Assembly (NCBI GenBank): GCA_963664115.2
Contig: CAXWPJ010000010.1
Span: 96,001-160,000 of the forward strand
Reading direction: 5' to 3'
Origin: Terriglobia bacterium
Lineage (GTDB): Bacteria; Acidobacteriota; Terriglobia; 20CM-2-55-15
DNA length: 64,000 nt
How positions within the stretch are numbered: the first letter of the stretch is position 1; every line of letters begins with the position of its first letter. The position numbers and the translations under genes were made by a program. The notes below the pieces were generated by a model. That model saw only the letters and a program-made list of their open reading frames with translations. It was not told the DNA's origin and did no database searches. This document shows, piece by piece, positions 1 through 64,000 of the stretch.

Positions 1-2
1 TG

Positions 3-242
3 AGCGCCCTTGTCGGGGTTCGCGAACTGACGATTGGAACCACAATTTGTCTGGTCGTGCTCATAGCGGCCTTCGATCGGTGGTCCATCCTTTTCGCCGC
101 GGCCGCACTACTGGTCACAGGCAGCTGGGGAATCATCTGTTACCGTAAAATTCAGGGCGTTACCGGAGATACCCTTGGGGCATCCATCGCAGTCAATGAA
201 ATAGTCGTCCTGTTCATCGGTGTCGTGGGCATCGTCCGATGA
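3..242 (+). CDS. cobS: Adenosylcobinamide-GDP ribazoletransferase (cobalamin synthase), C-terminal part, 5'-truncated by the window
   Basis: Frame is open from nt 3. Hydrophobic helices and the C-terminal CobS motif GVTGDTLGA...E; overlaps a cobC-like gene. Confidence 0.8.
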   Translation, partial: SALVGVRELTIGTTICLVVLIAAFDRWSILFAAAALLVTGSWGIICYRKIQGVTGDTLGASIAVNEIVVLFIGVVGIVR

Positions 243-880
243 GTCAGGTGAGCCATAGAGCGGCAGCTCTTCGAATCTGGCTCATCCGGCACGCCGAACC
301 GCTTCGAAATAGAATGGGATATTTAGACAGCCGGGATGGAATCCCCTTGTCGGAGGCCGGCCACGTGCAGGCAGCCAGACTAGCCGCACGACTCGCCAGA
401 GAGCCCTTGGCAGCCGTGTACAGCAGTCCCATGCGGCGCGCCATGGACACAGCCACGCCCATCGCGAACGCGGGCCGACTTTCTGTAATTCAAAACAATG
501 GTTTCAGGGAGATCGACTTCGGGGATTTTGAGGGACGCGAGTTCGATGATCTGCAGATCACCTACCCTGAACTCTACGAACAGTGGATGGCGCGGCCCAC
601 AGAGATGACCTTTCCCAATGGGGAAAGCTTCAGCGGGTTCAAGCAGCGGGTTATGCACGCCTTCAAAGGCTTGACCCGGCGGAAGGCGCCCGCCACGATA
701 GCCGTCGTCTCGCACGCGGGCGTGAATCGACTCCTGATCGCAAACGCGCTTTCGCTCTGTGACGACTGCCTTTTTCGAATCGGACAGAACTACGCGTCTT
801 TGAGTCGCATCGCATATTTCGACAACTCAGCCGTTGTCGAACTTCTCAACGGTTCGGCCGGGGATTCGGCCGGAACTTAG
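239..880 (+). CDS. cobC: Histidine phosphatase family protein, likely alpha-ribazole phosphatase
   Basis: LIRHAE, SSPMRRA, EIDFGDFEG, FPNGES and VSHAG motifs; ATGA overlap with cobS. Confidence 0.75.
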   Translation: MSQVSHRAAALRIWLIRHAEPLRNRMGYLDSRDGIPLSEAGHVQAARLAARLAREPLAAVYSSPMRRAMDTATPIANAGRLSVIQNNGFREIDFGDFEGREFDDLQITYPELYEQWMARPTEMTFPNGESFSGFKQRVMHAFKGLTRRKAPATIAVVSHAGVNRLLIANALSLCDDCLFRIGQNYASLSRIAYFDNSAVVELLNGSAGDSAGT

Positions 881-932
881 TCGATCTGGCACTCACAATT
901 ACGCGCCAACCAGGATAATTCTGCGGTTTCTA

Positions 933-2083
933 GTGGTCCCCGTTAAACAGACTGTAACTTATCAAGATTTCGCCGGCCGCGCTGGACTTTAGCAAGGATG
1001 TCGGAAGCCGTTGCAGTCCAGATGAAGGGTTTCGGGTCTTCATTGTGACGAGCGAGGTAGTCCTCCACGGCCTGGATCAACTCGGGGACCGAGCGGAAAA
1101 CGCCACGCCGGAGTCGTTGCTCGGACAGATCCCGGAAAAAGCGCTCGACCATGTTGAGCCACGACGCACTGGTTGGCGTGAAGTGCACATGAAAACGCTT
1201 GTTACGCTTGAGCCAGTTGACGACTTTCTGATGTTTGTGAGTCGCATAGTTGTCGCAAATAATGTGGATCTCCTTATCTTTCGGCATGGCGCGTTTGATC
1301 TGATTCAGAAACCGGATCCATTCCTGATGGCGATGCTTTGGCATGCAGGTTCCGATGACCGAACCGTCCAGGATGTTGAGCGCGGCGAAAAGCGTGGTTG
1401 TCCCGTTACGTTTGTAATCGTGGGTCATGGTGCCACACCGCCCCTTCTTCAGAGGTAACCCGGGTTGCGTGCGGTCCAGGGCCTGCATCTGGCTCTTCTC
1501 ATCGCAGGACAAGACAATGGCGTTTTCCGGTGGGCTCAGATACAGACCGACCACATCCTCCAGCTTTTCGGCGAATCGTTTGTCGTTGGATAGTTTGAAG
1601 GTTCGTGACAGATGAGGCTTCAGTCCATGGACCCGCCAGATTTTCCCGACCGTGGACTCGCTCACGCCAACGGCCTTCGCCATCGAGGCCCGACTCCAGT
1701 GCGTCGCGTTCGGGGGCTTCTCTTCCAGTGTCTTCTTGACGATCCGGGCTCGCTTCCGGCGACTGATCGTGGGAATCCGTCCGCTTCGCGGCGCATCCTT
1801 TTCGATCCCAGCCAAGCCCTGTTCCACAAAACGATTGCGCCAGCGGCCCGCTTTCTGGCGCGTGATCTCCAAGCGGGCGGCGATCTCATAATTGTTCCGA
1901 CCTTCAGCGGCCAGTAATACAATTCGGGATCGTTCCGCCAACCGGACCGATGTACTCCGGCTTCGACTCAGTCGCTCCAACTCCATCCGCTGCTTGTCAT
2001 CCAATTCAATGGTCGGTGCTTTCCTCATTCTCTATTGGACGTTGGAAAGCTATTTTAGTTACATTACTTCGAGCGGGGTACAC
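933..2083 (-). mobile_element. IS630-family insertion sequence
   Basis: Imperfect 27-bp terminal inverted repeats (GTGGTCCCCGTT..TGTAACT vs GTGTACCCCGCT..TGTAACT, 18/27). Flanked by duplicated TA (931-932, 2084-2085) in CTAG context. Confidence 0.9.
943..2028 (-). CDS. IS630-family DDE transposase
   Basis: N-terminal HTH; SCDEKSQ, HDYKRNGT, CDNYATHK and SASWLNMVERFF motifs. Confidence 0.95.
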   Translation of the reverse strand: MRKAPTIELDDKQRMELERLSRSRSTSVRLAERSRIVLLAAEGRNNYEIAARLEITRQKAGRWRNRFVEQGLAGIEKDAPRSGRIPTISRRKRARIVKKTLEEKPPNATHWSRASMAKAVGVSESTVGKIWRVHGLKPHLSRTFKLSNDKRFAEKLEDVVGLYLSPPENAIVLSCDEKSQMQALDRTQPGLPLKKGRCGTMTHDYKRNGTTTLFAALNILDGSVIGTCMPKHRHQEWIRFLNQIKRAMPKDKEIHIICDNYATHKHQKVVNWLKRNKRFHVHFTPTSASWLNMVERFFRDLSEQRLRRGVFRSVPELIQAVEDYLARHNEDPKPFIWTATASDILAKVQRGRRNLDKLQSV

Positions 2084-2955
2084 TAGATCCCGGCAAGATC
2101 TTCCATAGGCTGTCCTCGCATTTGCTCCACGAAGGCCACCGGATCGCCCATGGGAACCACATATACCTCTTCGATCCCGAGCGCTGTGTAGTCTTTCATT
2201 TCAGCTATGAAAGCGTCCGGCTTGCCTTGACCCAGGGCCTGCCCTCTGTAGAGGACAGTCTTCGTGATGGCGTCATAGTTGGTTCCTTCGTTCTCACAGT
2301 GTCCCCGAAGTATCTCAAGCTTGTGCTTCGCCTCGTCCGCAGTCTCCGTGATGAGGTTGCAGGCGTCAGCGTACCTGGCAACGAGCCGGAGGGTCTTCCG
2401 CTCGCCCCCACCCCCGATCATGATCGGCGGATGGGGCTTCGTGATCGGCTGCGGCGAGCAGAGGGTTTCGGCGAGTTGGTAGTGCTTGCCTTCGAAGGGT
2501 CCATTGTTATCGCTCCACATCTGCTTGCAGATCTGAAGCGTTTCCTCCAGACGCTCGAAACGCTCCGAAATCGGCGGGAACCCCACGCCCAAACCCACGT
2601 GCTCGCGCTCATACCACGCCGCTCCAATGCCCAATTCTGCCCGGCCCTCAGATAGGACATCAGCGCTGGTTACGATCTTGGCCAAAAGGCCCGGATGCCG
2701 ATAGGTGACGCCGGTCACGAGGAGCCGCAGTTGAACTCTTTCGGTACATGCGGCGAGAAATCCGAGCGTTGTGTACCCCTCCAGCATCTCGTGTTCGGCC
2801 GGGAACAGGAAATCCATTTGAAAATAGTGATCCATGGCGGACACCGAAGAGCACCCAATCTCTTCGGCCGTCTCCGCAATCCGCCGGAGCGTCGGTGCGA
2901 TGCTGTGAGGACTGCCCGGCCAGGTGAAGCTGACTAGGTGGATTCCCAGTTTCAT
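2083..2955 (-). CDS. LLM-class (luciferase-like) probable F420-dependent oxidoreductase
   Basis: MDHYFQ, EGYTTLGFLAA, VTGVTYRHPGLLAK, GIGAAWYEREH and IGGGGERKTLRLVARYAD motifs. Confidence 0.9.
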   Translation of the reverse strand: MKLGIHLVSFTWPGSPHSIAPTLRRIAETAEEIGCSSVSAMDHYFQMDFLFPAEHEMLEGYTTLGFLAACTERVQLRLLVTGVTYRHPGLLAKIVTSADVLSEGRAELGIGAAWYEREHVGLGVGFPPISERFERLEETLQICKQMWSDNNGPFEGKHYQLAETLCSPQPITKPHPPIMIGGGGERKTLRLVARYADACNLITETADEAKHKLEILRGHCENEGTNYDAITKTVLYRGQALGQGKPDAFIAEMKDYTALGIEEVYVVPMGDPVAFVEQMRGQPMEDLAGI

Positions 2956-3223
2956 TAGAGTCTCCCTTCTTGGATCAAACGCGGCGAATTCGCGGGACGA
3001 CTAGAATACCGTTTTCACATTGCTGCCGCTTTTCAAAATTCGGCGAACAAATGAGGTGTCCGTTGTTCAGACCTGATTATCCGCACAACCAAAGCCCAAC
3101 CTCAAGGCCTGATGACGGAGGGAAAATAAATTGACCCCCACTTGAACCCTGGTGTTACATGTAATTAGTTTTCATAAGAATCATCGTATGTTCTCAGAGA
3201 CATCACGCCGGAAAGGAACAACA

Positions 3224-3727
3224 ATGCAAATCCTAAAAATGTTTTCGATATTACTGCTGCTCGCCATGACCGTAACCGCACAGGGGCCTGAACCTAAAAT
3301 CCATGGAACCGTAAACGACGTCATGATCGGCATCATCTACCCGAGTTCCAATAACGTCTTTGCTGCCCAGTCGGAGGATCCGAACGCTCCATCCGATGAT
3401 TTTTCGTTCGACTATTATGGAGGCTGGATCGAGGTCGGAAGCGCCGCAATCGCCGTAGCGGAATCCGCCAACCTCATTACAATTCCCGGACGCCAGTGCG
3501 CGAACGGAACGCCTGCTCCGGAGGGTGCCGAAGATTGGCTGGGTTGGGTTGAGGATATGCGGGCATCTGGATTGGCCGCCTACGAGGCCGCACAGTCGGA
3601 GAGTCAAGACGCCCTAATCGAGATTACCGATCAACTCGCCGCATCGTGCAGTAACTGTCATGCCAGGTATGTGGACGTGTCGGATCGTTGTGTGGGGTTA
3701 GGAGCCGTCAGCTTTCAGACAATCTGA
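3224..3727 (+). CDS. Secreted c-type cytochrome (cytochrome c'-like, C-terminal heme)
   Basis: ATG at 3224 after AAGGA; signal peptide; CSNCH heme motif near the C-terminus. Confidence 0.7.
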   Translation: MQILKMFSILLLLAMTVTAQGPEPKIHGTVNDVMIGIIYPSSNNVFAAQSEDPNAPSDDFSFDYYGGWIEVGSAAIAVAESANLITIPGRQCANGTPAPEGAEDWLGWVEDMRASGLAAYEAAQSESQDALIEITDQLAASCSNCHARYVDVSDRCVGLGAVSFQTI

Positions 3728-3728
3728 C

Positions 3729-3759
3729 CTGCAGGTGCGGTCGGTGCCCGCGCCTACAG
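3729..3759. repeat. GC-rich hairpin between convergent genes (REP-like or bidirectional terminator)
   Basis: CTGCAGGTGCGG-N7-CCGCGCCTACAG; reads GTAGGCGCGG... on the minus strand. Confidence 0.5.
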
Positions 3760-3763
3760 AACA

Positions 3764-6700
3764 TCAATCACCTGCCGGGGCTGCGTCGGCGCCTTGGTCC
3801 AAACCTTCATCCCACACTTCCTCTTCCTGACGCCCGTATCTCAGATACAGGGTCGGCATGACGATCATGTTAAGAAACGTAGACGTCAGCATTCCACCCA
3901 GAATCACAGCGGCCATCGGCTGCTGAATTTCCTGCCCTGGAATCCCGACTCCCAGGGCCAACGGTATCAGGCCGACTCCTGTCACGAGAGCGGTCATCAG
4001 GATGGGGCTCAAACGTTCCATCGATCCCTGAATGACAGCCTGACGGAAGGCCACGCCTTCCTCGATCAAATGACGATAGTGGGTGACCAGCATGATGCCG
4101 TTGCGCGTGGCAATGCCGAAAAGCGTAATGAAACCGACCAGCGAAGCCACCGAAAGCGTGCCGCCCGAAAGAAACACGATGAGAACGCCACCGATGAGGG
4201 CTAAGGGCAGGTTCACCATCACCAGCAACGAGGCACGCAGGGACTTCAACGCGATAAACAGGAGAAGAAATATTCCGCCGATCGCAACCAACGACAGCCA
4301 GAATATTCTCAGCGACGCCTGCTCCTGCGCCTCAAACTGGCCGCCATATTGAACGAAGTAACCTTCGGGAAGGGCGACTTCCCTGCCCACCGCTGCCCGA
4401 ACGTCATCGATCACACTGCCCAGATCCCTTCCTGAAACATTGGACTGCACTATGATCCGGCGCTGTCCGTTTTCGCGGTTGATCGTGTTCGGCCCCTGGT
4501 CGGAACGTACGTCGGCTACTTGTGCGATGGGGACCTTCGCGCCCATCGGGGTCTCAATAAGCGTGTTCCGGATTGAATCGAGCGATTCACGGGCTTCGTC
4601 TTCGAGACGGACAACGAGATCGTAGCTTCGCTGCTGCTCCAGGACCTGACCCACCACCCGACCGTTAAAGGCAGTTTCCACTAACTCAGCCAGGTCACCC
4701 GCCGACAGACCAACAGCCGCCGCATTGGCTCGGTCGATATTCACCTGAACCTGTGGCACGCCCACCTGAGGTTCGACCAGCAAGTCGACTACTCCGGGAA
4801 TATTTTCTATCGAAGCCCGGATCTCTTCGGCCTTGTTTCTCAATATTGGCAGGTCGGGCCCGAACAGTTTGATCGCGATCTGCGCCCGGGTGCCCGACAA
4901 CAGGTGGTCGATGCGATGCGATATCGGTTGACCTACCTCCGACGCTGCGCCGGGAATGGGAGCCAGGCTCGCCCGTACCTCGTCCATGATTTCGAACTGC
5001 GACCGCTCGGACGGCCGGATGACGACCTCCAGCTCGCTCGCATTAACTCCCGCGGCATGTTCGTCCTGTTCGGCACGTCCGGTTCGCCTCGTGGTCGAGA
5101 CAACCTCGGGAATTTCGTGGAGCGCACCCTCGACAACGTTACCGATACGGTTCGACTCCTCTAAAGATGTTCCCGGAGGCAGCGTCACATTAATATTCAC
5201 GGCTCCTTCGTTGAAGGGCGGTAGAAATTCACGACCCGTCAGCGGAAGCAAGGCAATGGATGTCACGAGTAATAGAACAGATACAGCAATGACTTCGAAC
5301 GGACGGGCCAGGGCCCACCCCAGTACCTTGCTGTATCGCCGTTTGCTAAACGCCACCAATCGCGAATCACCCGTGCTCTGCCCTCGGGCGAACCGTCCGA
5401 GCATCAAGTAGCACAGGACTGGCGTAACCGTAAGCGCCACGAGTAGCGAGGCCGCTATCGAAAAGATGTATGCGAACGCCAGCGGTGCAAACATACGTCC
5501 TTCAAATCCGGCGAGCGAAAACAAGGGCAGGAAGACGAGAATGATGATCAGCGTCGCATAGTAAATGGAATTCCGAATTTCACTGGACGCTTTAAATACG
5601 ACAGTCGAAATCTTCTCCGGATTTCCCATTGCGACGTTTTGTTTGAGCCGTCGGAATACATTTTCTACATCCACAATCGCGTCGTCCACGAGTTCCCCGA
5701 TGGCGATCGCCAACCCACCCAGCGTCATCGTGTTGATGCTTATTCCGAAATAGCTCATCGCGCAGATGGCGGTCACCAAAGACAGCGGAATGGCGGTCAA
5801 ACTGATGAATGTCGTCCTGAAGTTCCAAAGAAAGAGGAAGAGCACGACGCTCACCAGCACGCCGCCTTCAATCAGCGCGCGACGGACGTTGCCGACCGCA
5901 AGCTCGATGAAGTTGGCCTGCTGAAAAGCCTCAGCGTCGATAGATACGTCGTCGGGCAGCGTCAGCTCGAGGGATTCGAGTATCGTTTCGATCTCCTCGG
6001 TCAGCTCAAGAGTGTTGGCATTCGGCTGCTTCTGGATCGTGACGACGATCGCAGGCTCCATATTGAAGCTTCCGTCGCCCCTCTTGATCGCAGCGCCCAG
6101 GCGGACTTCGGCAACATGTTCGATCAGCACAGGTCGGCCGTCGCGGATTGTGATGACCGACTGAGCCAGATCTTCAATCTGACTCACGCGGCCGCGCCCG
6201 CGAATCAGGAATTCTTCGTTGGTTCGTTCCATAAAACCGCCAGGGCTGACGGCGTTCGCATCCTCGACCGCGTGACTGACGTCTTCGAGAGACAGGTCGT
6301 AATCAACGAGCCTCGTGGGATCAACGATCACCTGGTATTGCTTCAGGTCGCCTCCGATCACAATGACCTGGGACACACCCGTAATCGCGAGCAGGCGTGG
6401 CCTTACGATCCAATCTGCTAGTGAACGAAGATCCATGTTGGATGTTTCGCCCGTCGAGATCATGGATACGAGCATGATCTCGCCCATCGTCGAAGAGATT
6501 GGACCCAACACCGGCGACTCGATTCCGTCAGGCAGTTCCACCTGCTGGAGCTTCTCCGTTACGAGCTGACGCGCCCGGTATATGTCGGTTCCGAGCTCGA
6601 ACTCGGCGAAGATCAACGAGAGTCCTACCGCCGAATTCGAACGGACACGAAATACTCCCGACGTACCATTAAGGACGGATTCGAGCGGCACCGTAACAAG

Positions 6701-6889
6701 CGCTTCCACCTCTTCCGGTGCCAGGCCGTGAGCCTCCGTAAGGACAGTTACCGTAGGGACCGTCAGATCAGGAAAAACATCAATTGGGGTCCGGGCCGCG
6801 ACGATACCGCCGTAAATAAGGAGGCCGACCGCTCCGACGACAACCAGCAGGCGATTGTCCAAAGACCATTGAATAATTCGATCTAGCAT
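3764..6889 (-). CDS. CusA/CzcA-family heavy-metal efflux RND permease
   Basis: 1041 aa; PIDVFPDL, GGLAIAIGELVDDAIVDVEN, GFITLFGIATRNG and ERLSPILMTAL motifs. Confidence 0.95.
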   Translation of the reverse strand: MLDRIIQWSLDNRLLVVVGAVGLLIYGGIVAARTPIDVFPDLTVPTVTVLTEAHGLAPEEVEALVTVPLESVLNGTSGVFRVRSNSAVGLSLIFAEFELGTDIYRARQLVTEKLQQVELPDGIESPVLGPISSTMGEIMLVSMISTGETSNMDLRSLADWIVRPRLLAITGVSQVIVIGGDLKQYQVIVDPTRLVDYDLSLEDVSHAVEDANAVSPGGFMERTNEEFLIRGRGRVSQIEDLAQSVITIRDGRPVLIEHVAEVRLGAAIKRGDGSFNMEPAIVVTIQKQPNANTLELTEEIETILESLELTLPDDVSIDAEAFQQANFIELAVGNVRRALIEGGVLVSVVLFLFLWNFRTTFISLTAIPLSLVTAICAMSYFGISINTMTLGGLAIAIGELVDDAIVDVENVFRRLKQNVAMGNPEKISTVVFKASSEIRNSIYYATLIIILVFLPLFSLAGFEGRMFAPLAFAYIFSIAASLLVALTVTPVLCYLMLGRFARGQSTGDSRLVAFSKRRYSKVLGWALARPFEVIAVSVLLLVTSIALLPLTGREFLPPFNEGAVNINVTLPPGTSLEESNRIGNVVEGALHEIPEVVSTTRRTGRAEQDEHAAGVNASELEVVIRPSERSQFEIMDEVRASLAPIPGAASEVGQPISHRIDHLLSGTRAQIAIKLFGPDLPILRNKAEEIRASIENIPGVVDLLVEPQVGVPQVQVNIDRANAAAVGLSAGDLAELVETAFNGRVVGQVLEQQRSYDLVVRLEDEARESLDSIRNTLIETPMGAKVPIAQVADVRSDQGPNTINRENGQRRIIVQSNVSGRDLGSVIDDVRAAVGREVALPEGYFVQYGGQFEAQEQASLRIFWLSLVAIGGIFLLLFIALKSLRASLLVMVNLPLALIGGVLIVFLSGGTLSVASLVGFITLFGIATRNGIMLVTHYRHLIEEGVAFRQAVIQGSMERLSPILMTALVTGVGLIPLALGVGIPGQEIQQPMAAVILGGMLTSTFLNMIVMPTLYLRYGRQEEEVWDEGLDQGADAAPAGD

Positions 6890-6892
6890 TCA

Positions 6893-7279
6893 ATTAGCGT
6901 CGGGCCCACCGGCCCCGATTTCCCCTCCATTAAGAGTGCACTTACGATCCGCCATTGCCTCTGTTGTGGGAGCTCGAACGCCGGCCGGTCCCCCCACGCC
7001 CGCATTAGCGTCGGGCCCACCGGCCCCGATTTCCCCTCCATTAAGAGTGCACTTACGATCCGCCATTGCCTCTGTTGTGGGAGCTCGAACGCCGGCCGGT
7101 CGAACGCCGGCCGGTCCCCCCACGCCCGCATTAGCGTCGGGCCCACCGGCCCCGATTTCCCCTCCATTAAGAGTGCACTTACGATCCGCCATTGCCTCTG
7201 TTGTGGGAGCTCGAACGCCGGCCGGTCCCCCCACGCCCGCATTAGCGTCGGGCCCACCGGCCCCGATTTCCCCTCCATT
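6893..7279. repeat. Tandem array of a 111-bp unit (3 full copies plus a 39-bp partial)
   Basis: Units start at 6893, 7004, 7130 and 7241 (ATTAGCGTCGGGCCCACCGGCCCCGATTTCCCCTCCATT...). Unit 2 has an internal 15-bp duplication (CGAACGCCGGCCGGT); the copies are otherwise identical. Confidence 0.97.
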
Positions 7280-7291
7280 GACTCTGACGTC

Positions 7292-8566
7292 CTATACCTC
7301 ATGGGTATGCGCGCCGGGATCCGCCGGTTGTAGCTCCTGTAGCTTCAACTGGTAGGCTCCTTGCGTCACCACACGCTCGCCCGGTTCCACGCCGGTCAAT
7401 ATCGACACTTCATCGCCGTAGCGCTCTCCCAGAACGACGTTACGGCGTTCGAACTCTTCGCCCGAGAGCAGGACATAAACAATGTCGCGGCCCTCGTGTT
7501 CCATAACGGCTTCAGCCGCAATCGAAACGACTCCCCGCGGAGGTCCGGTAGCCAATCGAATGTTGGCCTGCATACCAATGCGAAGCCGGCCATCCCGATT
7601 CGGTATCGAAAATATCACCGTCGCCGTTCGGGTCTCCTCATCAATGCGCGCACTCACATCCACGAGTTCACCTACGAACTCGACGCCCGGGTAAGCGATC
7701 GTCTCGAAGATCACCTCACCGGTATCGAGCACAGCAGCGAGATCCTTTTCAAAGATCGGGGCTTCGACCCAGACCACGTCGAGGTTCACGATGTCGAGCA
7801 CTGGCTCTCCGGGTTGAACCAGCTCACCCACCTCTTTAAAAATCTGGTTAACGCGGCCTGCGATCGGAGCGGAAAGCACCTGGCGCGGTGCCGTTGTTCG
7901 CATGGCGTTATCCAGATTTGGGGCCTCGGCGAGTGCGGCTAACTGTTCGGAGTAGGAGGCAACGACGGACTCGGCTGCATCGTATTCGGTTTCCGCAGCC
8001 TCTACTGCCTGAAGTGCCATCAATTCTTCTTCGTGCAAACGTCTCGCCCGGGTCCATTCCCGCTCGGCTTGACGCAGGCGTATCTGGGCCTCGGCCCTGG
8101 ACTGCTCCAGACGACGGCGTTCCGACTCGGTGCGGATGGCCTCCAGGCGAAGCAGCGCGGCCTGAGCGGCATCCGCTACCTGGGGCATTTGCTCTATGGT
8201 CAGAACGTCCTCGCCCGAGCGCACCCGTTGTCCGAGAACCGGCAAATTCGCGTCCTTGACCAACCCCGTCACGGGAGAGGAAATGATCGCCGTGTAATTG
8301 TCTGCGGGTACAACGCGGCCTACCGCGCGAACCTGAGGCGACAGTTCCCGACGCTGGGCCTCGGCAAGCTTCATACCGATGAGCCACTGCTGCTCCATCA
8401 AAAAGGTCACGGTACCGTTCGACGCCGGCTCGCCGGCCTCTTCCTCCGCAACGAGTTCCACAGCCTGATTCCGGTAGAGCGTCACCAGCAGCGCCAGAAT
8501 TGCGACTCCCATCAAGGCAATCCATATGGGCCCGGACCGGCGTCGTATCGCATTGGATTCCGTCAT
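7292..8566 (-). CDS. Efflux RND transporter periplasmic adaptor (CzcB/CusB-like MFP)
   Basis: ATG at 8566 after GGAGGA; N-terminal TM helix, FLMEQQW, coiled coil, LSAPIAG, GERVVTQGAYQLKL and a His-containing tail (AHTHEV). Confidence 0.92.
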   Translation of the reverse strand: MTESNAIRRRSGPIWIALMGVAILALLVTLYRNQAVELVAEEEAGEPASNGTVTFLMEQQWLIGMKLAEAQRRELSPQVRAVGRVVPADNYTAIISSPVTGLVKDANLPVLGQRVRSGEDVLTIEQMPQVADAAQAALLRLEAIRTESERRRLEQSRAEAQIRLRQAEREWTRARRLHEEELMALQAVEAAETEYDAAESVVASYSEQLAALAEAPNLDNAMRTTAPRQVLSAPIAGRVNQIFKEVGELVQPGEPVLDIVNLDVVWVEAPIFEKDLAAVLDTGEVIFETIAYPGVEFVGELVDVSARIDEETRTATVIFSIPNRDGRLRIGMQANIRLATGPPRGVVSIAAEAVMEHEGRDIVYVLLSGEEFERRNVVLGERYGDEVSILTGVEPGERVVTQGAYQLKLQELQPADPGAHTHEV

Positions 8567-8595
8567 GTCGTCTATTCCTCCAGTTCTCCTATTTT

Positions 8596-9042
8596 TCACT
8601 CCACCTCAAATCCGCTAAGAGTCATCAGCTCGTCGATCCCGTCGTTCTGAACCCGAAACTCAATGTCGTAAATCCCGGGGTTTGGCGCCGTCAACTCGGC
8701 AACGTAGATACCCGTAACCCGTCCAACCAACGCCGTCGTCCCCGCAGCCTCGTTGGCGCTGCCTTGTGACCGTAGGGACAACCGGACCTGCGCCGCCTGC
8801 ACAGGAGAACCGTCAAGGAGATCGGTCAGATGGATCAAGAACGCGCTCGTCTCACCAGATTTCAAGGGATCGTATTCGAAAAAATTCTCGATCCGGTCGG
8901 TGAACGCGGTGCGAGACAGCACCTCGGTTTCAACTTCCTCGACGACGGCAACGGGCGTTGTACACCCCGCTAGAAACACAGCACACAAAACGAGCATTGC
9001 AGCATGGGCATGGGCAGCGAGGCACAGGTCTCTAGTTTTCAC
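8596..9042 (-). CDS. Lipoprotein with YtkA/FixH-like Ig fold, efflux-operon associated
   Basis: Lipobox FLAGC; FLIHLTDL..GSPV and GIYVAEL..P.PGIY pattern. Confidence 0.6.
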   Translation of the reverse strand: MKTRDLCLAAHAHAAMLVLCAVFLAGCTTPVAVVEEVETEVLSRTAFTDRIENFFEYDPLKSGETSAFLIHLTDLLDGSPVQAAQVRLSLRSQGSANEAAGTTALVGRVTGIYVAELTAPNPGIYDIEFRVQNDGIDELMTLSGFEVE

Positions 9043-9135
9043 AGTCGTCCTTTTTACGTCGGTCTGATGAGAGAGTTCATGCGTCCAGAGTGCACTGACG
9101 CACGTCAGCGCGGACGCGCCACGGCTAAGGGAAGT

Positions 9136-9543
9136 CTAAACGGGGGGAGGTCTTGAGGACAAATTCGAACCGGGCGGGTCCCGAGCCCGGTCCGGCCGGC
9201 GCGCACCCTGGCGTGCGCTCGTCTGGAACTGCGGCGTTACATCCGCGTGCGACTGAGTGGACTCTGCAACAGGAAACGGCTTGCCAGCGAGCGAAAGAAA
9301 GAGGTCGACGTGATCGCCCTTATGAGATGCAACGTCAATGAAGGGATCATCGGTTTCTCGAGCGCCTGCTCCAGCACCCTGACCAGCGAGAGAAAAATGC
9401 GAGTGCACCTGGAGCCCGTGTGCACTTCCAGCACCGTGATGCCCTTCTTCGGAATGCACATGCGAAAAGGGTGCGTAGGCAAGCGTCGATAACATGAGAA
9501 CGAGCGCTGCCAAAGAGGTGATGCAGGAAGTCACGGAGTTCAC
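9136..9543 (-). CDS. His-rich exported leader protein with Pro-rich C-terminus (DUF2946/RAPP-like arrest-peptide candidate)
   Basis: Hydrophobic N-terminus, HVHSEEGHHGAGSAHGLQVHSH, and the end RARDPPGSNLSSRPPPV*. The start is uncertain: GTG 9543 lies just after a sigma70 promoter, while the ORF caller used 9615. Confidence 0.6.
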   Translation of the reverse strand: MNSVTSCITSLAALVLMLSTLAYAPFSHVHSEEGHHGAGSAHGLQVHSHFSLAGQGAGAGARETDDPFIDVASHKGDHVDLFLSLAGKPFPVAESTQSHADVTPQFQTSARQGARRPDRARDPPGSNLSSRPPPV

Positions 9544-9552
9544 AGTGTGTTC

Positions 9553-9582
9553 ATTATCCGTCTGACCGTAAAGCAGTGTCAA
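9553..9582 (-). promoter_or_regulatory. sigma70-like promoter for the leader/efflux operon
   Basis: TTGACA (9582-9577)-N18-GATAAT (9558-9553). Confidence 0.55.
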
Positions 9583-9981
9583 TAAACCAAACTGAGCCAC
9601 CACCCGAATTAACACTCAGTCTGGCACTATAGGTCAGCGTGCCAACCTGTCCTACCGGACGAAATTACAATCAGTTGCCAACGGTTCGCGTGAATTAACC
9701 CGAACCTGTGTCCCCAATTTCTTACCCATCCGCAGGGCGCCGGAAAGTGATGCATCCAGATGTCAACCCCCGACACGATGATTTTTCAGAACTTGACCTC
9801 TCAAAACTACGGCACAAGCACGCGCACTTTTCGTTTCTCAAACCACTTCCCTCTGGTGATGGTCTCGTGTGACGGGATCTCGTCTGTCGTGTCTCCTTGA
9901 TCGAGACAGAATTTCGCCAGACAATGAACCCTATTCTTTAACAAAGCGCGCTTGTCGCGACTACGCTTCGGGAGACCCAAC

Positions 9982-10437
9982 ATGGAGAAGACGATTTCGC
10001 AGTTACTTGGGGACTTTGACCATGGCAAACTTACTCGGCGGCAACTGATTCAGGCGCTCACCATGCTCGCCCTTGGTGGCACATCAGCAGTTGCCGCACC
10101 TCTACCCTCTCAGAATATTGACCACGTGTCGGTGCTTGTCTCAGACCTTGCTCGTTCGATTGACTTCTACCAGAACGTGTTTGGGCTCTCTATCGCGAAT
10201 CGAGACGACGCCAATCAAATCGTGCGATTGAGTGCGGAAGGTAAGATGATCGTTTCGCTGCGGCAAGAGGCTCCTCCGGGACGGATCGACCACTTCGCAA
10301 TTAACGTCGCAGGAACTGATCGAGAATCAGTCACCCGAGACCTGCGTGATGCAAACCTGACACCGCAGGAAAATCTCGAATTTGGTTTTCACGTTACCGA
10401 CCCTGATGGTGCAGTAGTGCAGATTTCGGGTGTCTGA
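9982..10437 (+). CDS. VOC/glyoxalase family protein with Tat-like signal
   Basis: LTRRQLI twin-arginine motif; IDHVSVLVSDLARSIDFY, IDHFAI and TDPDGAVVQI motifs. Confidence 0.85.
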   Translation: MEKTISQLLGDFDHGKLTRRQLIQALTMLALGGTSAVAAPLPSQNIDHVSVLVSDLARSIDFYQNVFGLSIANRDDANQIVRLSAEGKMIVSLRQEAPPGRIDHFAINVAGTDRESVTRDLRDANLTPQENLEFGFHVTDPDGAVVQISGV

Positions 10438-10839
10438 ACAAGCAAGATCGAAGTCCAGTCAGCAGCGACCAGTTTTCTCAACCCGTCGGCGGCAGCCGTG
10501 TCACCCTGGGATGTGCGCTGTCACCGCAATGGACGCCGAGGCGCATTCTCGCGTTGCGAACTGAGAAACCCGCGTATTTCAGCTAATTCTCAACTTCCGT
10601 AGTCGAGGGGCGGGCAAACGGCTGGATCAACCCGAGAGTGCCGCAACTCGACTAATACCGGAATTCGACGTATCCTTTGGCTGGCCGGGAGGCACACGGG
10701 CCAAGCAAATCCTGTGAGTTCGTGGTGTAGGGATCCAGAAACAGAAATCGGTTCGTGCACCGTCGACGTGCTTCGACCCGACAACGCAGCCACAATTCAT
10801 TCTATCGAGCAAGACACCTCATAGCTCTTGGAGAAGGAG

Positions 10840-11703
10840 ATGAGCGGACCCAGCACTGTCCATTCAAAATGGACGCCTTACTTGTTGAGCACTCTTAGGA
10901 TCGTCATTGGGCTTACGCTCATCCGGCATGGCCTGCAGAATCTGTTCGGCTTTCCCGGCGAGACGGACCCCAACTTTCAGGCAGTTCTCGGTGGACTGGG
11001 AGGCATGCTTGCATTCCCCGGCGGTCTGTTATTGATCCTGGGGCTTTTCACACGCCCCGCGGCACTCATACTTTCGGCCGTGATGGCCATGGCTTATTTC
11101 CTGGGATCGTTCCAACAGGGCTACCTGTGGACCTTTTTGAATGGGGGGGAGCCTGTTGTCTACTATTGCGTCGTCTTTCTCTTCCTTGCTGCAGCCGGTG
11201 GCGGATCGCTGAGCCTTGATCGAGTGTTGTCACGCAAAGGCAGCGATGACGCCCTCTACGCCTTGCCCGAGTGGGCGCCGTACCTTCTCAGTGTCGCTCG
11301 AGCCGTTATCGGTTTCCTGTTTGTTCAGCACGGCACGGAAAAGCTCTTTGCCTTCCCAGGCGGTACAGTGGATCACAATTTTGCGGCAATTCGCGCATGG
11401 GCCGGCCCCATTGAGACCATTGGAGGCATCCTGATCCTGCTCGGTCTCCTGACCCGTCCGACCGCTTTCATCCTTGCCGGTCATATGGCTGCCGCGTATT
11501 TCATACGCTTTCCGGCCCGAGGTGTTTGGAACAGTTTGATCCTCAGCGAGGCGGCAACCTACTTCTGCTGGTTTTACCTATTCATGTCCTCTGCCGGCGG
11601 CGGGCCGTGGAGTCTCGACGCTTTCATTAGCCGCAGGCGGAGCCGTCAGGCCGTTTCCCTCTCAGACGAAAAATTGAAGGAGCAAGCCATTCAAACTGAA
11701 TGA
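10840..11703 (+). CDS. DoxX-family membrane protein with two tandem DoxX domains
   Basis: The unit W.PYLLS..R..IG.....HG...LF.FP ... LGL.TRP.A.IL ... GGG..SLD occurs twice; ATG follows AAGGAG. Confidence 0.85.
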   Translation: MSGPSTVHSKWTPYLLSTLRIVIGLTLIRHGLQNLFGFPGETDPNFQAVLGGLGGMLAFPGGLLLILGLFTRPAALILSAVMAMAYFLGSFQQGYLWTFLNGGEPVVYYCVVFLFLAAAGGGSLSLDRVLSRKGSDDALYALPEWAPYLLSVARAVIGFLFVQHGTEKLFAFPGGTVDHNFAAIRAWAGPIETIGGILILLGLLTRPTAFILAGHMAAAYFIRFPARGVWNSLILSEAATYFCWFYLFMSSAGGGPWSLDAFISRRRSRQAVSLSDEKLKEQAIQTE

Positions 11704-11954
11704 GCGCATGCCATCCAAGGGATTCGCTCGGGAGGAGTGAGCAAAGGCTATCCACCGATGTTCAGTTGACAATGCCCGTGGGACGCAGTAAACACAGAGC
11801 ATTGTTCTGACTTAAGTAATAGGTGGTCGAGCGCCACCTCTGGTTGGAGGCTCTCGAATCGGGAAGGCTTGGTTCGAAAGCCGTTTCAGAGATGGCTCTT
11901 TGTCACTGATCAGCGAGCAGGGTTGCCGGTGGCGACCACTGGGGAGGACGAGAG

Positions 11955-14042
11955 ATGGCCAAGCAACGCGACAATAAGCGGAACGATCCAAAGCTTCAGA
12001 ACAAGAACGGTCTCAACAGACGAGATTTCGTCAAAACAGGGGCTGCCGCCGGGCTGGGTGCGGCCGCGCTGTTCGAGCCAGAAAAGGCGCAAGCGCAAGG
12101 CTCCGCGACTGGCGCCGAAGGCATCGTATGGGACTATGAAGTGGATGTTGTCATCGCGGGGGGCGGGTGCGCAGGCCTGACTGCGGCCATTCGGGCGAGG
12201 GATCTCGGGGCCAGCGTGCTGGTGGTCGATCAGAATTTCGATCTTGGCGGCAGAATGTTGCACAGCGGGTCCTTCGTGTCGCTGGGCGGCGGCGACCCGG
12301 TCCAGCTCAGGGATATGCATGGCCAGAGTGACAAAGAGGGCTTCGTCACCGTAGATGCGGTCGAGGATCCGGAAGAACTTGACGACAGTATCGATCTCCT
12401 GTTCACCGACATCACCGACTGGTCGGTCGTCGACCCCAAGTCCCAGAGCCCTTACAGGTACAACGAGCGGGAGTTGGTGCGCGCTTGGGCCGAAAACTGC
12501 CCGGCCACCCGGCAGTTCCTGATCGACAACTATGTCCGGTTCACGCGGGTGAGCGGCACGCATGGCGGCGGCGGTTTGTCGCGCGCTCGAGGCGCGCGAT
12601 GCTTCCTCATGCTGGGCGACAAGACGGACATGAAGGCGGGAACCATCACCGCGGAGGATGCCGGCCGCGCCGATCCCGAGCGCACGAGCGCATTCGCACC
12701 GGTGCAGATGACGGATGCGAGCCGCTTTGCCGGACCCAACGCCGTAGGAAACGGAGTTGCCCTCTCCCGGCCGCTGGAGTTCTCGGCCCGTGAGAAAGGC
12801 GTGGAGTTCATGCTTCACCGTCGTTTTGACGATCTCGTGCGGGAGCAGCCATCCTCGGGCAGAATTCTGGGGATCAGGGCGCAATATTCGCCGCGGCGGC
12901 ACCCTGAGACCGGCGACCTTATGCAGAGCTATTGGCAGAACGGCAATATCGACGAGCAGCGGGAGACGGTGAACATCAGGGCTCGCCGGGGGGTCGTCCT
13001 CGCCAGCGGCGGTCACGCGGGCAATCCTGAGGTACGCAGCATGTTCTACCCTGCCTTCCGGGAACCCGCCTTCCCGACCAGCGGTGTGGCCCTGCAGGGC
13101 CCCCATGGTCAGGACGCAAGCGCCCTCAAGGCCGGCCTGAGGATTGGCGCCAACCTCGCGGGCATGCAGCAGAACCTCTCCTATGGCACGACGTTCCACA
13201 TCTCCACGCGACTGGGCACTCGGGATGCGTATACCACAATGATGCCCGGTCACCCGACTTTCGGCTTCCGCGGCTCGGCAGGGATCAATGTCGGCAACGC
13301 CGGCTTCGAAGAGTTCATCGCGGTGAACCAGGTGGGGAAGCGATTCTTCAGCGAGGTCCGCCTTCCCATCCGGCCCGGTTTAAACCGGTATCCCGGCGAC
13401 GGTGGCGCCCCGGGCCAGGGGCTTGACCACACGCCGCTCGACTGGCGCAATTGCCGGAAGGAGTGGGTCAGGCAGATGTATAGCTATGACCACGGCCTCG
13501 ACGCCGCGCTGGCAATAAACGAAGGATCGGAGCCTCCCGACTACTTCTCCGGTCCGCTTTGGGCGATCTTCGACCAGGATGCAGTCGAGCGCACCGGCTG
13601 GGAGCTTTGGTACCCCTATGTGTCCGACAACGGCTATTTCTTTAAAGCCGATACCATCGAGGATCTGGCCGCACAGATTGCCGCGGGCCACGAGTTCCAG
13701 CGCATGCCGCTAAAATATCTGGCCGAGACTGTGGCCACCTGGAACGGTTATGTGGATGCCGGTGCCGACCCCGAATTCGAGCGCGACGCCGATGCGCCTA
13801 TGAACCCCGTCGAGACGCCGCCATTCTATGCCCTCTCGATCATGGTGATCTGGCATGATTCCTACGGCGGCCTGCGGGTCAACGGCCGGCAGCAGGTCAT
13901 AGATATGGCCGGCCAGGTCATTCCCGGTCTCTATGCCGGCGGGGAGGCCGTGGGCGGCTTCAACAAGCACGGCTTGGGCAAAGGTCACGTCCATGGTTAT
14001 ATCGCCGGGACGCATGCGGTCGAAGAGCCCTCCACCGAGTAG
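11955..14042 (+). CDS. Tat-exported FAD-binding oxidoreductase (FAD_binding_2, flavocytochrome c / ketosteroid dehydrogenase superfamily)
   Basis: NRRDFVK Tat motif; VVIAGGGCAGLTAA, GVVLASGG, VNQVGKRFFSE, GGLRVN and IPGLYAGGE motifs. Confidence 0.9.
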   Translation: MAKQRDNKRNDPKLQNKNGLNRRDFVKTGAAAGLGAAALFEPEKAQAQGSATGAEGIVWDYEVDVVIAGGGCAGLTAAIRARDLGASVLVVDQNFDLGGRMLHSGSFVSLGGGDPVQLRDMHGQSDKEGFVTVDAVEDPEELDDSIDLLFTDITDWSVVDPKSQSPYRYNERELVRAWAENCPATRQFLIDNYVRFTRVSGTHGGGGLSRARGARCFLMLGDKTDMKAGTITAEDAGRADPERTSAFAPVQMTDASRFAGPNAVGNGVALSRPLEFSAREKGVEFMLHRRFDDLVREQPSSGRILGIRAQYSPRRHPETGDLMQSYWQNGNIDEQRETVNIRARRGVVLASGGHAGNPEVRSMFYPAFREPAFPTSGVALQGPHGQDASALKAGLRIGANLAGMQQNLSYGTTFHISTRLGTRDAYTTMMPGHPTFGFRGSAGINVGNAGFEEFIAVNQVGKRFFSEVRLPIRPGLNRYPGDGGAPGQGLDHTPLDWRNCRKEWVRQMYSYDHGLDAALAINEGSEPPDYFSGPLWAIFDQDAVERTGWELWYPYVSDNGYFFKADTIEDLAAQIAAGHEFQRMPLKYLAETVATWNGYVDAGADPEFERDADAPMNPVETPPFYALSIMVIWHDSYGGLRVNGRQQVIDMAGQVIPGLYAGGEAVGGFNKHGLGKGHVHGYIAGTHAVEEPSTE

Positions 14043-14091
14043 TCACATTCAATTCCGGTGGGGGTTACCCCACCGGTAGAACTCACCGCCC

Positions 14092-15036
14092 ATGACTCCG
14101 GAAGACGATATGACCCCCAAGATCAGCGTGTTGAGCTGCGAGATGTCGCCTGGTGAGGTCGATGCCGGCGCCGACATGACTCTGAAGGGCAAAGTCTCAT
14201 GCTCCCCTGCAGCAGATCTGCGGGGAACAACTTTCATGATCAAGGACCAGGACGGCGCTTTTGCGGAGAGCATTGAGCTCACCGAATTCGACGGTGAGAG
14301 CAACGAGACCCGTGAATTCGTGTTGAAGGCGCCCCTCGGGCCGGGGGCCTACACCTGGCTGGCCGTCTGCCCGGCGGATGCGAAGCCAAGTATTTCGCTT
14401 GAGGAAACGTCAGCACCGTTTTCATTCACCGTCATAGCGCACAGGATGCAGGTCGTCGTCTGGGACGCGCCGTCGACCATCGAATGCGGCCAGCGGTTCA
14501 GCATCAAGATCGGGGTCAAGTGCTCCTCCGATTGCCGACCCGACGGTTGGGCGCTGGAGGTATGCGACCACGACAAGAATAAGCTCGCGAGGGCCACCCT
14601 GAACGACGAACCCTGGCACGACACTACCGCCCTTTACTATGCGGAGGTAGACCTGAGGGCCCCTGACACGGAGGGACTCTATGCATGGGAAGCCAAGTCT
14701 GACGCGACCGGTCTGGATGTCCCGCACGCCGAGTGCGTCGCCAGTATTGGCGTGAGAGTTGTTCCCACACCCGAGTGCATCTTGACGGTCGAAGCAATCG
14801 ACATGGAAAGTCAGACTCCGGTCAAAGGCGCCAAGGTGGTTGTCCACCCCTACAGAACCCTCACGGACGAGCACGGTGTGGCTGAGGTGAGGATTCCGAA
14901 GGGCAAGTACAGGCTTTTTGTTTCCGAGAAGAATTATTTCCAGTTTCGCAGCGACGGCGACGTGCGGACTGACATAACGATCAGGGCAGAGCTTGCGTTG
15001 GACGTGGGGCTTTCGGATGCCGATATCTGGTCCTGA
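14092..15036 (+). CDS. Hypothetical Cys-rich protein with two repeated Ig-like domains and a carboxypeptidase-regulatory-like domain
   Basis: Internal duplication (L.AP...G.Y.W.A twice); C-terminal TPVKGAKVVV..TDEHGVAE..IPKGKYRL. Confidence 0.6.
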   Translation: MTPEDDMTPKISVLSCEMSPGEVDAGADMTLKGKVSCSPAADLRGTTFMIKDQDGAFAESIELTEFDGESNETREFVLKAPLGPGAYTWLAVCPADAKPSISLEETSAPFSFTVIAHRMQVVVWDAPSTIECGQRFSIKIGVKCSSDCRPDGWALEVCDHDKNKLARATLNDEPWHDTTALYYAEVDLRAPDTEGLYAWEAKSDATGLDVPHAECVASIGVRVVPTPECILTVEAIDMESQTPVKGAKVVVHPYRTLTDEHGVAEVRIPKGKYRLFVSEKNYFQFRSDGDVRTDITIRAELALDVGLSDADIWS

Positions 15037-15072
15037 TAGACGAAGCCGCCACGAATCAGGAGAGGAAGTCCG

Positions 15073-15825
15073 ATGTTGAAGATCGCGGTTGGTGTGCTCG
15101 GTCTTGCGTTTGTCATTGGACCGGTTGCCGGTGCCGGGCAAGTAATCGACACGGTCTTATTCGAGCAGGGGCAGCAACTCTACGAGGACAACTGCGCGCT
15201 TTGCCATACAGATTCCGGCACGGGGGATCCGCCAACTTTCCCGGCATTGAACGGCAATGACCAGCTCGGAGACCCTGTTCGGATCGTCATCAACATTCAC
15301 CAGGGCGAGGGCGCCATGCCTCCATTCCCTGATCTGATCGCGCAGGAAATCTCCTCACTAGCAAACTACGTTCGCAATGCGTGGGCCAACGACTTCGGCA
15401 GCGTAACCACCGAAGAAGTGGCAGCGGTACTGGAGGGACTCGCAGAAATCGGTCCGATGGCATCGGTCTGGGATGGCGTATTCACCGAGGCACAGGCAAA
15501 TCGGGGCCAGGCTGTGTATTCAGGTGCCTGCGGCGCCTGTCACGGCCGCAGGTTGAATGGCGCTCCCGACGATCCGGATATGCGGTCAACGCCTCCGCTG
15601 GCGCGGGCAACGTTCCTCCGCAACTGGGAAGGAAGATCGCTTGCCACACTGTTCGAATACACCCGGGCGAGGATGCCGGAAAGCAATCCGAGCTCTCTGA
15701 CCGACGAAGAGTATGTGGATGTCATCGCCTACATGCTCTCTGTTGGCGGGATGCCGGCGGGAGATGACGACCTCCGACCCGACCCGCAAAGTCTCGCACG
15801 CACCGTCATCCAACAGCAGCCATAA
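15073..15825 (+). CDS. Di-heme c-type cytochrome
   Basis: Signal peptide; CALCH and CGACH heme motifs with distal MPP/MPE. Confidence 0.9.
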   Translation: MLKIAVGVLGLAFVIGPVAGAGQVIDTVLFEQGQQLYEDNCALCHTDSGTGDPPTFPALNGNDQLGDPVRIVINIHQGEGAMPPFPDLIAQEISSLANYVRNAWANDFGSVTTEEVAAVLEGLAEIGPMASVWDGVFTEAQANRGQAVYSGACGACHGRRLNGAPDDPDMRSTPPLARATFLRNWEGRSLATLFEYTRARMPESNPSSLTDEEYVDVIAYMLSVGGMPAGDDDLRPDPQSLARTVIQQQP

Positions 15826-16134
15826 AGAAGTGCAGTCAGGACAAACATGCTGACGCGGTGGCGAACGAACACAGAGCCATCAAGGAAGAGCGGTGTCTGG
15901 CTTCCGGCCCATCCGGGCGCCGGATTGCATCGGATGAAGAGACTACGGGTGGGATTTCAGGTCAATCGAAACGGCAATTCCATCCAATCATCGCATAATC
16001 GAACCCCTCTTTCTCACTTCTGGATGGTTCAACTTTCGAAAGACCTTCTCGGACCTTGAAAAACCCCAGTAATTTGTCCAACTCTTAATGTCCGAGAAGA
16101 TTGTTCGGACTTGAGAATCGTTTTCACGGTCGTT

Positions 16135-17601
16135 TAGTACTACTGTGTTACAAACGAAGCGGCCCACAGAGCGGACAGCACGGGAGCTGCTGGATGAGGA
16201 ATCGTGCGATGCGAACGCGAAGTGAGGCGATCGAGCACGGATTATGTCGCTCGGGCCGGATCCGGGGCTCCGCGGGGTTTGAAGTGTCTGGGGAGTTGGG
16301 GGACGGATAGTCCAACATGCGTGACAAATGCAGAGGGGGAAAAACGGTTCCGCTCAGCGACCAGGAACCCATAAGCTGCGATGCATAAAGCGCCATGGTG
16401 GTGAAATCCACGCCAGCCGCGACCTTCGTAATGGCCCAGTCCGAGTTCCTGCTTGAGTTCCTGATAGTCGCGTTCGATGATCCAGCGATGCTTGGCCCGA
16501 TAGACCAGATTTGAAAGAGAGGTATTGGTCTCGAGACTGGAGAGCCAGTATTGAACCGGTTCGGATTCGGTCTTGGGCCATTCGATCAACAACCATTCTT
16601 CCGGATGGGGCTCGTGGCGCTCATGATCGCGATGAGCCGTGCGAATCCGGATTGCGGCGAAGCGGGAGCGCAACGTGTCGGCCGTGCCTTCGCGCCAGGA
16701 CACGTTCTTCCATTTTTGTCGAGGCAAGGAGAGAGCCAGTTGTTTGACCGAAACAGGACGATGCTTCTTGTGACGCCTCAACAGCGTCGGCGGGCGTCCC
16801 TGGCCGGTCCACGACTTCTTGGGCAGGGGTTGCCGACCGGGCTCCCAGACCGAGGTCGAGGATTGGATGCCAACCACATAAGGCAGCCCCAGTGCGGTAA
16901 TCGTCGCGCGAAACTTACTGTCGTTGCCGTAGGCGGCATCGGCCAACACGGGAGCCGTCCCCACACCGTCCGCAATCGCCTGTCGGATTTGGTCCAGAGC
17001 AATCGCAATCTTGGTCTGGAATCCAACAGCATCCGGGACACCGGTCTTCTTGCGGCGTTCGGCATCGTTCGCCCAAAGCTTCGGCAGGTACAGCCGCCAT
17101 GCCACGGGCAGACTCGATTTCGCCGTCGCTAACTGACCGCCACCCGGCAGTTCTCCTGTTTGCCGACCTGTCCACAGTATTGCCGGGCCACGCCTACCGA
17201 GTGGGTCCCCTTCTTCACGAATCCGGTGTCGTCGACAATCCACGATTCAATCGGACCGTGCGCTTCCATCCCCGGCAACGTCGACTCCCGGACTTGTCGC
17301 AATATGGCCGCATCCTCCCAGGGGGCATCGGCCACCAGGTGATGCAACGACTGATGCATTCGGCGCACATTATCCGGAGCCAATCGCGCCGCCATCGGCT
17401 CCACGCTCTTGCGCTTGATTGGCAGCAGCAATCCCTTGCAGTACCACTTCAGCGGTTCATGACGGTCGGCGTGTCCGGCGGCCGACGCCAGGCGTTCCAT
17501 ATAGGCCGCAAAACGTTCTTCCTGAGTGCCTGGCGCCTTCGTTTTGGCGCTCATGTGCCAATGCTAACACAAGCTCGTCATTTTGTAACACAGTAGTACT
17601 A
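16135..17601 (-). mobile_element. IS701-family insertion sequence
   Basis: Perfect 20-bp inverted repeat TAGTACTACTGTGTTACAAA at 16135-16154 and 17582-17601, enclosing the transposase. Confidence 0.9.
16242..17554 (-). pseudogene. IS701-family transposase, frameshifted near 17131
   Basis: RKSVEPMA and DDTGFVKKGTHSVGVARQYCG in one frame; WRLYLP, LADAAYG and RWIIERDYQELKQELGLGHYEGR in another. Confidence 0.88.
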
Positions 17602-17602
17602 G

Positions 17603-19087
17603 CAGCCCGTGGTGAAAGTCAGTTTCATAGTATTTAGAAGAAGGACCGGATGCGACCATATCGCGAGGAACATTGAGGTAAGGAGACCGCGCTATGGGAA
17701 TGGGACGAAGAAAGGACCGACAGGAGACGTTGTGGGTGGCGACGGCGGAGTTGCCGCGAACCGCGGGCCACGTGTTCTATGAACGGGTGAACCGAATCCT
17801 GAATGAGACGAATTTCGACCGGTTCGTCGAGGATGCCTGCGAGAAGTTCTACGCCGCAGTGATGGGTCGGCCGAGCCTGGCACCGGGCAGGTATTTTCGG
17901 ATGCTGCTGGTCGGCTACTTTGAAGGGATCGATTCGGAGCGGGGAATCGCATGGCGGTGTGCCGATTCTCTGAGCTTGCGGGAATTTCTGGGATTGGGAC
18001 TGAGCGACGCGGTGGCGGATCATTCGACGGTGTCGCGAACCCGACGGCTGATCGATCTGGAAACGCATGGAAAGGTTTTTTCGTGGATGTTGGGCGTGTT
18101 GGCCAGTGAGGGCCTGATCGATGGGAAGACGGTGGGCGTGGATGCATCGACGCTGGAGGCGAATGCGGCGATGCGAACGATCGTGAGACGGGATACCGGA
18201 GAAGCCTACAACGAGTTCCTGACACGGCTGGCGCAGGCGTCGGGCATTGAGACTCCGACCCAGGCCGAGCGGGCCCGGCTGGACCGAAAGCGCACGAAGA
18301 AGGGATCGAACAAAGAGTGGGAACATCCCCACGACCCGGACGCGCGAATCACGAAGATGAAGGACGGCCGGACTGATCTGGCGCACAAGGTCGCACATGC
18401 CGCCGACATGAAGACCGGGGCCATCCTGGCAGTCACCGTGCAGGGCACCGACCAGGGCGACACGACGACGATCAAAGAGACGATGATCGAAGCGGCTCGT
18501 CAGATGGAGACACTGGCGGCCGATCCTGAATCGAAGTTGCGGGATGATTGCCTCTCCGAAATCGTGGCCGATAAGGGATATCACAGTAACGATACGCTGA
18601 CCGGTTTCAGGGACCTCAATATGCGCAGCTACATCTCGGAGCCGGACCGGGGCCGGCGCAACTGGAAAGGCAAGCCCGACGAACAAAAGGCCGTCTATGC
18701 GAACCGGCGGCGGATCCGGGGTGAGCGGGGCAAGCGGTTACTCCGACAGCGGGGACTGATGTTGGAACAACCGTTTGCGCACACGCTGGAAACTGGCGCA
18801 ATGCGTCGGGTTCACCTGCGACATCGCGACAACATTCTCAAGCGTGTTCTGATTCAGTACGCTGCGTTGAATCTGAGCCTGATTCTTCGGAACAATTTCG
18901 GGAATGGCACACCGCGAGGCCTTCAGGGCCAGCATGTCACTGCCTTGTTCACCCTGATACTGCTCTGGAGCCACTATGCAACGCTCTCTTTCGATCGTCA
19001 CCGCTCCCGAAACGATTTCGCAGCCGATCCTTCCCGGAACACTCCTGTGAATTCCGGCTCAAAATATGCCACTTCTGCCACGGGCTG
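17603..19087 (+). mobile_element. IS1182-like insertion sequence
   Basis: Inverted repeats CAGCCCGTGGTGAAAGT (17603-17619) and ACTTCTGCCACGGGCTG (19071-19087), 14/17 match. Confidence 0.85.
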
Positions 19088-19088
19088 A
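17694..19088 (+). CDS. DDE transposase (DUF772 N-terminus, IS1182/IS5-like)
   Basis: GRPSLAP, EGIDSERGI, DHSTVSR, VDASTLEANA, DPDARI and VADKGYHS motifs. Confidence 0.92.
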   Translation: MGMGRRKDRQETLWVATAELPRTAGHVFYERVNRILNETNFDRFVEDACEKFYAAVMGRPSLAPGRYFRMLLVGYFEGIDSERGIAWRCADSLSLREFLGLGLSDAVADHSTVSRTRRLIDLETHGKVFSWMLGVLASEGLIDGKTVGVDASTLEANAAMRTIVRRDTGEAYNEFLTRLAQASGIETPTQAERARLDRKRTKKGSNKEWEHPHDPDARITKMKDGRTDLAHKVAHAADMKTGAILAVTVQGTDQGDTTTIKETMIEAARQMETLAADPESKLRDDCLSEIVADKGYHSNDTLTGFRDLNMRSYISEPDRGRRNWKGKPDEQKAVYANRRRIRGERGKRLLRQRGLMLEQPFAHTLETGAMRRVHLRHRDNILKRVLIQYAALNLSLILRNNFGNGTPRGLQGQHVTALFTLILLWSHYATLSFDRHRSRNDFAADPSRNTPVNSGSKYATSATG

Positions 19089-19427
19089 TAAGCAAAGTCA
19101 CCAGACCTTTCTCCTATTCGACATAATTGCCCAGATGGACACCTGAAGACGTGGTAGTCGCTCAAGTCGAAAACGCGGACGGTATCCGAGTTCATCCAAT
19201 CAGTGACCCCCACTGACGCTACGCTCCATCCACTGACGCCTAGGCTCTGCCTTGTTGTCCATTCGCACCGGGGAAGCAGTGGGGTTCGTATGGGGACCCA
19301 TCGACAGGCAGGTGTGTCCAATAGGCTTCGCAATCAGGATGATGGTGAGAGTCGCCGGTCGTTCGGACAGGTTGTCCGAATGAACGAGGGAGCGAAATCC
19401 TTGATCGCGAAATTTGGAATCAGAACT

Positions 19428-20561
19428 CTAACGTGGGGCAATCGAGAAGGTGAGCGATTCGGTTTCACCGACGGCTTCGGTCTCGTCAACTTCAAAGACG
19501 TCGACTTCGAACAGGCCGTTCAGAGCGTTGCCGGCCAGGTCTTCCAGTTCGGCTCCGGCGACCAACTCGTAGTTACCCGCTTCCCAAGGATCATCCGGAA
19601 CGAACAGCCATCGTGTTTCATCATCGCGAATTTCCACGCTTCCCTCAAGCGTGTCTCCCTGAGGGTTAACGATAGCAATCAGTCCATCCAAGAGTCCATG
19701 ATCCAGGGGTTCGGGAAACGTGACCCTCACCGGCGCTTTGGTCCCGGCATCCGGTACATCGAGACGCCACGTCGATACGTCAGGGGCGACATCGTCGAAG
19801 GGACCGGCACGAAAGGTCTTCCGGAATTCGCTCTCAAGTGGCTGTCTGTTCGCATCTCTCCACTCCCTTCCGATAACGAGAGTATAAGTACGGCCGGGGA
19901 CAAGCGCCCTTCCCTCTTCCAGGTTCGGTACCAGGCCAGTCTTAATACGCCCGGGATCGAACAGGATCGTGAACCGACGGAAATCGCGCGTCCACAGCTC
20001 CTGGTCCAACTCCAGAAATGCGAGCTGGACTTCCGCACCTTCTGCATCGAGCAAACGGATATTGCGGTACGCTTCGCCACGTGACATCGAAGCGGAAAAA
20101 TGGATGTAGAGCTTCAACTGGTTTTCCGGCAGCACGTTCGTCGAAGGGTATACGTGCTCCACGACGGTGGGTGGCGTCTCGGGGCGAGCTACGTCAAACG
20201 TAAGGGTCGAGGACGAACCCGGCAGGTCAACTGCCCCGGGATCGACAACCACCCGATACGACACACCTGGAGCCGGGGGGTAACGCGGTTCGAAAACAAG
20301 CGCTCCGGCCTCCACACTGTAGGAACCCGTGACGGCAGGGAGTTGCCCCGTCGAGTTGCCACCCGAGACGTCCACGTACACAGCGAACAACCGGACTTGG
20401 TCCTCCCCTGAGAGTTCCGTAGCCCGCCTTACGTCATCCCAGTTGACGACGCGGAAAGTCGCGCCATCGAAACGGATCTCCTGAGCCGAAGCTGTGGGTG
20501 TCAGCGAGAAAGCCGTCGCCAGACAGACGAATACTGAGAGGAATGCGCGGTGATGGATCAC
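19428..20561 (-). CDS. Secreted hypothetical protein with Ig-like (Big/SbsA-type) domains
   Basis: Signal peptide; VYPS..VLPENQLKLYIHFS..M, LFDPGRIK and LEDLAGN motifs. Confidence 0.75.
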   Translation of the reverse strand: MIHHRAFLSVFVCLATAFSLTPTASAQEIRFDGATFRVVNWDDVRRATELSGEDQVRLFAVYVDVSGGNSTGQLPAVTGSYSVEAGALVFEPRYPPAPGVSYRVVVDPGAVDLPGSSSTLTFDVARPETPPTVVEHVYPSTNVLPENQLKLYIHFSASMSRGEAYRNIRLLDAEGAEVQLAFLELDQELWTRDFRRFTILFDPGRIKTGLVPNLEEGRALVPGRTYTLVIGREWRDANRQPLESEFRKTFRAGPFDDVAPDVSTWRLDVPDAGTKAPVRVTFPEPLDHGLLDGLIAIVNPQGDTLEGSVEIRDDETRWLFVPDDPWEAGNYELVAGAELEDLAGNALNGLFEVDVFEVDETEAVGETESLTFSIAPR

Positions 20562-20628
20562 GATTTTCGGTAGACGGCGCGGGCCTTGAAAGACCCGCGC
20601 CGTGGGAGTCGAGAGTTCCCTGATTCGA

Positions 20629-21723
20629 TTACGGCAGCGCGATCGTCTGCAGATTCATCGAACCGCTATTCGCGCGGGTCAGGATCAAGGCCAGCCCGGC
20701 ACCCAACTGATCGAGTTGTTCCACGTCATCCAGGTCAAGGGTCTCGTACGGTACGCCCGCAGTCGCTGAACTTCTCAGCGGAGCGCCGATGTGTTCGTAA
20801 CCGTTCAGGCCCTGGGCCGACATCTTCATAACGCCGCGACTGCTGTTGCTCATCAGGATATGATCGGCTCCGCCCTTGCTATAGATGATCATATCGAGCG
20901 GCCGATTCCCGCTGCCCAACTCAGCGATCGTGTGGCCCAGAATCTTCTGCCCGGGCTGCAGGTCGGCGACCGCGAACGTCACCAGGGGCGTGCAGGTGTA
21001 GGCAGCCAGAATGTGGGGCTCGTTGTCGATCGTGTAGGGTACGAAAGTCCGGACTGGGGAGTTGGTCTCCAGGCGGCCGTGGTTGCCGTGGAAGATTTCC
21101 ACACTGGTTCCATCATCGACGCTATCGAACGGAAATGGGATGGACCGCAGCTTGGAAGAAAATTCTTCGTTGGACAGGCCGGCGATGAATACGCGTCCGT
21201 CAACGAACGCCAGGTCTGTAATCGTCTGCAACCGCGCCCGCGACGCCTGGCCCGCGCCCTGTTCCGGCGCGTTCGGCAGCATCACTTTGGAGTGGGCGAC
21301 GTTGTCGAGAGAGAGTTCGTCGATGGAACCGCTGGCAGTCACGCGAAGAATGACCGGCATCGCATCCGGTCCCGTTCCGCGGGAAACGGAGAGGTAGACG
21401 TTTTTCGAGATCGGGTTGACGGCCATGTCGTTGATCAGAATCTGATCAGGCGCCGTGCCGAGCATGGCGGCAACCTGCATGTCGATTCCCTGAATGTCGA
21501 CTCTTTGGGCAGCACCGGCAGTATTGTCGCCCGTGTCTATCGCATAAACGGCGGCACCCATCGAGTCGCCGACGAAGAGAATCCCTTCCGGGCCAAAGGT
21601 CAGAATGCCGGCCGACTGCAACTCGGCTTTGCCGGTCTGCAGGCTGTCCGTGTACTGCGCGGTCGCGGGAACCGCAAACAGGGCCACGATGCACAGAACG
21701 CTTAGGATTGTGCGTGATTGCAT
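20629..21723 (-). CDS. Secreted hypothetical protein, possibly a beta-propeller
   Basis: Signal peptide, AGGAGG RBS; FGPEGILFVGD, AGLSNEEF, AYTCTPLV and GNRPLDM segments. Confidence 0.75.
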   Translation of the reverse strand: MQSRTILSVLCIVALFAVPATAQYTDSLQTGKAELQSAGILTFGPEGILFVGDSMGAAVYAIDTGDNTAGAAQRVDIQGIDMQVAAMLGTAPDQILINDMAVNPISKNVYLSVSRGTGPDAMPVILRVTASGSIDELSLDNVAHSKVMLPNAPEQGAGQASRARLQTITDLAFVDGRVFIAGLSNEEFSSKLRSIPFPFDSVDDGTSVEIFHGNHGRLETNSPVRTFVPYTIDNEPHILAAYTCTPLVTFAVADLQPGQKILGHTIAELGSGNRPLDMIIYSKGGADHILMSNSSRGVMKMSAQGLNGYEHIGAPLRSSATAGVPYETLDLDDVEQLDQLGAGLALILTRANSGSMNLQTIALP

Positions 21724-21872
21724 TATTTTCCTCCTGGAAAATGGTTGATGAAATATGGCTATATCTCTGTTCTTAAAGGCAGAAGGATGTCATCCGTGCA
21801 CGGGCGAGTCAAGTTCTAAAGACTCTCAGGCTTCGTGGTCCGAACACTGACGACAAGCCTGCAGCGTTTCCA

Positions 21873-22325
21873 TTAAACCCGCTGATAGTCGCCCTGCCAG
21901 TCGTGCACCATCTTCTTTATCGCCGTAGAGTTCTGGATGTCCTCGTTTACGATCTTTCTCAGCAGAGCAGGCAGCTCCGCATCCGAGGCGAAACGAATTC
22001 CAATAAGTTGTTTCATTGCAAGCTTTTGAATATCCGCTTGCTGCTCCGTGGGCAGGATCTGCCGCAGTCGCTGGTGCATTTCAGCGCGAATAATTCTATC
22101 CTGCAATTTCAGGGCATAGATACGGACGAGTCCGACCCCGACGAAGCTGCCGACACAATTGAGCAACACGCCGGCACCGACGAGATACGGGCCCACACTA
22201 CGGCCCTCAAAAAACAGTCCCACACAAGCTGCAACGAAACCCGTCAGAATGAGTAGGAGGGCCAAAAGCCACGAACTGGGCCGGACTGTATGATTTTCGA
22301 AATTCTGCGGAACTTGGTCTGCCAT
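21873..22325 (-). CDS. DUF6526-like membrane protein
   Basis: QNFENH, LQDRIIRAEM, GIRFASDAEL and W.GD..RV pattern; ATG at 22325 after AAGGAG. Confidence 0.7.
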   Translation of the reverse strand: MADQVPQNFENHTVRPSSWLLALLLILTGFVAACVGLFFEGRSVGPYLVGAGVLLNCVGSFVGVGLVRIYALKLQDRIIRAEMHQRLRQILPTEQQADIQKLAMKQLIGIRFASDAELPALLRKIVNEDIQNSTAIKKMVHDWQGDYQRV

Positions 22326-22626
22326 GAAAGTGTCTCCTTTTGAATCCATTTGAATCCATCGCATGGACGGCGGTTCCTCGCGAATCTGGGGTCAACGGAC
22401 CACGATCAAATTCGCTATGAACATCTGCCGATTGTCCAAACTCAAAGCCGATGGTAAAGCATCGCTGCAATCGCTCCGCACGACGCACCTCAACTCTGGA
22501 ATATAGCTATTGAAGGCCGGTGCGAACAACGTCCTTAGCCCGTGCCTCAGTGCAAGTTTATGATCGATGCGATTACGATGATCACTCGGCCGACTTTGGC
22601 CAGCGATTCCTTCAGAGTCATAGAGC

Positions 22627-23517
22627 GTGAGTCCGGAAAGAACAATAAGCGAGACCCGGCGAGGCTACGTCCAACTCTGCGTTGGCGCGGCGCTGATCAG
22701 CTTTTCTGCGGTATGGGTTCAGCAAGCCGACCTTGGGCCTACCATATCGGGCTTCTATCGGAATCTTTTCGGCGGCATATTCCTGCTGTTCCTCGTGATT
22801 TTCAGGAGAGAAGCCCTGTGGCGAGGGGGGCGTCCCTTCCTGGTGGCGCTCGCCGCGTCGGTTTTCTTCGCGGCAGATCTCAGTTTCTGGCACCGTTCGA
22901 TCCTGTTCGTCGGGCCCGGGTTGGCGACGCTGATCGCCAATTTTCAGGTCTTTTTTCTGGCGGGCGTTGGAACTCTGGTCTTCAAAGAGGCTTTGGGATG
23001 GCGTTTTCTGATTTCGATTCCATTAGCGGTGACCGGACTGTTCATGGTGGTTGGAATCGACTGGAACGCGCTCGGGGCCAACTATCAACTGGGTGTTTAT
23101 CTTGGGCTGGCTTCGGCGCTCGCCTATGCGCTTTACCTGCTGGTCTTGCGTAAATCCCAGTCCGACACTCCTCGGCTGTCGGCATCAGCCAACCTGTTGA
23201 TCATTTCGTTCGTTGTCGCCGCGATCATGGGCGCAGAGGCTTATGTGCTGGGCGAAAGCTTCCGTATTCCCAACCTCTCGAGTTGGGTCTCCATGGCCGC
23301 TTATGGAATTTTCAGTCATGGTCTGGGCTGGATTGCCATCAGCCGTGGAATCGCGAAGATGGACGCATCGCGCGCCGGGTTGATCCTGCTGTCGCAGCCG
23401 ACGCTGACCTTCGTTTGGGACAGACTCTTTTTCGGAAGAGTCATGAGCCTCACCGCTATCAGTGGCGTGGCCCTGGCGCTGGGAGCTATCTACCTGGGAA
23501 GTACGCGGAATCGCTAA
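22627..23517 (+). CDS. DMT/EamA family transporter
   Basis: About 10 TM helices in two EamA repeats. Confidence 0.88.
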   Translation: MSPERTISETRRGYVQLCVGAALISFSAVWVQQADLGPTISGFYRNLFGGIFLLFLVIFRREALWRGGRPFLVALAASVFFAADLSFWHRSILFVGPGLATLIANFQVFFLAGVGTLVFKEALGWRFLISIPLAVTGLFMVVGIDWNALGANYQLGVYLGLASALAYALYLLVLRKSQSDTPRLSASANLLIISFVVAAIMGAEAYVLGESFRIPNLSSWVSMAAYGIFSHGLGWIAISRGIAKMDASRAGLILLSQPTLTFVWDRLFFGRVMSLTAISGVALALGAIYLGSTRNR

Positions 23518-23925
23518 GAGCCGCAAACGTGACCCTTTCGGCACCTGACTTAATCGGCTTTCAATATATCGGTTTCGGGCGGCTCCTGGCAGGCCGTCCA
23601 TACAACGCATGCGACCTCGCCACTATTACCTGAATGTGTAAGCAATACCGACGATGATGGCGTAGAACAATCCGCCATTCCAATCCGGTCGGAGCGTGCG
23701 GTCAACGTGCCAATGCGACTGAGTTACGGGCTTATGGACTTGTCAGATTGACCGTGCGGAGCAACGCGCCCTAACGCCCAAACCAGGCCAGAAATATGTC
23801 GCGGCGAGATTAAGTGCCGGCCCGTTTGTCGCCTTCGACCGCCGGCAAACCTCGCCAGTTACCTGTCAAAACGAAATCGTTCACTCCGAACGTTATCCAC
23901 TCCGGACTCAGTGCATGTCGAAGCG

Positions 23926-25281
23926 TCATTTGCTTCCTCCGGAGCCGGACACCCCGGCCACCTCACCCGATTCCGGATCATAGTGAAACGTCGCACTTCT
24001 ATACTCCTCATTGATCTCCAAATTGCCAGGTCCGATCTTGACGTCGACCCCCGGATAGGCATTCTTGCGAATCTTGATGAAGCACTCTTTCAGGTCGGGG
24101 TTTCCCGCCTGTAACCTAGCCAGTTCTTCAGTTCTCTTTTCTTGCATCGAAAGCTCAGTCGAAAGAAGCTTTTCCATGTGCTCGATTCGCTCTGGAGAAA
24201 CCGGCTCTTTGATTTTTTTGATCTTCGCCTGAACGGACTCTCCCTCCTGGATTCGGTCCAACAGCTTGGCCGCTTCCAGTCTCTTAGTCGGATCAACTCC
24301 AGCGCTCAGCACCGTCCGACGCCCATTGAGGTCTCCGGCAACGCCCACCTCAATATTTTTCTGGGCTATCAGAGAACCACCGACCACCCTGCCTGTTGCG
24401 GGCGTCGTGATGCTGGTCTTAGATAAGACGGTACTGTGAAGGACTTCCTTCAAGATCGAGACATCGCCATCACATTCCACATACGAGTTGCTGATGTAGG
24501 CGACTTTGACGTTTCCCTTCGCCGTTACACGACTGTCCCGTATGAGCCCCTGGCGGACGACCACGTCACCGCCCGCGATCACTTCGGCACCATCGACAAC
24601 GCCGCCGATAGTCACGTCGCCACCCGCGCGGATATGAAATTCAGGAAGGACGTCACCTTCCACACGCACCGAACCTTCGCATTCAATGCTTCCCAGATCG
24701 AAATCCAGATTTCCGGGGACCCGTATGACTTCGGCCACCTCGATGCGGTCGTCCGTTCGGCGCAGGTCACCGTCGCGCGTCGCACGCAATTCGGTTCCCC
24801 CGGCAACGACGCTGGCTCCTTCGCCGGCGTTCAGGGCAGCGCGTTCACCGGCTCGGGCCGGGATGACCCCACCACAGACATTCTTCCCGACCGTTCCGGA
24901 AGTGTGCGGGACAATTTTGGCTATGAGTTGGCCCTTTTCGACGAATGTGAAGGATCCACGGTTATGAAAATCGATGACACCCGAATCGTTGGCCACGCCG
25001 ATCGCATCTCGGTGGGATTCGATGATCATCCGGACCGACCCTACCTCCCCATCGACCTGGAGGGTCCCACGAGCGACCGCCAGGCGAACGGGACGGCCCG
25101 GGGGCCCTTCGTTGATGAGTTGGACCAGTTCCTCACAGGACTCGTCGCTGACACCGTGACTGACGCCAGCGGTCTCTAATGCGGCCTTGATCGCAGAAAC
25201 ATCGACCGCCTCGTCCTCGGAGGTCTTGACCTCGGCGACGGCCTCCATCTTGTCGTGGCTGATTCTGATGTTTATCGACAT
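23926..25281 (-). CDS. FapA/DUF342 family protein
   Basis: VARGT..DG, IDFH, GNLDF..GSI..GSVRVEGDV beta-helix repeats, a coiled coil and AYPGV. Confidence 0.85.
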   Translation of the reverse strand: MSINIRISHDKMEAVAEVKTSEDEAVDVSAIKAALETAGVSHGVSDESCEELVQLINEGPPGRPVRLAVARGTLQVDGEVGSVRMIIESHRDAIGVANDSGVIDFHNRGSFTFVEKGQLIAKIVPHTSGTVGKNVCGGVIPARAGERAALNAGEGASVVAGGTELRATRDGDLRRTDDRIEVAEVIRVPGNLDFDLGSIECEGSVRVEGDVLPEFHIRAGGDVTIGGVVDGAEVIAGGDVVVRQGLIRDSRVTAKGNVKVAYISNSYVECDGDVSILKEVLHSTVLSKTSITTPATGRVVGGSLIAQKNIEVGVAGDLNGRRTVLSAGVDPTKRLEAAKLLDRIQEGESVQAKIKKIKEPVSPERIEHMEKLLSTELSMQEKRTEELARLQAGNPDLKECFIKIRKNAYPGVDVKIGPGNLEINEEYRSATFHYDPESGEVAGVSGSGGSK

Positions 25282-25515
25282 CGGCAGGCCAATCGTATCG
25301 CACTGAGAGGGAATCGTAAAAACTCCGCGCCGGAGCTGAAGAACGAAAAATCAGGCACTGGCATCGATTTCCGTGAGTTAGAAATTCGGCGTTTAACAGT
25401 CTTGCCATGGTCCGATCCGTTCATCCCGGCCGACGATGGCCAAAGGCTGCGGCCCATACCCTCGGGCAAGATCGGAATCCGGAGCAAACAGGAGGGTGCC
25501 CACCCCATAGCAACG

Positions 25516-26352
25516 CTACTTCTTCGCCCCACCCTTAACGTCATCAACGGGCGCGAGCCGTGAGACCTTTTCGTGAGCACTCCGAAAAGCGTTGATCACA
25601 GTCGCCCGGAATTTTCCTTCCTCCATCACAAGGAGCGCTTCGGCCGTGATACCTCCGGGCGTGATGACTTCCTGCTGAAATTGAGCGAGTGCGCGGTCGC
25701 TGGCAGCGTTCCTAAGTTCCACCGTGCCCCGAAGCAGCGACAGAATGCCGCGCTCCGCCAGATCGTGCGGCATCCCCTGGGTCACCATCGCGCGCGTCAA
25801 GGCCTGGACGAATTCAATAACGAGTGCGGGCCCCGAACCGACGCCGACGATCGCGATATCCAAAAAGGATTCCTCGTCGCATTCGATTTCGTCACCCCAG
25901 ATACTCACGATCTTCGCAGCACGGTCCCGGGCATCAGACGTCACATCCGGACCGGCGATCCAGTAAGTCGTTGCCGCACCGACGCCGACACAGATGTTCG
26001 TGCTGGTACGGACGACGTTCGGAACACCCAACTGTCTTTGCATCGTCCCGAGATTCAGTCCGGTGACCACGGAGATGACAAGCGCATCGTCGCGGATCTT
26101 ATCTTTCAGTTCGGCGCTCACCGGTTCAAAAAACTTCGGCTTGACCGCGAGCACGACTATTTCCGCGTTATCAACGGCCTCAGCGTTGTCTGTGAGGATC
26201 CGGGCCTGTGGCAGGGCACGTTCCACCTCCGCAAGGCGTCTGGGTTCTACTCGACACAACCGGAGGTTCTCAGCTTTGCAAACCCCCTCGCCAACAAATC
26301 GCTGCGCGATCATCAGGCCCATGGTTCCGGGCCCGATCACGGCTACTTCCAT
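25516..26352 (-). CDS. proC: Pyrroline-5-carboxylate reductase
   Basis: IGPGTMG, VLAVKP, ISVVTG, GSGPA and VITPGGIT motifs. Confidence 0.85.
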   Translation of the reverse strand: MEVAVIGPGTMGLMIAQRFVGEGVCKAENLRLCRVEPRRLAEVERALPQARILTDNAEAVDNAEIVVLAVKPKFFEPVSAELKDKIRDDALVISVVTGLNLGTMQRQLGVPNVVRTSTNICVGVGAATTYWIAGPDVTSDARDRAAKIVSIWGDEIECDEESFLDIAIVGVGSGPALVIEFVQALTRAMVTQGMPHDLAERGILSLLRGTVELRNAASDRALAQFQQEVITPGGITAEALLVMEEGKFRATVINAFRSAHEKVSRLAPVDDVKGGAKK

Positions 26353-26478
26353 CGCAATACTCCTCAGTCAGGTTTCGGCACGTATTCCTATCTTAGCAGT
26401 CCCTGCCATGAGTCTGCGAGTTCACCCCGACGATGCTTCCGAGCCATGGACACCAGGGGGGGGGCGTAAAATATATCG

Positions 26479-27348
26479 GTGGAAGTTCATTTGATCGATG
26501 GAACCTACGAACTGTTTCGGCATTTCTTCGCCCTACCATCTTCGTCCGACGAGGGCGGTAATGAAATCGGAGCGATTCGTGGCGTACTGAACTCGTTGCT
26601 CGGCATGCTCGAGACCGGGGCCACGCACATAGGCGTGGCAACCGACCACGTGATCGAATCTTTCCGCAACGATCTGTATCCAGGCTACAAGACGGGTGTC
26701 GGCATCGATCCTGCACTGTTCTCTCAATTCGTCCCCCTCGAAAATGCCCTCCGAGCCATGGGTATCGTGGTTTGGCCAATGGTGGAACAGGAGGCCGATG
26801 ATGCCATGGCCGCGGCTGCACGACGCGCTTGGGCAGACGCCCGTGTCACACGTGTATTGATCTGCACACCCGACAAGGATCTGGCCCAATGCGTGGTTGG
26901 AGACCGAATCGTTCAATTCGAGAGACGGAAACAGGAGATTCGCAACGAAGAAGGCATACGTGCGAAGTTTGGAGTCTCACCGGAGTCCATACCGGACTAT
27001 CTGGCGCTGGTCGGCGATACGGCCGACGGCTTCCCGGGTTTGCCCGGTTGGGGGGCCAAATCCGCGGCAGCAGTGCTTGCTCAATACCCACACTTGGAAG
27101 ACGTTCCTAAGTATGCCCAGGAGTGGGACGTGTCCGTCCGGGGTGCGGACAAATTGGCCAAGACACTTGTCAGCCACTGGGATGACGGCCTGTTGTTTCG
27201 ACGGCTCGCCACGCTCCGCACAGACGCCACAGTCTTCGATACAGTGGACGCTCTCGCTTGGACGGGGCCCCGACCGGAATTTAAAGCTCTGTGCGCGTCA
27301 ATGCGCGCCGCCTATCTGTGGGAGAGAGCGAAGGGACTGGAGAGTTAA
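26479..27348 (+). CDS. 5'-3' exonuclease / flap endonuclease (stand-alone PolI N-terminal domain)
   Basis: HLIDG, YPGYK, EADD, DKDL and the H3TH motif LALVGDTADGFPGLPGWGAKSA. Confidence 0.92.
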   Translation: MEVHLIDGTYELFRHFFALPSSSDEGGNEIGAIRGVLNSLLGMLETGATHIGVATDHVIESFRNDLYPGYKTGVGIDPALFSQFVPLENALRAMGIVVWPMVEQEADDAMAAAARRAWADARVTRVLICTPDKDLAQCVVGDRIVQFERRKQEIRNEEGIRAKFGVSPESIPDYLALVGDTADGFPGLPGWGAKSAAAVLAQYPHLEDVPKYAQEWDVSVRGADKLAKTLVSHWDDGLLFRRLATLRTDATVFDTVDALAWTGPRPEFKALCASMRAAYLWERAKGLES

Positions 27349-27390
27349 CAGTTGTGAGTTCTGAGTTAAGAGTTATAGCTTAAGAGTTGT
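27342..27390. repeat. Degenerate heptamer tandem repeat (7 units, consensus GAGTTNN)
   Basis: GAGTTAA CAGTTGT GAGTTCT GAGTTAA GAGTTAT AGCTTAA GAGTTGT. Confidence 0.8.
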
Positions 27391-27451
27391 GGCTGGGCGA
27401 ATTGGCACTAATAATTAAATCGTCTCAACAAGACACTAGACGGGAGGTCTC

Positions 27452-27907
27452 ATGAAAGCACGACTGAAAAAGAAGGTCATCGATACAATAAATAAGATAC
27501 TGGAGATGGAACTCGCCGGTGCGATCCACTACACGCACTACTCTTTCATGGTGTTTGGCTATAACCGGATCCCCATTGTCAGCTGGCTTGGCACACAAGC
27601 CGACGAGTCACTGGCACATGCCCGGGCAGCAGGTGAACTCGTCACCCAGCTCGGTGCCCATCCTTCTCTCGCCATTGGGCCTCTCCTCGAAACCCAAAAA
27701 CACGATATCGGCGACATACTCCGGGAATCGCTGGGTCACGAACAGGCGACACTGAAGCACTACGAAAGCCTGCTCAACCTAGTGGAAGGGAACGACGTCA
27801 TGCTCGAAGAGTACGCCAGGGAGCATGTTGCCCTTGAAACGCAGCACATCGGTGAAGTGGACAAAATGCTCCGCAGGCCGGGCGACATCGAACAGTTCGA
27901 AAAATAG
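27452..27907 (+). CDS. Bacterioferritin/ferritin-like protein
   Basis: LEMELAG, DESLAH, LGHE and LETQH ferroxidase-type ligands; GGAGG RBS. Confidence 0.85.
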   Translation: MKARLKKKVIDTINKILEMELAGAIHYTHYSFMVFGYNRIPIVSWLGTQADESLAHARAAGELVTQLGAHPSLAIGPLLETQKHDIGDILRESLGHEQATLKHYESLLNLVEGNDVMLEEYAREHVALETQHIGEVDKMLRRPGDIEQFEK

Positions 27908-27930
27908 GTAAGCGAGAAGAGAAGAAGTTC

Positions 27931-28002
27931 CACCGCAAAGGCGCAAAGGTCTCAGGTCAGCCTCTTGGAAAACTTTCTTTGCGTCTTTGCGCCTTTGCGG
28001 TT
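27931..28002. repeat. Inverted-repeat element family A, short copy
   Basis: ACCGCAAAGGCGCAAAG ... CTTTGCGCCTTTGCGGT, perfect 17-bp IR. Confidence 0.85.
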
Positions 28003-28037
28003 CACCGGATTTCCTTCCTTTCCGAATGGAGAGGCAA

Positions 28038-29174
28038 CTAGCCCAGAAGTGAGAGGAGGAAACCGGCGGCGACTGCGGAACCGATGACGCCGGCCACATT
28101 CGGGCCCATCGCGTGCATAAGCAGATGGTTGTGGTGGTTGGCTTCCAATCCTACCTTGTTGACTACGCGCGCCGCCATCGGAACGGCGGAAACGCCGGCC
28201 GCTCCAATCAGGGGATTAATCTTGCCGCCGGTCAGGCGGTGCATGGCCTTTCCCATGAGAAGGCCGGCGGACGTACCTACCGCGAAGGCTACCAACCCGA
28301 TTAAGAGAATCCCTATCGTCTCGACGTTCAGAAATTCCTGGGCACTCAGCCGGGAACCCACAGCCAGCCCGAGGAGGATCGTCACGGTGTTGATGATTTC
28401 GTTCTGCGCCGCCTTCGACAACCGATCAACGACACCGCACTCTTTTAGAAGGTTTCCAAACACCAACATTCCGATCAACGGTGAGGCCGCAGGCAACAAC
28501 ACGACCACCAACAGGAGGACCGTAAAAGGGAACATGATCCGTTCTGTCCGCGTGACTGGCCGGAGTTGTTTCATGACGACAGCTCGCTCGGATTCCGTCG
28601 TCAACGCTCTCATTATGGGGGGCTGGATGATCGGGACCAGAGCCATGTACGAATACGCAGCAACGGCAATGGCTCCCAATAAAGAAGGGCTCAAACGGGA
28701 CGCCAGAAAGATCGCCGTCGGACCGTCTGCGCCGCCAATTATTCCAATCGCAGCGGCGTCGGTGAGCGAAAAGTCCAGGCCAGGAATCACGTTCATGGCC
28801 AGCGAACCAATCAATGTAAAGAAAATCCCGAACTGTGCGGCCGCGCCCAACAACAGCGTGGGTGGATTGGCAATCAACGCTCCGAAGTCCGTATGAGCGC
28901 CTACACCCATGAAGATGAGCAGAGGGAAAATACCGGTCGACACGCCGCCAGCGTACAAATAACCCAACAATCCTTCGGGGCCGCTGATTTCGGCCAGCGG
29001 TATGTTGCTCAGGATCGCCCCAAAGCCTATAGGAACCAACAGGAGCGGCTCAAATTTCTTCGCGATCGCGAGATAAATCAGCACACCGCCGATGGCGATC
29101 ATGAGGATCTGGCCGATTTCGAAATGCGCGACTCCGGTAGCAGCCCAAAGTCTTGAAAGAAGGTCGGATTGCAT
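28038..29174 (-). CDS. oadB: Na+-translocating decarboxylase subunit beta
   Basis: [37 protein letters not shown] and [10 protein letters not shown] motifs. Confidence 0.95.
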
Positions 29175-29188
29175 CAGGTTTCGGTCAA

Positions 29189-31006
29189 CTAACCGATATG
29201 GAGAAGGGCGTCGCCGGCCTGAACCGAATCGCCTTCTCGTACAGCTATGGAAACGATCGTACCCGACCGGTCGGCTCGGATCTCGGTCTCCATCTTCATG
29301 GCTTCAAGAATAACAACCACCTCATCCGACCCAACCGCCTGTCCCGCCTCACAACACAGGCGGACGACTGTTCCCGTCAGGGGCGACGCCAGGGGCGATC
29401 CACCGCCCGTGGGTTCGGCGACGGGAGCCGCAGCAACGGCGGAAGCGGGCGCGGCCACAGGCGCCAATCCGGCCGTCCTCATCGATGTGATGGCTCCTTC
29501 CGGGGTCACGTCGACTTCGTATTGCTGCCCGTTGACCGCAACCCGGTACCGTGTGGGCACGCCTGCGGTGCTCGTTCGAGCAGCGGTTTTCGCCTCGGGC
29601 GCGGAGGGCACCTCCTCCAGCCAAGGCGGGGGCTCGAAAGCGTCCGGATTGTCCCGATTCTTCAGGAAGCGTAGACCGATCTGCAGAAACAAAGCATAGA
29701 TCAAAACATCCTCGACCGGATTATCGGAACGTCGGATTTCTTTATCTTTTGCAATCTGGTCCAGTTCCTTCGACAGTCGATCCATCTCAGGTTTCAGAAG
29801 GTCGGCCGGGCGGCAAGTCACCGGGTCGGCACCGTTAAGGACGCGCTTTTGCAGTGCTTCGTCCACCTTTCCCGGTGTGCGCCCGTACTCGCCCTTGAGC
29901 ACCGCAGCGGTTTCTTTAGTAATTGTCTTGTAGCGTTCGCCGGCCAGAACGTTGACGATGGACTGACTACCTACGATCTGCGACGTGGGGGTGACGAGCG
30001 GAATGAATCCAAGTTCTTCGCGAACGCGAGGCATCTCTTCGAGCACTTCGTCCATGCGGTCGGTCGCGTTCTGTTCCCGAAGCTGGTTTTCCATGTTGGT
30101 GAGCATGCCACCAGGAACCTGGGCAACGAGAATTCTAGAGTCTACACCCCGGAGCGAACCTTCAAACTTGGCGTACTTCTTGCGAATTACCCGGAAATAA
30201 CCGGCGATGTTTTCGAGAAGCTTGAGATCAAGCCCCGTATCCCGGTCCGTGCCTTCGAGGATGGCGACCACCGATTCAGTGGCCGAATGTCCGTAGGTGT
30301 GACTCATCGACGAAATCGACGTGTCGACCATGTCCAGGCCCGCTTCCACAGCCTTGACAACTGTCGACGTGCTCATTCCGGTAGTCGCATGGGACTGCAT
30401 GGCGATAGGTACCGACACCGCATCCTTCAAACGTGAAACCATATCTTCGGCCACGTAGGGTCGCAGCAGACCCGCCATGTCTTTAATACATATCGACTGG
30501 CATCCCAGGTCTTCCAGTCGCTTACCCATCTCCACCCACATGTCCATGGTGTGAACCGGGCTGATCGTATACGCGATGGTTCCCTGAGCATGCTTTCCCA
30601 CGTTTAAGGTCGCCCGAACGGCCGTCTCAAGATTCCGGATGTCGTTCATCGCATCAAAGATGCGAAACACGTCCATTCCGTTTTCGGCCGCCGACGCAAC
30701 GAAAGATTCGACGACATCGTCGGCGTAGTGTCGATACCCCAGCAGGTTCTGTCCCCGGAGCAGCATTTGCATCCGGGTGTTCGGCATTGCCTTCCGGAAC
30801 TGGCGCAATCGTTCCCAGGGGTCCTCGCCCAGGAAACGGATGCATGCATCAAAAGTGGCGCCACCCCAAACTTCCGCCGACCAAAACCCGATTTGATCCA
30901 GACGGCCACAAATCGGGAGCATGTCTTCGATCCGCATACGGGTAGCCAGCAAGGACTGGTGAGCATCCCGCAACACTAATTCTGTAATACCCAACGGTTT
31001 CTTCAT
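29189..31006 (-). CDS. oadA: Na+-extruding oxaloacetate decarboxylase subunit alpha
   Basis: [18 protein letters not shown] and IKDMAG motifs; biotinyl domain EAMKM. Confidence 0.95.
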
Positions 31007-31014
31007 TAGTGGTT

Positions 31015-31260
31015 CTATTTCTGCGCTTCTTCTCGGTTCGCCCGAATAGCTGCAGTTACGGCGGCAATCAGTTCCGGATCATCGACCACGCGCCCAAGCC
31101 CGCCACCGGAAGTCTCAGCGACCGCTTGCGGAGGTTCCAACATAGCAGCCACGCGTGACATCACCTTGAGAGCAATCACAAGGAGTCCCAGAAGGGAAAA
31201 GACAACGCCCATTCCGGCCAGCATCAACTGCACACCTTGTTGCAACAATTCCGACGGCAC
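31015..31260 (-). CDS. oadG: Oxaloacetate decarboxylase subunit gamma
   Basis: GMGVVF TM helix and [10 protein letters not shown]; first gene of the oad operon. Confidence 0.88.
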
Positions 31261-31510
31261 CGATCGCTCCTAGATCTATTTCAAGTGAATCCTACTACCA
31301 TCTCGTACATGTCAGAACACACCATCGTCCACTGACATACAAGCCACTATATCAGTGCACTTTGGAGGCTGTCAGGGAGGCACATATTAGCACAAGCTTA
31401 GGTAGAGAGAACTCCGATCCCGGACTCTTACAACCACCGACAATACGGACGCGGAGCAGTTCAGGGCAAGACGAAGGCTTCGGCAGGCGGTCCCGATTGT
31501 CGCTGACTCA

Positions 31511-34432
31511 TTAGAAAGTAAACTTGAGCCCGAACTGCGCCTGGAAGGGTCGCAATACCGATCGTGCCTGCCCAAAAGAAACCGATGACTCGTTACCGTT
31601 GAAACGAAGCAGGTTGGCTGTGTTGAAAACATTGAACATCTCCCACAAGACCTCGATGTTCTTCGTTTCGTCGATGAAGAACCGTTTGCTCAGCCGCAGA
31701 TCCGTATTGAAGAAGCTGTCACCCCGCTCCGAATGGACCGCCACGCCTGGAGAGCGGTCGTTGCGGGCACCGTCGCCGTTGTTATCGCGACCTGTCGTCC
31801 GATCGTAGGGCGCCGCGCTGTTGGCTGTGACGATCGTGCTCACATTAATGTCGTAAGGCAGTTCGTATATGAGGTTGGCCGTCAAGCGGTGCCGCACGTC
31901 GTTTTCGGTGGGGCCAAAGTGTATGTCTCCGAATTTGTCGTTCGGGTCAGATGGGGCGACACCGATGATTACGGGGAACCCGCCCCGATTGAACTCCTTT
32001 GCACTACCCAGGGTGTAACCCAGGAGAAAACCGAAGCCCGTCGAAAACGATCGATCCAGTCGGAGGGAAAGCGAATTCACGTGAATGCGCCCACTCTGGT
32101 CGTGCCCCAGGGTCATCCGGAATCTACAGAGCGAATTCGTGATTCCGCTCTCGATCAGGGCGGCATCAAACGGGCACTCCCCGTTGGGCAGTGGCGCGTT
32201 GACATTCCGGGTCATCAGAAAATTCAAACCAAGTATGTGGGTAAAATCGGCCGAGAAGGCCATGCTCGGCGAGATCTCGTACTGAAAACCCGCGCTGGTG
32301 TGCTGGGTATATGGTGTGTCCCCGTGCGGCGACGGTACTGTGGTCGAACCCGCGGGAAGTGCGTTCCCCGCCGGAGGATTCGGGAAGAAGTTTGCGACGA
32401 CTGCAGGATCTGTTTCCCTGACGGTCTGGATATTAAGACCGTTATAACTGTTGACGATGCCGCGATGGGTCAGCGTCGGGACGCGGTCGTGAAAAAGCCC
32501 ATAGCTGCCACGAATCACCGCACGCCCCGTCCCAAGTACGTCCCACGCGAAACCCACTCTCGGAGACACATCCAGAGTGTCGGTCGGGGTCGGGCGCCAG
32601 GGTTGGAGACCTAAGGTGCCCGCTGGCCCCAAGGCCACGTTCAACCAAACGTCTTCGGGTTTGTCGCGGGAGAAACCCGGCTCTTCGAACGCGTCGGGAC
32701 CGCCAAGGTCGCCTTCGAGAACGCGCAGATCATAGCGTAACCCCATGTTGAGGGTCAGGGCAGGGGTGATGCGCCACGTGTCGTTCACGAAAAGACCATA
32801 CATGTCCATATCGCGATCGACCTGTGTGATCGTCGGATCCGGAGATTCTCCCCGGGCGAACTGCAGGTTGAATCCGGCGGTGTATTCGACGGGTACGAAC
32901 GGAGCCACGTCGGTTTCAAAGACAAAAGAACCGTTGAAGTCTTCGTTCGTATCGTTGGTAGCCACGATGTCGTTCATCTCACCGCCCCATTTCAGCGTGT
33001 GGTTACCCCATTGGTGGGTCGTCGTGTTGGCGATGATCCAGTTCTTCTGGTTCCGTCCCTGGGGCGTCGAGCTCCCGTCCAAACCAATGTTGACCGAGGG
33101 GAAAATTAATCCGGGAAGAAAGCGTGAGTCTCTCCGAATACTGCGGAACAGCCTCTGGCTCGAACGATTGATACGCAACTCGTTCACTGTATTCGCACCG
33201 ATCAGTGAGGTCCAGTTTGCGGTCGCAAAGTACGAATTGTTGAGATCATCAAAACCCCGATCAGCGGCGTCTTCACCTCCGATGTCCTTGTTCAGATCGT
33301 TGTCGTCGTCGTAAAGATAAGTGAGATGCAGCGTGTTGCTGTCGTCCAGATTGAACGTGAACTTGCCGATTGCGTTGACCTGTTCCCGTTCCTGCTCAAC
33401 CGAACTGCGTGTGTCGTAACCGAGGTTGAGCGAGTCCACGAAGGTTTTGACCGAGTCCGGAATCGTAATCTGCGAACTTCCCTGATTGGTCTTGCGTTCC
33501 AACGAAAAGAAATAGAACGCCTTGTCGCGGGCGAAAGGGCCACCGAACGTGCCGCCATACTGCTCGGTCCTGAACTCGGGGACTTCGCCGTCCTGAAACG
33601 GTACGCCACCTCTCAACCGAAACGATGGCTTGTCGAATGCGTCATCCCGGATGAAGTAGAAACCGCTGCCGTGGATGTCGTTGCCGCCCGACTTCAGCAC
33701 GATGTTTATCGCCCCACTGCCGCTTCGGCCAAACTCTGGTGAGTAACCGGTCGCCATCACCTGAAACTCCTGAATCGCTTCCTGGCCCAGGCGGGTTCGG
33801 GTTGCGCCGGAAATATTGGTTCCACCCCCGACGACTTCATCGTTGAAGTCAACTCCATCAAGCCAAATGGCCTTATGCGGTTCATCCATTCCGAAGAAGC
33901 TGATGGAATCGGTGGCACCTGAACGGATGGAACTCTGATCGAGCACGACGCCGGGAGCGAGCAAGGCGAGATCCATAAAGTCCCGATTCTTCAGCGGCAG
34001 CCCCTCGACCCGAAAGTTGTCAACCACCGTCTGTATGCTGTTCGCCGTCGGACGGATCAGAGGAGCCGCATCCGTTACGGTAATGGATTCGGTGACCTGC
34101 CCCACGTCCATGGTGAAGTCGATCTTTATTTCTCCCTGGATGGGTAGAACGACTCCGTCACGCACCGCCGAGCGGAATCCGTCGAGTTGGACGGCGATCG
34201 CGTACTCGGCCGGCTGCAGCCCCGTCACGACGTAGGCACCCACTCCGTTAGTAAGCACCTCCCGAATCGCGCCAGTGGTCGCGTGAGTCACAGTCACGGT
34301 CACACCGGGAAGGACGGCGCCTGACGCATCAACTATGTCGCCGAGAATGGAACCGGTTGTCGACTGCGCGTGAACTGTGAAAGCAGCGCTGAGAACCAGG
34401 CAGACGACTAATATTCCGCTAACAAACCGCAT
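31511..34432 (-). CDS. TonB-dependent receptor (Oar-like, carboxypeptidase-regulatory N-domain)
   Basis: G.I.D.SGAVLPG, LPL.NR.F..LALLAPGV, AIQEFQV, KSGGN..HGS and LNMGLRYD motifs; C-terminal QFGLKFTF. Confidence 0.93.
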   Translation of the reverse strand: MRFVSGILVVCLVLSAAFTVHAQSTTGSILGDIVDASGAVLPGVTVTVTHATTGAIREVLTNGVGAYVVTGLQPAEYAIAVQLDGFRSAVRDGVVLPIQGEIKIDFTMDVGQVTESITVTDAAPLIRPTANSIQTVVDNFRVEGLPLKNRDFMDLALLAPGVVLDQSSIRSGATDSISFFGMDEPHKAIWLDGVDFNDEVVGGGTNISGATRTRLGQEAIQEFQVMATGYSPEFGRSGSGAINIVLKSGGNDIHGSGFYFIRDDAFDKPSFRLRGGVPFQDGEVPEFRTEQYGGTFGGPFARDKAFYFFSLERKTNQGSSQITIPDSVKTFVDSLNLGYDTRSSVEQEREQVNAIGKFTFNLDDSNTLHLTYLYDDDNDLNKDIGGEDAADRGFDDLNNSYFATANWTSLIGANTVNELRINRSSQRLFRSIRRDSRFLPGLIFPSVNIGLDGSSTPQGRNQKNWIIANTTTHQWGNHTLKWGGEMNDIVATNDTNEDFNGSFVFETDVAPFVPVEYTAGFNLQFARGESPDPTITQVDRDMDMYGLFVNDTWRITPALTLNMGLRYDLRVLEGDLGGPDAFEEPGFSRDKPEDVWLNVALGPAGTLGLQPWRPTPTDTLDVSPRVGFAWDVLGTGRAVIRGSYGLFHDRVPTLTHRGIVNSYNGLNIQTVRETDPAVVANFFPNPPAGNALPAGSTTVPSPHGDTPYTQHTSAGFQYEISPSMAFSADFTHILGLNFLMTRNVNAPLPNGECPFDAALIESGITNSLCRFRMTLGHDQSGRIHVNSLSLRLDRSFSTGFGFLLGYTLGSAKEFNRGGFPVIIGVAPSDPNDKFGDIHFGPTENDVRHRLTANLIYELPYDINVSTIVTANSAAPYDRTTGRDNNGDGARNDRSPGVAVHSERGDSFFNTDLRLSKRFFIDETKNIEVLWEMFNVFNTANLLRFNGNESSVSFGQARSVLRPFQAQFGLKFTF

Positions 34433-34660
34433 CGCGTAAGTCCCCTCAAGATAACGAAGATAAGTCGGACAAATATATCACGTGGGGCTGTCAGGAAGGA
34501 TGAGGCTGGTGCGTTACACCCGACTCCGCGTTTACGCTTGAGACGAGTAACGACTGGGGTTGGAACCGAAAAACAGGGAGGGGGAGGCGACGAAGGCTTC
34601 GGATTTGATTCATCAACCCACCAGAGTCCAGATCAAATCTGAAATATCCGTCGCTCGAAT

Positions 34661-35187
34661 TCAATTTCCGATCTCGACTTCCTCTCCGTTACTCAGGCTC
34701 GCAACGTAGGCGGCTAAATTTCTGGAAGGTTCGCCCGCTAGATCCAAGGGTTCACCCATCATGAACATCTGGAGACAATTGTTATTCATAACGGCCAGAG
34801 TGATGACGGAGTCATTGGGCACCTTATATTTCGGGAACGTCGCGCCGCACCCACGAGCGTCGGAATTGGCATCGAAGGCTGCATACCATTGCTCAATGGC
34901 ATCGGAATCTGCGTGGAGGTGTTGGTGGTCCCCCCACCCGGATGGCAGTTGTTGCAGGACCGGTTGTTGCTGCCCAGGTTTCTGTCGTTGAACAGTTCCA
35001 TGCCGTGAGCGACACCTTCGCGCTGCTTAGCCATCATGTACTGCATGCGCTCTCCTTCATCCATATCCACCATCACCTCGGACATGTTGGCCAACGCCAT
35101 CTGCATAGCTGGATTTGGAGCCTGAGCCGCAGTAAGCAAAGAGACGACAAAAATAAAACTCGCCGCAATTAACAAAGTCTTTTTCAT
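34661..35187 (-). pseudogene. SoxA/TsdA-like c-type cytochrome with a 1-nt frameshift near 34844
   Basis: AGGAG RBS, signal peptide and CNNCH. The shifted frame continues ATFPKYKVPNDSVITLAVMNNNCLQMFMMGEPL...LAAYVASLSNG to TGA at 34661-34663. Confidence 0.75.
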
Positions 35188-35428
35188 ATTCGATACTCCT
35201 TTGGAGTTCCGGTACGCGCCCTTCATGTCCGCTTAGACATAAGGCTCTGAGATTGCACGGGCGTCGAATCACATTTGAGGCGCGTGTCACTCAAGAAGAT
35301 ACGTCCCCACTAAGGAAGGATTCTGTAAGCTGGAGTACATCGGGTGTGGGTCCCGACAGTTAGAACGAACGGGGGATGAATAGCAGATCGCAGAGCTGTT
35401 CGAGTCCGAAGCATCAACAGCACCGGGA

Positions 35429-36148
35429 TCAGAAGAGACCCTCGACAATGCTCCGTAGTTCCTCTTCTTCCCCAAGACCAACGTGCTTGTAGGCAACCCG
35501 CCCACTACGATCCAGAACGAAGGTCGTCGGGATGCCATAGACACCACCTACATTGGTTTCAATTTCAAAGTCGGTCATCACGATCGGGTAGTTGACGCCC
35601 AGAACCGCAACCATATTGACAATGGCCTCCATGTTTTCAGGGTCCTGCGTTATACCGACGACACCGAATTCCGCCTCGTCGTACAAGTCCGTCATTTCGA
35701 CCAGCCACGGCATCTCTTCCCGACAGGGCGCGCACCACGAAGCCCAGAAGTTGATCACGGCAACCTTCCCTTCAAGTCGGGATGAAGAAATCGTCCTGCC
35801 TTCGAGCGTGCTCAATTCAAACTCAGGAAACAGTTCGGAATACGCCGGAGCCTCACCCAGCTCATCGATCACGGTCCCATTGGCGTCGACGACCAGATGG
35901 AAGGCGACCTCAGTGCCTACCTCGATACCGTCCAGAAGACTCGGGTCCACGACGGCAAAGGGCATTGTCATCGACTGCATGTAGCCGGGGATCGTGTCGT
36001 GAAGAAGGACAACACTGTTTCTATCTTCGGGAATTTCGGCCACAAGTCCCCTTACGTCATATTCCATGGGAATTTGGGGCGCAGACGCACAACCCGCCAG
36101 CAGGAAAAGTCCAGACGTGATGACAACTGCCTTTGCTGTTTTTGACAT
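35429..36148 (-). CDS. Lipoprotein: CusF-like copper-binding domain fused to a TlpA/ResA thioredoxin domain
   Basis: Lipobox LAGC; HDTIPGYMQSMTMPF; INFWASWCAPCREEMP and GIPTTFVLDRSG. Confidence 0.85.
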   Translation of the reverse strand: MSKTAKAVVITSGLFLLAGCASAPQIPMEYDVRGLVAEIPEDRNSVVLLHDTIPGYMQSMTMPFAVVDPSLLDGIEVGTEVAFHLVVDANGTVIDELGEAPAYSELFPEFELSTLEGRTISSSRLEGKVAVINFWASWCAPCREEMPWLVEMTDLYDEAEFGVVGITQDPENMEAIVNMVAVLGVNYPIVMTDFEIETNVGGVYGIPTTFVLDRSGRVAYKHVGLGEEEELRSIVEGLF

Positions 36149-36290
36149 TCGAATCATTCGAACAGGCCGCGCTCGGAGGAAATGTAATCCAGGCCACACA
36201 AAAATTTTCACCGGTCGGTAATGAGACGGTCCTCCCCCCAAACTGTTTACCAATATTTCACACTCAGAAGTAATTTGACGGACGGATTTT

Positions 36291-36448
36291 CACCGCAAAG
36301 GCGCAAAGACGCCAAGAAAGAAAAACTTTGTACTTCCAGCGCAACACGGCCGGATTAGGCTAGCAAGAAAGCCCCCAGTCATTCACGACCTCTGGTAAGG
36401 AGAACTAACGACAAACTGATTTCTTTGCGCCTTTGCGCCTTTGCGGTT
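36291..36448. repeat. Inverted-repeat element family A, 158-bp copy
   Basis: CACCGCAAAGGCGCAAAG at 36291; CTTTGCGCCTTTGCGGT at 36431-36447. Confidence 0.85.
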
Positions 36449-36496
36449 GATCTTTCTTCTCCGAAGTATTCCCCTGTGCCTCTGCGTTGAATTCCC

Positions 36497-38287
36497 CTAC
36501 GTCCGGGCTGAGATAGCCTCTCGGGTGATGGAAAGGAACTCGGCTATCGATTTGGCCTTGAGGTCTTCTCCAGATCGCAGGCGAACCGCTACAGCGCCGG
36601 ACTCCACTTCCTTATCTCCTGCTACGAGCATGTAGGGAATTTTCTGCAACTGAGCCTTGCGAATCTTGGCATTCATACGGTCGCCACCGTCGTCGATACC
36701 CACACGCAGCCCCTCGGATCTCAGCTTTTCCAGCAGCCCCTGGCAGTATGCGACATGCCGGTCAGCGATTGGAATCAAGATAGCTTGAACCGGCGCCAGC
36801 CAGACCGGGAATGCACCGCTGTGGTGCTCGATGAGGATTCCGAAGAATCGTTCCATGCTTCCCAACAGAGCCCGGTGAATCATGTAGGGCCGGTGTGGTG
36901 CCCCATCCTCGCCGACGAAGCTCAAGTCGAAGCGTTCCGGAAGGTTGAAATCGAACTGAATCGTACTCAACTGCCATTCTCGCCCGATCGCATCGTTGAC
37001 GTTGATATCAATCTTGGGACCATAGAAAGCGCCGTCCGCCTCGTTGATCTCGAACAGCAATCCCGATCTCTTGAGCGCCTCTTCGAGGGCGGCCTCGGCC
37101 TCGTCCCAATTAGACTCGTCTCCGACTCGCTTTTCGGGGCGCGTGCTCAGGAACAGTTTGAAATCTTCAAAACCGAACGCCCGAAGGATATCCAGACTGA
37201 AGTTTAATACTTTGTCGATCTCGGCGGGCATCTGATCCGGCCGGCAGAACAGATGGGCGTCGTCCTGGGTGAATCCCCTTACACGGGTCAGCCCGTGTAA
37301 GACTCCACTTCGTTCGTAGCGGTACACGGTCCCCCATTCGGCAAAGCGAATCGGAAGGTCTCGGTAGGAACGCACGCCGCTCTTGAAGATGTCGACATGG
37401 AACGGGCAGTTCATCGGCTTCAGATAGAATTCCTGCTCGTCGATCGTCACCGGCGCATACATGCCGTCCTTGTAAAAGTCGAGATGGCCGCTGGTTTCCC
37501 AAAGCGATGCCCGGCCGATGTGGGGCGTGTAGACAAAATCGTAACCGCCTTTCAGATGTTCGGCCTTGCAGTATTCTTCGACCAGATACCGGATCAGCCC
37601 ACCTTTGGGATGCCAGAGAACCAGGCCGGCCCCAATGGTATCGGGATTGATACTGAACAGATCCAAATCGACACCCAAGCGGCGATGATCCCTCTTCTTG
37701 GCCTCTTCAAGCCGGACGAAATATTCCTTCAGTTCTTTCTTTACAGGGAAGGCGACCCCATAGACACGCTGCATCTGGTCGCGGGCCTGATCCCCACGCC
37801 AGTAAGCGCCGGACACGCGCGTGAGCTTAAACGCATCCGGACGAACGGCCCCGGCATTTTCGACATGAGGACCACGGCATAGATCCACGAAATCTCCCGT
37901 TTCATAGATGCTGACGGTATCGACGTTGCCCCCAACGAGATTTTCGTCCCCCAGGTCTTTGACTGCCGTCGTGCCGCGATCCTTGAGATCGTTCAAAAGT
38001 TCTACTTTGAAGCTCTGCCCCATCCCGTCGAACAGCGTAATGGCCTCGTCAATGGGCATTTCAGTCCGCTCGAAGGCAAGCTTTTCACTCACCTTACGTC
38101 GCATCTGCTGCTCAATTTTCTCGAGGTCGTCGGGTGTAAGCGGGGTGTCAAGATAGACGTCGTAATAGAAGCCGTCGGTGATGACGGGTCCAACGCCAAA
38201 CTTCGCCTCAGGGTAAAAGTCCTGGATGCTGGCTGCCATCAAGTGGGCCAGCGAGTGCCGTATTGTCTCAAGCTCTTCTTTATTCAT
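36497..38287 (-). CDS. thrS: Threonine--tRNA ligase
   Basis: RHSLAHLMA, DLCRGPH, RDHRRLG, LKPMNCP, RVRGFTQDDAH and FYGPKID motifs. Confidence 0.98.
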   Translation of the reverse strand: MNKEELETIRHSLAHLMAASIQDFYPEAKFGVGPVITDGFYYDVYLDTPLTPDDLEKIEQQMRRKVSEKLAFERTEMPIDEAITLFDGMGQSFKVELLNDLKDRGTTAVKDLGDENLVGGNVDTVSIYETGDFVDLCRGPHVENAGAVRPDAFKLTRVSGAYWRGDQARDQMQRVYGVAFPVKKELKEYFVRLEEAKKRDHRRLGVDLDLFSINPDTIGAGLVLWHPKGGLIRYLVEEYCKAEHLKGGYDFVYTPHIGRASLWETSGHLDFYKDGMYAPVTIDEQEFYLKPMNCPFHVDIFKSGVRSYRDLPIRFAEWGTVYRYERSGVLHGLTRVRGFTQDDAHLFCRPDQMPAEIDKVLNFSLDILRAFGFEDFKLFLSTRPEKRVGDESNWDEAEAALEEALKRSGLLFEINEADGAFYGPKIDINVNDAIGREWQLSTIQFDFNLPERFDLSFVGEDGAPHRPYMIHRALLGSMERFFGILIEHHSGAFPVWLAPVQAILIPIADRHVAYCQGLLEKLRSEGLRVGIDDGGDRMNAKIRKAQLQKIPYMLVAGDKEVESGAVAVRLRSGEDLKAKSIAEFLSITREAISART

Positions 38288-38383
38288 GGGGTGTCACTTG
38301 TCACTCATTCACTCCGGGAGTCGCACCGCGGGCCGGGCGAAGACCCCATTGTTGCATCGGATTGAAGAAGCCGGGATTGCCGA

Positions 38384-38908
38384 CTACGTAAACAGGATTG
38401 GCTGGGAACCCGTCAAACGGCCACGCGTGTGCGTGACTTTAGGCTCCTTAGATGTCGACGTCCCTTCCAGGTTCAGAAGTGCCGTCTTTATGTCGAGGCC
38501 GCCACCGTAGCCGACGAGACGTCCGTCGTGGCCGATCACCCGGTGACAGGGAACAACTATAGAAACGGGGTTGTTGTGGTTGGCCATCCCCACAGCGCGT
38601 GCCGCCCGGGGCTTTCCAATCGCGCGGGCGATCTCTCCATAACTGCGGGTTTCACCGTAAGGGATGTCCAGAAGAGCCCGCCATACATTCTGCTGGAAAG
38701 GCGTGCCTTCCAGGTCCAGTCCGAGATCAAAGTCACGCCGACTGCCGGCAAAATATTCCTTGAGTTGATCCACTACAGTAGCGTTCCCAGTCGCATCAAG
38801 CGGCATGTCAGGAGGTATCTTCTTTCCAAAAGACAGAAGCTTGAGGCCTTTGCCACCGGACACGATAGTCAGGGGTCCAACCGGTGTTTCGGCAACGAAA
38901 TATCCCAT
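38384..38908 (-). CDS. ogt: Methylated-DNA--protein-cysteine S-methyltransferase
   Basis: GTPFQ..VW, IPYGETRSY, ARAVG and the active site PCHRV. The start could be 38941. Confidence 0.93.
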   Translation of the reverse strand: MGYFVAETPVGPLTIVSGGKGLKLLSFGKKIPPDMPLDATGNATVVDQLKEYFAGSRRDFDLGLDLEGTPFQQNVWRALLDIPYGETRSYGEIARAIGKPRAARAVGMANHNNPVSIVVPCHRVIGHDGRLVGYGGGLDIKTALLNLEGTSTSKEPKVTHTRGRLTGSQPILFT

Positions 38909-39058
38909 TGGGTTAAGGTATATCAATGAAACGAACCGCACAAGGCCATTGACGAGAAGAAATCCACCGAAAAGAGAGCCGTTTCCTGCCCCCGTCGGAG
39001 GGCAGAATTAGGGAGGCTTAGATTGCAAATGCCCCGTTGTTTTTGTTATGTTTAGCGA

Positions 39059-39604
39059 TTGTCAAGAGTGAAGAAATTTTCTGGACGACCACGGCCAGAC
39101 CGAACAAGAGTCAACCATCGAATCCGGGCCACCGAGGTTCGGGTGATTGATGAAGAAGGTACTCAGCTAGGAGTGATGACGCCGGGTGCGGCGATTGGAA
39201 TAGCAGAGGAAAGGGGCCTGGATCTCGTAGAGGTCGCGCCGAACGGCAAGCCGCCGGTTTGCCGGATCATGGATTACGGCAAGTACCGCTACCAGATGAA
39301 ACGGAAGGCTCACGAAGCAAGGAAACATCAAAAGAGCATCACCGTCAAGGAAGTCAAATTCCGGCCCAACACGGACGAACACGATTACGAGTTCAAGAAG
39401 AACCACATCATTCGCTTCCTGAACCAGGGCGACAAGGTTAAAGCGAACGTCTGGTTTCGGGGGCGTGAAATCGTCCACAAAGAGATCGGGCGAGCGCTGA
39501 TCCAGCGCCTGATTGAAGAGTTGGAAGAAGTCGGTACTGTGGAGAACCGACCCAAAATGGAAGGCAACAATCTCGTCGCCATATTCGCGCCCAAAAAACT
39601 ATAG
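39059..39604 (+). CDS. infC: Translation initiation factor IF-3
   Basis: [28 protein letters not shown] and KEVKFRP motifs; TTG start. Confidence 0.97.
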
Positions 39605-39630
39605 AAGTAAAAGACAGGAAAGTAGAAATC

Positions 39631-39828
39631 ATGTACAAACTCAAGACGCACCGGGGGGCGCGCAAACGGTTCAAGCTAACGGGCACCGGAAAGATCAAAC
39701 GCAGACATTCCTTCCATCGTCACATCTTGACAAAGAAGTCACAGAAGCGAAAACGGCACCTGGGAAAGCCTGCGATCCTCGAGGCCTCAGACTTCCAGAA
39801 AGTCCGGGAAATGCTTCCGTACGGATAG
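39631..39828 (+). CDS. rpmI: 50S ribosomal protein L35
   Basis: [19 protein letters not shown]. Confidence 0.97.
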
Positions 39829-39864
39829 AAAGTTGATCACTATAGGTTTGAGGTTGAATTAGAA

Positions 39865-40230
39865 GTGCCAAGAGTCAAAAGAGGGACCAAGAGACACGAT
39901 CGCCGAAAAAAGATTCTAAAGGCGGCGAAGGGCTACTTCCTAAACAAGAGTAAGCTCTTCAAGTTCGCCACGGAATCCGTAGATCGCGCACTCCAGTACG
40001 CTTATCGCGACCGTCGAACGCGCAAACGCGATTTCCGTCGGCTTTGGATCATCCGCATCGGAGCCGCGGCGCGAGAGAACGGCATCAACTATAACCAGTT
40101 CATCTCAGGGCTGAAGAAAGCCGGAATCGAACTGGACCGCAAGATTCTGGCAGATATCGCCTTAGCGGATCCTGCGGGTTTCGCTCAACTGGCGGAGAAG
40201 GCAAAAGCAGCTATCGGCCTCCCCGCATAG
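39865..40230 (+). CDS. rplT: 50S ribosomal protein L20
   Basis: MPRVKRG and [18 protein letters not shown]. Confidence 0.98.
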
Positions 40231-40234
40231 GCCG

Positions 40235-41272
40235 ATGGCTTCCGGTTCAGGAATCGACCAGCTTCGCCAGATCGGCGAGCAATTCGAGCAGGACAGGAAC
40301 GCTGCTACAGACCGTCGGTCTCTGGACGAAATCCGCAGTCGATATCTTTCCCGCAAGTCCGGTCTACTGACACTCACTCTGCAGTCGCTTCGTTCCTTAC
40401 CAAAGGATGAGCGTTCCGAGTTCGGCAAGTTTGGCAACGCGCTGAAGCAAAAAATCGAGGCTTCGCTCGCTGCACTGGAAGAATCGGTCGCGACCCAGTT
40501 GCGCCAACAGCAGATCGAGGAAGAAACCCTGGATGTCAGCCTTCCGGGTTCACTGCCCCGCATCGGGCATTCCCATCCCATCACACTCGTCCGCGCTGAG
40601 ATGGAGTCCATATTCGTCTCGATGGGCTACACCGTAGAAGACGGCCCGGAAATCGAGTCGACCTATTACAACTTCGAGGCCCTCAACATCCCGGTCGGAC
40701 ATCCGGCGCGTGACCCATCCGACACCTTCTATGTTTCTGAGGACGTCGTTCTCAGGACGCACACATCTCCGGTTCAGGTGAGAACGATGGAGAAACGGCA
40801 ACCCCCGATCCGCATCATCTGCCCGGGACGCGTCTTTCGCCATGACGATCTGGACGCAACGCACTCCCCGATGTTCCATCAGATCGAAGGGTTGGTCGTC
40901 GACGAAGGAATCACCTTCGCAGACCTGAAGGGCACTCTCGAGCTCTTCCATCACCGGTTCTTCGGTCCGAATACCAATACACGCTTCCGCCCGAGCTTCT
41001 TCCCTTTTACAGAGCCCAGCGCGGAAGTCGATGTCTCTTGTCCCTTCTGCGGAGGCAGCGGCTGTCGTGTATGCAAGCAGACCGGGTGGATCGAAACGAT
41101 GGGCGCGGGCATGGTGAATCCCGTTCTCTATAGCTTTGTAAAATACGACCCCGAACGTTACAGCGGGTTTGCCTTTGGGATGGGCATCGACCGGTACGCG
41201 ATGATCAAGTACCGGATCAGTGACATACCCGTATTGTTCGAAAACGACATGCGGTTTCTCGAGCAGTTCTGA
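40235..41272 (+). CDS. pheS: Phenylalanine--tRNA ligase alpha subunit
   Basis: HPARD..DTFY, LRTHTSPVQ, FRPSFFPFTEPS and GFAFGMG motifs. Confidence 0.98.
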   Translation: MASGSGIDQLRQIGEQFEQDRNAATDRRSLDEIRSRYLSRKSGLLTLTLQSLRSLPKDERSEFGKFGNALKQKIEASLAALEESVATQLRQQQIEEETLDVSLPGSLPRIGHSHPITLVRAEMESIFVSMGYTVEDGPEIESTYYNFEALNIPVGHPARDPSDTFYVSEDVVLRTHTSPVQVRTMEKRQPPIRIICPGRVFRHDDLDATHSPMFHQIEGLVVDEGITFADLKGTLELFHHRFFGPNTNTRFRPSFFPFTEPSAEVDVSCPFCGGSGCRVCKQTGWIETMGAGMVNPVLYSFVKYDPERYSGFAFGMGIDRYAMIKYRISDIPVLFENDMRFLEQF

Positions 41273-41298
41273 CGACAAGCCGCACCTAACGAATCGAC

Positions 41299-43320
41299 AT
41301 GCGGATCAGCCTCACATGGCTTAAAGAGTTCGTTTCCACTCCCGACGATGCATCACGGCTCGGCGAGAAACTCTCGCTCGCCGGCCTCGCCGTAGACGCG
41401 ATCGAGGAGAACGGAGACGACATCATTCTCGATCTGGACATCACCACGAACCGAGGCGATTGCCTCTCCCATCTGGGTGTCGCCCGGGAGGTGGCCACAC
41501 TCTACCGGAAGGAAGTCATCCTGCCTCAGTTCGAAGTTGCCGAGATCGATCGCGCTACTGGCGACGCATTTTCGATCTCGATCACCGATGAGGATCTCTG
41601 CAAGCGCTATTGCGGCCGCTACATCGAGGGTGTCAGGATCGGGAAATCCCCCGACTGGCTTGTGCGGCGCATAGAAGCCCTTGGAATCCGCTCCATCAAC
41701 AATGTCGCCGACATTACAAATTATGTCCTGATGGAGTTGGGCCACCCTCTCCATGCTTTCGACGCAGACACACTGGCGGACAAGCAAATCATCGTACGCC
41801 GGGCCGAATCCGATGAAACACTCACGACGCTGGATGGCGAAAAGAGAGAACTGGACCCGTCTATGCTAGTGATTGCGGACCAAAGACAAGCGGTGGCGCT
41901 GGCGGGAATTATGGGCGGTGAGGAGACCGAAATTTCTGCCTCCACCAACAACGTTCTGCTTGAAAGCGCCTGGTTCGATCCACTCTCGATACGCAAGACC
42001 GCCCGAGCGGTAAACCTCAGCACAGAAGCGTCCTATCGCTTCGAACGAGGGGCCGACATCGAAATGGCCCGCGTCGCTTGCGACCGGGGGGCGCAACTCA
42101 TCGCGGAGATCGCCGGTGGCAGGATTTATGAAGGCGTACTTGATGTTTATCCTTCAGGTAAGACCGCAAAATCCCGAACCAGTCTGCGACGGGCACGGAT
42201 CCGGGAATATCTAGGCATGGAGATTCCGGATATCGAGGTCACGCGTATCTTCACAGGTTTGGGATTCGATGTTGTCGCGGGAACGGATTCCGCGGGCTGG
42301 AGCGTGGACATACCCAGCCACAGGCACGATGTAAGCGGCGAAGAGGACCTGTTAGAGGAGGTGGCGCGTATCTACGGTTACGATCGATTCCCGTCGACTC
42401 TTCCCGCATGGAGCGCCCCGGGAGAGCGATTGCCGTGGCAGGCGGAAGAAACGCGGATACGGGAGCTGTTATCCGGAATGGGATACTCGGAAGCCTGCAG
42501 CATCGCTTTCAGCGACAGGGAGACCGAAGCGCGGTTCGCCCCGGGAGTCGAGCCGGTCACCTTGAGAAATCCGCTTTCCGAAGAAGCTCCGGTTCTTCGA
42601 ACATCTCTGGTTCCCAGCATGCTGCGGTCTCTGCAATGGAACCTGAACCGCGGAGTTCGAAACGTTCTCCTCTACGAAATTGGCAAGGTCTACCCGGCAA
42701 GTGGAGAGTACCGGCAGTTGGTTATCGCCCAAACTGGAGCGGCGCGTCCTGGATCCATTCACCATCCACCGTTCGAGTCCGACTTCTATACGCTGAAGGG
42801 TAATGTCGAAACATTACTCGGCGGTTTTTCGGTGAACACCGATCCGTCGATGAACGACCTGGGGCCCTGCTACCATCGCGGCCGGAGCATGCGAATCGGG
42901 TCTGTTGCGAGGCTGGGTGAGCTCGACCAGAGCGCCCGGGATCTGTTCAAACTGCGCCAGAAGGTGTGCGTTGCAGAGATCGACATCGAAGAACTCTATA
43001 CCGCGGGACTCAGGAACGTTGCAGCCGCCGCGATTCCGAAGTACCCTGCCATACGACACGATCTATCATTGGTACTCGATCGAAAAATGCCTTACTCGGA
43101 CGTGTTGACGGCAATCCGGGCCACGCGAATCCCAGAGCTCGTCACCGTCGATCCGTTCGACAGGCTCGATGCGGGACCGTTTCCGGAGTCGTGTTACAGC
43201 CTGGCCGTAGGGCTTGTATACCAGTCCTCCGAACGCACGCTGACGGATGAGGAAGTACAGGAGTTCGACAGGAAAATCCTTGATCAGCTCGAAGGCATCG
43301 GGGTGAAGCTACGGAGCTGA
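41299..43320 (+). CDS. pheT: Phenylalanine--tRNA ligase beta subunit (short form without the OB-fold tRNA-binding domain)
   Basis: NRGDCLSHLGVARE, HPLHAFD, ASYRFERG, EEVARIYG and RTLTDEEV motifs. Confidence 0.96.
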   Translation: MRISLTWLKEFVSTPDDASRLGEKLSLAGLAVDAIEENGDDIILDLDITTNRGDCLSHLGVAREVATLYRKEVILPQFEVAEIDRATGDAFSISITDEDLCKRYCGRYIEGVRIGKSPDWLVRRIEALGIRSINNVADITNYVLMELGHPLHAFDADTLADKQIIVRRAESDETLTTLDGEKRELDPSMLVIADQRQAVALAGIMGGEETEISASTNNVLLESAWFDPLSIRKTARAVNLSTEASYRFERGADIEMARVACDRGAQLIAEIAGGRIYEGVLDVYPSGKTAKSRTSLRRARIREYLGMEIPDIEVTRIFTGLGFDVVAGTDSAGWSVDIPSHRHDVSGEEDLLEEVARIYGYDRFPSTLPAWSAPGERLPWQAEETRIRELLSGMGYSEACSIAFSDRETEARFAPGVEPVTLRNPLSEEAPVLRTSLVPSMLRSLQWNLNRGVRNVLLYEIGKVYPASGEYRQLVIAQTGAARPGSIHHPPFESDFYTLKGNVETLLGGFSVNTDPSMNDLGPCYHRGRSMRIGSVARLGELDQSARDLFKLRQKVCVAEIDIEELYTAGLRNVAAAAIPKYPAIRHDLSLVLDRKMPYSDVLTAIRATRIPELVTVDPFDRLDAGPFPESCYSLAVGLVYQSSERTLTDEEVQEFDRKILDQLEGIGVKLRS

Positions 43321-43327
43321 AACAGTC

Positions 43328-43582
43328 ATGAAATCTGGCCCGACGGAAGCACTGGAAAGATTCAAAGCCCTTGAGGACCGCGTCGGGCTGATTCTGGATG
43401 CGCTCCAGAAGACGCGATTGGAAAAAGGAGCAGCCGAGAGAGAACTCGCAGAGGCGCGTCGACAGATCAAACTGCTCGAAAAGGACGTAGACGGACTGCG
43501 CAAGGAACGAGGCGTGGTCCGCGGCCGCGTCAAAAGCCTGATCGAAAGCATTGCCAAACTGAGAGAGAAGCAAATTGTCTAA
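43328..43582 (+). CDS. ZapB-like coiled-coil cell division protein
   Basis: 84-aa coiled coil between pheT and zapA, ending ER..VR.RV..L. Confidence 0.65.
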   Translation: MKSGPTEALERFKALEDRVGLILDALQKTRLEKGAAERELAEARRQIKLLEKDVDGLRKERGVVRGRVKSLIESIAKLREKQIV

Positions 43583-43874
43583 GAAGGAAAAACACGACAT
43601 CGTCGAAATCGAAATCTACGATCAACGATACCCCCTGCGTCTCAGCACGCCGGCTAAACGAGAGGAAATCCTGAAGCTGGCCGAGGTGGTCGATCACCGG
43701 ATGAGGGAAATCGCTGAACAGACCGGGACAGTCGACTCTCTCAAGGTGGCCATCCTGACCGCCCTGCACCTGGCCGAAGAAACCCGCCAAATGGACGGCG
43801 GCTCAAAAAAGCTCGAATCGAGCGTCCGCACCGGCGCGAAGAAGTTGATAGCCGCAATCGAAAAAGAGCTGTAA
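43575..43874 (+). CDS. zapA: Cell division protein ZapA
   Basis: VEIEIYDQRY.L, LA..VD.RM.EI and VAILTALHLA. Confidence 0.9.
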   Translation: MSKKEKHDIVEIEIYDQRYPLRLSTPAKREEILKLAEVVDHRMREIAEQTGTVDSLKVAILTALHLAEETRQMDGGSKKLESSVRTGAKKLIAAIEKEL

Positions 43875-43904
43875 CTCACTCGGAAATTCCACAAGAAGAT
43901 TTTT

Positions 43905-44046
43905 CACCGCAAAGGCGCAAAGAACGATGGGCTGCCTACGTTCAGCTCATTACGGTTGGTTTGGGTTAGCAAAAAAACCGTGGGGAACCCATACGCGCCG
44001 GTAAGACAAGCTATAGACGACTTCGGCTCTTTGCGCCTTTGCGGTT
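43905..44046. repeat. Inverted-repeat element family A, 142-bp copy
   Basis: Same 17-bp IR; interior colinear with the copy at 45127. Confidence 0.9.
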
Positions 44047-44101
44047 CAGCTTTCCTGCTTCTCAGATGTATTCCTTTCGGCAACGAATCACACAGTGCCG
44101 T

Positions 44102-44131
44102 TTGACCTGGTTTCAGACATTCACCTACAAT
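44102..44131 (+). promoter_or_regulatory. sigma70-like promoter of 6S RNA
   Basis: TTGACC-N18-TACAAT immediately before the 6S 5' end. Confidence 0.6.
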
Positions 44132-44136
44132 CGAGT

Positions 44137-44314
44137 GGCCCTGCAAAGTGCGTGCTGGTGCGACATTATTTGACCTATGTCTTATTTGAAGGGGTCCGAT
44201 TCTCGCGTGGTGTGCGGGCCATCCCTACGGGTTGATAGCTCCCTAAAGCGCGGATAGGACACCCACCCTGTTTCGACAGACTCAAATAAGGGTGCCACAC
44301 GGCCAAGCGGGGTT
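44137..44314 (+). ncRNA. ssrS: 6S RNA
   Basis: About 180 nt between zapA and ymdB. The 5' CCCTGC..GTGCGTG pairs with 3' CACACGGC..GCGGGG; TTGACC/CTCAA and CACCCACC motifs are typical of 6S. Confidence 0.8.
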
Positions 44315-44324
44315 TTTTGCTTTC

Positions 44325-45100
44325 ATGAACATTCTTTTCATAGGCGACATCGTCGCCCGTGCCGGGCGCGAGGTGCTCCGCGAGCACCTGAAATCAATCC
44401 AGGAAGAGTATGCAATCGACTTCACAATCTCGAACTGCGAAAACGCAGCAGCCGGCTTTGGCGTGACGCCGACAATTGCGGATGAACTACTCTGCTGGGG
44501 CGTGGATGTTCTGACTTCGGGAAACCACATCTGGGACAAAAAGGAAATCCTGCCCTATCTGGATACAGAGCCTCGGCTCATTCGTCCAGCCAACTATCCA
44601 CCAACAAATCCCGGTCAAGGTAGAGTCGTCGTCAACACCGCAGGAGGAGAATCCGTCGCCGCAATCAACATCCAGGGTCTGTCATTCATGCCGCCTATTG
44701 ACGACCCATTTCGGGCAATTGACCGGGAGTTGGCACAGATACCGGATCATACCCGTGTTGTGGTGGTGGACATCCACGCCGAAGCCACTGCCGAGAAAGT
44801 CGCCATGGGTTGGTATCTGGACGGAAGAGTGTCCGCTGTTCTGGGAAGCCACACCCATATCCCGACCGCAGATGAGAGAGTATTGCCCGAAGGCACGGCC
44901 TATCAAACCGACGTGGGTATGACCGGCCCCTTCGATTCCGTCATCGGCATGAGCCGCGAATCCGTGATGGAGCGATTTCATAAAAAGATCCCGGTACGGT
45001 TTGAGCCCGCTACCGACGATGCCCAGGTAAACGTGTCGTGATCGATGTAGATTCGGAAACAGGCAAAGCCCGCTCGATCCAGAGAGTACGGCGGGGATAG
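44325..45100 (+). CDS. ymdB: TIGR00282/YmdB metallophosphoesterase, with a 1-nt frameshift near 45032
   Basis: FIGDIV, NCENAAAG, TSGNH, DIHAEATAEK, GSHTH and TDVGMTG motifs. The expected C-terminus VVIDVDSETGKARSIQRV lies in the shifted frame, ending at 45100. Confidence 0.9.
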
Positions 45101-45126
45101 TAGCGTAAAATAAGAAATGTATTTTT

Positions 45127-45268
45127 CACCGCAAAGGCGCAAAGAGAGATGGGCTGAGTACGTGCGACTCACCACGGTTGGTTTGGGTCAACAATAATGT
45201 CATTGGGAACCACCCCGGTCCGTTAAGGCGAATTCTGTACGACCTCGTACCTTTGCGCCTTTGCGGTT
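45127..45268. repeat. Inverted-repeat element family A, 142-bp copy
   Basis: Same 17-bp IR; gap-free alignment to 43905-44046 with about 75% identity (manual count). Confidence 0.9.
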
Positions 45269-45328
45269 AGTTCTTCTTCCCCAGGGTATTCCTCCATTCC
45301 TCTGCGCCTCTGCGGATCGTTCTGATCT

Positions 45329-46696
45329 ATGTTTGAAAATCTCTCAGACAGACTGCAGCAGGTTTTTAAGAACCTTCGTGGCGAAGGAAAGCTGTCCGCA
45401 GAACATATCGAGGAAGCTCTCAAAGAGATCCGGATGGCTCTGCTTGAGGCGGATGTCAATTTCAAAGTCGTGCGGCAGTTCACCGACCGCGTCAAGGCAA
45501 AGGCGCTGGGGCAAGAAGTGCTTGGGAGCCTCAGTCCAGGGCAACAGGTCGTCAAAGTTGTCCGCGACGAGATGGTTCAGATTCTGGGTGGTGAGACCGC
45601 GCGCATCAAGTTCGCGTCCCAGCCTCCGACTGTCATTCTGATGGTCGGTCTCCAGGGATCGGGCAAGACGACGTCGAGCGGAAAACTCGCCCGGTGGCTC
45701 CAGAAACAGGGGCATCGTCCAATGTTGGTGTCGGTGGACGTCTACCGCCCCGCCGCGCGCGAGCAACTGCGAGTCATAGCCGCTGAGGTCGAAGCCCCGG
45801 TCTGGGAAGGGGAGCCGGGTGATGCTCCGCTTGAGCTCTCCAGGCGAGCTCTTCAGGAAGCCAGAGACAGCGCTCACGACGTCCTGATCATCGACACGGC
45901 CGGCAGGCTCCACACAGACGACGCACAGATGGCGGAACTCAAGGAAATCAAAGACACCCTGAACCCCCAGGAAATCCTGTTCGTCGCCGACGCGATGCTT
46001 GGACAGGATGCGGTCCGGAGCGCAGAGCAGTTTCACACTCAGCTGGACTTCACCGGCTTCATCTTGACGAAACTGGACGGTGACGCCCGCGGCGGCGCGG
46101 CCCTGTCGATTCACTCGGTCACCGGCAAGCCGATCAAGTTCGTGGGGAACGGTGAAAAATATGAAGCCCTGGAACAGTTCCATCCCGACCGGCTCGTGTC
46201 ACGGATCCTGGGGATGGGCGACATTCTGTCGTTAATCGAAAAGGCCGAAGAGACGATCGACCACGAAAAGGCCCTCGAACTCCAAAAAAAGATTCTTAAA
46301 AGCACGTTCACGCTGGAGGATTTCCGAGACCAGCTGCAGCAGATCCGGAAAATGGGTTCCCTGGAGCAGATCCTCGGTATGCTCCCCAATATCGGACCGT
46401 TCAAAGATATCGGCAAGGTCCAGGTCGACGAGAAAGAGCTGGGTCGAACCGAAGCCATCATCAACTCGATGACGCCCAAGGAACGCCGTAACCACCAGAT
46501 AATAAACGGAAGCCGTCGCAAGAGGATCGCCAAAGGCAGCGGGACCTCGGTCCAGCAGGTCAACCAGATGCTGAAGCAATACATCCAGACCCTCAAGATG
46601 ATGAAGGGCCTGACGGGCGGCGGGGCCAAGAAGGGTAAAAAGGGGAAAAGAGGCAGACGCGTGAAAGGTTTTCGCTTGCCACAGATGCCGATGTAG
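45329..46696 (+). CDS. ffh: Signal recognition particle protein
   Basis: ALLEADV, GLQGSGKTT, DTAGR, TKLDGDARGG and AIINSMT..ER motifs. Confidence 0.98.
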   Translation: MFENLSDRLQQVFKNLRGEGKLSAEHIEEALKEIRMALLEADVNFKVVRQFTDRVKAKALGQEVLGSLSPGQQVVKVVRDEMVQILGGETARIKFASQPPTVILMVGLQGSGKTTSSGKLARWLQKQGHRPMLVSVDVYRPAAREQLRVIAAEVEAPVWEGEPGDAPLELSRRALQEARDSAHDVLIIDTAGRLHTDDAQMAELKEIKDTLNPQEILFVADAMLGQDAVRSAEQFHTQLDFTGFILTKLDGDARGGAALSIHSVTGKPIKFVGNGEKYEALEQFHPDRLVSRILGMGDILSLIEKAEETIDHEKALELQKKILKSTFTLEDFRDQLQQIRKMGSLEQILGMLPNIGPFKDIGKVQVDEKELGRTEAIINSMTPKERRNHQIINGSRRKRIAKGSGTSVQQVNQMLKQYIQTLKMMKGLTGGGAKKGKKGKRGRRVKGFRLPQMPM

Positions 46697-46721
46697 TTGT
46701 CCACCGCCAATGAATTCGTTA

Positions 46722-46751
46722 TTGACGTAGTTTTCGCTGAAAAACTATAAT
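46722..46751 (+). promoter_or_regulatory. sigma70 promoter of the rpsP operon, with a dyad in the spacer
   Basis: TTGACG-N18-TATAAT with a TAGTTTT/AAAACTA inverted repeat. Confidence 0.65.
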
Positions 46752-46849
46752 TTCAGGTAATTTAGTAGGGACCCCCCAAGTCGCCTCGACTGCGGTCGAT
46801 GGTGAAGCGGTGTCTTCTGTAGTGTTCACCGACATAGGAGGTTGATGAT

Positions 46850-47089
46850 TTGGTAGCGATGCGTCTGACCCGGATTGGTTCGAAGAAGCGCCCTTATTAC
46901 AGAATCGTGGTTATTGAAAAGAAACGGGCGCAGAACGGCCGCTTTCTGGAGATTCTGGGCCAGTACAACCCCCTGACTAACCCGGCACATGTTGAGGTCA
47001 ACGAGGACCGGGCGCGCTACTGGCTCTCCAAAGGGGCACAGCCTTCTGACACGGTACGCAGCATTCTGCACAAGAGAGAAATCGTCTAG
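46850..47089 (+). CDS. rpsP: 30S ribosomal protein S16
   Basis: RLTRIGSKKRPYYRIVV and WLSKGAQPSDTV. Confidence 0.97.
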   Translation: MVAMRLTRIGSKKRPYYRIVVIEKKRAQNGRFLEILGQYNPLTNPAHVEVNEDRARYWLSKGAQPSDTVRSILHKREIV

Positions 47090-47173
47090 CGCCGGGTAGG
47101 CCCTCGGGAAGTCCTCGCCGAATTTCGGTCGCTGACTCGAACACGTGCACTTGATGTCGTAGCTGGAGGTGGC

Positions 47174-47404
47174 ATGAAAGAGCTCGTTGAACAGATCGCA
47201 AAGGCGCTGGTGGACAGTCCCGATGAAGTCGCTGTTAACGCGATCGAAGGAGAACAGACAACTGTTCTTGAGTTACGCGTGGCTCCGAGTGACCTCGGAA
47301 AGGTGATCGGCAAACAAGGTCGGACGGCGCGATCCATTCGAACCATTCTCAGCGCGGCCGGAATGAAGCTGAAGAAGCGGTTCACGCTGGAAATCCTGGA
47401 GTAA
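47174..47404 (+). CDS. khpA: KH domain RNA-binding protein
   Basis: [17 protein letters not shown]; lies between rpsP and rimM. Confidence 0.92.
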
Positions 47405-47408
47405 ACCC

Positions 47409-47999
47409 ATCAGCCGCCACCAGGAAACTCTCGTTCCCATCGCCAGCATCACACGAACCCAGGGCCTCGACGGCATGGTCAGGGTGCGTATTGAGTTCGA
47501 TGATTCCCGGTTGTTTGAGGCGGGCCGGGCTGTGATCTTGACTCTGGAAGGCAAAAGCGGACAACGAGTCGAAACGGAAATTGAGAAGTTCAGATTTCAG
47601 CATGGGCGTTGGGTCGCCAAGCTGAAAAACATCGATTCGATCTCTGAAGCCGAGAGATGGATTGGGGGACGAATCTGGATTCCCAAGAAAGATTGGCCCG
47701 AAGCAGAGGAAGGCTCCTTTTACAGTTATGACTTGGAAGGCTGCGCGGTCTACCGAGAAGGTGAGGACATCGGAACAGTTGTGGAGGTTCTCGACTACGG
47801 GAGCACGACACTGCTACGGCTGGACCGGGAAGGCGAAGAGATACTAATCCCCTTCGCGCGCTCGTTTCTGAAAAAAATCGATACCCGGGCCGAGCGGATC
47901 GACGTGGAGTTGCCCGAGGGTTTGCTTGAGGTGAATAGGAAGTTGGGAGCGACGAATAAGAAAGAAGAAAAGACCCTCAACACGAAGACACGAATATAA
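47409..47999 (+). CDS. rimM: Ribosome maturation factor RimM (probable ATC start)
   Basis: The in-frame N-terminus IASITRTQGLDGMV lies upstream of the first ATG (47475). FYSYDLEG, EILIPF and IDVELPEGL motifs; lies before trmD. Confidence 0.88.
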   Translation: MSRHQETLVPIASITRTQGLDGMVRVRIEFDDSRLFEAGRAVILTLEGKSGQRVETEIEKFRFQHGRWVAKLKNIDSISEAERWIGGRIWIPKKDWPEAEEGSFYSYDLEGCAVYREGEDIGTVVEVLDYGSTTLLRLDREGEEILIPFARSFLKKIDTRAERIDVELPEGLLEVNRKLGATNKKEEKTLNTKTRI

Positions 48000-48058
48000 C
48001 GAAGTTAAGAGATATATAGGAATCCGATCCCTTCGTTTCACTCCGTTTCCTTCGTGTT
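47979..48058. repeat. Inverted-repeat element family B (AACACGAAG...CTTCGTGTT, roughly 9-bp periodic arms)
   Basis: Arms built from repeated (C)ACGAAG / CTTCGT units; second copy at 56559. Confidence 0.7.
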
Positions 48059-48086
48059 AAAAATGACAAAGGTACGATGAACGGAT

Positions 48087-48851
48087 ATGCCAGTACTTGA
48101 ATTTGACGTTATCACGATTTTCCCGGGCTTCTTCGAGGGCCCCCTCAATCACGGGATCATCCGGCGAGCTCGCGAGCGGGACTTAATCGATACGCGGGTG
48201 CATGATTTGAGGGCGTACACGAAAGACCGCCACCACACGGTCGACGATAGACCTTTCGGTGGTGGTGAAGGTATGGTGCTGAAGCCGGAACCGATATTTG
48301 ACGCAGTCGAAGCTCTTCCGAACACGGGAGAGTCGACTGAGATTGTTGTACTGAGTGCCTCGGGCCGTCCTTTTTCACAGGCCGAAGCGCTCCGCTTGTC
48401 GCACGCGGATCAGATCGTCCTTATTTGCGGGCGCTACGAAGGAATCGATGAACGCGTTGCCCAACACCTGGCAACAACGGAGATATCGATCGGAGACTAC
48501 ATCGTTTCCGGAGGAGAAGTCGCCGCAGCCGTGGTTATCGACGCCGTGACCCGTTACGTACCCGGCGCTGTGGGGAAGGAAGAATCCATCTTGAAAGATT
48601 CCTTCTCAGATCCTGAATCGATAGCCAAACAGGTGGAGCATCCTCACTACACGCGGCCGGCGGAGTTTCGGGGTTTGCGCGTACCCGATGTTTTGTTGTC
48701 GGGAGATCACGCGGCTATTTCCAGCTGGCGGCGAAGGGAATCCCTGAGTAAGACCCTGAAGAACAGACCCGACCTGACGGATATGAGCCTTCTGAAGGAT
48801 TCAGATATCCAGGCGCCGGAGCGAAAAGAGGAAATCAGTAACCACGCTTGA
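48087..48851 (+). CDS. trmD: tRNA (guanine37-N1)-methyltransferase
   Basis: [32 protein letters not shown] and HYTRP motifs. Confidence 0.98.
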
Positions 48852-48906
48852 GTTGAGGAACGAGGAAATCGGCAACCGCACTCCGGTTGCCGAACAGAGA
48901 GGCATT

Positions 48907-49251
48907 ATGAACATCATAAATTATTTGGAAGAACAGCAGCTTCGGGACGACATTCCCGAGTTCAAGCCCGGCGACACGTTAAAGGTTCACGTCCGCATCC
49001 GGGAAGGTGAAAAGGAACGCATCCAGATATTTGAAGGCGTGTGTATCGCACAGAAGCACGGCGGGATTCGGGAGACATTCACGGTTCGAAAGATCTCGTT
49101 CGGACAAGGAGTGGAAAGGGTGTTTCCGATTCACTCGAAAACGATCGACAAGATCGAAGTGCTTCGGCGTGGCCGAGTCCGACGCGCAAAGCTCTATTAC
49201 ATCAGGGAACTACGCGGCAAGGCAGCCCGAATCAAGGAACTCAGGAAATAG
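48907..49251 (+). CDS. rplS: 50S ribosomal protein L19
   Basis: [21 protein letters not shown] and VRRAKLYY motifs; ATG at 48907. Confidence 0.97.
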
Positions 49252-49282
49252 CCCTGGCCTCGAACGCACGTAACTGAACATC

Positions 49283-49531
49283 ATGAGTCGAGTGTTCGGC
49301 GTCGGGACTATCCTCTTTAGTTTTGAGATTGGACTCTTTCTGATCTACGTTCCCTGGTCCACACTCTGGGAAAACAACCTCCTCTTCTTATATGCTCCGG
49401 CGATTCGGCCCCTCCTACTCAGCACTTTCTTCCGTAGCGGGGTGACAGCGCTGGGAGGATTGAACTGCCTGATCGGCGTGTCTGAAGTCCGTCGGTTTTA
49501 CGCTTCGAAATCCCCGAACTCCCGAGAATGA
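49283..49531 (+). CDS. Small membrane protein
   Basis: Two hydrophobic segments; ATGA overlap with the next gene. Confidence 0.6.
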   Translation: MSRVFGVGTILFSFEIGLFLIYVPWSTLWENNLLFLYAPAIRPLLLSTFFRSGVTALGGLNCLIGVSEVRRFYASKSPNSRE

Positions 49532-50058
49532 TCCGTTACTACGTGACAGACCGGAAGTCTGCCGACGTCATCGCGGCGGCCGAACGCGCGGCAGCCGACG
49601 GCGTCGACATGATACAGGTACGTGAAAAGGATTTGGAGTCCGCCGCCCTCTGCGACCTGGTCCGGGCCGTTCTGGAATCCGTAAAAGGAAGTGGAGCGAA
49701 GGTTCTCGTTAACGACCGCCTGGATGTGGCTCTCGCAGCGGGCGCCCACGGCGTGCATCTTCCCGCAAACGGCCTCCCCGTCTCTGAGGTCCGACCTTTC
49801 ATTGACCTCGTTGGCATATCAACGCATACCATCGAGGAGGTGCGGAACGCTGAGGCCGATGGCGCCAGCTTTGCACTATTCGGCCCTGTTTTCAGCACGC
49901 CAGGCAAGACACCTGTAGGGTTAGATCGACTCCGGGAAGCTACGCGAGCGGCTAAGAAAATGCCTGTCCTTGCGATAGGCGGCATCACACCGAAGAACAC
50001 TGCAGAGGTGATCAAAGCGGGCGCGGCAGGGATCGCCGGAATCCGTTTATTTCAGTGA
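49528..50058 (+). CDS. Thiamine phosphate synthase (ThiE/TenI-like)
   Basis: QVREK, VNDRLDVA, GVHL, STH, GPVFST..K and AIGGI motifs. Confidence 0.85.
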   Translation: MIRYYVTDRKSADVIAAAERAAADGVDMIQVREKDLESAALCDLVRAVLESVKGSGAKVLVNDRLDVALAAGAHGVHLPANGLPVSEVRPFIDLVGISTHTIEEVRNAEADGASFALFGPVFSTPGKTPVGLDRLREATRAAKKMPVLAIGGITPKNTAEVIKAGAAGIAGIRLFQ

Positions 50059-50113
50059 AGCGGATCGTGTTGATCGAGGCCGCAGTTTGTCTGACTTAGG
50101 GTACGCCATCCCC

Positions 50114-50142
50114 TTGACATGTGTCCCACATGCAACCATCAT
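50114..50142 (+). promoter_or_regulatory. TA-module promoter with operator palindrome
   Basis: TTGACA-N17-CATCAT overlapped by CATGTG-TCC-CACATG (50118-50132). Confidence 0.55.
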
Positions 50143-50157
50143 ATCCACACGGCCAAA

Positions 50158-50379
50158 ATGATTCAGCTCAGGCATGTTCCGGACATGCTTCATCGAAAAC
50201 TGAAAGCCCGGGCCGCAATGGAAGGGCTTTCACTCTCCGAATACCTTCTCCAGGAAGTCACGCAGATCGCGGAGCGTCCAACGGTCAATGACCTCCGCCG
50301 GCGTTTGGAAAGTCGGGAGTCTGTCCGGACGCGCGTCTCTCCCATCAGGGCCGTGCGGGCCGAGCGCGAACGCCGGTGA
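50158..50379 (+). CDS. FitA/VapB-like ribbon-helix-helix antitoxin
   Basis: IQLRHVPD.LHRKLKARAA.EG.SLSEYL; GTGA overlap with the PIN toxin. Confidence 0.85.
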   Translation: MIQLRHVPDMLHRKLKARAAMEGLSLSEYLLQEVTQIAERPTVNDLRRRLESRESVRTRVSPIRAVRAERERR

Positions 50380-50771
50380 TCGTCGTCGATGCCTCCGCTC
50401 TTCTCGAAGTCCTCCTCCAAACACCAGCGTCGGAAAAAGTATGCGAGAGGTTATGGGGCCAGAACGAATCACTCCACGCCCCTCATTTGCTGGATCTCGA
50501 GGTGACACAGGTCTTACGCCGCTATACGCTCTCGGGAGAGATGGATGCCAACCGGGGCGGTCAAGCGTTGGAGGATTTCGCCGACCTGAACCTGAATCGT
50601 TACCCTCATGACGTATTTCTCCCAAGGATCTGGTCGCTACGGCAAAACCTGACAGCCTACGATGCAGCCTACATCGCGCTGGCCGAAGCACTCGAAGCGC
50701 CCCTCATTACGAGAGACGCTGCGCTCGAGGGAGCTTCGGGACACGTGGCTCACGTCGAACTCATTCTCTAG
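50376..50771 (+). CDS. vapC: VapC-family PIN-domain toxin
   Basis: IVVDASA, APHLLDLEV, YDAAYIALAE and LITRD motifs. Confidence 0.92.
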   Translation: MIVVDASALLEVLLQTPASEKVCERLWGQNESLHAPHLLDLEVTQVLRRYTLSGEMDANRGGQALEDFADLNLNRYPHDVFLPRIWSLRQNLTAYDAAYIALAEALEAPLITRDAALEGASGHVAHVELIL

Positions 50772-50809
50772 CGGGTGGTACTCCTCACCGCTTTTAAACG
50801 GCAAACAAT

Positions 50810-51523
50810 TCATTCGATCGACTCGATCACTTCGAGCAGGGCGGCCCTGGGTTCTTCGGCGCGGTTGACGTAACGGCCAACGACGAGCCAATCGGCACCG
50901 TCGTCGAGAGCTACTCGGGGAGTCGCGACGCGCTTCTGGTCATCTGCCGATTGCGTTGGCATGCGAACACCAGGTGTCACGATCATCGGCTTCGAACCCA
51001 AATCATTCCTCAACAGCCGTATTTCCGCCGCCGAACACACAACCCCGTCCGCACCCGCTTCAACAGCCATAAGGGCCAGACGCCGCACCTGATCGCCGGA
51101 CGTCCCGGTCACGCCGGTCCGCGATAGCGTTTCATCGTCAATGCTGGTGAGGACAGTCACGGCGACGACGACAGGCCGGTCCTCTCCGAATCGGTCTTCC
51201 AGAGCCTTCCGTGTGGACTGGATCATGTCGGAGCCACCCGAAGCGTGGATGGTCAGCATCGAGACACCGAGGCCCGCGGCTTCCAGAGCCGCCCTCGAAA
51301 CCGTGTTGGGAATATCGTGAAGTTTCAGATCCAGAAAGACGCGCTCGCCGCTATCGACAATGGTTCGGACAACTTCAGGGCCTTCGGCCATGAAGAGTTC
51401 GTTCCCCACCTTGAACATCCCGGCAAGACCCTTGAGTTGGGCCACAAGACCTAAGGCCCTCTCCTCTGAACCGACATCAAGAGCGACGATAACCGGACGG
51501 GCGTTACGTTCGGTGTGCATCAC
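50810..51523 (-). CDS. pyrF: Orotidine-5'-phosphate decarboxylase
   Basis: VALD, DLKLHDIPNTV, VTVLTS, TPGVR, DDQKR and VVGR motifs. Confidence 0.97.
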   Translation of the reverse strand: MMHTERNARPVIVALDVGSEERALGLVAQLKGLAGMFKVGNELFMAEGPEVVRTIVDSGERVFLDLKLHDIPNTVSRAALEAAGLGVSMLTIHASGGSDMIQSTRKALEDRFGEDRPVVVAVTVLTSIDDETLSRTGVTGTSGDQVRRLALMAVEAGADGVVCSAAEIRLLRNDLGSKPMIVTPGVRMPTQSADDQKRVATPRVALDDGADWLVVGRYVNRAEEPRAALLEVIESIE

Positions 51524-52455
51524 GGGTCCGATTGTGCAGTGTCGATTCGCCCAACGAGGTCCTGCACTTTAGAAATGTTCTTCCGCTTCAAAAACTGTTC
51601 TATTTCCTGAACGATCCTGACGGACGAGCCCGGATCTTTGAAATGCGCCGTCCCGACCTGAACGGCTGACGCGCCTGCAAGGAAGTACTCGACGGCATCG
51701 TTTCCTGAATCGATGCCACCCAAACCGAAGATGGGAATCTTCACCTGATGCGCACACTCATAAACCATGCGGAGCGTGATCGGACGGATGGCCGATCCGG
51801 AAAGCCCGGCCGTGATGTTTTCAATGCGGGGTCGGTAAGTCTCCGTGTCAATCGCCATCGCGAGGTAAGTGTTAGCCACCGTGAGTGCATCGGCACCGGC
51901 GGCTTCCGCTGCATGAGCGATGGCCCCGATATCACTGACGTTGGGGGATAGCTTGACGATAAGCGGACGGGAGGAACGCGCCTTTACAAGGCCGACCAAT
52001 TCCCGTGTCGTGTCTTCTCGTGCCCCGTAGACCATTCCTCCCTGCTCTGTGTTCGGACAGGAAATGTTCAACTCGTAGGCGGCGATCCCATCGCAATCGT
52101 TCAAGCGCTCGACTACACTCAGGTATTCGTCAGCCGTGAATCCGAAAACGTTCACAAGAACCTGACAGCCGGCTTTCCTTAGGAAGGGCATCTTCTCCTT
52201 GATGAAGCGGTCCACTCCGACGTTCTGTAAACCGATGGAGTTCAACATGCCCGATGGTGTCGGAAAGAGGCGTGGGGAGGGATTCCCCTCGATGGGTTTC
52301 AGGGAGGTGCCTTTGACGGCGATGCCGCCCACCAGCGAAAGATCGATGAGGCCTTCAAACTCCTCACCGTAGCCGACGGTTCCGCTGGCGAGTATGACCG
52401 GATTCGGAAAATCTATCCCCGCAATTTCCACGGATAGGTCCGGAACCCTGCTCAT
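51520..52455 (-). CDS. pyrD: Dihydroorotate dehydrogenase (class 1)
   Basis: NPVILASG, MLNSIGLQN, ELNISCPN, VKLSPN and GLSG motifs. Confidence 0.96.
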   Translation of the reverse strand: MSRVPDLSVEIAGIDFPNPVILASGTVGYGEEFEGLIDLSLVGGIAVKGTSLKPIEGNPSPRLFPTPSGMLNSIGLQNVGVDRFIKEKMPFLRKAGCQVLVNVFGFTADEYLSVVERLNDCDGIAAYELNISCPNTEQGGMVYGAREDTTRELVGLVKARSSRPLIVKLSPNVSDIGAIAHAAEAAGADALTVANTYLAMAIDTETYRPRIENITAGLSGSAIRPITLRMVYECAHQVKIPIFGLGGIDSGNDAVEYFLAGASAVQVGTAHFKDPGSSVRIVQEIEQFLKRKNISKVQDLVGRIDTAQSDP

Positions 52456-52488
52456 ACCGAAATGAATCTATCATATAATCTTAGATTG

Positions 52489-53034
52489 ATGGCACTGAAG
52501 GTCCGCTACCAGTTGATGAGCGCCGACGAGATGCGGCAAACGCTGGAAGCGATGACTTCGGAAATCCTCACCGCCAATCCCGACCGACCCGTCATCCTGC
52601 TTGGTATCGAACGCAGAGGCGGCCCCTTGGCGCATCGCCTGTCTGAAATAATGGAAGCCCGGGGTACGGCGACCGCGGTCGGCACGCTCGACATCAATCT
52701 CTACCGCGACGATCTGACGATGGTGTCGGCACAGCCCGTTGTCCGGAAGACGGAACTACCAACCGATATCACGAATAAAAACGTCATCTTAGTCGACGAC
52801 GTGCTCTACACGGGCCGGACCATTCGGGCAGCGATGGAAGCACTGAACGACTACGGCAGAATACGGTCACTGCAATTGGCTGTTCTCATCGACCGGGGAC
52901 ATCGCGAACTACCGATTCAGCCGAACTTCGTGGGCCGCACTGTGGAGTCCGAACGCGACGAAATTATCGACGTCCGTGTCACAGAAGTAGATGGCCAAGA
53001 TGGTGGCTGGGTGATGGACAAGGTCGGAGAATGA
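52489..53034 (+). CDS. pyrR: Bifunctional pyr regulator / uracil phosphoribosyltransferase
   Basis: [20 protein letters not shown] and DRGHRELPI motifs. Confidence 0.96.
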
Positions 53035-53978
53035 GCGCCGAGCTAAAGGAAAAACAGGACCTGCTTGGAATCGCAGGAATGGGGACGGACGAGATCGTTC
53101 AGATACTCGAGTCTGCGGAAACCTTCGAGGAAATCACCAAACGGCCTGTCAAAAAGGTGCCGACACTGCGGGGCAAGACAATAATCAACCTTTTCTTCGA
53201 AGCCTCAACACGAACGCGGACTTCGTTCGAAGTCGCGGGAAAGAGACTCTCTGCCGATGTGATCAACGTGTCATCGACGGGGAGTAGCGTCTCCAAAGGG
53301 GAAACTCTCCGGGACACCGCGCAGACGCTCGATGCGATGGCACCGGACTGTATCGTAATCCGACACGGCTCAGCCGGGGTACCCTATGAAATTGCGAAAC
53401 ACACGCGGGCCTCGGTCATAAACGCCGGTGACGGCGCTCACGAGCATCCCACACAAGCACTCCTGGACGCCTTCACGATACGCAAGCACAAAGGCCGCCT
53501 CGACAGCCTCAAAGTAGCCATCGTGGGGGACATTCTTCATAGCCGGGTTGCACGATCCAATCTCCTGGCGCTCACGGCGTTCGAATCTCATGTCTGGCTC
53601 GCGGGACCACCCACCTTGCTGCCTCCCGACATCGGTCAAATCAACTGCAAAGAGAATCCCTTCGTCCATCTGACCCACTCGATGGACGAAGCTCTCGCCG
53701 ATGCCGATGTCATCATGATGCTGCGAATCCAGTTCGAGCGGATGGTCGACTCGTTCTTCCCGTCGACACGGGAGTACTTCAGATACTTCGGACTGACAAC
53801 GAAGCGCATTCAACTGGCGAAACCAGATGTCATTGTGATGCATCCGGGTCCCATGAACCGGGGCATCGAAATCGACGCCGAAGTAGCCGATGGGCCGTAC
53901 TCGGTGATCCTCGATCAGGTTTCCGCGGGTGTAGCAGTCCGAATGGCAATCCTTTACCGTCTCATGGGAGGAGTTTAA
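53031..53978 (+). CDS. pyrB: Aspartate carbamoyltransferase catalytic subunit
   Basis: [29 protein letters not shown] and HPGPMNRG motifs. Confidence 0.98.
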
Positions 53979-55258
53979 TGTCTCTGAAGGAAGCAAAACG
54001 GATCGTCATCCGGGGCGGTCGCCTGATCGATCCGGAACGTGGGATCGATCAGCTTGGAGACCTGCTGATCGAGAACGGAAAGATCCAGGCCGTCGGTGAA
54101 GTGGACGTTACCGACGCCGCAACTCTCGACACTGAGGGGCTCGTTGTCGCTCCGGGATTTTTCGATATTCACGTCCACCTCCGCGAGCCGGGCACCGAAG
54201 AAGCCGAAACCATTCGTACGGGTGGAGAGGCAGCCGCTGCCGGCGGTTTTACGGCCGTCGCAGCGATGCCCAACACGCGACCGCCGATCGATAACGCTTC
54301 ACTGGCACAGTTCGTCGTTTCCGAGGCGCGCCGCCATTCTCCGACACGAGTGTTTCCGATTGGCGCAATTACCGAAGGACAGGCTGGCGAAACCCTTGCT
54401 GAAATCGGCGAAATGGTTGCCGAAGGTATCGTCGCCATTTCCGACGATGGCAAACCCGTCATGAACGCGCGCATCTTCCGCCGGGCCATGGAGTACTCCA
54501 AGCTGTTTGACCTTCCCGTGATCCAACATTGCGAAGACCTGGATTTGTCTTCGGGCGGCGTCATGCACGAAGGAGCGGTCTCGACTCGGATGGGGCTCAA
54601 AGGCATTCCGGCCGCCGCAGAGGATTCCATCGTCGCCAGAGACCTCACGCTGACCGAGCTCACCGGCGCCAAGTACCACGTGGCCCACCTGAGTACAGCC
54701 GGGGCTGTAGAGATGATACGACGCGCCAAGTCAAAGGGTCTTGCTGTCACAGCCGAAGCCACACCCCATCACTTCACGCTGACCGAAAATGCTGTCGAGG
54801 GTTACAACACGAACGCCAAGATGAAACCACCGCTCCGGTCGCAAGAAGATGTGGATGCCGTGATCCGAGGACTCCGCGATGGTACGGTGGACGCTATCGC
54901 CACCGACCATGCGCCCCACCACGCGAACCTCAAAATGTTAGAATTTGACCGGGCACCGTTCGGTATTACTGGCTTGGAAACCGCCGTTGGACTCGCGATG
55001 ACCCGACTGAATCCTTCGCTCGAGCGACTTGTCGAGTTATTCTCGATCAACCCGCAACGGATCATGAGGGTTGAACCCTGGGGGCTCTACGCCGGATCCA
55101 CGGCGGACGTGACGATCATCGACCCTGCCAGGGAATGGAAGTTTGACCTGGAATCGTCGCGGTCGCTCAGTCGGAATAGCCCGTTCGATGGCTGGACGTT
55201 CAAGGGTAAAGCCGTCGCGACGATCGTCGGTGGTAGCGTTGTTTATGAAGATCTATAG
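53978..55258 (+). CDS. pyrC: Dihydroorotase
   Basis: DIHVHLREPG, MPNT, QHCED, AHLST and ATDHAPH motifs. Confidence 0.97.
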   Translation: MSLKEAKRIVIRGGRLIDPERGIDQLGDLLIENGKIQAVGEVDVTDAATLDTEGLVVAPGFFDIHVHLREPGTEEAETIRTGGEAAAAGGFTAVAAMPNTRPPIDNASLAQFVVSEARRHSPTRVFPIGAITEGQAGETLAEIGEMVAEGIVAISDDGKPVMNARIFRRAMEYSKLFDLPVIQHCEDLDLSSGGVMHEGAVSTRMGLKGIPAAAEDSIVARDLTLTELTGAKYHVAHLSTAGAVEMIRRAKSKGLAVTAEATPHHFTLTENAVEGYNTNAKMKPPLRSQEDVDAVIRGLRDGTVDAIATDHAPHHANLKMLEFDRAPFGITGLETAVGLAMTRLNPSLERLVELFSINPQRIMRVEPWGLYAGSTADVTIIDPAREWKFDLESSRSLSRNSPFDGWTFKGKAVATIVGGSVVYEDL

Positions 55259-56543
55259 ACGATATCTGATTGGTCTTATAGTGCTTCTGTTCCTGGAAGT
55301 CCCCACGGCGTTGGGACAGACGCCCACCGAACGCGTCGCCAGGATCCAGGCAGATGAAGGCTACCAGCGAGCGCTGGCGTTCATAGACGAAGACTACCCC
55401 CTGTTCGTCGAGGAACTAATTGAACTGACTGAGATTCCCGCTCCTCCGTTTATGGAGTCCGAACGCGGGACGGCTTACCTGGAGAAACTTCAGGAACTGG
55501 GACTGGAATCTTTGGAAATCGATGCCGTAGGCAACGTCATGGGCATCCGCCCCGGGGGTAACGGCCCCTTGCTCGCCGTAGCAGCTCACCTCGACACTGT
55601 CTTTCCCGAAGGCACCGATGTTCGTGTCCGGCGTGAGGGCACACGGCTATCGGCGCCGGGGATCGGCGACGACACGGCCGGATTGGCCGTGTTGCTGGCT
55701 GTAATCCGCGCGATGGACGCCGCCGGAATCCAAACCTCTGGAGACATTCTCTTTGTAGGTAACGTTGGCGAGGAAGGCCCGGGCGACCTCCGCGGCATAA
55801 AGAACCTTTTCCTCGAAGGACCGTACAGTGATCGGATCGATGGGTTCGTTTCCGTCGAAGGCGGGCGTCAGGTGGACATCACCAACGCCGCTCTCGGAAG
55901 TAAGCGATACCGTGTTACTTTCTCCGGACCCGGCGGACACAGTTACAACGCATTCGGACTGGTCAGTCCTGCATTCGCCATGGGCAACGCAATCCGGAAG
56001 CTGTCGGACCTCGAAGTCTCTGAGGACCCCAAGACAACGTACAACGTGGGGGTCATCGGGGGCGGCACCTCGGTCAACTCAATTCCTTTCGAATCGTGGA
56101 TGGAAGTCGATATACGTTCTGAAGAGCGAGAACGACTCGCGAGCGTCTCAGAAACTTTCCTCGAATTAATGTACGAAGCTGTGGCTGAGGAAAACGCAGC
56201 ACGATCCACGGGACAAGGCCCGATTGAACTCGACATCGAGATCATCGGAGATAGACCGTCGGGAGAAATTTCGTTAGACACGCCCCTGGTCGAAAACACT
56301 GCGGCCGCCTTCCGCGCTTTCGGAATCGAACCCACATACAGCCGCTCCAGTACCGACTCCAACATTCCGATCAGCCTGGGAATTCCCGCCGTCACGATCG
56401 ACCGGGGAGGCATGGGCGGCCGCAGTCACTCACTGGACGAATGGGTGGATGTGGAAAAGCCGGGAACCGTCAAGGGCATCGGATTGGTCCTGACCACCAT
56501 TCTTGCCATCACCGGTCTGGAAGAAACACGCTCTACAGACTAA
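55245..56543 (+). CDS. Secreted M20/M25/M40 metallopeptidase
   Basis: Signal peptide; AHLDTVF, GDD, GEEG.GDLRG, GPGGHS, STDSN and HSLDEW motifs. Confidence 0.9.
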   Translation: MKIYRRYLIGLIVLLFLEVPTALGQTPTERVARIQADEGYQRALAFIDEDYPLFVEELIELTEIPAPPFMESERGTAYLEKLQELGLESLEIDAVGNVMGIRPGGNGPLLAVAAHLDTVFPEGTDVRVRREGTRLSAPGIGDDTAGLAVLLAVIRAMDAAGIQTSGDILFVGNVGEEGPGDLRGIKNLFLEGPYSDRIDGFVSVEGGRQVDITNAALGSKRYRVTFSGPGGHSYNAFGLVSPAFAMGNAIRKLSDLEVSEDPKTTYNVGVIGGGTSVNSIPFESWMEVDIRSEERERLASVSETFLELMYEAVAEENAARSTGQGPIELDIEIIGDRPSGEISLDTPLVENTAAAFRAFGIEPTYSRSSTDSNIPISLGIPAVTIDRGGMGGRSHSLDEWVDVEKPGTVKGIGLVLTTILAITGLEETRSTD

Positions 56544-56558
56544 GACCAAAGACAGCTC

Positions 56559-56645
56559 AACACGAAGTTAACGAAGGTATCGAAGAACCACGAAGGCTCT
56601 TTAGCCCGATGCTTATCCACTTCGTCACCTTCGTGTCTTCGTGTT
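56559..56645. repeat. Inverted-repeat element family B, second copy
   Basis: AACACGAAGTTAACGAAGGTATCGAAGAACCACGAAG ... CTTCGTCACCTTCGTGTCTTCGTGTT, between convergent genes. Confidence 0.75.
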
Positions 56646-56685
56646 AGAAATCCCCTCTTTTGCTTCTGAGGAAACGGCGAAGAAA

Positions 56686-59121
56686 CTAGCCGACGACCAG
56701 GTTCAGAATTTTGTTCTTAACGTAGATCTTCTTCCGGATCTCTCTACCCTCCAGATGCCGGCTAACGACGGCGCTTTCCATCGCCGCGCCGACGACAACC
56801 GATTCTTCAGAATCGGCGTCAACGGTGACCTTGTCGCGCATCTTTCCGTTGATCTGAACAGCCACCGTAACGGTGTCGAACTTGGTCTGGGTTTCATCCC
56901 AGTCCGGCCAAGTCTGATTGAAAATCGATGGTTCGTGACCCATAGTCGCCCACAATTCCTCGGCGAAATGAGGCGCGAAGGGGGACATCAGAATCAAGAA
57001 TACCTCGACAGTCTCACGATCCGGTGCGTCTCCGATCGCCAACACTTCGTTCAGAAACTCCATCATCGCACTGACAACCGTATTCAGACGAAACGCTTCA
57101 AGCCGCTCGGTGACCTTTTTGACCAGGATATGCCGCTGGGTCAGCATTTCTCGAGAAGGGATCTCCGACCATGCCCCGTTGTGGTCGAGAACCCAGTTCC
57201 AGGCACGTTTCAGGAAGCGATGGACTCCATCGATGCCACGGTCGCTCCATTCGGCGTCCATCTCGGGCGGACCGACAAAAAGCTCATATAGCCGAAGGGA
57301 GTCGCAGCCATGGCTTCGTACCAGATCGTCCGGGTTGACGACGTTGCCTTTAGATTTGGACATCTTCTCGACACGCCCACCTTTTCCCTTGCGGGTGATC
57401 ATGCCCTGATTCAAGAGACGGACGAAGGGCTCTTCGAACTCGACCACGTCGATGTCGTAGAGGAACATCGTGAAAAAACGCGCATAGAGAAGGTGAAGGA
57501 TGGCATGTTCGACTCCGCCAACATACATGTCGACCGGCAACCAAACTTTTCCAGATTCGCTCAATAGTTGGTCGTCGTCTCGGGGCGAGGTGTAGCGGAG
57601 GAAGTACCAGGACGACCCGGCCCACTGCGGCATGACGTCAGTATCACGACGGCCCTCCGCACCGCAAACCGGACACGGGACCCGCACCCATTCTTCCATG
57701 GCTGCCAGTGGCGACTCGCCCGTGCCCGTAGGTTCGTAACGGTCTACATCCGGCAGTCGAACCGGAAGATCGGCTTCGTCCACAGGAACTGGCCCACATT
57801 TGGTGCAGTGGATAATCGGAATGGGTTCACCCCAATAACGCTGGCGCGAGAATATCCAATCGCGCAGCCGGTATTGAACGGTTCCCTTTCCGAGCTGCTT
57901 GTCTTCGAGAAAAGCAACGACTGCCTTCCTTCCAGCGGTCGAGTCCATACCGCTGAACTCTCCAGACTGGATCATCTCTCCATCGCCGACGTAGGCAGCG
58001 TCGGAGACGCCTTCCTCGGATGCAATTACCTCGCGAATTTCCAAATCGAACTTCCTGGCGAACGCGTAATCCCGTTCGTCGTGAGCTGGAACTGCCATGA
58101 TCGCCCCTGTTCCGTAACCCATGAGTACGTAGTCGGCGACCCATATGGGGATCTTCTCGCCGTTGACCGGGTTGAGAGCGTAGGAACCGGTGAACAGACC
58201 TGATTTCTCCTTCAACACCGTCGTCCGGTCGACGTCCGACTGAATTCGCGCCACTTCGACGTAAGCGGCGACTTCCTCCGCCCGGTCGGTGTCTGTCAGG
58301 GTAGGTACCAAGGGATGTTCCGGCGCCAGCACCATGTAGGTCGCGCCAAATAGCGTGTCGGGGCGGGTCGTAAATATGACCAATGGATGCTCGTTCCCGT
58401 CAGGATCCACGGCCGTAAACGTCGTTTCCGCACCTTCGGACTTACCAATCCAGTTCCGCTGCATCGTCTTGACCTTTTCGGGCCATTCCAGCGGTTCCAG
58501 ACCATCCAGCAACCGGTCCGCATATTTCGTAATCCGCAGCATCCACTGCCGCATGTCCTTCTTCCCGACCAGCGTTCCACACCGATCACACTCACCGTTT
58601 ACAACTTCTTCATTCGCGAGACCGGTCTTACAGCTGGGACACCAGTTAATAGGCATGGCGGCCTGGTAAGCCAGACCTTCTTTGAACATCTTGACGAAAA
58701 TCCATTGTGTCCACTTGTAATAGTCCGGATCCGTCGTGTCGATCTCACGGCTCCAGTCGTACATGGGACTCATTTCGTTGAGCTGCCGCCTGAAGTTTTC
58801 GATGTTGCGGCGGGTGTTGATGGCCGGGTGGATGCCGTTCTTTATCGCGTCGTTTTCGGCAGGAAGACCGAACGCATCCCATCCCATGGGATGCAGAACG
58901 TTGAAACCTCGAAGAACCTTGTAACGAGACCATGCGTCCGGGAGGACATAGCTACGCCAGTGACCCACGTGGAGGCCCGCTCCCGACGTGTATGGGAACA
59001 TGTCCAGACAGTAGTACTTGGGACGCGGATCGTCGTCGCGGGTCTCATAGAGATTCGTATCAACCCAGTATTGCCGCCATTTTTTTTCGACTTTCTCAAA
59101 GTCGTACGCAACTTCAGACAT
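56686..59121 (-). CDS. leuS: Leucine--tRNA ligase
   Basis: MFPY.SG.GLHVGH, GWDAFGLPAEN, FTTRPDT, SRQRYWG and KMSKS motifs. Confidence 0.98.
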   Translation of the reverse strand: MSEVAYDFEKVEKKWRQYWVDTNLYETRDDDPRPKYYCLDMFPYTSGAGLHVGHWRSYVLPDAWSRYKVLRGFNVLHPMGWDAFGLPAENDAIKNGIHPAINTRRNIENFRRQLNEMSPMYDWSREIDTTDPDYYKWTQWIFVKMFKEGLAYQAAMPINWCPSCKTGLANEEVVNGECDRCGTLVGKKDMRQWMLRITKYADRLLDGLEPLEWPEKVKTMQRNWIGKSEGAETTFTAVDPDGNEHPLVIFTTRPDTLFGATYMVLAPEHPLVPTLTDTDRAEEVAAYVEVARIQSDVDRTTVLKEKSGLFTGSYALNPVNGEKIPIWVADYVLMGYGTGAIMAVPAHDERDYAFARKFDLEIREVIASEEGVSDAAYVGDGEMIQSGEFSGMDSTAGRKAVVAFLEDKQLGKGTVQYRLRDWIFSRQRYWGEPIPIIHCTKCGPVPVDEADLPVRLPDVDRYEPTGTGESPLAAMEEWVRVPCPVCGAEGRRDTDVMPQWAGSSWYFLRYTSPRDDDQLLSESGKVWLPVDMYVGGVEHAILHLLYARFFTMFLYDIDVVEFEEPFVRLLNQGMITRKGKGGRVEKMSKSKGNVVNPDDLVRSHGCDSLRLYELFVGPPEMDAEWSDRGIDGVHRFLKRAWNWVLDHNGAWSEIPSREMLTQRHILVKKVTERLEAFRLNTVVSAMMEFLNEVLAIGDAPDRETVEVFLILMSPFAPHFAEELWATMGHEPSIFNQTWPDWDETQTKFDTVTVAVQINGKMRDKVTVDADSEESVVVGAAMESAVVSRHLEGREIRKKIYVKNKILNLVVG

Positions 59122-59135
59122 CGTTCCTCAGAAAA

Positions 59136-59212
59136 GGGGTCAGAGCCCTATTTCCCAAGATTCGCGCTACATTTATTCCAGTTAAAAAATGGGGAAATAG
59201 GGCTCTGACCCC
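59136..59212. repeat. Perfect 21-bp inverted repeat (REP-doublet-like)
   Basis: GGGGTCAGAGCCCTATTTCCC-N35-GGGAAATAGGGCTCTGACCCC. Confidence 0.85.
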
Positions 59213-59225
59213 ATTTATTCCATGG

Positions 59226-59957
59226 TCATACGACTTCGAAGGGATGATCTAGGTTTTCCGGATCGTACAGGATGCGACGACAGCTCTCACACGCGATGAT
59301 GTTGTCGTTTCTGCGAACTTCCTGAAAGACTTGCAGCCGCATGCGAACGTTACAAACATCACACGCTTCGTCACTGGCGGATGCCAGGGCGATTCCGCCC
59401 CGCGCTTTGCGCACTCTTTCGTAATGCGTGAGTATGTCCTCACTGACCTGTTTCTCCAAACTTGTCCGCTCTTCGATATAGGCCTCAAGCGTTGCCGTGT
59501 CCTTGAGGTTAATCTCTTCCAGGCTGACGCGATCGGTCTGGACAATCTTTTCGTCTTCGCGCAGAACAGACTCTGCAGCTTTTAAGTCCTCGGCCAGAGT
59601 CTCGGATACTTCCATCAGGGTAAGGGTCTGGTCTTCTTCCTTGCTGATCGCCTCCTGGCTGTAGTCGATCTCCTTGACCATCGCCTTGTATTCCTCGTTG
59701 GTCTTCACCGACATCAACTGCTCCCGGTACTTGGAGATCTTAGCTTCAAGGTCCGTGACTTTGGTTTCCAGTTCCTTGCGGCCGGACTGATTGTTCTTGA
59801 TCGCGTCCTTAACCCTTTCCACCCCCGCAAGCGCATTGCTGAGCTTTTCGTCCAAAGCCTTGGACTTCGCGGGAAACGCGCCCGTCGTCGCACGCAGTTC
59901 CTGGATTGCCAAGTCAACGGCCTGCAATCGAATCAGTTTCTTAAGGTCAATATGCAT
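59226..59957 (-). CDS. Coiled-coil protein with C4-type zinc ribbon (DUF164/CT398-like)
   Basis: LQ.VD, long coiled coil, YER.R, CDVC and CESCRRIL. Confidence 0.9.
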   Translation of the reverse strand: MHIDLKKLIRLQAVDLAIQELRATTGAFPAKSKALDEKLSNALAGVERVKDAIKNNQSGRKELETKVTDLEAKISKYREQLMSVKTNEEYKAMVKEIDYSQEAISKEEDQTLTLMEVSETLAEDLKAAESVLREDEKIVQTDRVSLEEINLKDTATLEAYIEERTSLEKQVSEDILTHYERVRKARGGIALASASDEACDVCNVRMRLQVFQEVRRNDNIIACESCRRILYDPENLDHPFEVV

Positions 59958-60047
59958 TCATGCTTCGTGGACTGCGTAGGCTTCCTGGGAGGGTTCGTCG
60001 AGCAGAGCTTTCACGTGGAGATTAGGACCAGCACGTCTATTCGTCAT
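59958..60047 (-). CDS. Possible 29-aa upstream peptide
   Basis: GAGGTG RBS and ATG at 60047; its TGA immediately precedes the in-frame ATG of the next gene. Confidence 0.35.
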   Translation of the reverse strand: MTNRRAGPNLHVKALLDEPSQEAYAVHEA

Positions 60048-60089
60048 AGTGCTCACCTCAAACAATTCCCCACAGTCGTGTCCCCGAAA

Positions 60090-60163
60090 TGGGCCCAGTA
60101 GGACTCGAACCTACGACAACCCGGTTATGAGCCGGGGGCTCTAACCGACTGAGCTATGGGCCC
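60090..60163 (-). tRNA. tRNA with CAT anticodon, most likely tRNA-Ile2 (lysidine)
   Basis: GGGCCCATAGCTCAGTCGGTTAGAGCCCCCGGCTCATAACCGGG...GGTTCGAGTCCTACTGGGCCCA. Cloverleaf fold, no encoded CCA, downstream of rpoD. Confidence 0.92.
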
Positions 60164-60250
60164 GTGTACGCGGATTACACAGATTGATCGCCTCGCAATC
60201 CGTGTCAACATTCCATGTAATCCGCACAAACAATCTGACTAGTCCGCATT

Positions 60251-61945
60251 TTAGTCGCGTCCGGTACCATCGAGGAAGGCTCGCAGCCTCCGACTCCGGC
60301 TGGGATGCCGCAACTTTCTGAGCGCCTTGGCTTCGATCTGCCGAATCCGCTCGCGTGTCACGGCGAAGTTCTGTCCCACTTCTTCCAAGGTGTGCTCGGT
60401 ACCGTCTTCCAGCCCGAACCGCATCTTGATCACCCGCTCTTCGCGCGGCGTGAGCGTGTTCAGAACCTGTTCGGTCATTTCCTTCAGGTTGACGTTGATG
60501 ACGGCGTCGGATGGAGACACGACACCCCGGTCCTCGATGAAGTCACCTAAATGCGAATCTTCCTCTTCGCCGATTGGCGTCTCCAGGGAAATCGGTTCCT
60601 GGGCGATCTTTCGAACCTTCCGCACCTTGGATACGTCGATGTCCATCCGCTCGGCGATCTCTTCACTGGTCGGTTCCCTTCCCAGTTCCTGGACCAGCGC
60701 ACGCGACGTCCGAATCAACTTGTTAATGGTCTCGATCATATGGACCGGAATCCGGATCGTTCTCGCCTGATCGGCAATGGCGCGGGTGATCGCCTGCCGG
60801 ATCCACCACGTTGCATACGTCGAAAACTTATAGCCTCGCCGGTACTCGAACTTATCGACGGCTTTCATCAAACCGATGTTGCCTTCCTGAATCAGGTCCA
60901 GAAACTGTAAACCACGATTCGTGTACTTCTTGGCAATGGATACGACCAGCCTCAGATTGGCTTCGACGAGTTCCCGCTTTGCATTCTCCGCCTCGATCTG
61001 GCCGCGAACAACGGTCTGCAGGGTCCGCCGCACCTCCAGGACCGTCGTTTTGTTTTCTTCCTCGAAGGCTTTAAGTTTCTGCTTTACCGCACGGATTTCC
61101 TTCTGGACGTTCTTACGATAGTCCTTCTTCGTATGATCGGCCTTCCGTTGCAACCGGGCCAGCTCGCGTTCGAGCGGCCGGACTGTACCGACAGCTTCAC
61201 GTATGAGGACAATCAAGGTTATCTTCTGATTTATCGAATAGGCCAAGCTCCGAACAAGAACGGACAACTTCACCCGATGCCGTCCGAGTTTCCACCGGGC
61301 CTTCCTGTGTTCTTTCGGCTTTCGCGATTTTGGAATGGAACCCAGCGTGTTCGTCCGACGATATCCCTTGCCGATCTTGACAATGGTTTCGACCGTTTCA
61401 GCGTGCTTCGCTTCTATTCTTTCCTCGGTAAGATCGTCCTCTTTGAACAGAATGATATCTTTGATGATGCTGGGGTCCTTCTTGAGCTCATCGCCCACGC
61501 TCATGATGTGTCGAATGACAATCGGTGAGCGCGACACAGCCTGGAGTACCCTCAACTGTCCCCGCTCTATCCTCTTCGCGATCTCCACTTCTCCGTCACG
61601 CGTCAGCAACGGCACCGTACCCATTTCCCGGAGATACATTCGAACCGGATCGTTGGTTTTCTCCAGGGCGCCTGGAGTCAGATCCAGTTCGACGGTGGCG
61701 GGTTTAGCCGCACCCTCCGCCTTCTTGTCGCGGGCGCTCTTGTCTGTAGCGAAAGACTGGTCTTCGGTCTCGACGACTTCGATTCCGACGTTACTGAAGG
61801 CAACGAACAGTTCCTCCAGGTCCTCGGCGGACGCGGTGACCTCAGGAGGAAGCATCCTGCTGACTTCGTCATAGAGCAGGTACCCCTTCTCCTTGCCCAT
61901 GTCGATCAGCTTTTGTACTTCGTCGTACTTTTCTCCGATTTTCAT
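60251..61945 (-). CDS. rpoD: RNA polymerase primary sigma factor
   Basis: Region 1.1, [36 protein letters not shown] and TRERIRQIE. Confidence 0.98.
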
Positions 61946-62122
61946 GATCCTCCAGGTACTAATCGTCTAATTTATGAAGCATTTATGCGTGATCGCCGCA
62001 CTCGGGAGAAAGCCTGGTTCCATGGTGAGTCACTTGGGCGCATTTCAACAAGTATTCAAAAATAGGCGCTGACGATTCATTTTCAAGAGTTTAAGTGCAA
62101 TTATTCTTTAATTCCGACGAAT

Positions 62123-63829
62123 TTATTGCTGCATGGCCTTGAGGCGTGATTTCTCCGTGACAATCGCCATTTGCCGCCGCACCAGCTCGGGTGGTGCCGC
62201 TCCAGACTTGTAAGCTTCCAGTTGCTCGCGAATCTCTCTCTCTGTTTTGACGAGATGATCTTGATAGAGTTGCCCCATCGAGACAACAGCGACTTCCGAG
62301 GAGATCTTTCCAAACGGCTCCATAGCAGCGGCCCGAACTTCCTGTTCGAGCTCCGCATCATCCAATCCATCAATAACCTGCTCAATATTCACACCGGGCG
62401 TCCGGATCAGCTTTTCGATGATGCGCCCCGCCCAAATACCCGAAAGAAACTCACCCCCCGCAAAGGGCTCAAGTGAGGCGGCAACCCCCGGATCCTGGAG
62501 CACAGCCTGAATGATCTGCTTTTCGGCCAGTGTCAGCTGCTGTTTCCGGGTGCTCGTTGCCTTCGGCGCGGTCGGCTTCCTTCCGGCCCTGAGCTGATCA
62601 ATGATCAGGTCTGCCGGCAGGCCAAGCTTCTCGCTGACGGTACGTGTAATCTCGAGTTGAACGACGCGGTCAGAAATCGTCCTCACGTAGCCAAGAATCT
62701 CGCTAAGTACCTGAGATTTCACCTCTGGTCGGGAAAGATCTGCTTCAGCCTGGGCCCGGGCTATCAGGTATTCCCAAAAATATGGCGCCTGATCCAGTTG
62801 GCGACGATAGGCTTCGGGACCTTCCTTGCGGACAAAGTCATCGGGATCCATCCCCCCCGGCAGGGTGAGTATCCGAACCGTCAAGCCCCGTTCCAGCAGG
62901 AGCTGGATAGACCTCTTGGCCGCGTTCTGGCCCGCGGCGTCAGGGTCGTAGTTGACGATCACCTCCGAAACGTAGCGCGTCAATATCCCAACCTGCTGAG
63001 CGGTCAGACTCGTTCCGCAGGATGCGACTACATTTTCTATCCCGTTTTGATGCAGGCTCAGGCAGTCGAAATAACCTTCAACGACCACCATCCGGCCCGC
63101 TTTCCGTGCTTCGTTCTTGGCCAGATGCAGGCCGTATAGGACGAACGACTTCGAGTAGAGGGGAGATTCAGGCGAATTCAGATATTTTGGCTGTCCGTCT
63201 CCGATAATTCGCCCACCAAAAGCGATCACCTTGCCTCGCTCGTTCCAGATAGGAAACATCAGGCGCCGGCGAAACCGATCGTAAACCTCGCCACTGTCGT
63301 TGCTCTGAAAGAGGCCGGAACGCAATGGGTCCTTCGGATTCAGAGTCTTCAACAAGCCGTGCGTCGGTGCATAACCCAAAGCGAAACGCTCGATGAACTC
63401 GGGCTGAATGTCGCGATCCTTGAGAATCTGGCGGGCGCCTCGCGCCTCAGTGGTGCTCAGGCGGTCGGCGAAATACCCCCCGGCCCGAGCGTAAATCTCC
63501 AAGAGGCCTTCACGCTCTTTAGCTGAAGGATCATTGTGTGTGGAAACCTTAGGCAGGGGTATGCCGCACTTTTCGGCGACAATTCGGATAGATTCCGGGA
63601 AGGTGACTCCCTCGGTCAACATTACGAATTTAAAGACGTCTCCCCCGACACCACACCCAAAACAATGGAAGATTTGCTTTTCTCCATGAACGGAAAAGGA
63701 AGGCGTTTTCTCGGAATGAAAGGGACAAAGTCCTTTCAATGCCTTACCCGTCCCCTTCAGCGTCACGTAATCAGAAATCACGCGCACGATATCGGCGGAC
63801 ATGCGGATCGATTCAGCTAAATTGCTCAT
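62123..63829 (-). CDS. dnaG: DNA primase
   Basis: CPFHSEKTPSF, CFGC, FGGR, KYLNSPE, VEGYFD, YDPDAAG and DPD motifs. Confidence 0.98.
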   Translation of the reverse strand: MSNLAESIRMSADIVRVISDYVTLKGTGKALKGLCPFHSEKTPSFSVHGEKQIFHCFGCGVGGDVFKFVMLTEGVTFPESIRIVAEKCGIPLPKVSTHNDPSAKEREGLLEIYARAGGYFADRLSTTEARGARQILKDRDIQPEFIERFALGYAPTHGLLKTLNPKDPLRSGLFQSNDSGEVYDRFRRRLMFPIWNERGKVIAFGGRIIGDGQPKYLNSPESPLYSKSFVLYGLHLAKNEARKAGRMVVVEGYFDCLSLHQNGIENVVASCGTSLTAQQVGILTRYVSEVIVNYDPDAAGQNAAKRSIQLLLERGLTVRILTLPGGMDPDDFVRKEGPEAYRRQLDQAPYFWEYLIARAQAEADLSRPEVKSQVLSEILGYVRTISDRVVQLEITRTVSEKLGLPADLIIDQLRAGRKPTAPKATSTRKQQLTLAEKQIIQAVLQDPGVAASLEPFAGGEFLSGIWAGRIIEKLIRTPGVNIEQVIDGLDDAELEQEVRAAAMEPFGKISSEVAVVSMGQLYQDHLVKTEREIREQLEAYKSGAAPPELVRRQMAIVTEKSRLKAMQQ

Positions 63830-64000
63830 TTAGGGTGGCGGGCCGTCCGAAGCTTACGAGAAACAAACAATTTTACTATCGTCGGAGAAAATAGCAACAT
63901 TAGTGTCCTCTCCGCGTGGGACGAGTGAGGACACTGCGGGGTAAGTCATTAAGAGCTGGGAATACACCTGGCGGGTTTTGACCCTTAACCTACAACTTCT

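Follow-up and report, generated by a model that had tools for sequence, protein, structure and literature searches.

The efflux operon described here raises the question of how a heavy-metal pump can be controlled when no regulator gene lies beside it. The window, by which we mean the whole 64,000-nucleotide stretch of contig CAXWPJ010000010.1 that was analysed, encodes a small leader ORF followed, after a gap of 93 nt, by genes for a lipoprotein, a membrane-fusion protein (MFP) and an RND pump (Table 1). Its neighbours are a glyoxalase-like gene in divergent and a cytochrome c'-like gene in convergent orientation, which agrees with the preliminary description of this DNA in that no transcriptional regulator adjoins it. 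On the basis of sequence comparisons we propose, with a probability of roughly 60%, that the leader is a conserved, cysteine-free, cis-acting ribosome-arrest sensor of metal that serves the efflux operon.

Table 1. Features of the leader region and of the genes that follow it, in window positions.
Feature	Position	Strand	Details or basis
Leader ORF, His-only, candidate ribosome-arrest metal sensor	9136..9543	-	GTG 9543 to TAG 9136, 135 aa
Hydrophobic N-terminal helix, export signal or membrane anchor	9475..9537	-	residues 3-23; KD19 max 1.96
First HxH pair (H28, H30)	9454..9462	-	invariant in alignment
Second HxH pair (H47, H49)	9397..9405	-	invariant or near-invariant
Upstream Pro motif RDPP, family consensus HDPP	9172..9183	-	conservation
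Terminal RPPP, predicted arrest site; family RAPP/RSPP	9142..9153	-	conservation and PMC12992588
Sigma70-type promoter TTGACA-18-GATAAT	9553..9582	-	-35 at 9582-9577, -10 at 9558-9553; score 11/12
Intergenic hairpin, no U-tract, not over RBS	9081..9117	-	kept in 7 close relatives
C-rich, G-poor tract over stop codon, possible Rho loading site	9121..9165	-	17 C, 6 G in 45 nt
Weak 6-nt anti-SD candidate	9161-9156	-	within C-rich tract
Shine-Dalgarno of lipoprotein gene	9046..9052	-	upstream of 9042 start
Exported lipoprotein, conserved in related operons	8596..9042	-	weak YtkA-like match below cut-off
RND membrane-fusion protein (MFP)	7292..8599	-	domain match
Heavy-metal RND pump, HME5/NieA-like motifs	3764..6889	-	TIGR00914 866.9 bits, cut-off 701.45

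The pump had initially been labelled CzcA. It is a heavy-metal RND protein above the TIGR00914 cut-off, but its motifs (HAAGVN and HRIDH) are nearer to the HME5/NieA type than to CzcA proper, and by its sequence it resembles putative nickel exporters. Its best solved relative is ZneA, followed by CusA, and the positions that we take to match the three CusA methionines are occupied by Asn, Ala and His; read in this way, the pump is without the copper-type Met triad. A pump with 52% identity to it lies in a copper gene cluster. The motifs of HME5-type NieA are HAEGVH and HRLDH, and in the available text of PMC7060636 nickel export is proposed rather than shown, and the HME5 class includes a copper exporter as well. 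The metal, as judged from the pump motifs only, is most likely Ni or Co and possibly Zn, and ligands made up of His only would fit Ni, Co or Zn.

An outer-membrane factor (OMF) is absent from the operon of the window (8596-7292), as it is from the relatives G002, G004 and G021, and the relatives G005 and G006 have the order lipoprotein-OMF-MFP-RND; the genome holds other outer-membrane efflux protein (OEP) genes outside the operon. Between the MFP and RND genes lie 400 bp that are filled by tandem GC-rich repeats of 111/126 bp (6893-7227), and contigs C1, C2 and C6 of the same genome carry diverged copies of them. Two relatives have almost no gap at this place and a third has a larger one; the repeats look like a small repeat element undergoing expansion within the operon. 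Three transposase-like ORFs were recognised by eye elsewhere in the window (943-2028, 16242-17554 and 17694-19088), one of them apparently split over two frames.

Translation confirmed the leader ORF as first described, namely about 135 aa starting at GTG 9543, with ten His, an export-like hydrophobic N-terminus (the helix of residues 3-23) and the quoted C-terminal end. The His residues are found at positions 28, 30, 35, 36, 42, 47, 49, 74, 78 and 99, the single Cys sits inside the N-terminal helix, a CxxC motif is absent, and the C-terminus reads RDPP-x6-RPPPV. A near-invariant Pro25 follows the helix; with a near-invariant Pro after Ala in this part of the chain, signal cleavage may be blocked. 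In an AlphaFold model of the leader (pLDDT 61.6, pTM 0.30) this helix is the sole confident part and the poorly conserved middle has a pLDDT of about 50, so that the chain beyond the helix is predicted to be unfolded. A scan of the leader protein against Pfam and NCBIfam gave no family match. An atlas comparison started from a homologue gave unnamed clusters and a lead to DUF6769 (133 shared features), which was rejected as the family since Pfam confirmed it for none of the members.

A direct search retrieved ten homologues, and leaders were found in 12 of 41 related genomes, the own one included, and with a wider profile in 27 of 35 genomes of its family. Clustering at 50% identity gave 94 groups of homologues. 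Broader samples yielded 29 of 301 genomes class-wide with a narrower profile and 7 of 401 phylum-wide with just 10 candidates scored per genome, so that at this scale either the distribution appears patchy or the search was insensitive; a related-loci search of GTDB with the single protein found nothing. In all 12 loci first compared the lipoprotein gene comes next. Across 17 sequences of 25-81% identity H28, H30, H47, H49, G76, R119, P123-P124, R131 and P133-P134 are invariant, and the remaining residues of the His cluster vary. The seven-His cluster proposed at first is thus upheld in being His-based and free of CxxC, but the invariant His number four, arranged as two HxH pairs.

The C-terminus is conserved as well. 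Among the 94 cluster representatives 92 end in RxPP (x being A in 57, S in 30, P in 3 and G in 2, with S and G not present in the seed alignment), and all 92 have two or more HxH, with CxxC or CxxxC in one. In most representatives RxPP is preceded, at a distance of 10-11 residues, by a second motif, H/R-[D,G,S,A]-PP. Both Pro motifs singled out early on as stall-like, RDPP and RPPP, are invariant as Pro motifs in the 17 homologues, but the family norm at the end is RAPP and RPPP is rare: the 21 loci of the window's own lipoprotein-first family have RAPP (17), RSPP (3) and RPPP (1), the last being that of the window. The check on homologues ahead of pump operons came out partly in favour of the first proposal, with the hydrophobic N-terminus, His pairs and terminal RxPP conserved. 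The family tail can be written as H/R-D-P-P-x6-7-R-[A/S/P/G]-P-P, and a GTDB scan with this motif alone gave 105 matches; the following figures refer to the 80 matches listed. Titles that we take to be those of Acidobacteriota lineages are carried by 76, and in 75 HxH comes after a hydrophobic N-terminus, CxxC being absent from all 75; three of the other five are apparently due to chance and two are truncated. An outer-membrane efflux protein gene follows in 68 of the 80, and after it, among the matches listed, comes an MFP (30) or a lipoprotein of the window type (28). From the first HxH to the C-terminus the 75 listed members measure 95-112 aa, enough to span tunnel and membrane. By these sequence features the leader belongs to a larger, mainly Acidobacteriota family with two HxH pairs and no CxxC.

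Several further ORFs were encountered in these searches. One typical family member (L067) comes from a contig whose title names an actinobacterium (Rugosimonospora), which may reflect mis-binning or transfer. A small CutF-like ORF of the Cys type, with CCxxC and Pro-Pro near its end, lies on the minus strand of contig C6 of the own genome at about 168.4-168.8 kb, ahead of the OMF that belongs to the second heavy-metal RND there; about 9 nt separate the ATG of this ORF from a preceding -10-like hexamer. Contig C10 holds a His-rich ORF (ending near 536814, plus strand) with a hydrophobic N-terminus and an RGPP end, directly followed by a gene that by eye is TonB-dependent receptor-like. On the Magnetospirillum plasmid NZ_LN997849.1 the TolC of a related pump is preceded by a small unannotated ORF (L182, 1652-2044) that has a hydrophobic N-terminus, contains His/Cys and carries a double Pro-Pro tail.

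The promoter reported just ahead of the leader was recovered, and the same pair of -35 and -10 boxes is present in 12 of the 12 loci first compared. Two promoter-like sites occur within 2 kb, where shuffled sequences give 0.7. The start codon lies just 9 nt past the -10 box, so the leader mRNA is predicted to be nearly leaderless, a feature that goes beyond the preliminary description. For the wider family the start of each leader was picked solely by its distance to the first HxH, which is 22-27 residues in 98 of 98 loci and 23 in 78. In 69 of 98 loci a -10-like hexamer has its end 5-11 nt ahead of this start; the same is true of the next gene in 2 of 98 and of shifted positions in 2-8 of 98. 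A Shine-Dalgarno (SD)-like duplex precedes 18 of 98 leaders versus 88 of 98 next genes. The leader mRNA thus looks leaderless, or nearly so, across the family; for three Acidobacteria genomes a published estimate puts leaderless genes at 13% in the available part of PMC3160421. In four metatranscriptomes short contig pieces, mostly 90-99% alike, cover the leader and pump genes; none of these pieces, which as contigs cannot show strand, start or level, bridges the gap between leader and lipoprotein gene.

In the 12 loci the boxes are conserved, but neither the region upstream of the -35 box nor the promoter spacer is, which gives no sign of an operator. This bears on the possibility that the leader is a spacer, in which a stall sets a fixed basal level or protects the mRNA and a distant transcription factor confers metal control. 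A related Salinibacter pump does adjoin a two-component system, and our scan for regulators was confined to the genes beside the operon. Conservation of nothing but the promoter boxes speaks against such a factor, however, and the invariant HxH pairs would be left unexplained, so that we hold this possibility to be quite remote.

Mutagenesis of ApdA/ApdP, as far as given in the available text of PMC12992588, found G at the second position of RxPP to be fully and S, D and P to be partly permissive for arrest. With A, G, S, P and D permissive, both motifs of the window (RDPP and RPPP) are within the permissive set, RPPP giving only partial arrest in ApdA (same source). A RAPP motif alone is insufficient, since most natural RAPP-like proteins tested in vitro gave no arrest (PMC10987492, available part). 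The nucleotide sequence around the motif was considered in a set of 99 loci, obtained from 105 candidates after removal of four without a callable downstream start, one duplicate and one with a doubtful start. They comprise 78 loci in which TolC comes first and 21 in which the lipoprotein comes first, the latter being the window's family, and as the loci are related the counts are not independent. The Arg of RxPP is encoded by AGA in 34 of 99 loci (background 5%), a Pro codon is CCT in 53 of 99 (background 13%; 30 of 57 after thinning to representatives), and CCG occurs at the A-site Pro in 6 of 99 (background 43%). The AGA and CCG bias may be a decoding-level effect. Tuning of the synonymous codons at the arrest site for an anti-SD was not supported (8/78 and 1/21 at p<=0.1), and CCT at the P-site Pro showed no association with GAGG in the SD (p 0.54).

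How a stall might be passed on to the pump genes appears to differ between the two groups. Where TolC comes first, a stretch of 17 nt at the stop codon forms a duplex with the locus's own downstream ribosome-binding site (RBS) of median -12.3 kcal/mol, compared to -8.1 for shuffled sequences and -8.6 for the RBS of other loci; the pairing is better than shuffles in 44 of 78 (p<=0.1) and better than with other loci's RBS in 28 of 78. Placing the footprint of a stalled ribosome lowers the cost of opening the RBS by more than 1.5 kcal/mol in 39-46 of 72 (46 of 72 for a footprint to +20), versus just 3-9 of 71 for footprints 33-90 nt upstream. Since the stop region pairs with its own RBS (44/78), stalling would switch the pump on. 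In the lipoprotein-first loci, in contrast, such pairing exceeds shuffles in 0 of 21 and other loci's RBS in 1 of 21, and the footprint opens the RBS by more than 1.5 kcal/mol in 1-2 of 21 (0.0-0.9 kcal/mol in the window).

Within the gap of the window, the hairpin pointed out earlier does exist and is kept in seven close relatives, where its two helices have 95% and 88% of cells paired and three pairs are changed two-sidedly, although it had been written from the plus, non-coding strand. Read on the mRNA, its end is separated from the SD (9052-9046) by 28 nt; at this distance and without a U-tract it counts neither as a stem over the RBS nor as an intrinsic terminator, and no intrinsic terminator was found at it on the coding strand. 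A role as RBS mask was ruled out by position and folding. A 161-nt region here folds no better than shuffles (z = -0.71), and an Rfam search of 6800-10200 (E<=1) gave no match and hence no known riboswitch there. In the same seven relatives the leader's last Leu-Ser-Ser codons form a 6-bp consensus helix with the SD (93% paired, no covariation). The excess of C over G at the window's leader stop is in the top 0.9% of 2746 long-ORF stops, although it is partly forced by the Pro codons; C-excess after the stop is seen in 12 of 21 loci of the window's family, 79 of 99 overall and 45 of 57 thinned representatives, and the genome has a rho gene. As a Rho site of the whole family the post-stop tract was rejected, since an anti-SD explains the TolC-first members better.

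Among known systems the leader resembles in design CutF of Rhodobacter capsulatus (cutFOG), likewise a small first gene with metal-ligand residues, a C-terminal Pro motif and a short gap to a detoxification gene, and with an export signal to which the hydrophobic helix of the leader may correspond (PMC9973294; bioRxiv 10.1101/2025.02.05.636593, available parts of both). By the filters of PMC9973294 for CutF-like proteins it has fewer than 150 aa (135), PP in the last 15 residues (123-124, 132-134) and a next gene on the same strand within 1000 nt (93). In the available text of that study a stall of CutF-like proteins is predicted to switch expression on, as we propose for the leader, OEP/RND genes are their commonest neighbours, and His-only clusters (14 and 17) ahead of HupE/UreJ genes were already predicted. 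The leader differs from CutF in having no Cys motif, two fixed HxH pairs, a tandem HDPP and RAPP tail and a leaderless start, and an SD-masking stem was not found in the window; unlike the His-only clusters, it precedes RND pumps. The word 'Acidobacteria' is absent from the main text as available, and our literature search found no description of the family, the tandem tail or the leaderless start, although the supplementary lists of PMC9973294 may include it.

With CruR, a DUF2946 protein of Bordetella pertussis, the family shares an operon-heading uORF, a terminal RAPP and a C-rich 3' end (PMC9426467, with arrest in PMC12992588, available parts). The suggested HMM check against DUF2946 shows that the leader is not a member: it has no match to PF11162, nothing in the genome exceeds the cut-off, and 6 of 82 family members match weakly (best E 4e-4). 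CxxC, in contrast to CruR, is missing in the window and present in 0 of 75 and 1 of 92 relatives. Judged by analogy, the leader likely works like CutF/CruR, and arrest-based regulation in cis is, on the sequence features described, highly probable. Since the leader would control export and CruR controls import, the metal should act with opposite sign. ApdA/ApdP share with it a terminal R-x-P-P with permissive x and, as predicted for the leader, an N-terminal localisation signal (PMC12992588, PMC10987492, available parts), but the leader has invariant His pairs and is followed by lipoprotein or OEP, MFP and RND genes and not by sec/yidC. These comparisons also allow for an arrest leader with opposite or no metal logic, in which a default stall is released by metal or by pulling of the translocon, so that the operon would be expressed at low metal or serve as a readout of export capacity. 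Arrest of CruR is relieved by metal (PMC9426467) and Apd-type RAPP peptides monitor secretion (PMC12992588, PMC10987492), each according to the available text, and sequence does not reveal in which direction metal would act. A downstream efflux pump, with neither sec/yidC nor an importer, argues against it, and four invariant His would be superfluous in a pure secretion monitor; we consider it improbable. Sensing of metal by the leader is probable, and stalling is likely to correspond to the on state.

A different kind of function is suggested by CzcI and by nieI-C-cep-nieBA of Cupriavidus, where a small gene also heads a CBA pump with an extra exported protein (PMC10127602, PMC7060636, available parts); NieI was likened to the leader by gene layout and pump motifs. 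The leader product could accordingly be exported as an accessory protein, bind metal and damp the pump post-translationally, its Pro tail being structural or a degradation tag. CzcI is first in czcICBA and described as quenching CzcCBA, and czcI2 is leaderless too (PMC10127602, available text), and nieI-C-cep-nieBA has a comparable layout (PMC7060636, available text). However, the Pro tail is invariant in the leader family, its R-x-P-P being the best-kept part and varying within the arrest-permissive set, whereas CzcI has no C-terminal Pro motif in the available text of PMC9973294, and no CzcI-named Pfam or NCBIfam match was found among 82 family members; the two are set apart by family matches and description. 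The poorly conserved middle, predicted to be unfolded (pLDDT about 50), and the codon and RNA signals at the stop, which point to a function at the mRNA level, likewise make an accessory protein an unlikely explanation.

Conservation of the leader, its position, the anatomy of its motifs and the near-leaderless promoter geometry are directly supported; export, metal binding, stalling and the sign of the switch we infer. In the arrest mechanism that we favour, constitutive, near-leaderless transcription of the leader would be followed by co-translational targeting through the N-terminal helix, the nascent chain entering the Sec translocon. With the ribosome at Pro133 the HxH pairs would be 84-105 residues out, which exceeds the estimated lengths of tunnel and membrane together, and on the periplasmic side the two pairs could bind a divalent metal (Ni or Co, possibly Zn). 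The metal-bound chain would prolong the stall at the terminal RxPP, as proposed for CutF, and the stall would turn on the downstream efflux genes. In TolC-first operons the stalled ribosome would free the RBS from the anti-SD at the stop codon, following CutF logic. As this pairing is absent in the window's clade, the output there would use either the weak anti-SD in the last codons or a C-rich tract shielded from Rho, following CruR logic; in both cases stalling would mean on.

Metal sensing by ribosome stalling has, in the published demonstrations that we found, involved only copper and Cys ligands, His-only versions having been predicted. The leader family offers a compact test set: the four His are invariant and stand at a fixed distance from the arrest site, RAPP, RSPP and RPPP occur as natural variants, a further Pro motif lies upstream, and the intergenic region comes in two architectures. 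A cultured carrier exists in Edaphobacter modestus DSM 18101 (locus L070). It is tempting, though doubtful at this stage, to go further and regard a phylum-wide family of leaderless arrest peptides, with His as their only ligands and two arrest sites in tandem, as the sole regulators of Ni/Co RND pumps in many Acidobacteriota and as the first non-copper stall sensors, one lineage having been rewired from RBS unmasking to Rho attenuation with the sensor kept. If the proposed sensor holds true, nascent-chain sensing would extend to Ni, Co or Zn, and the control of regulator-less metal pumps in an abundant and mostly uncultured phylum would be explained.
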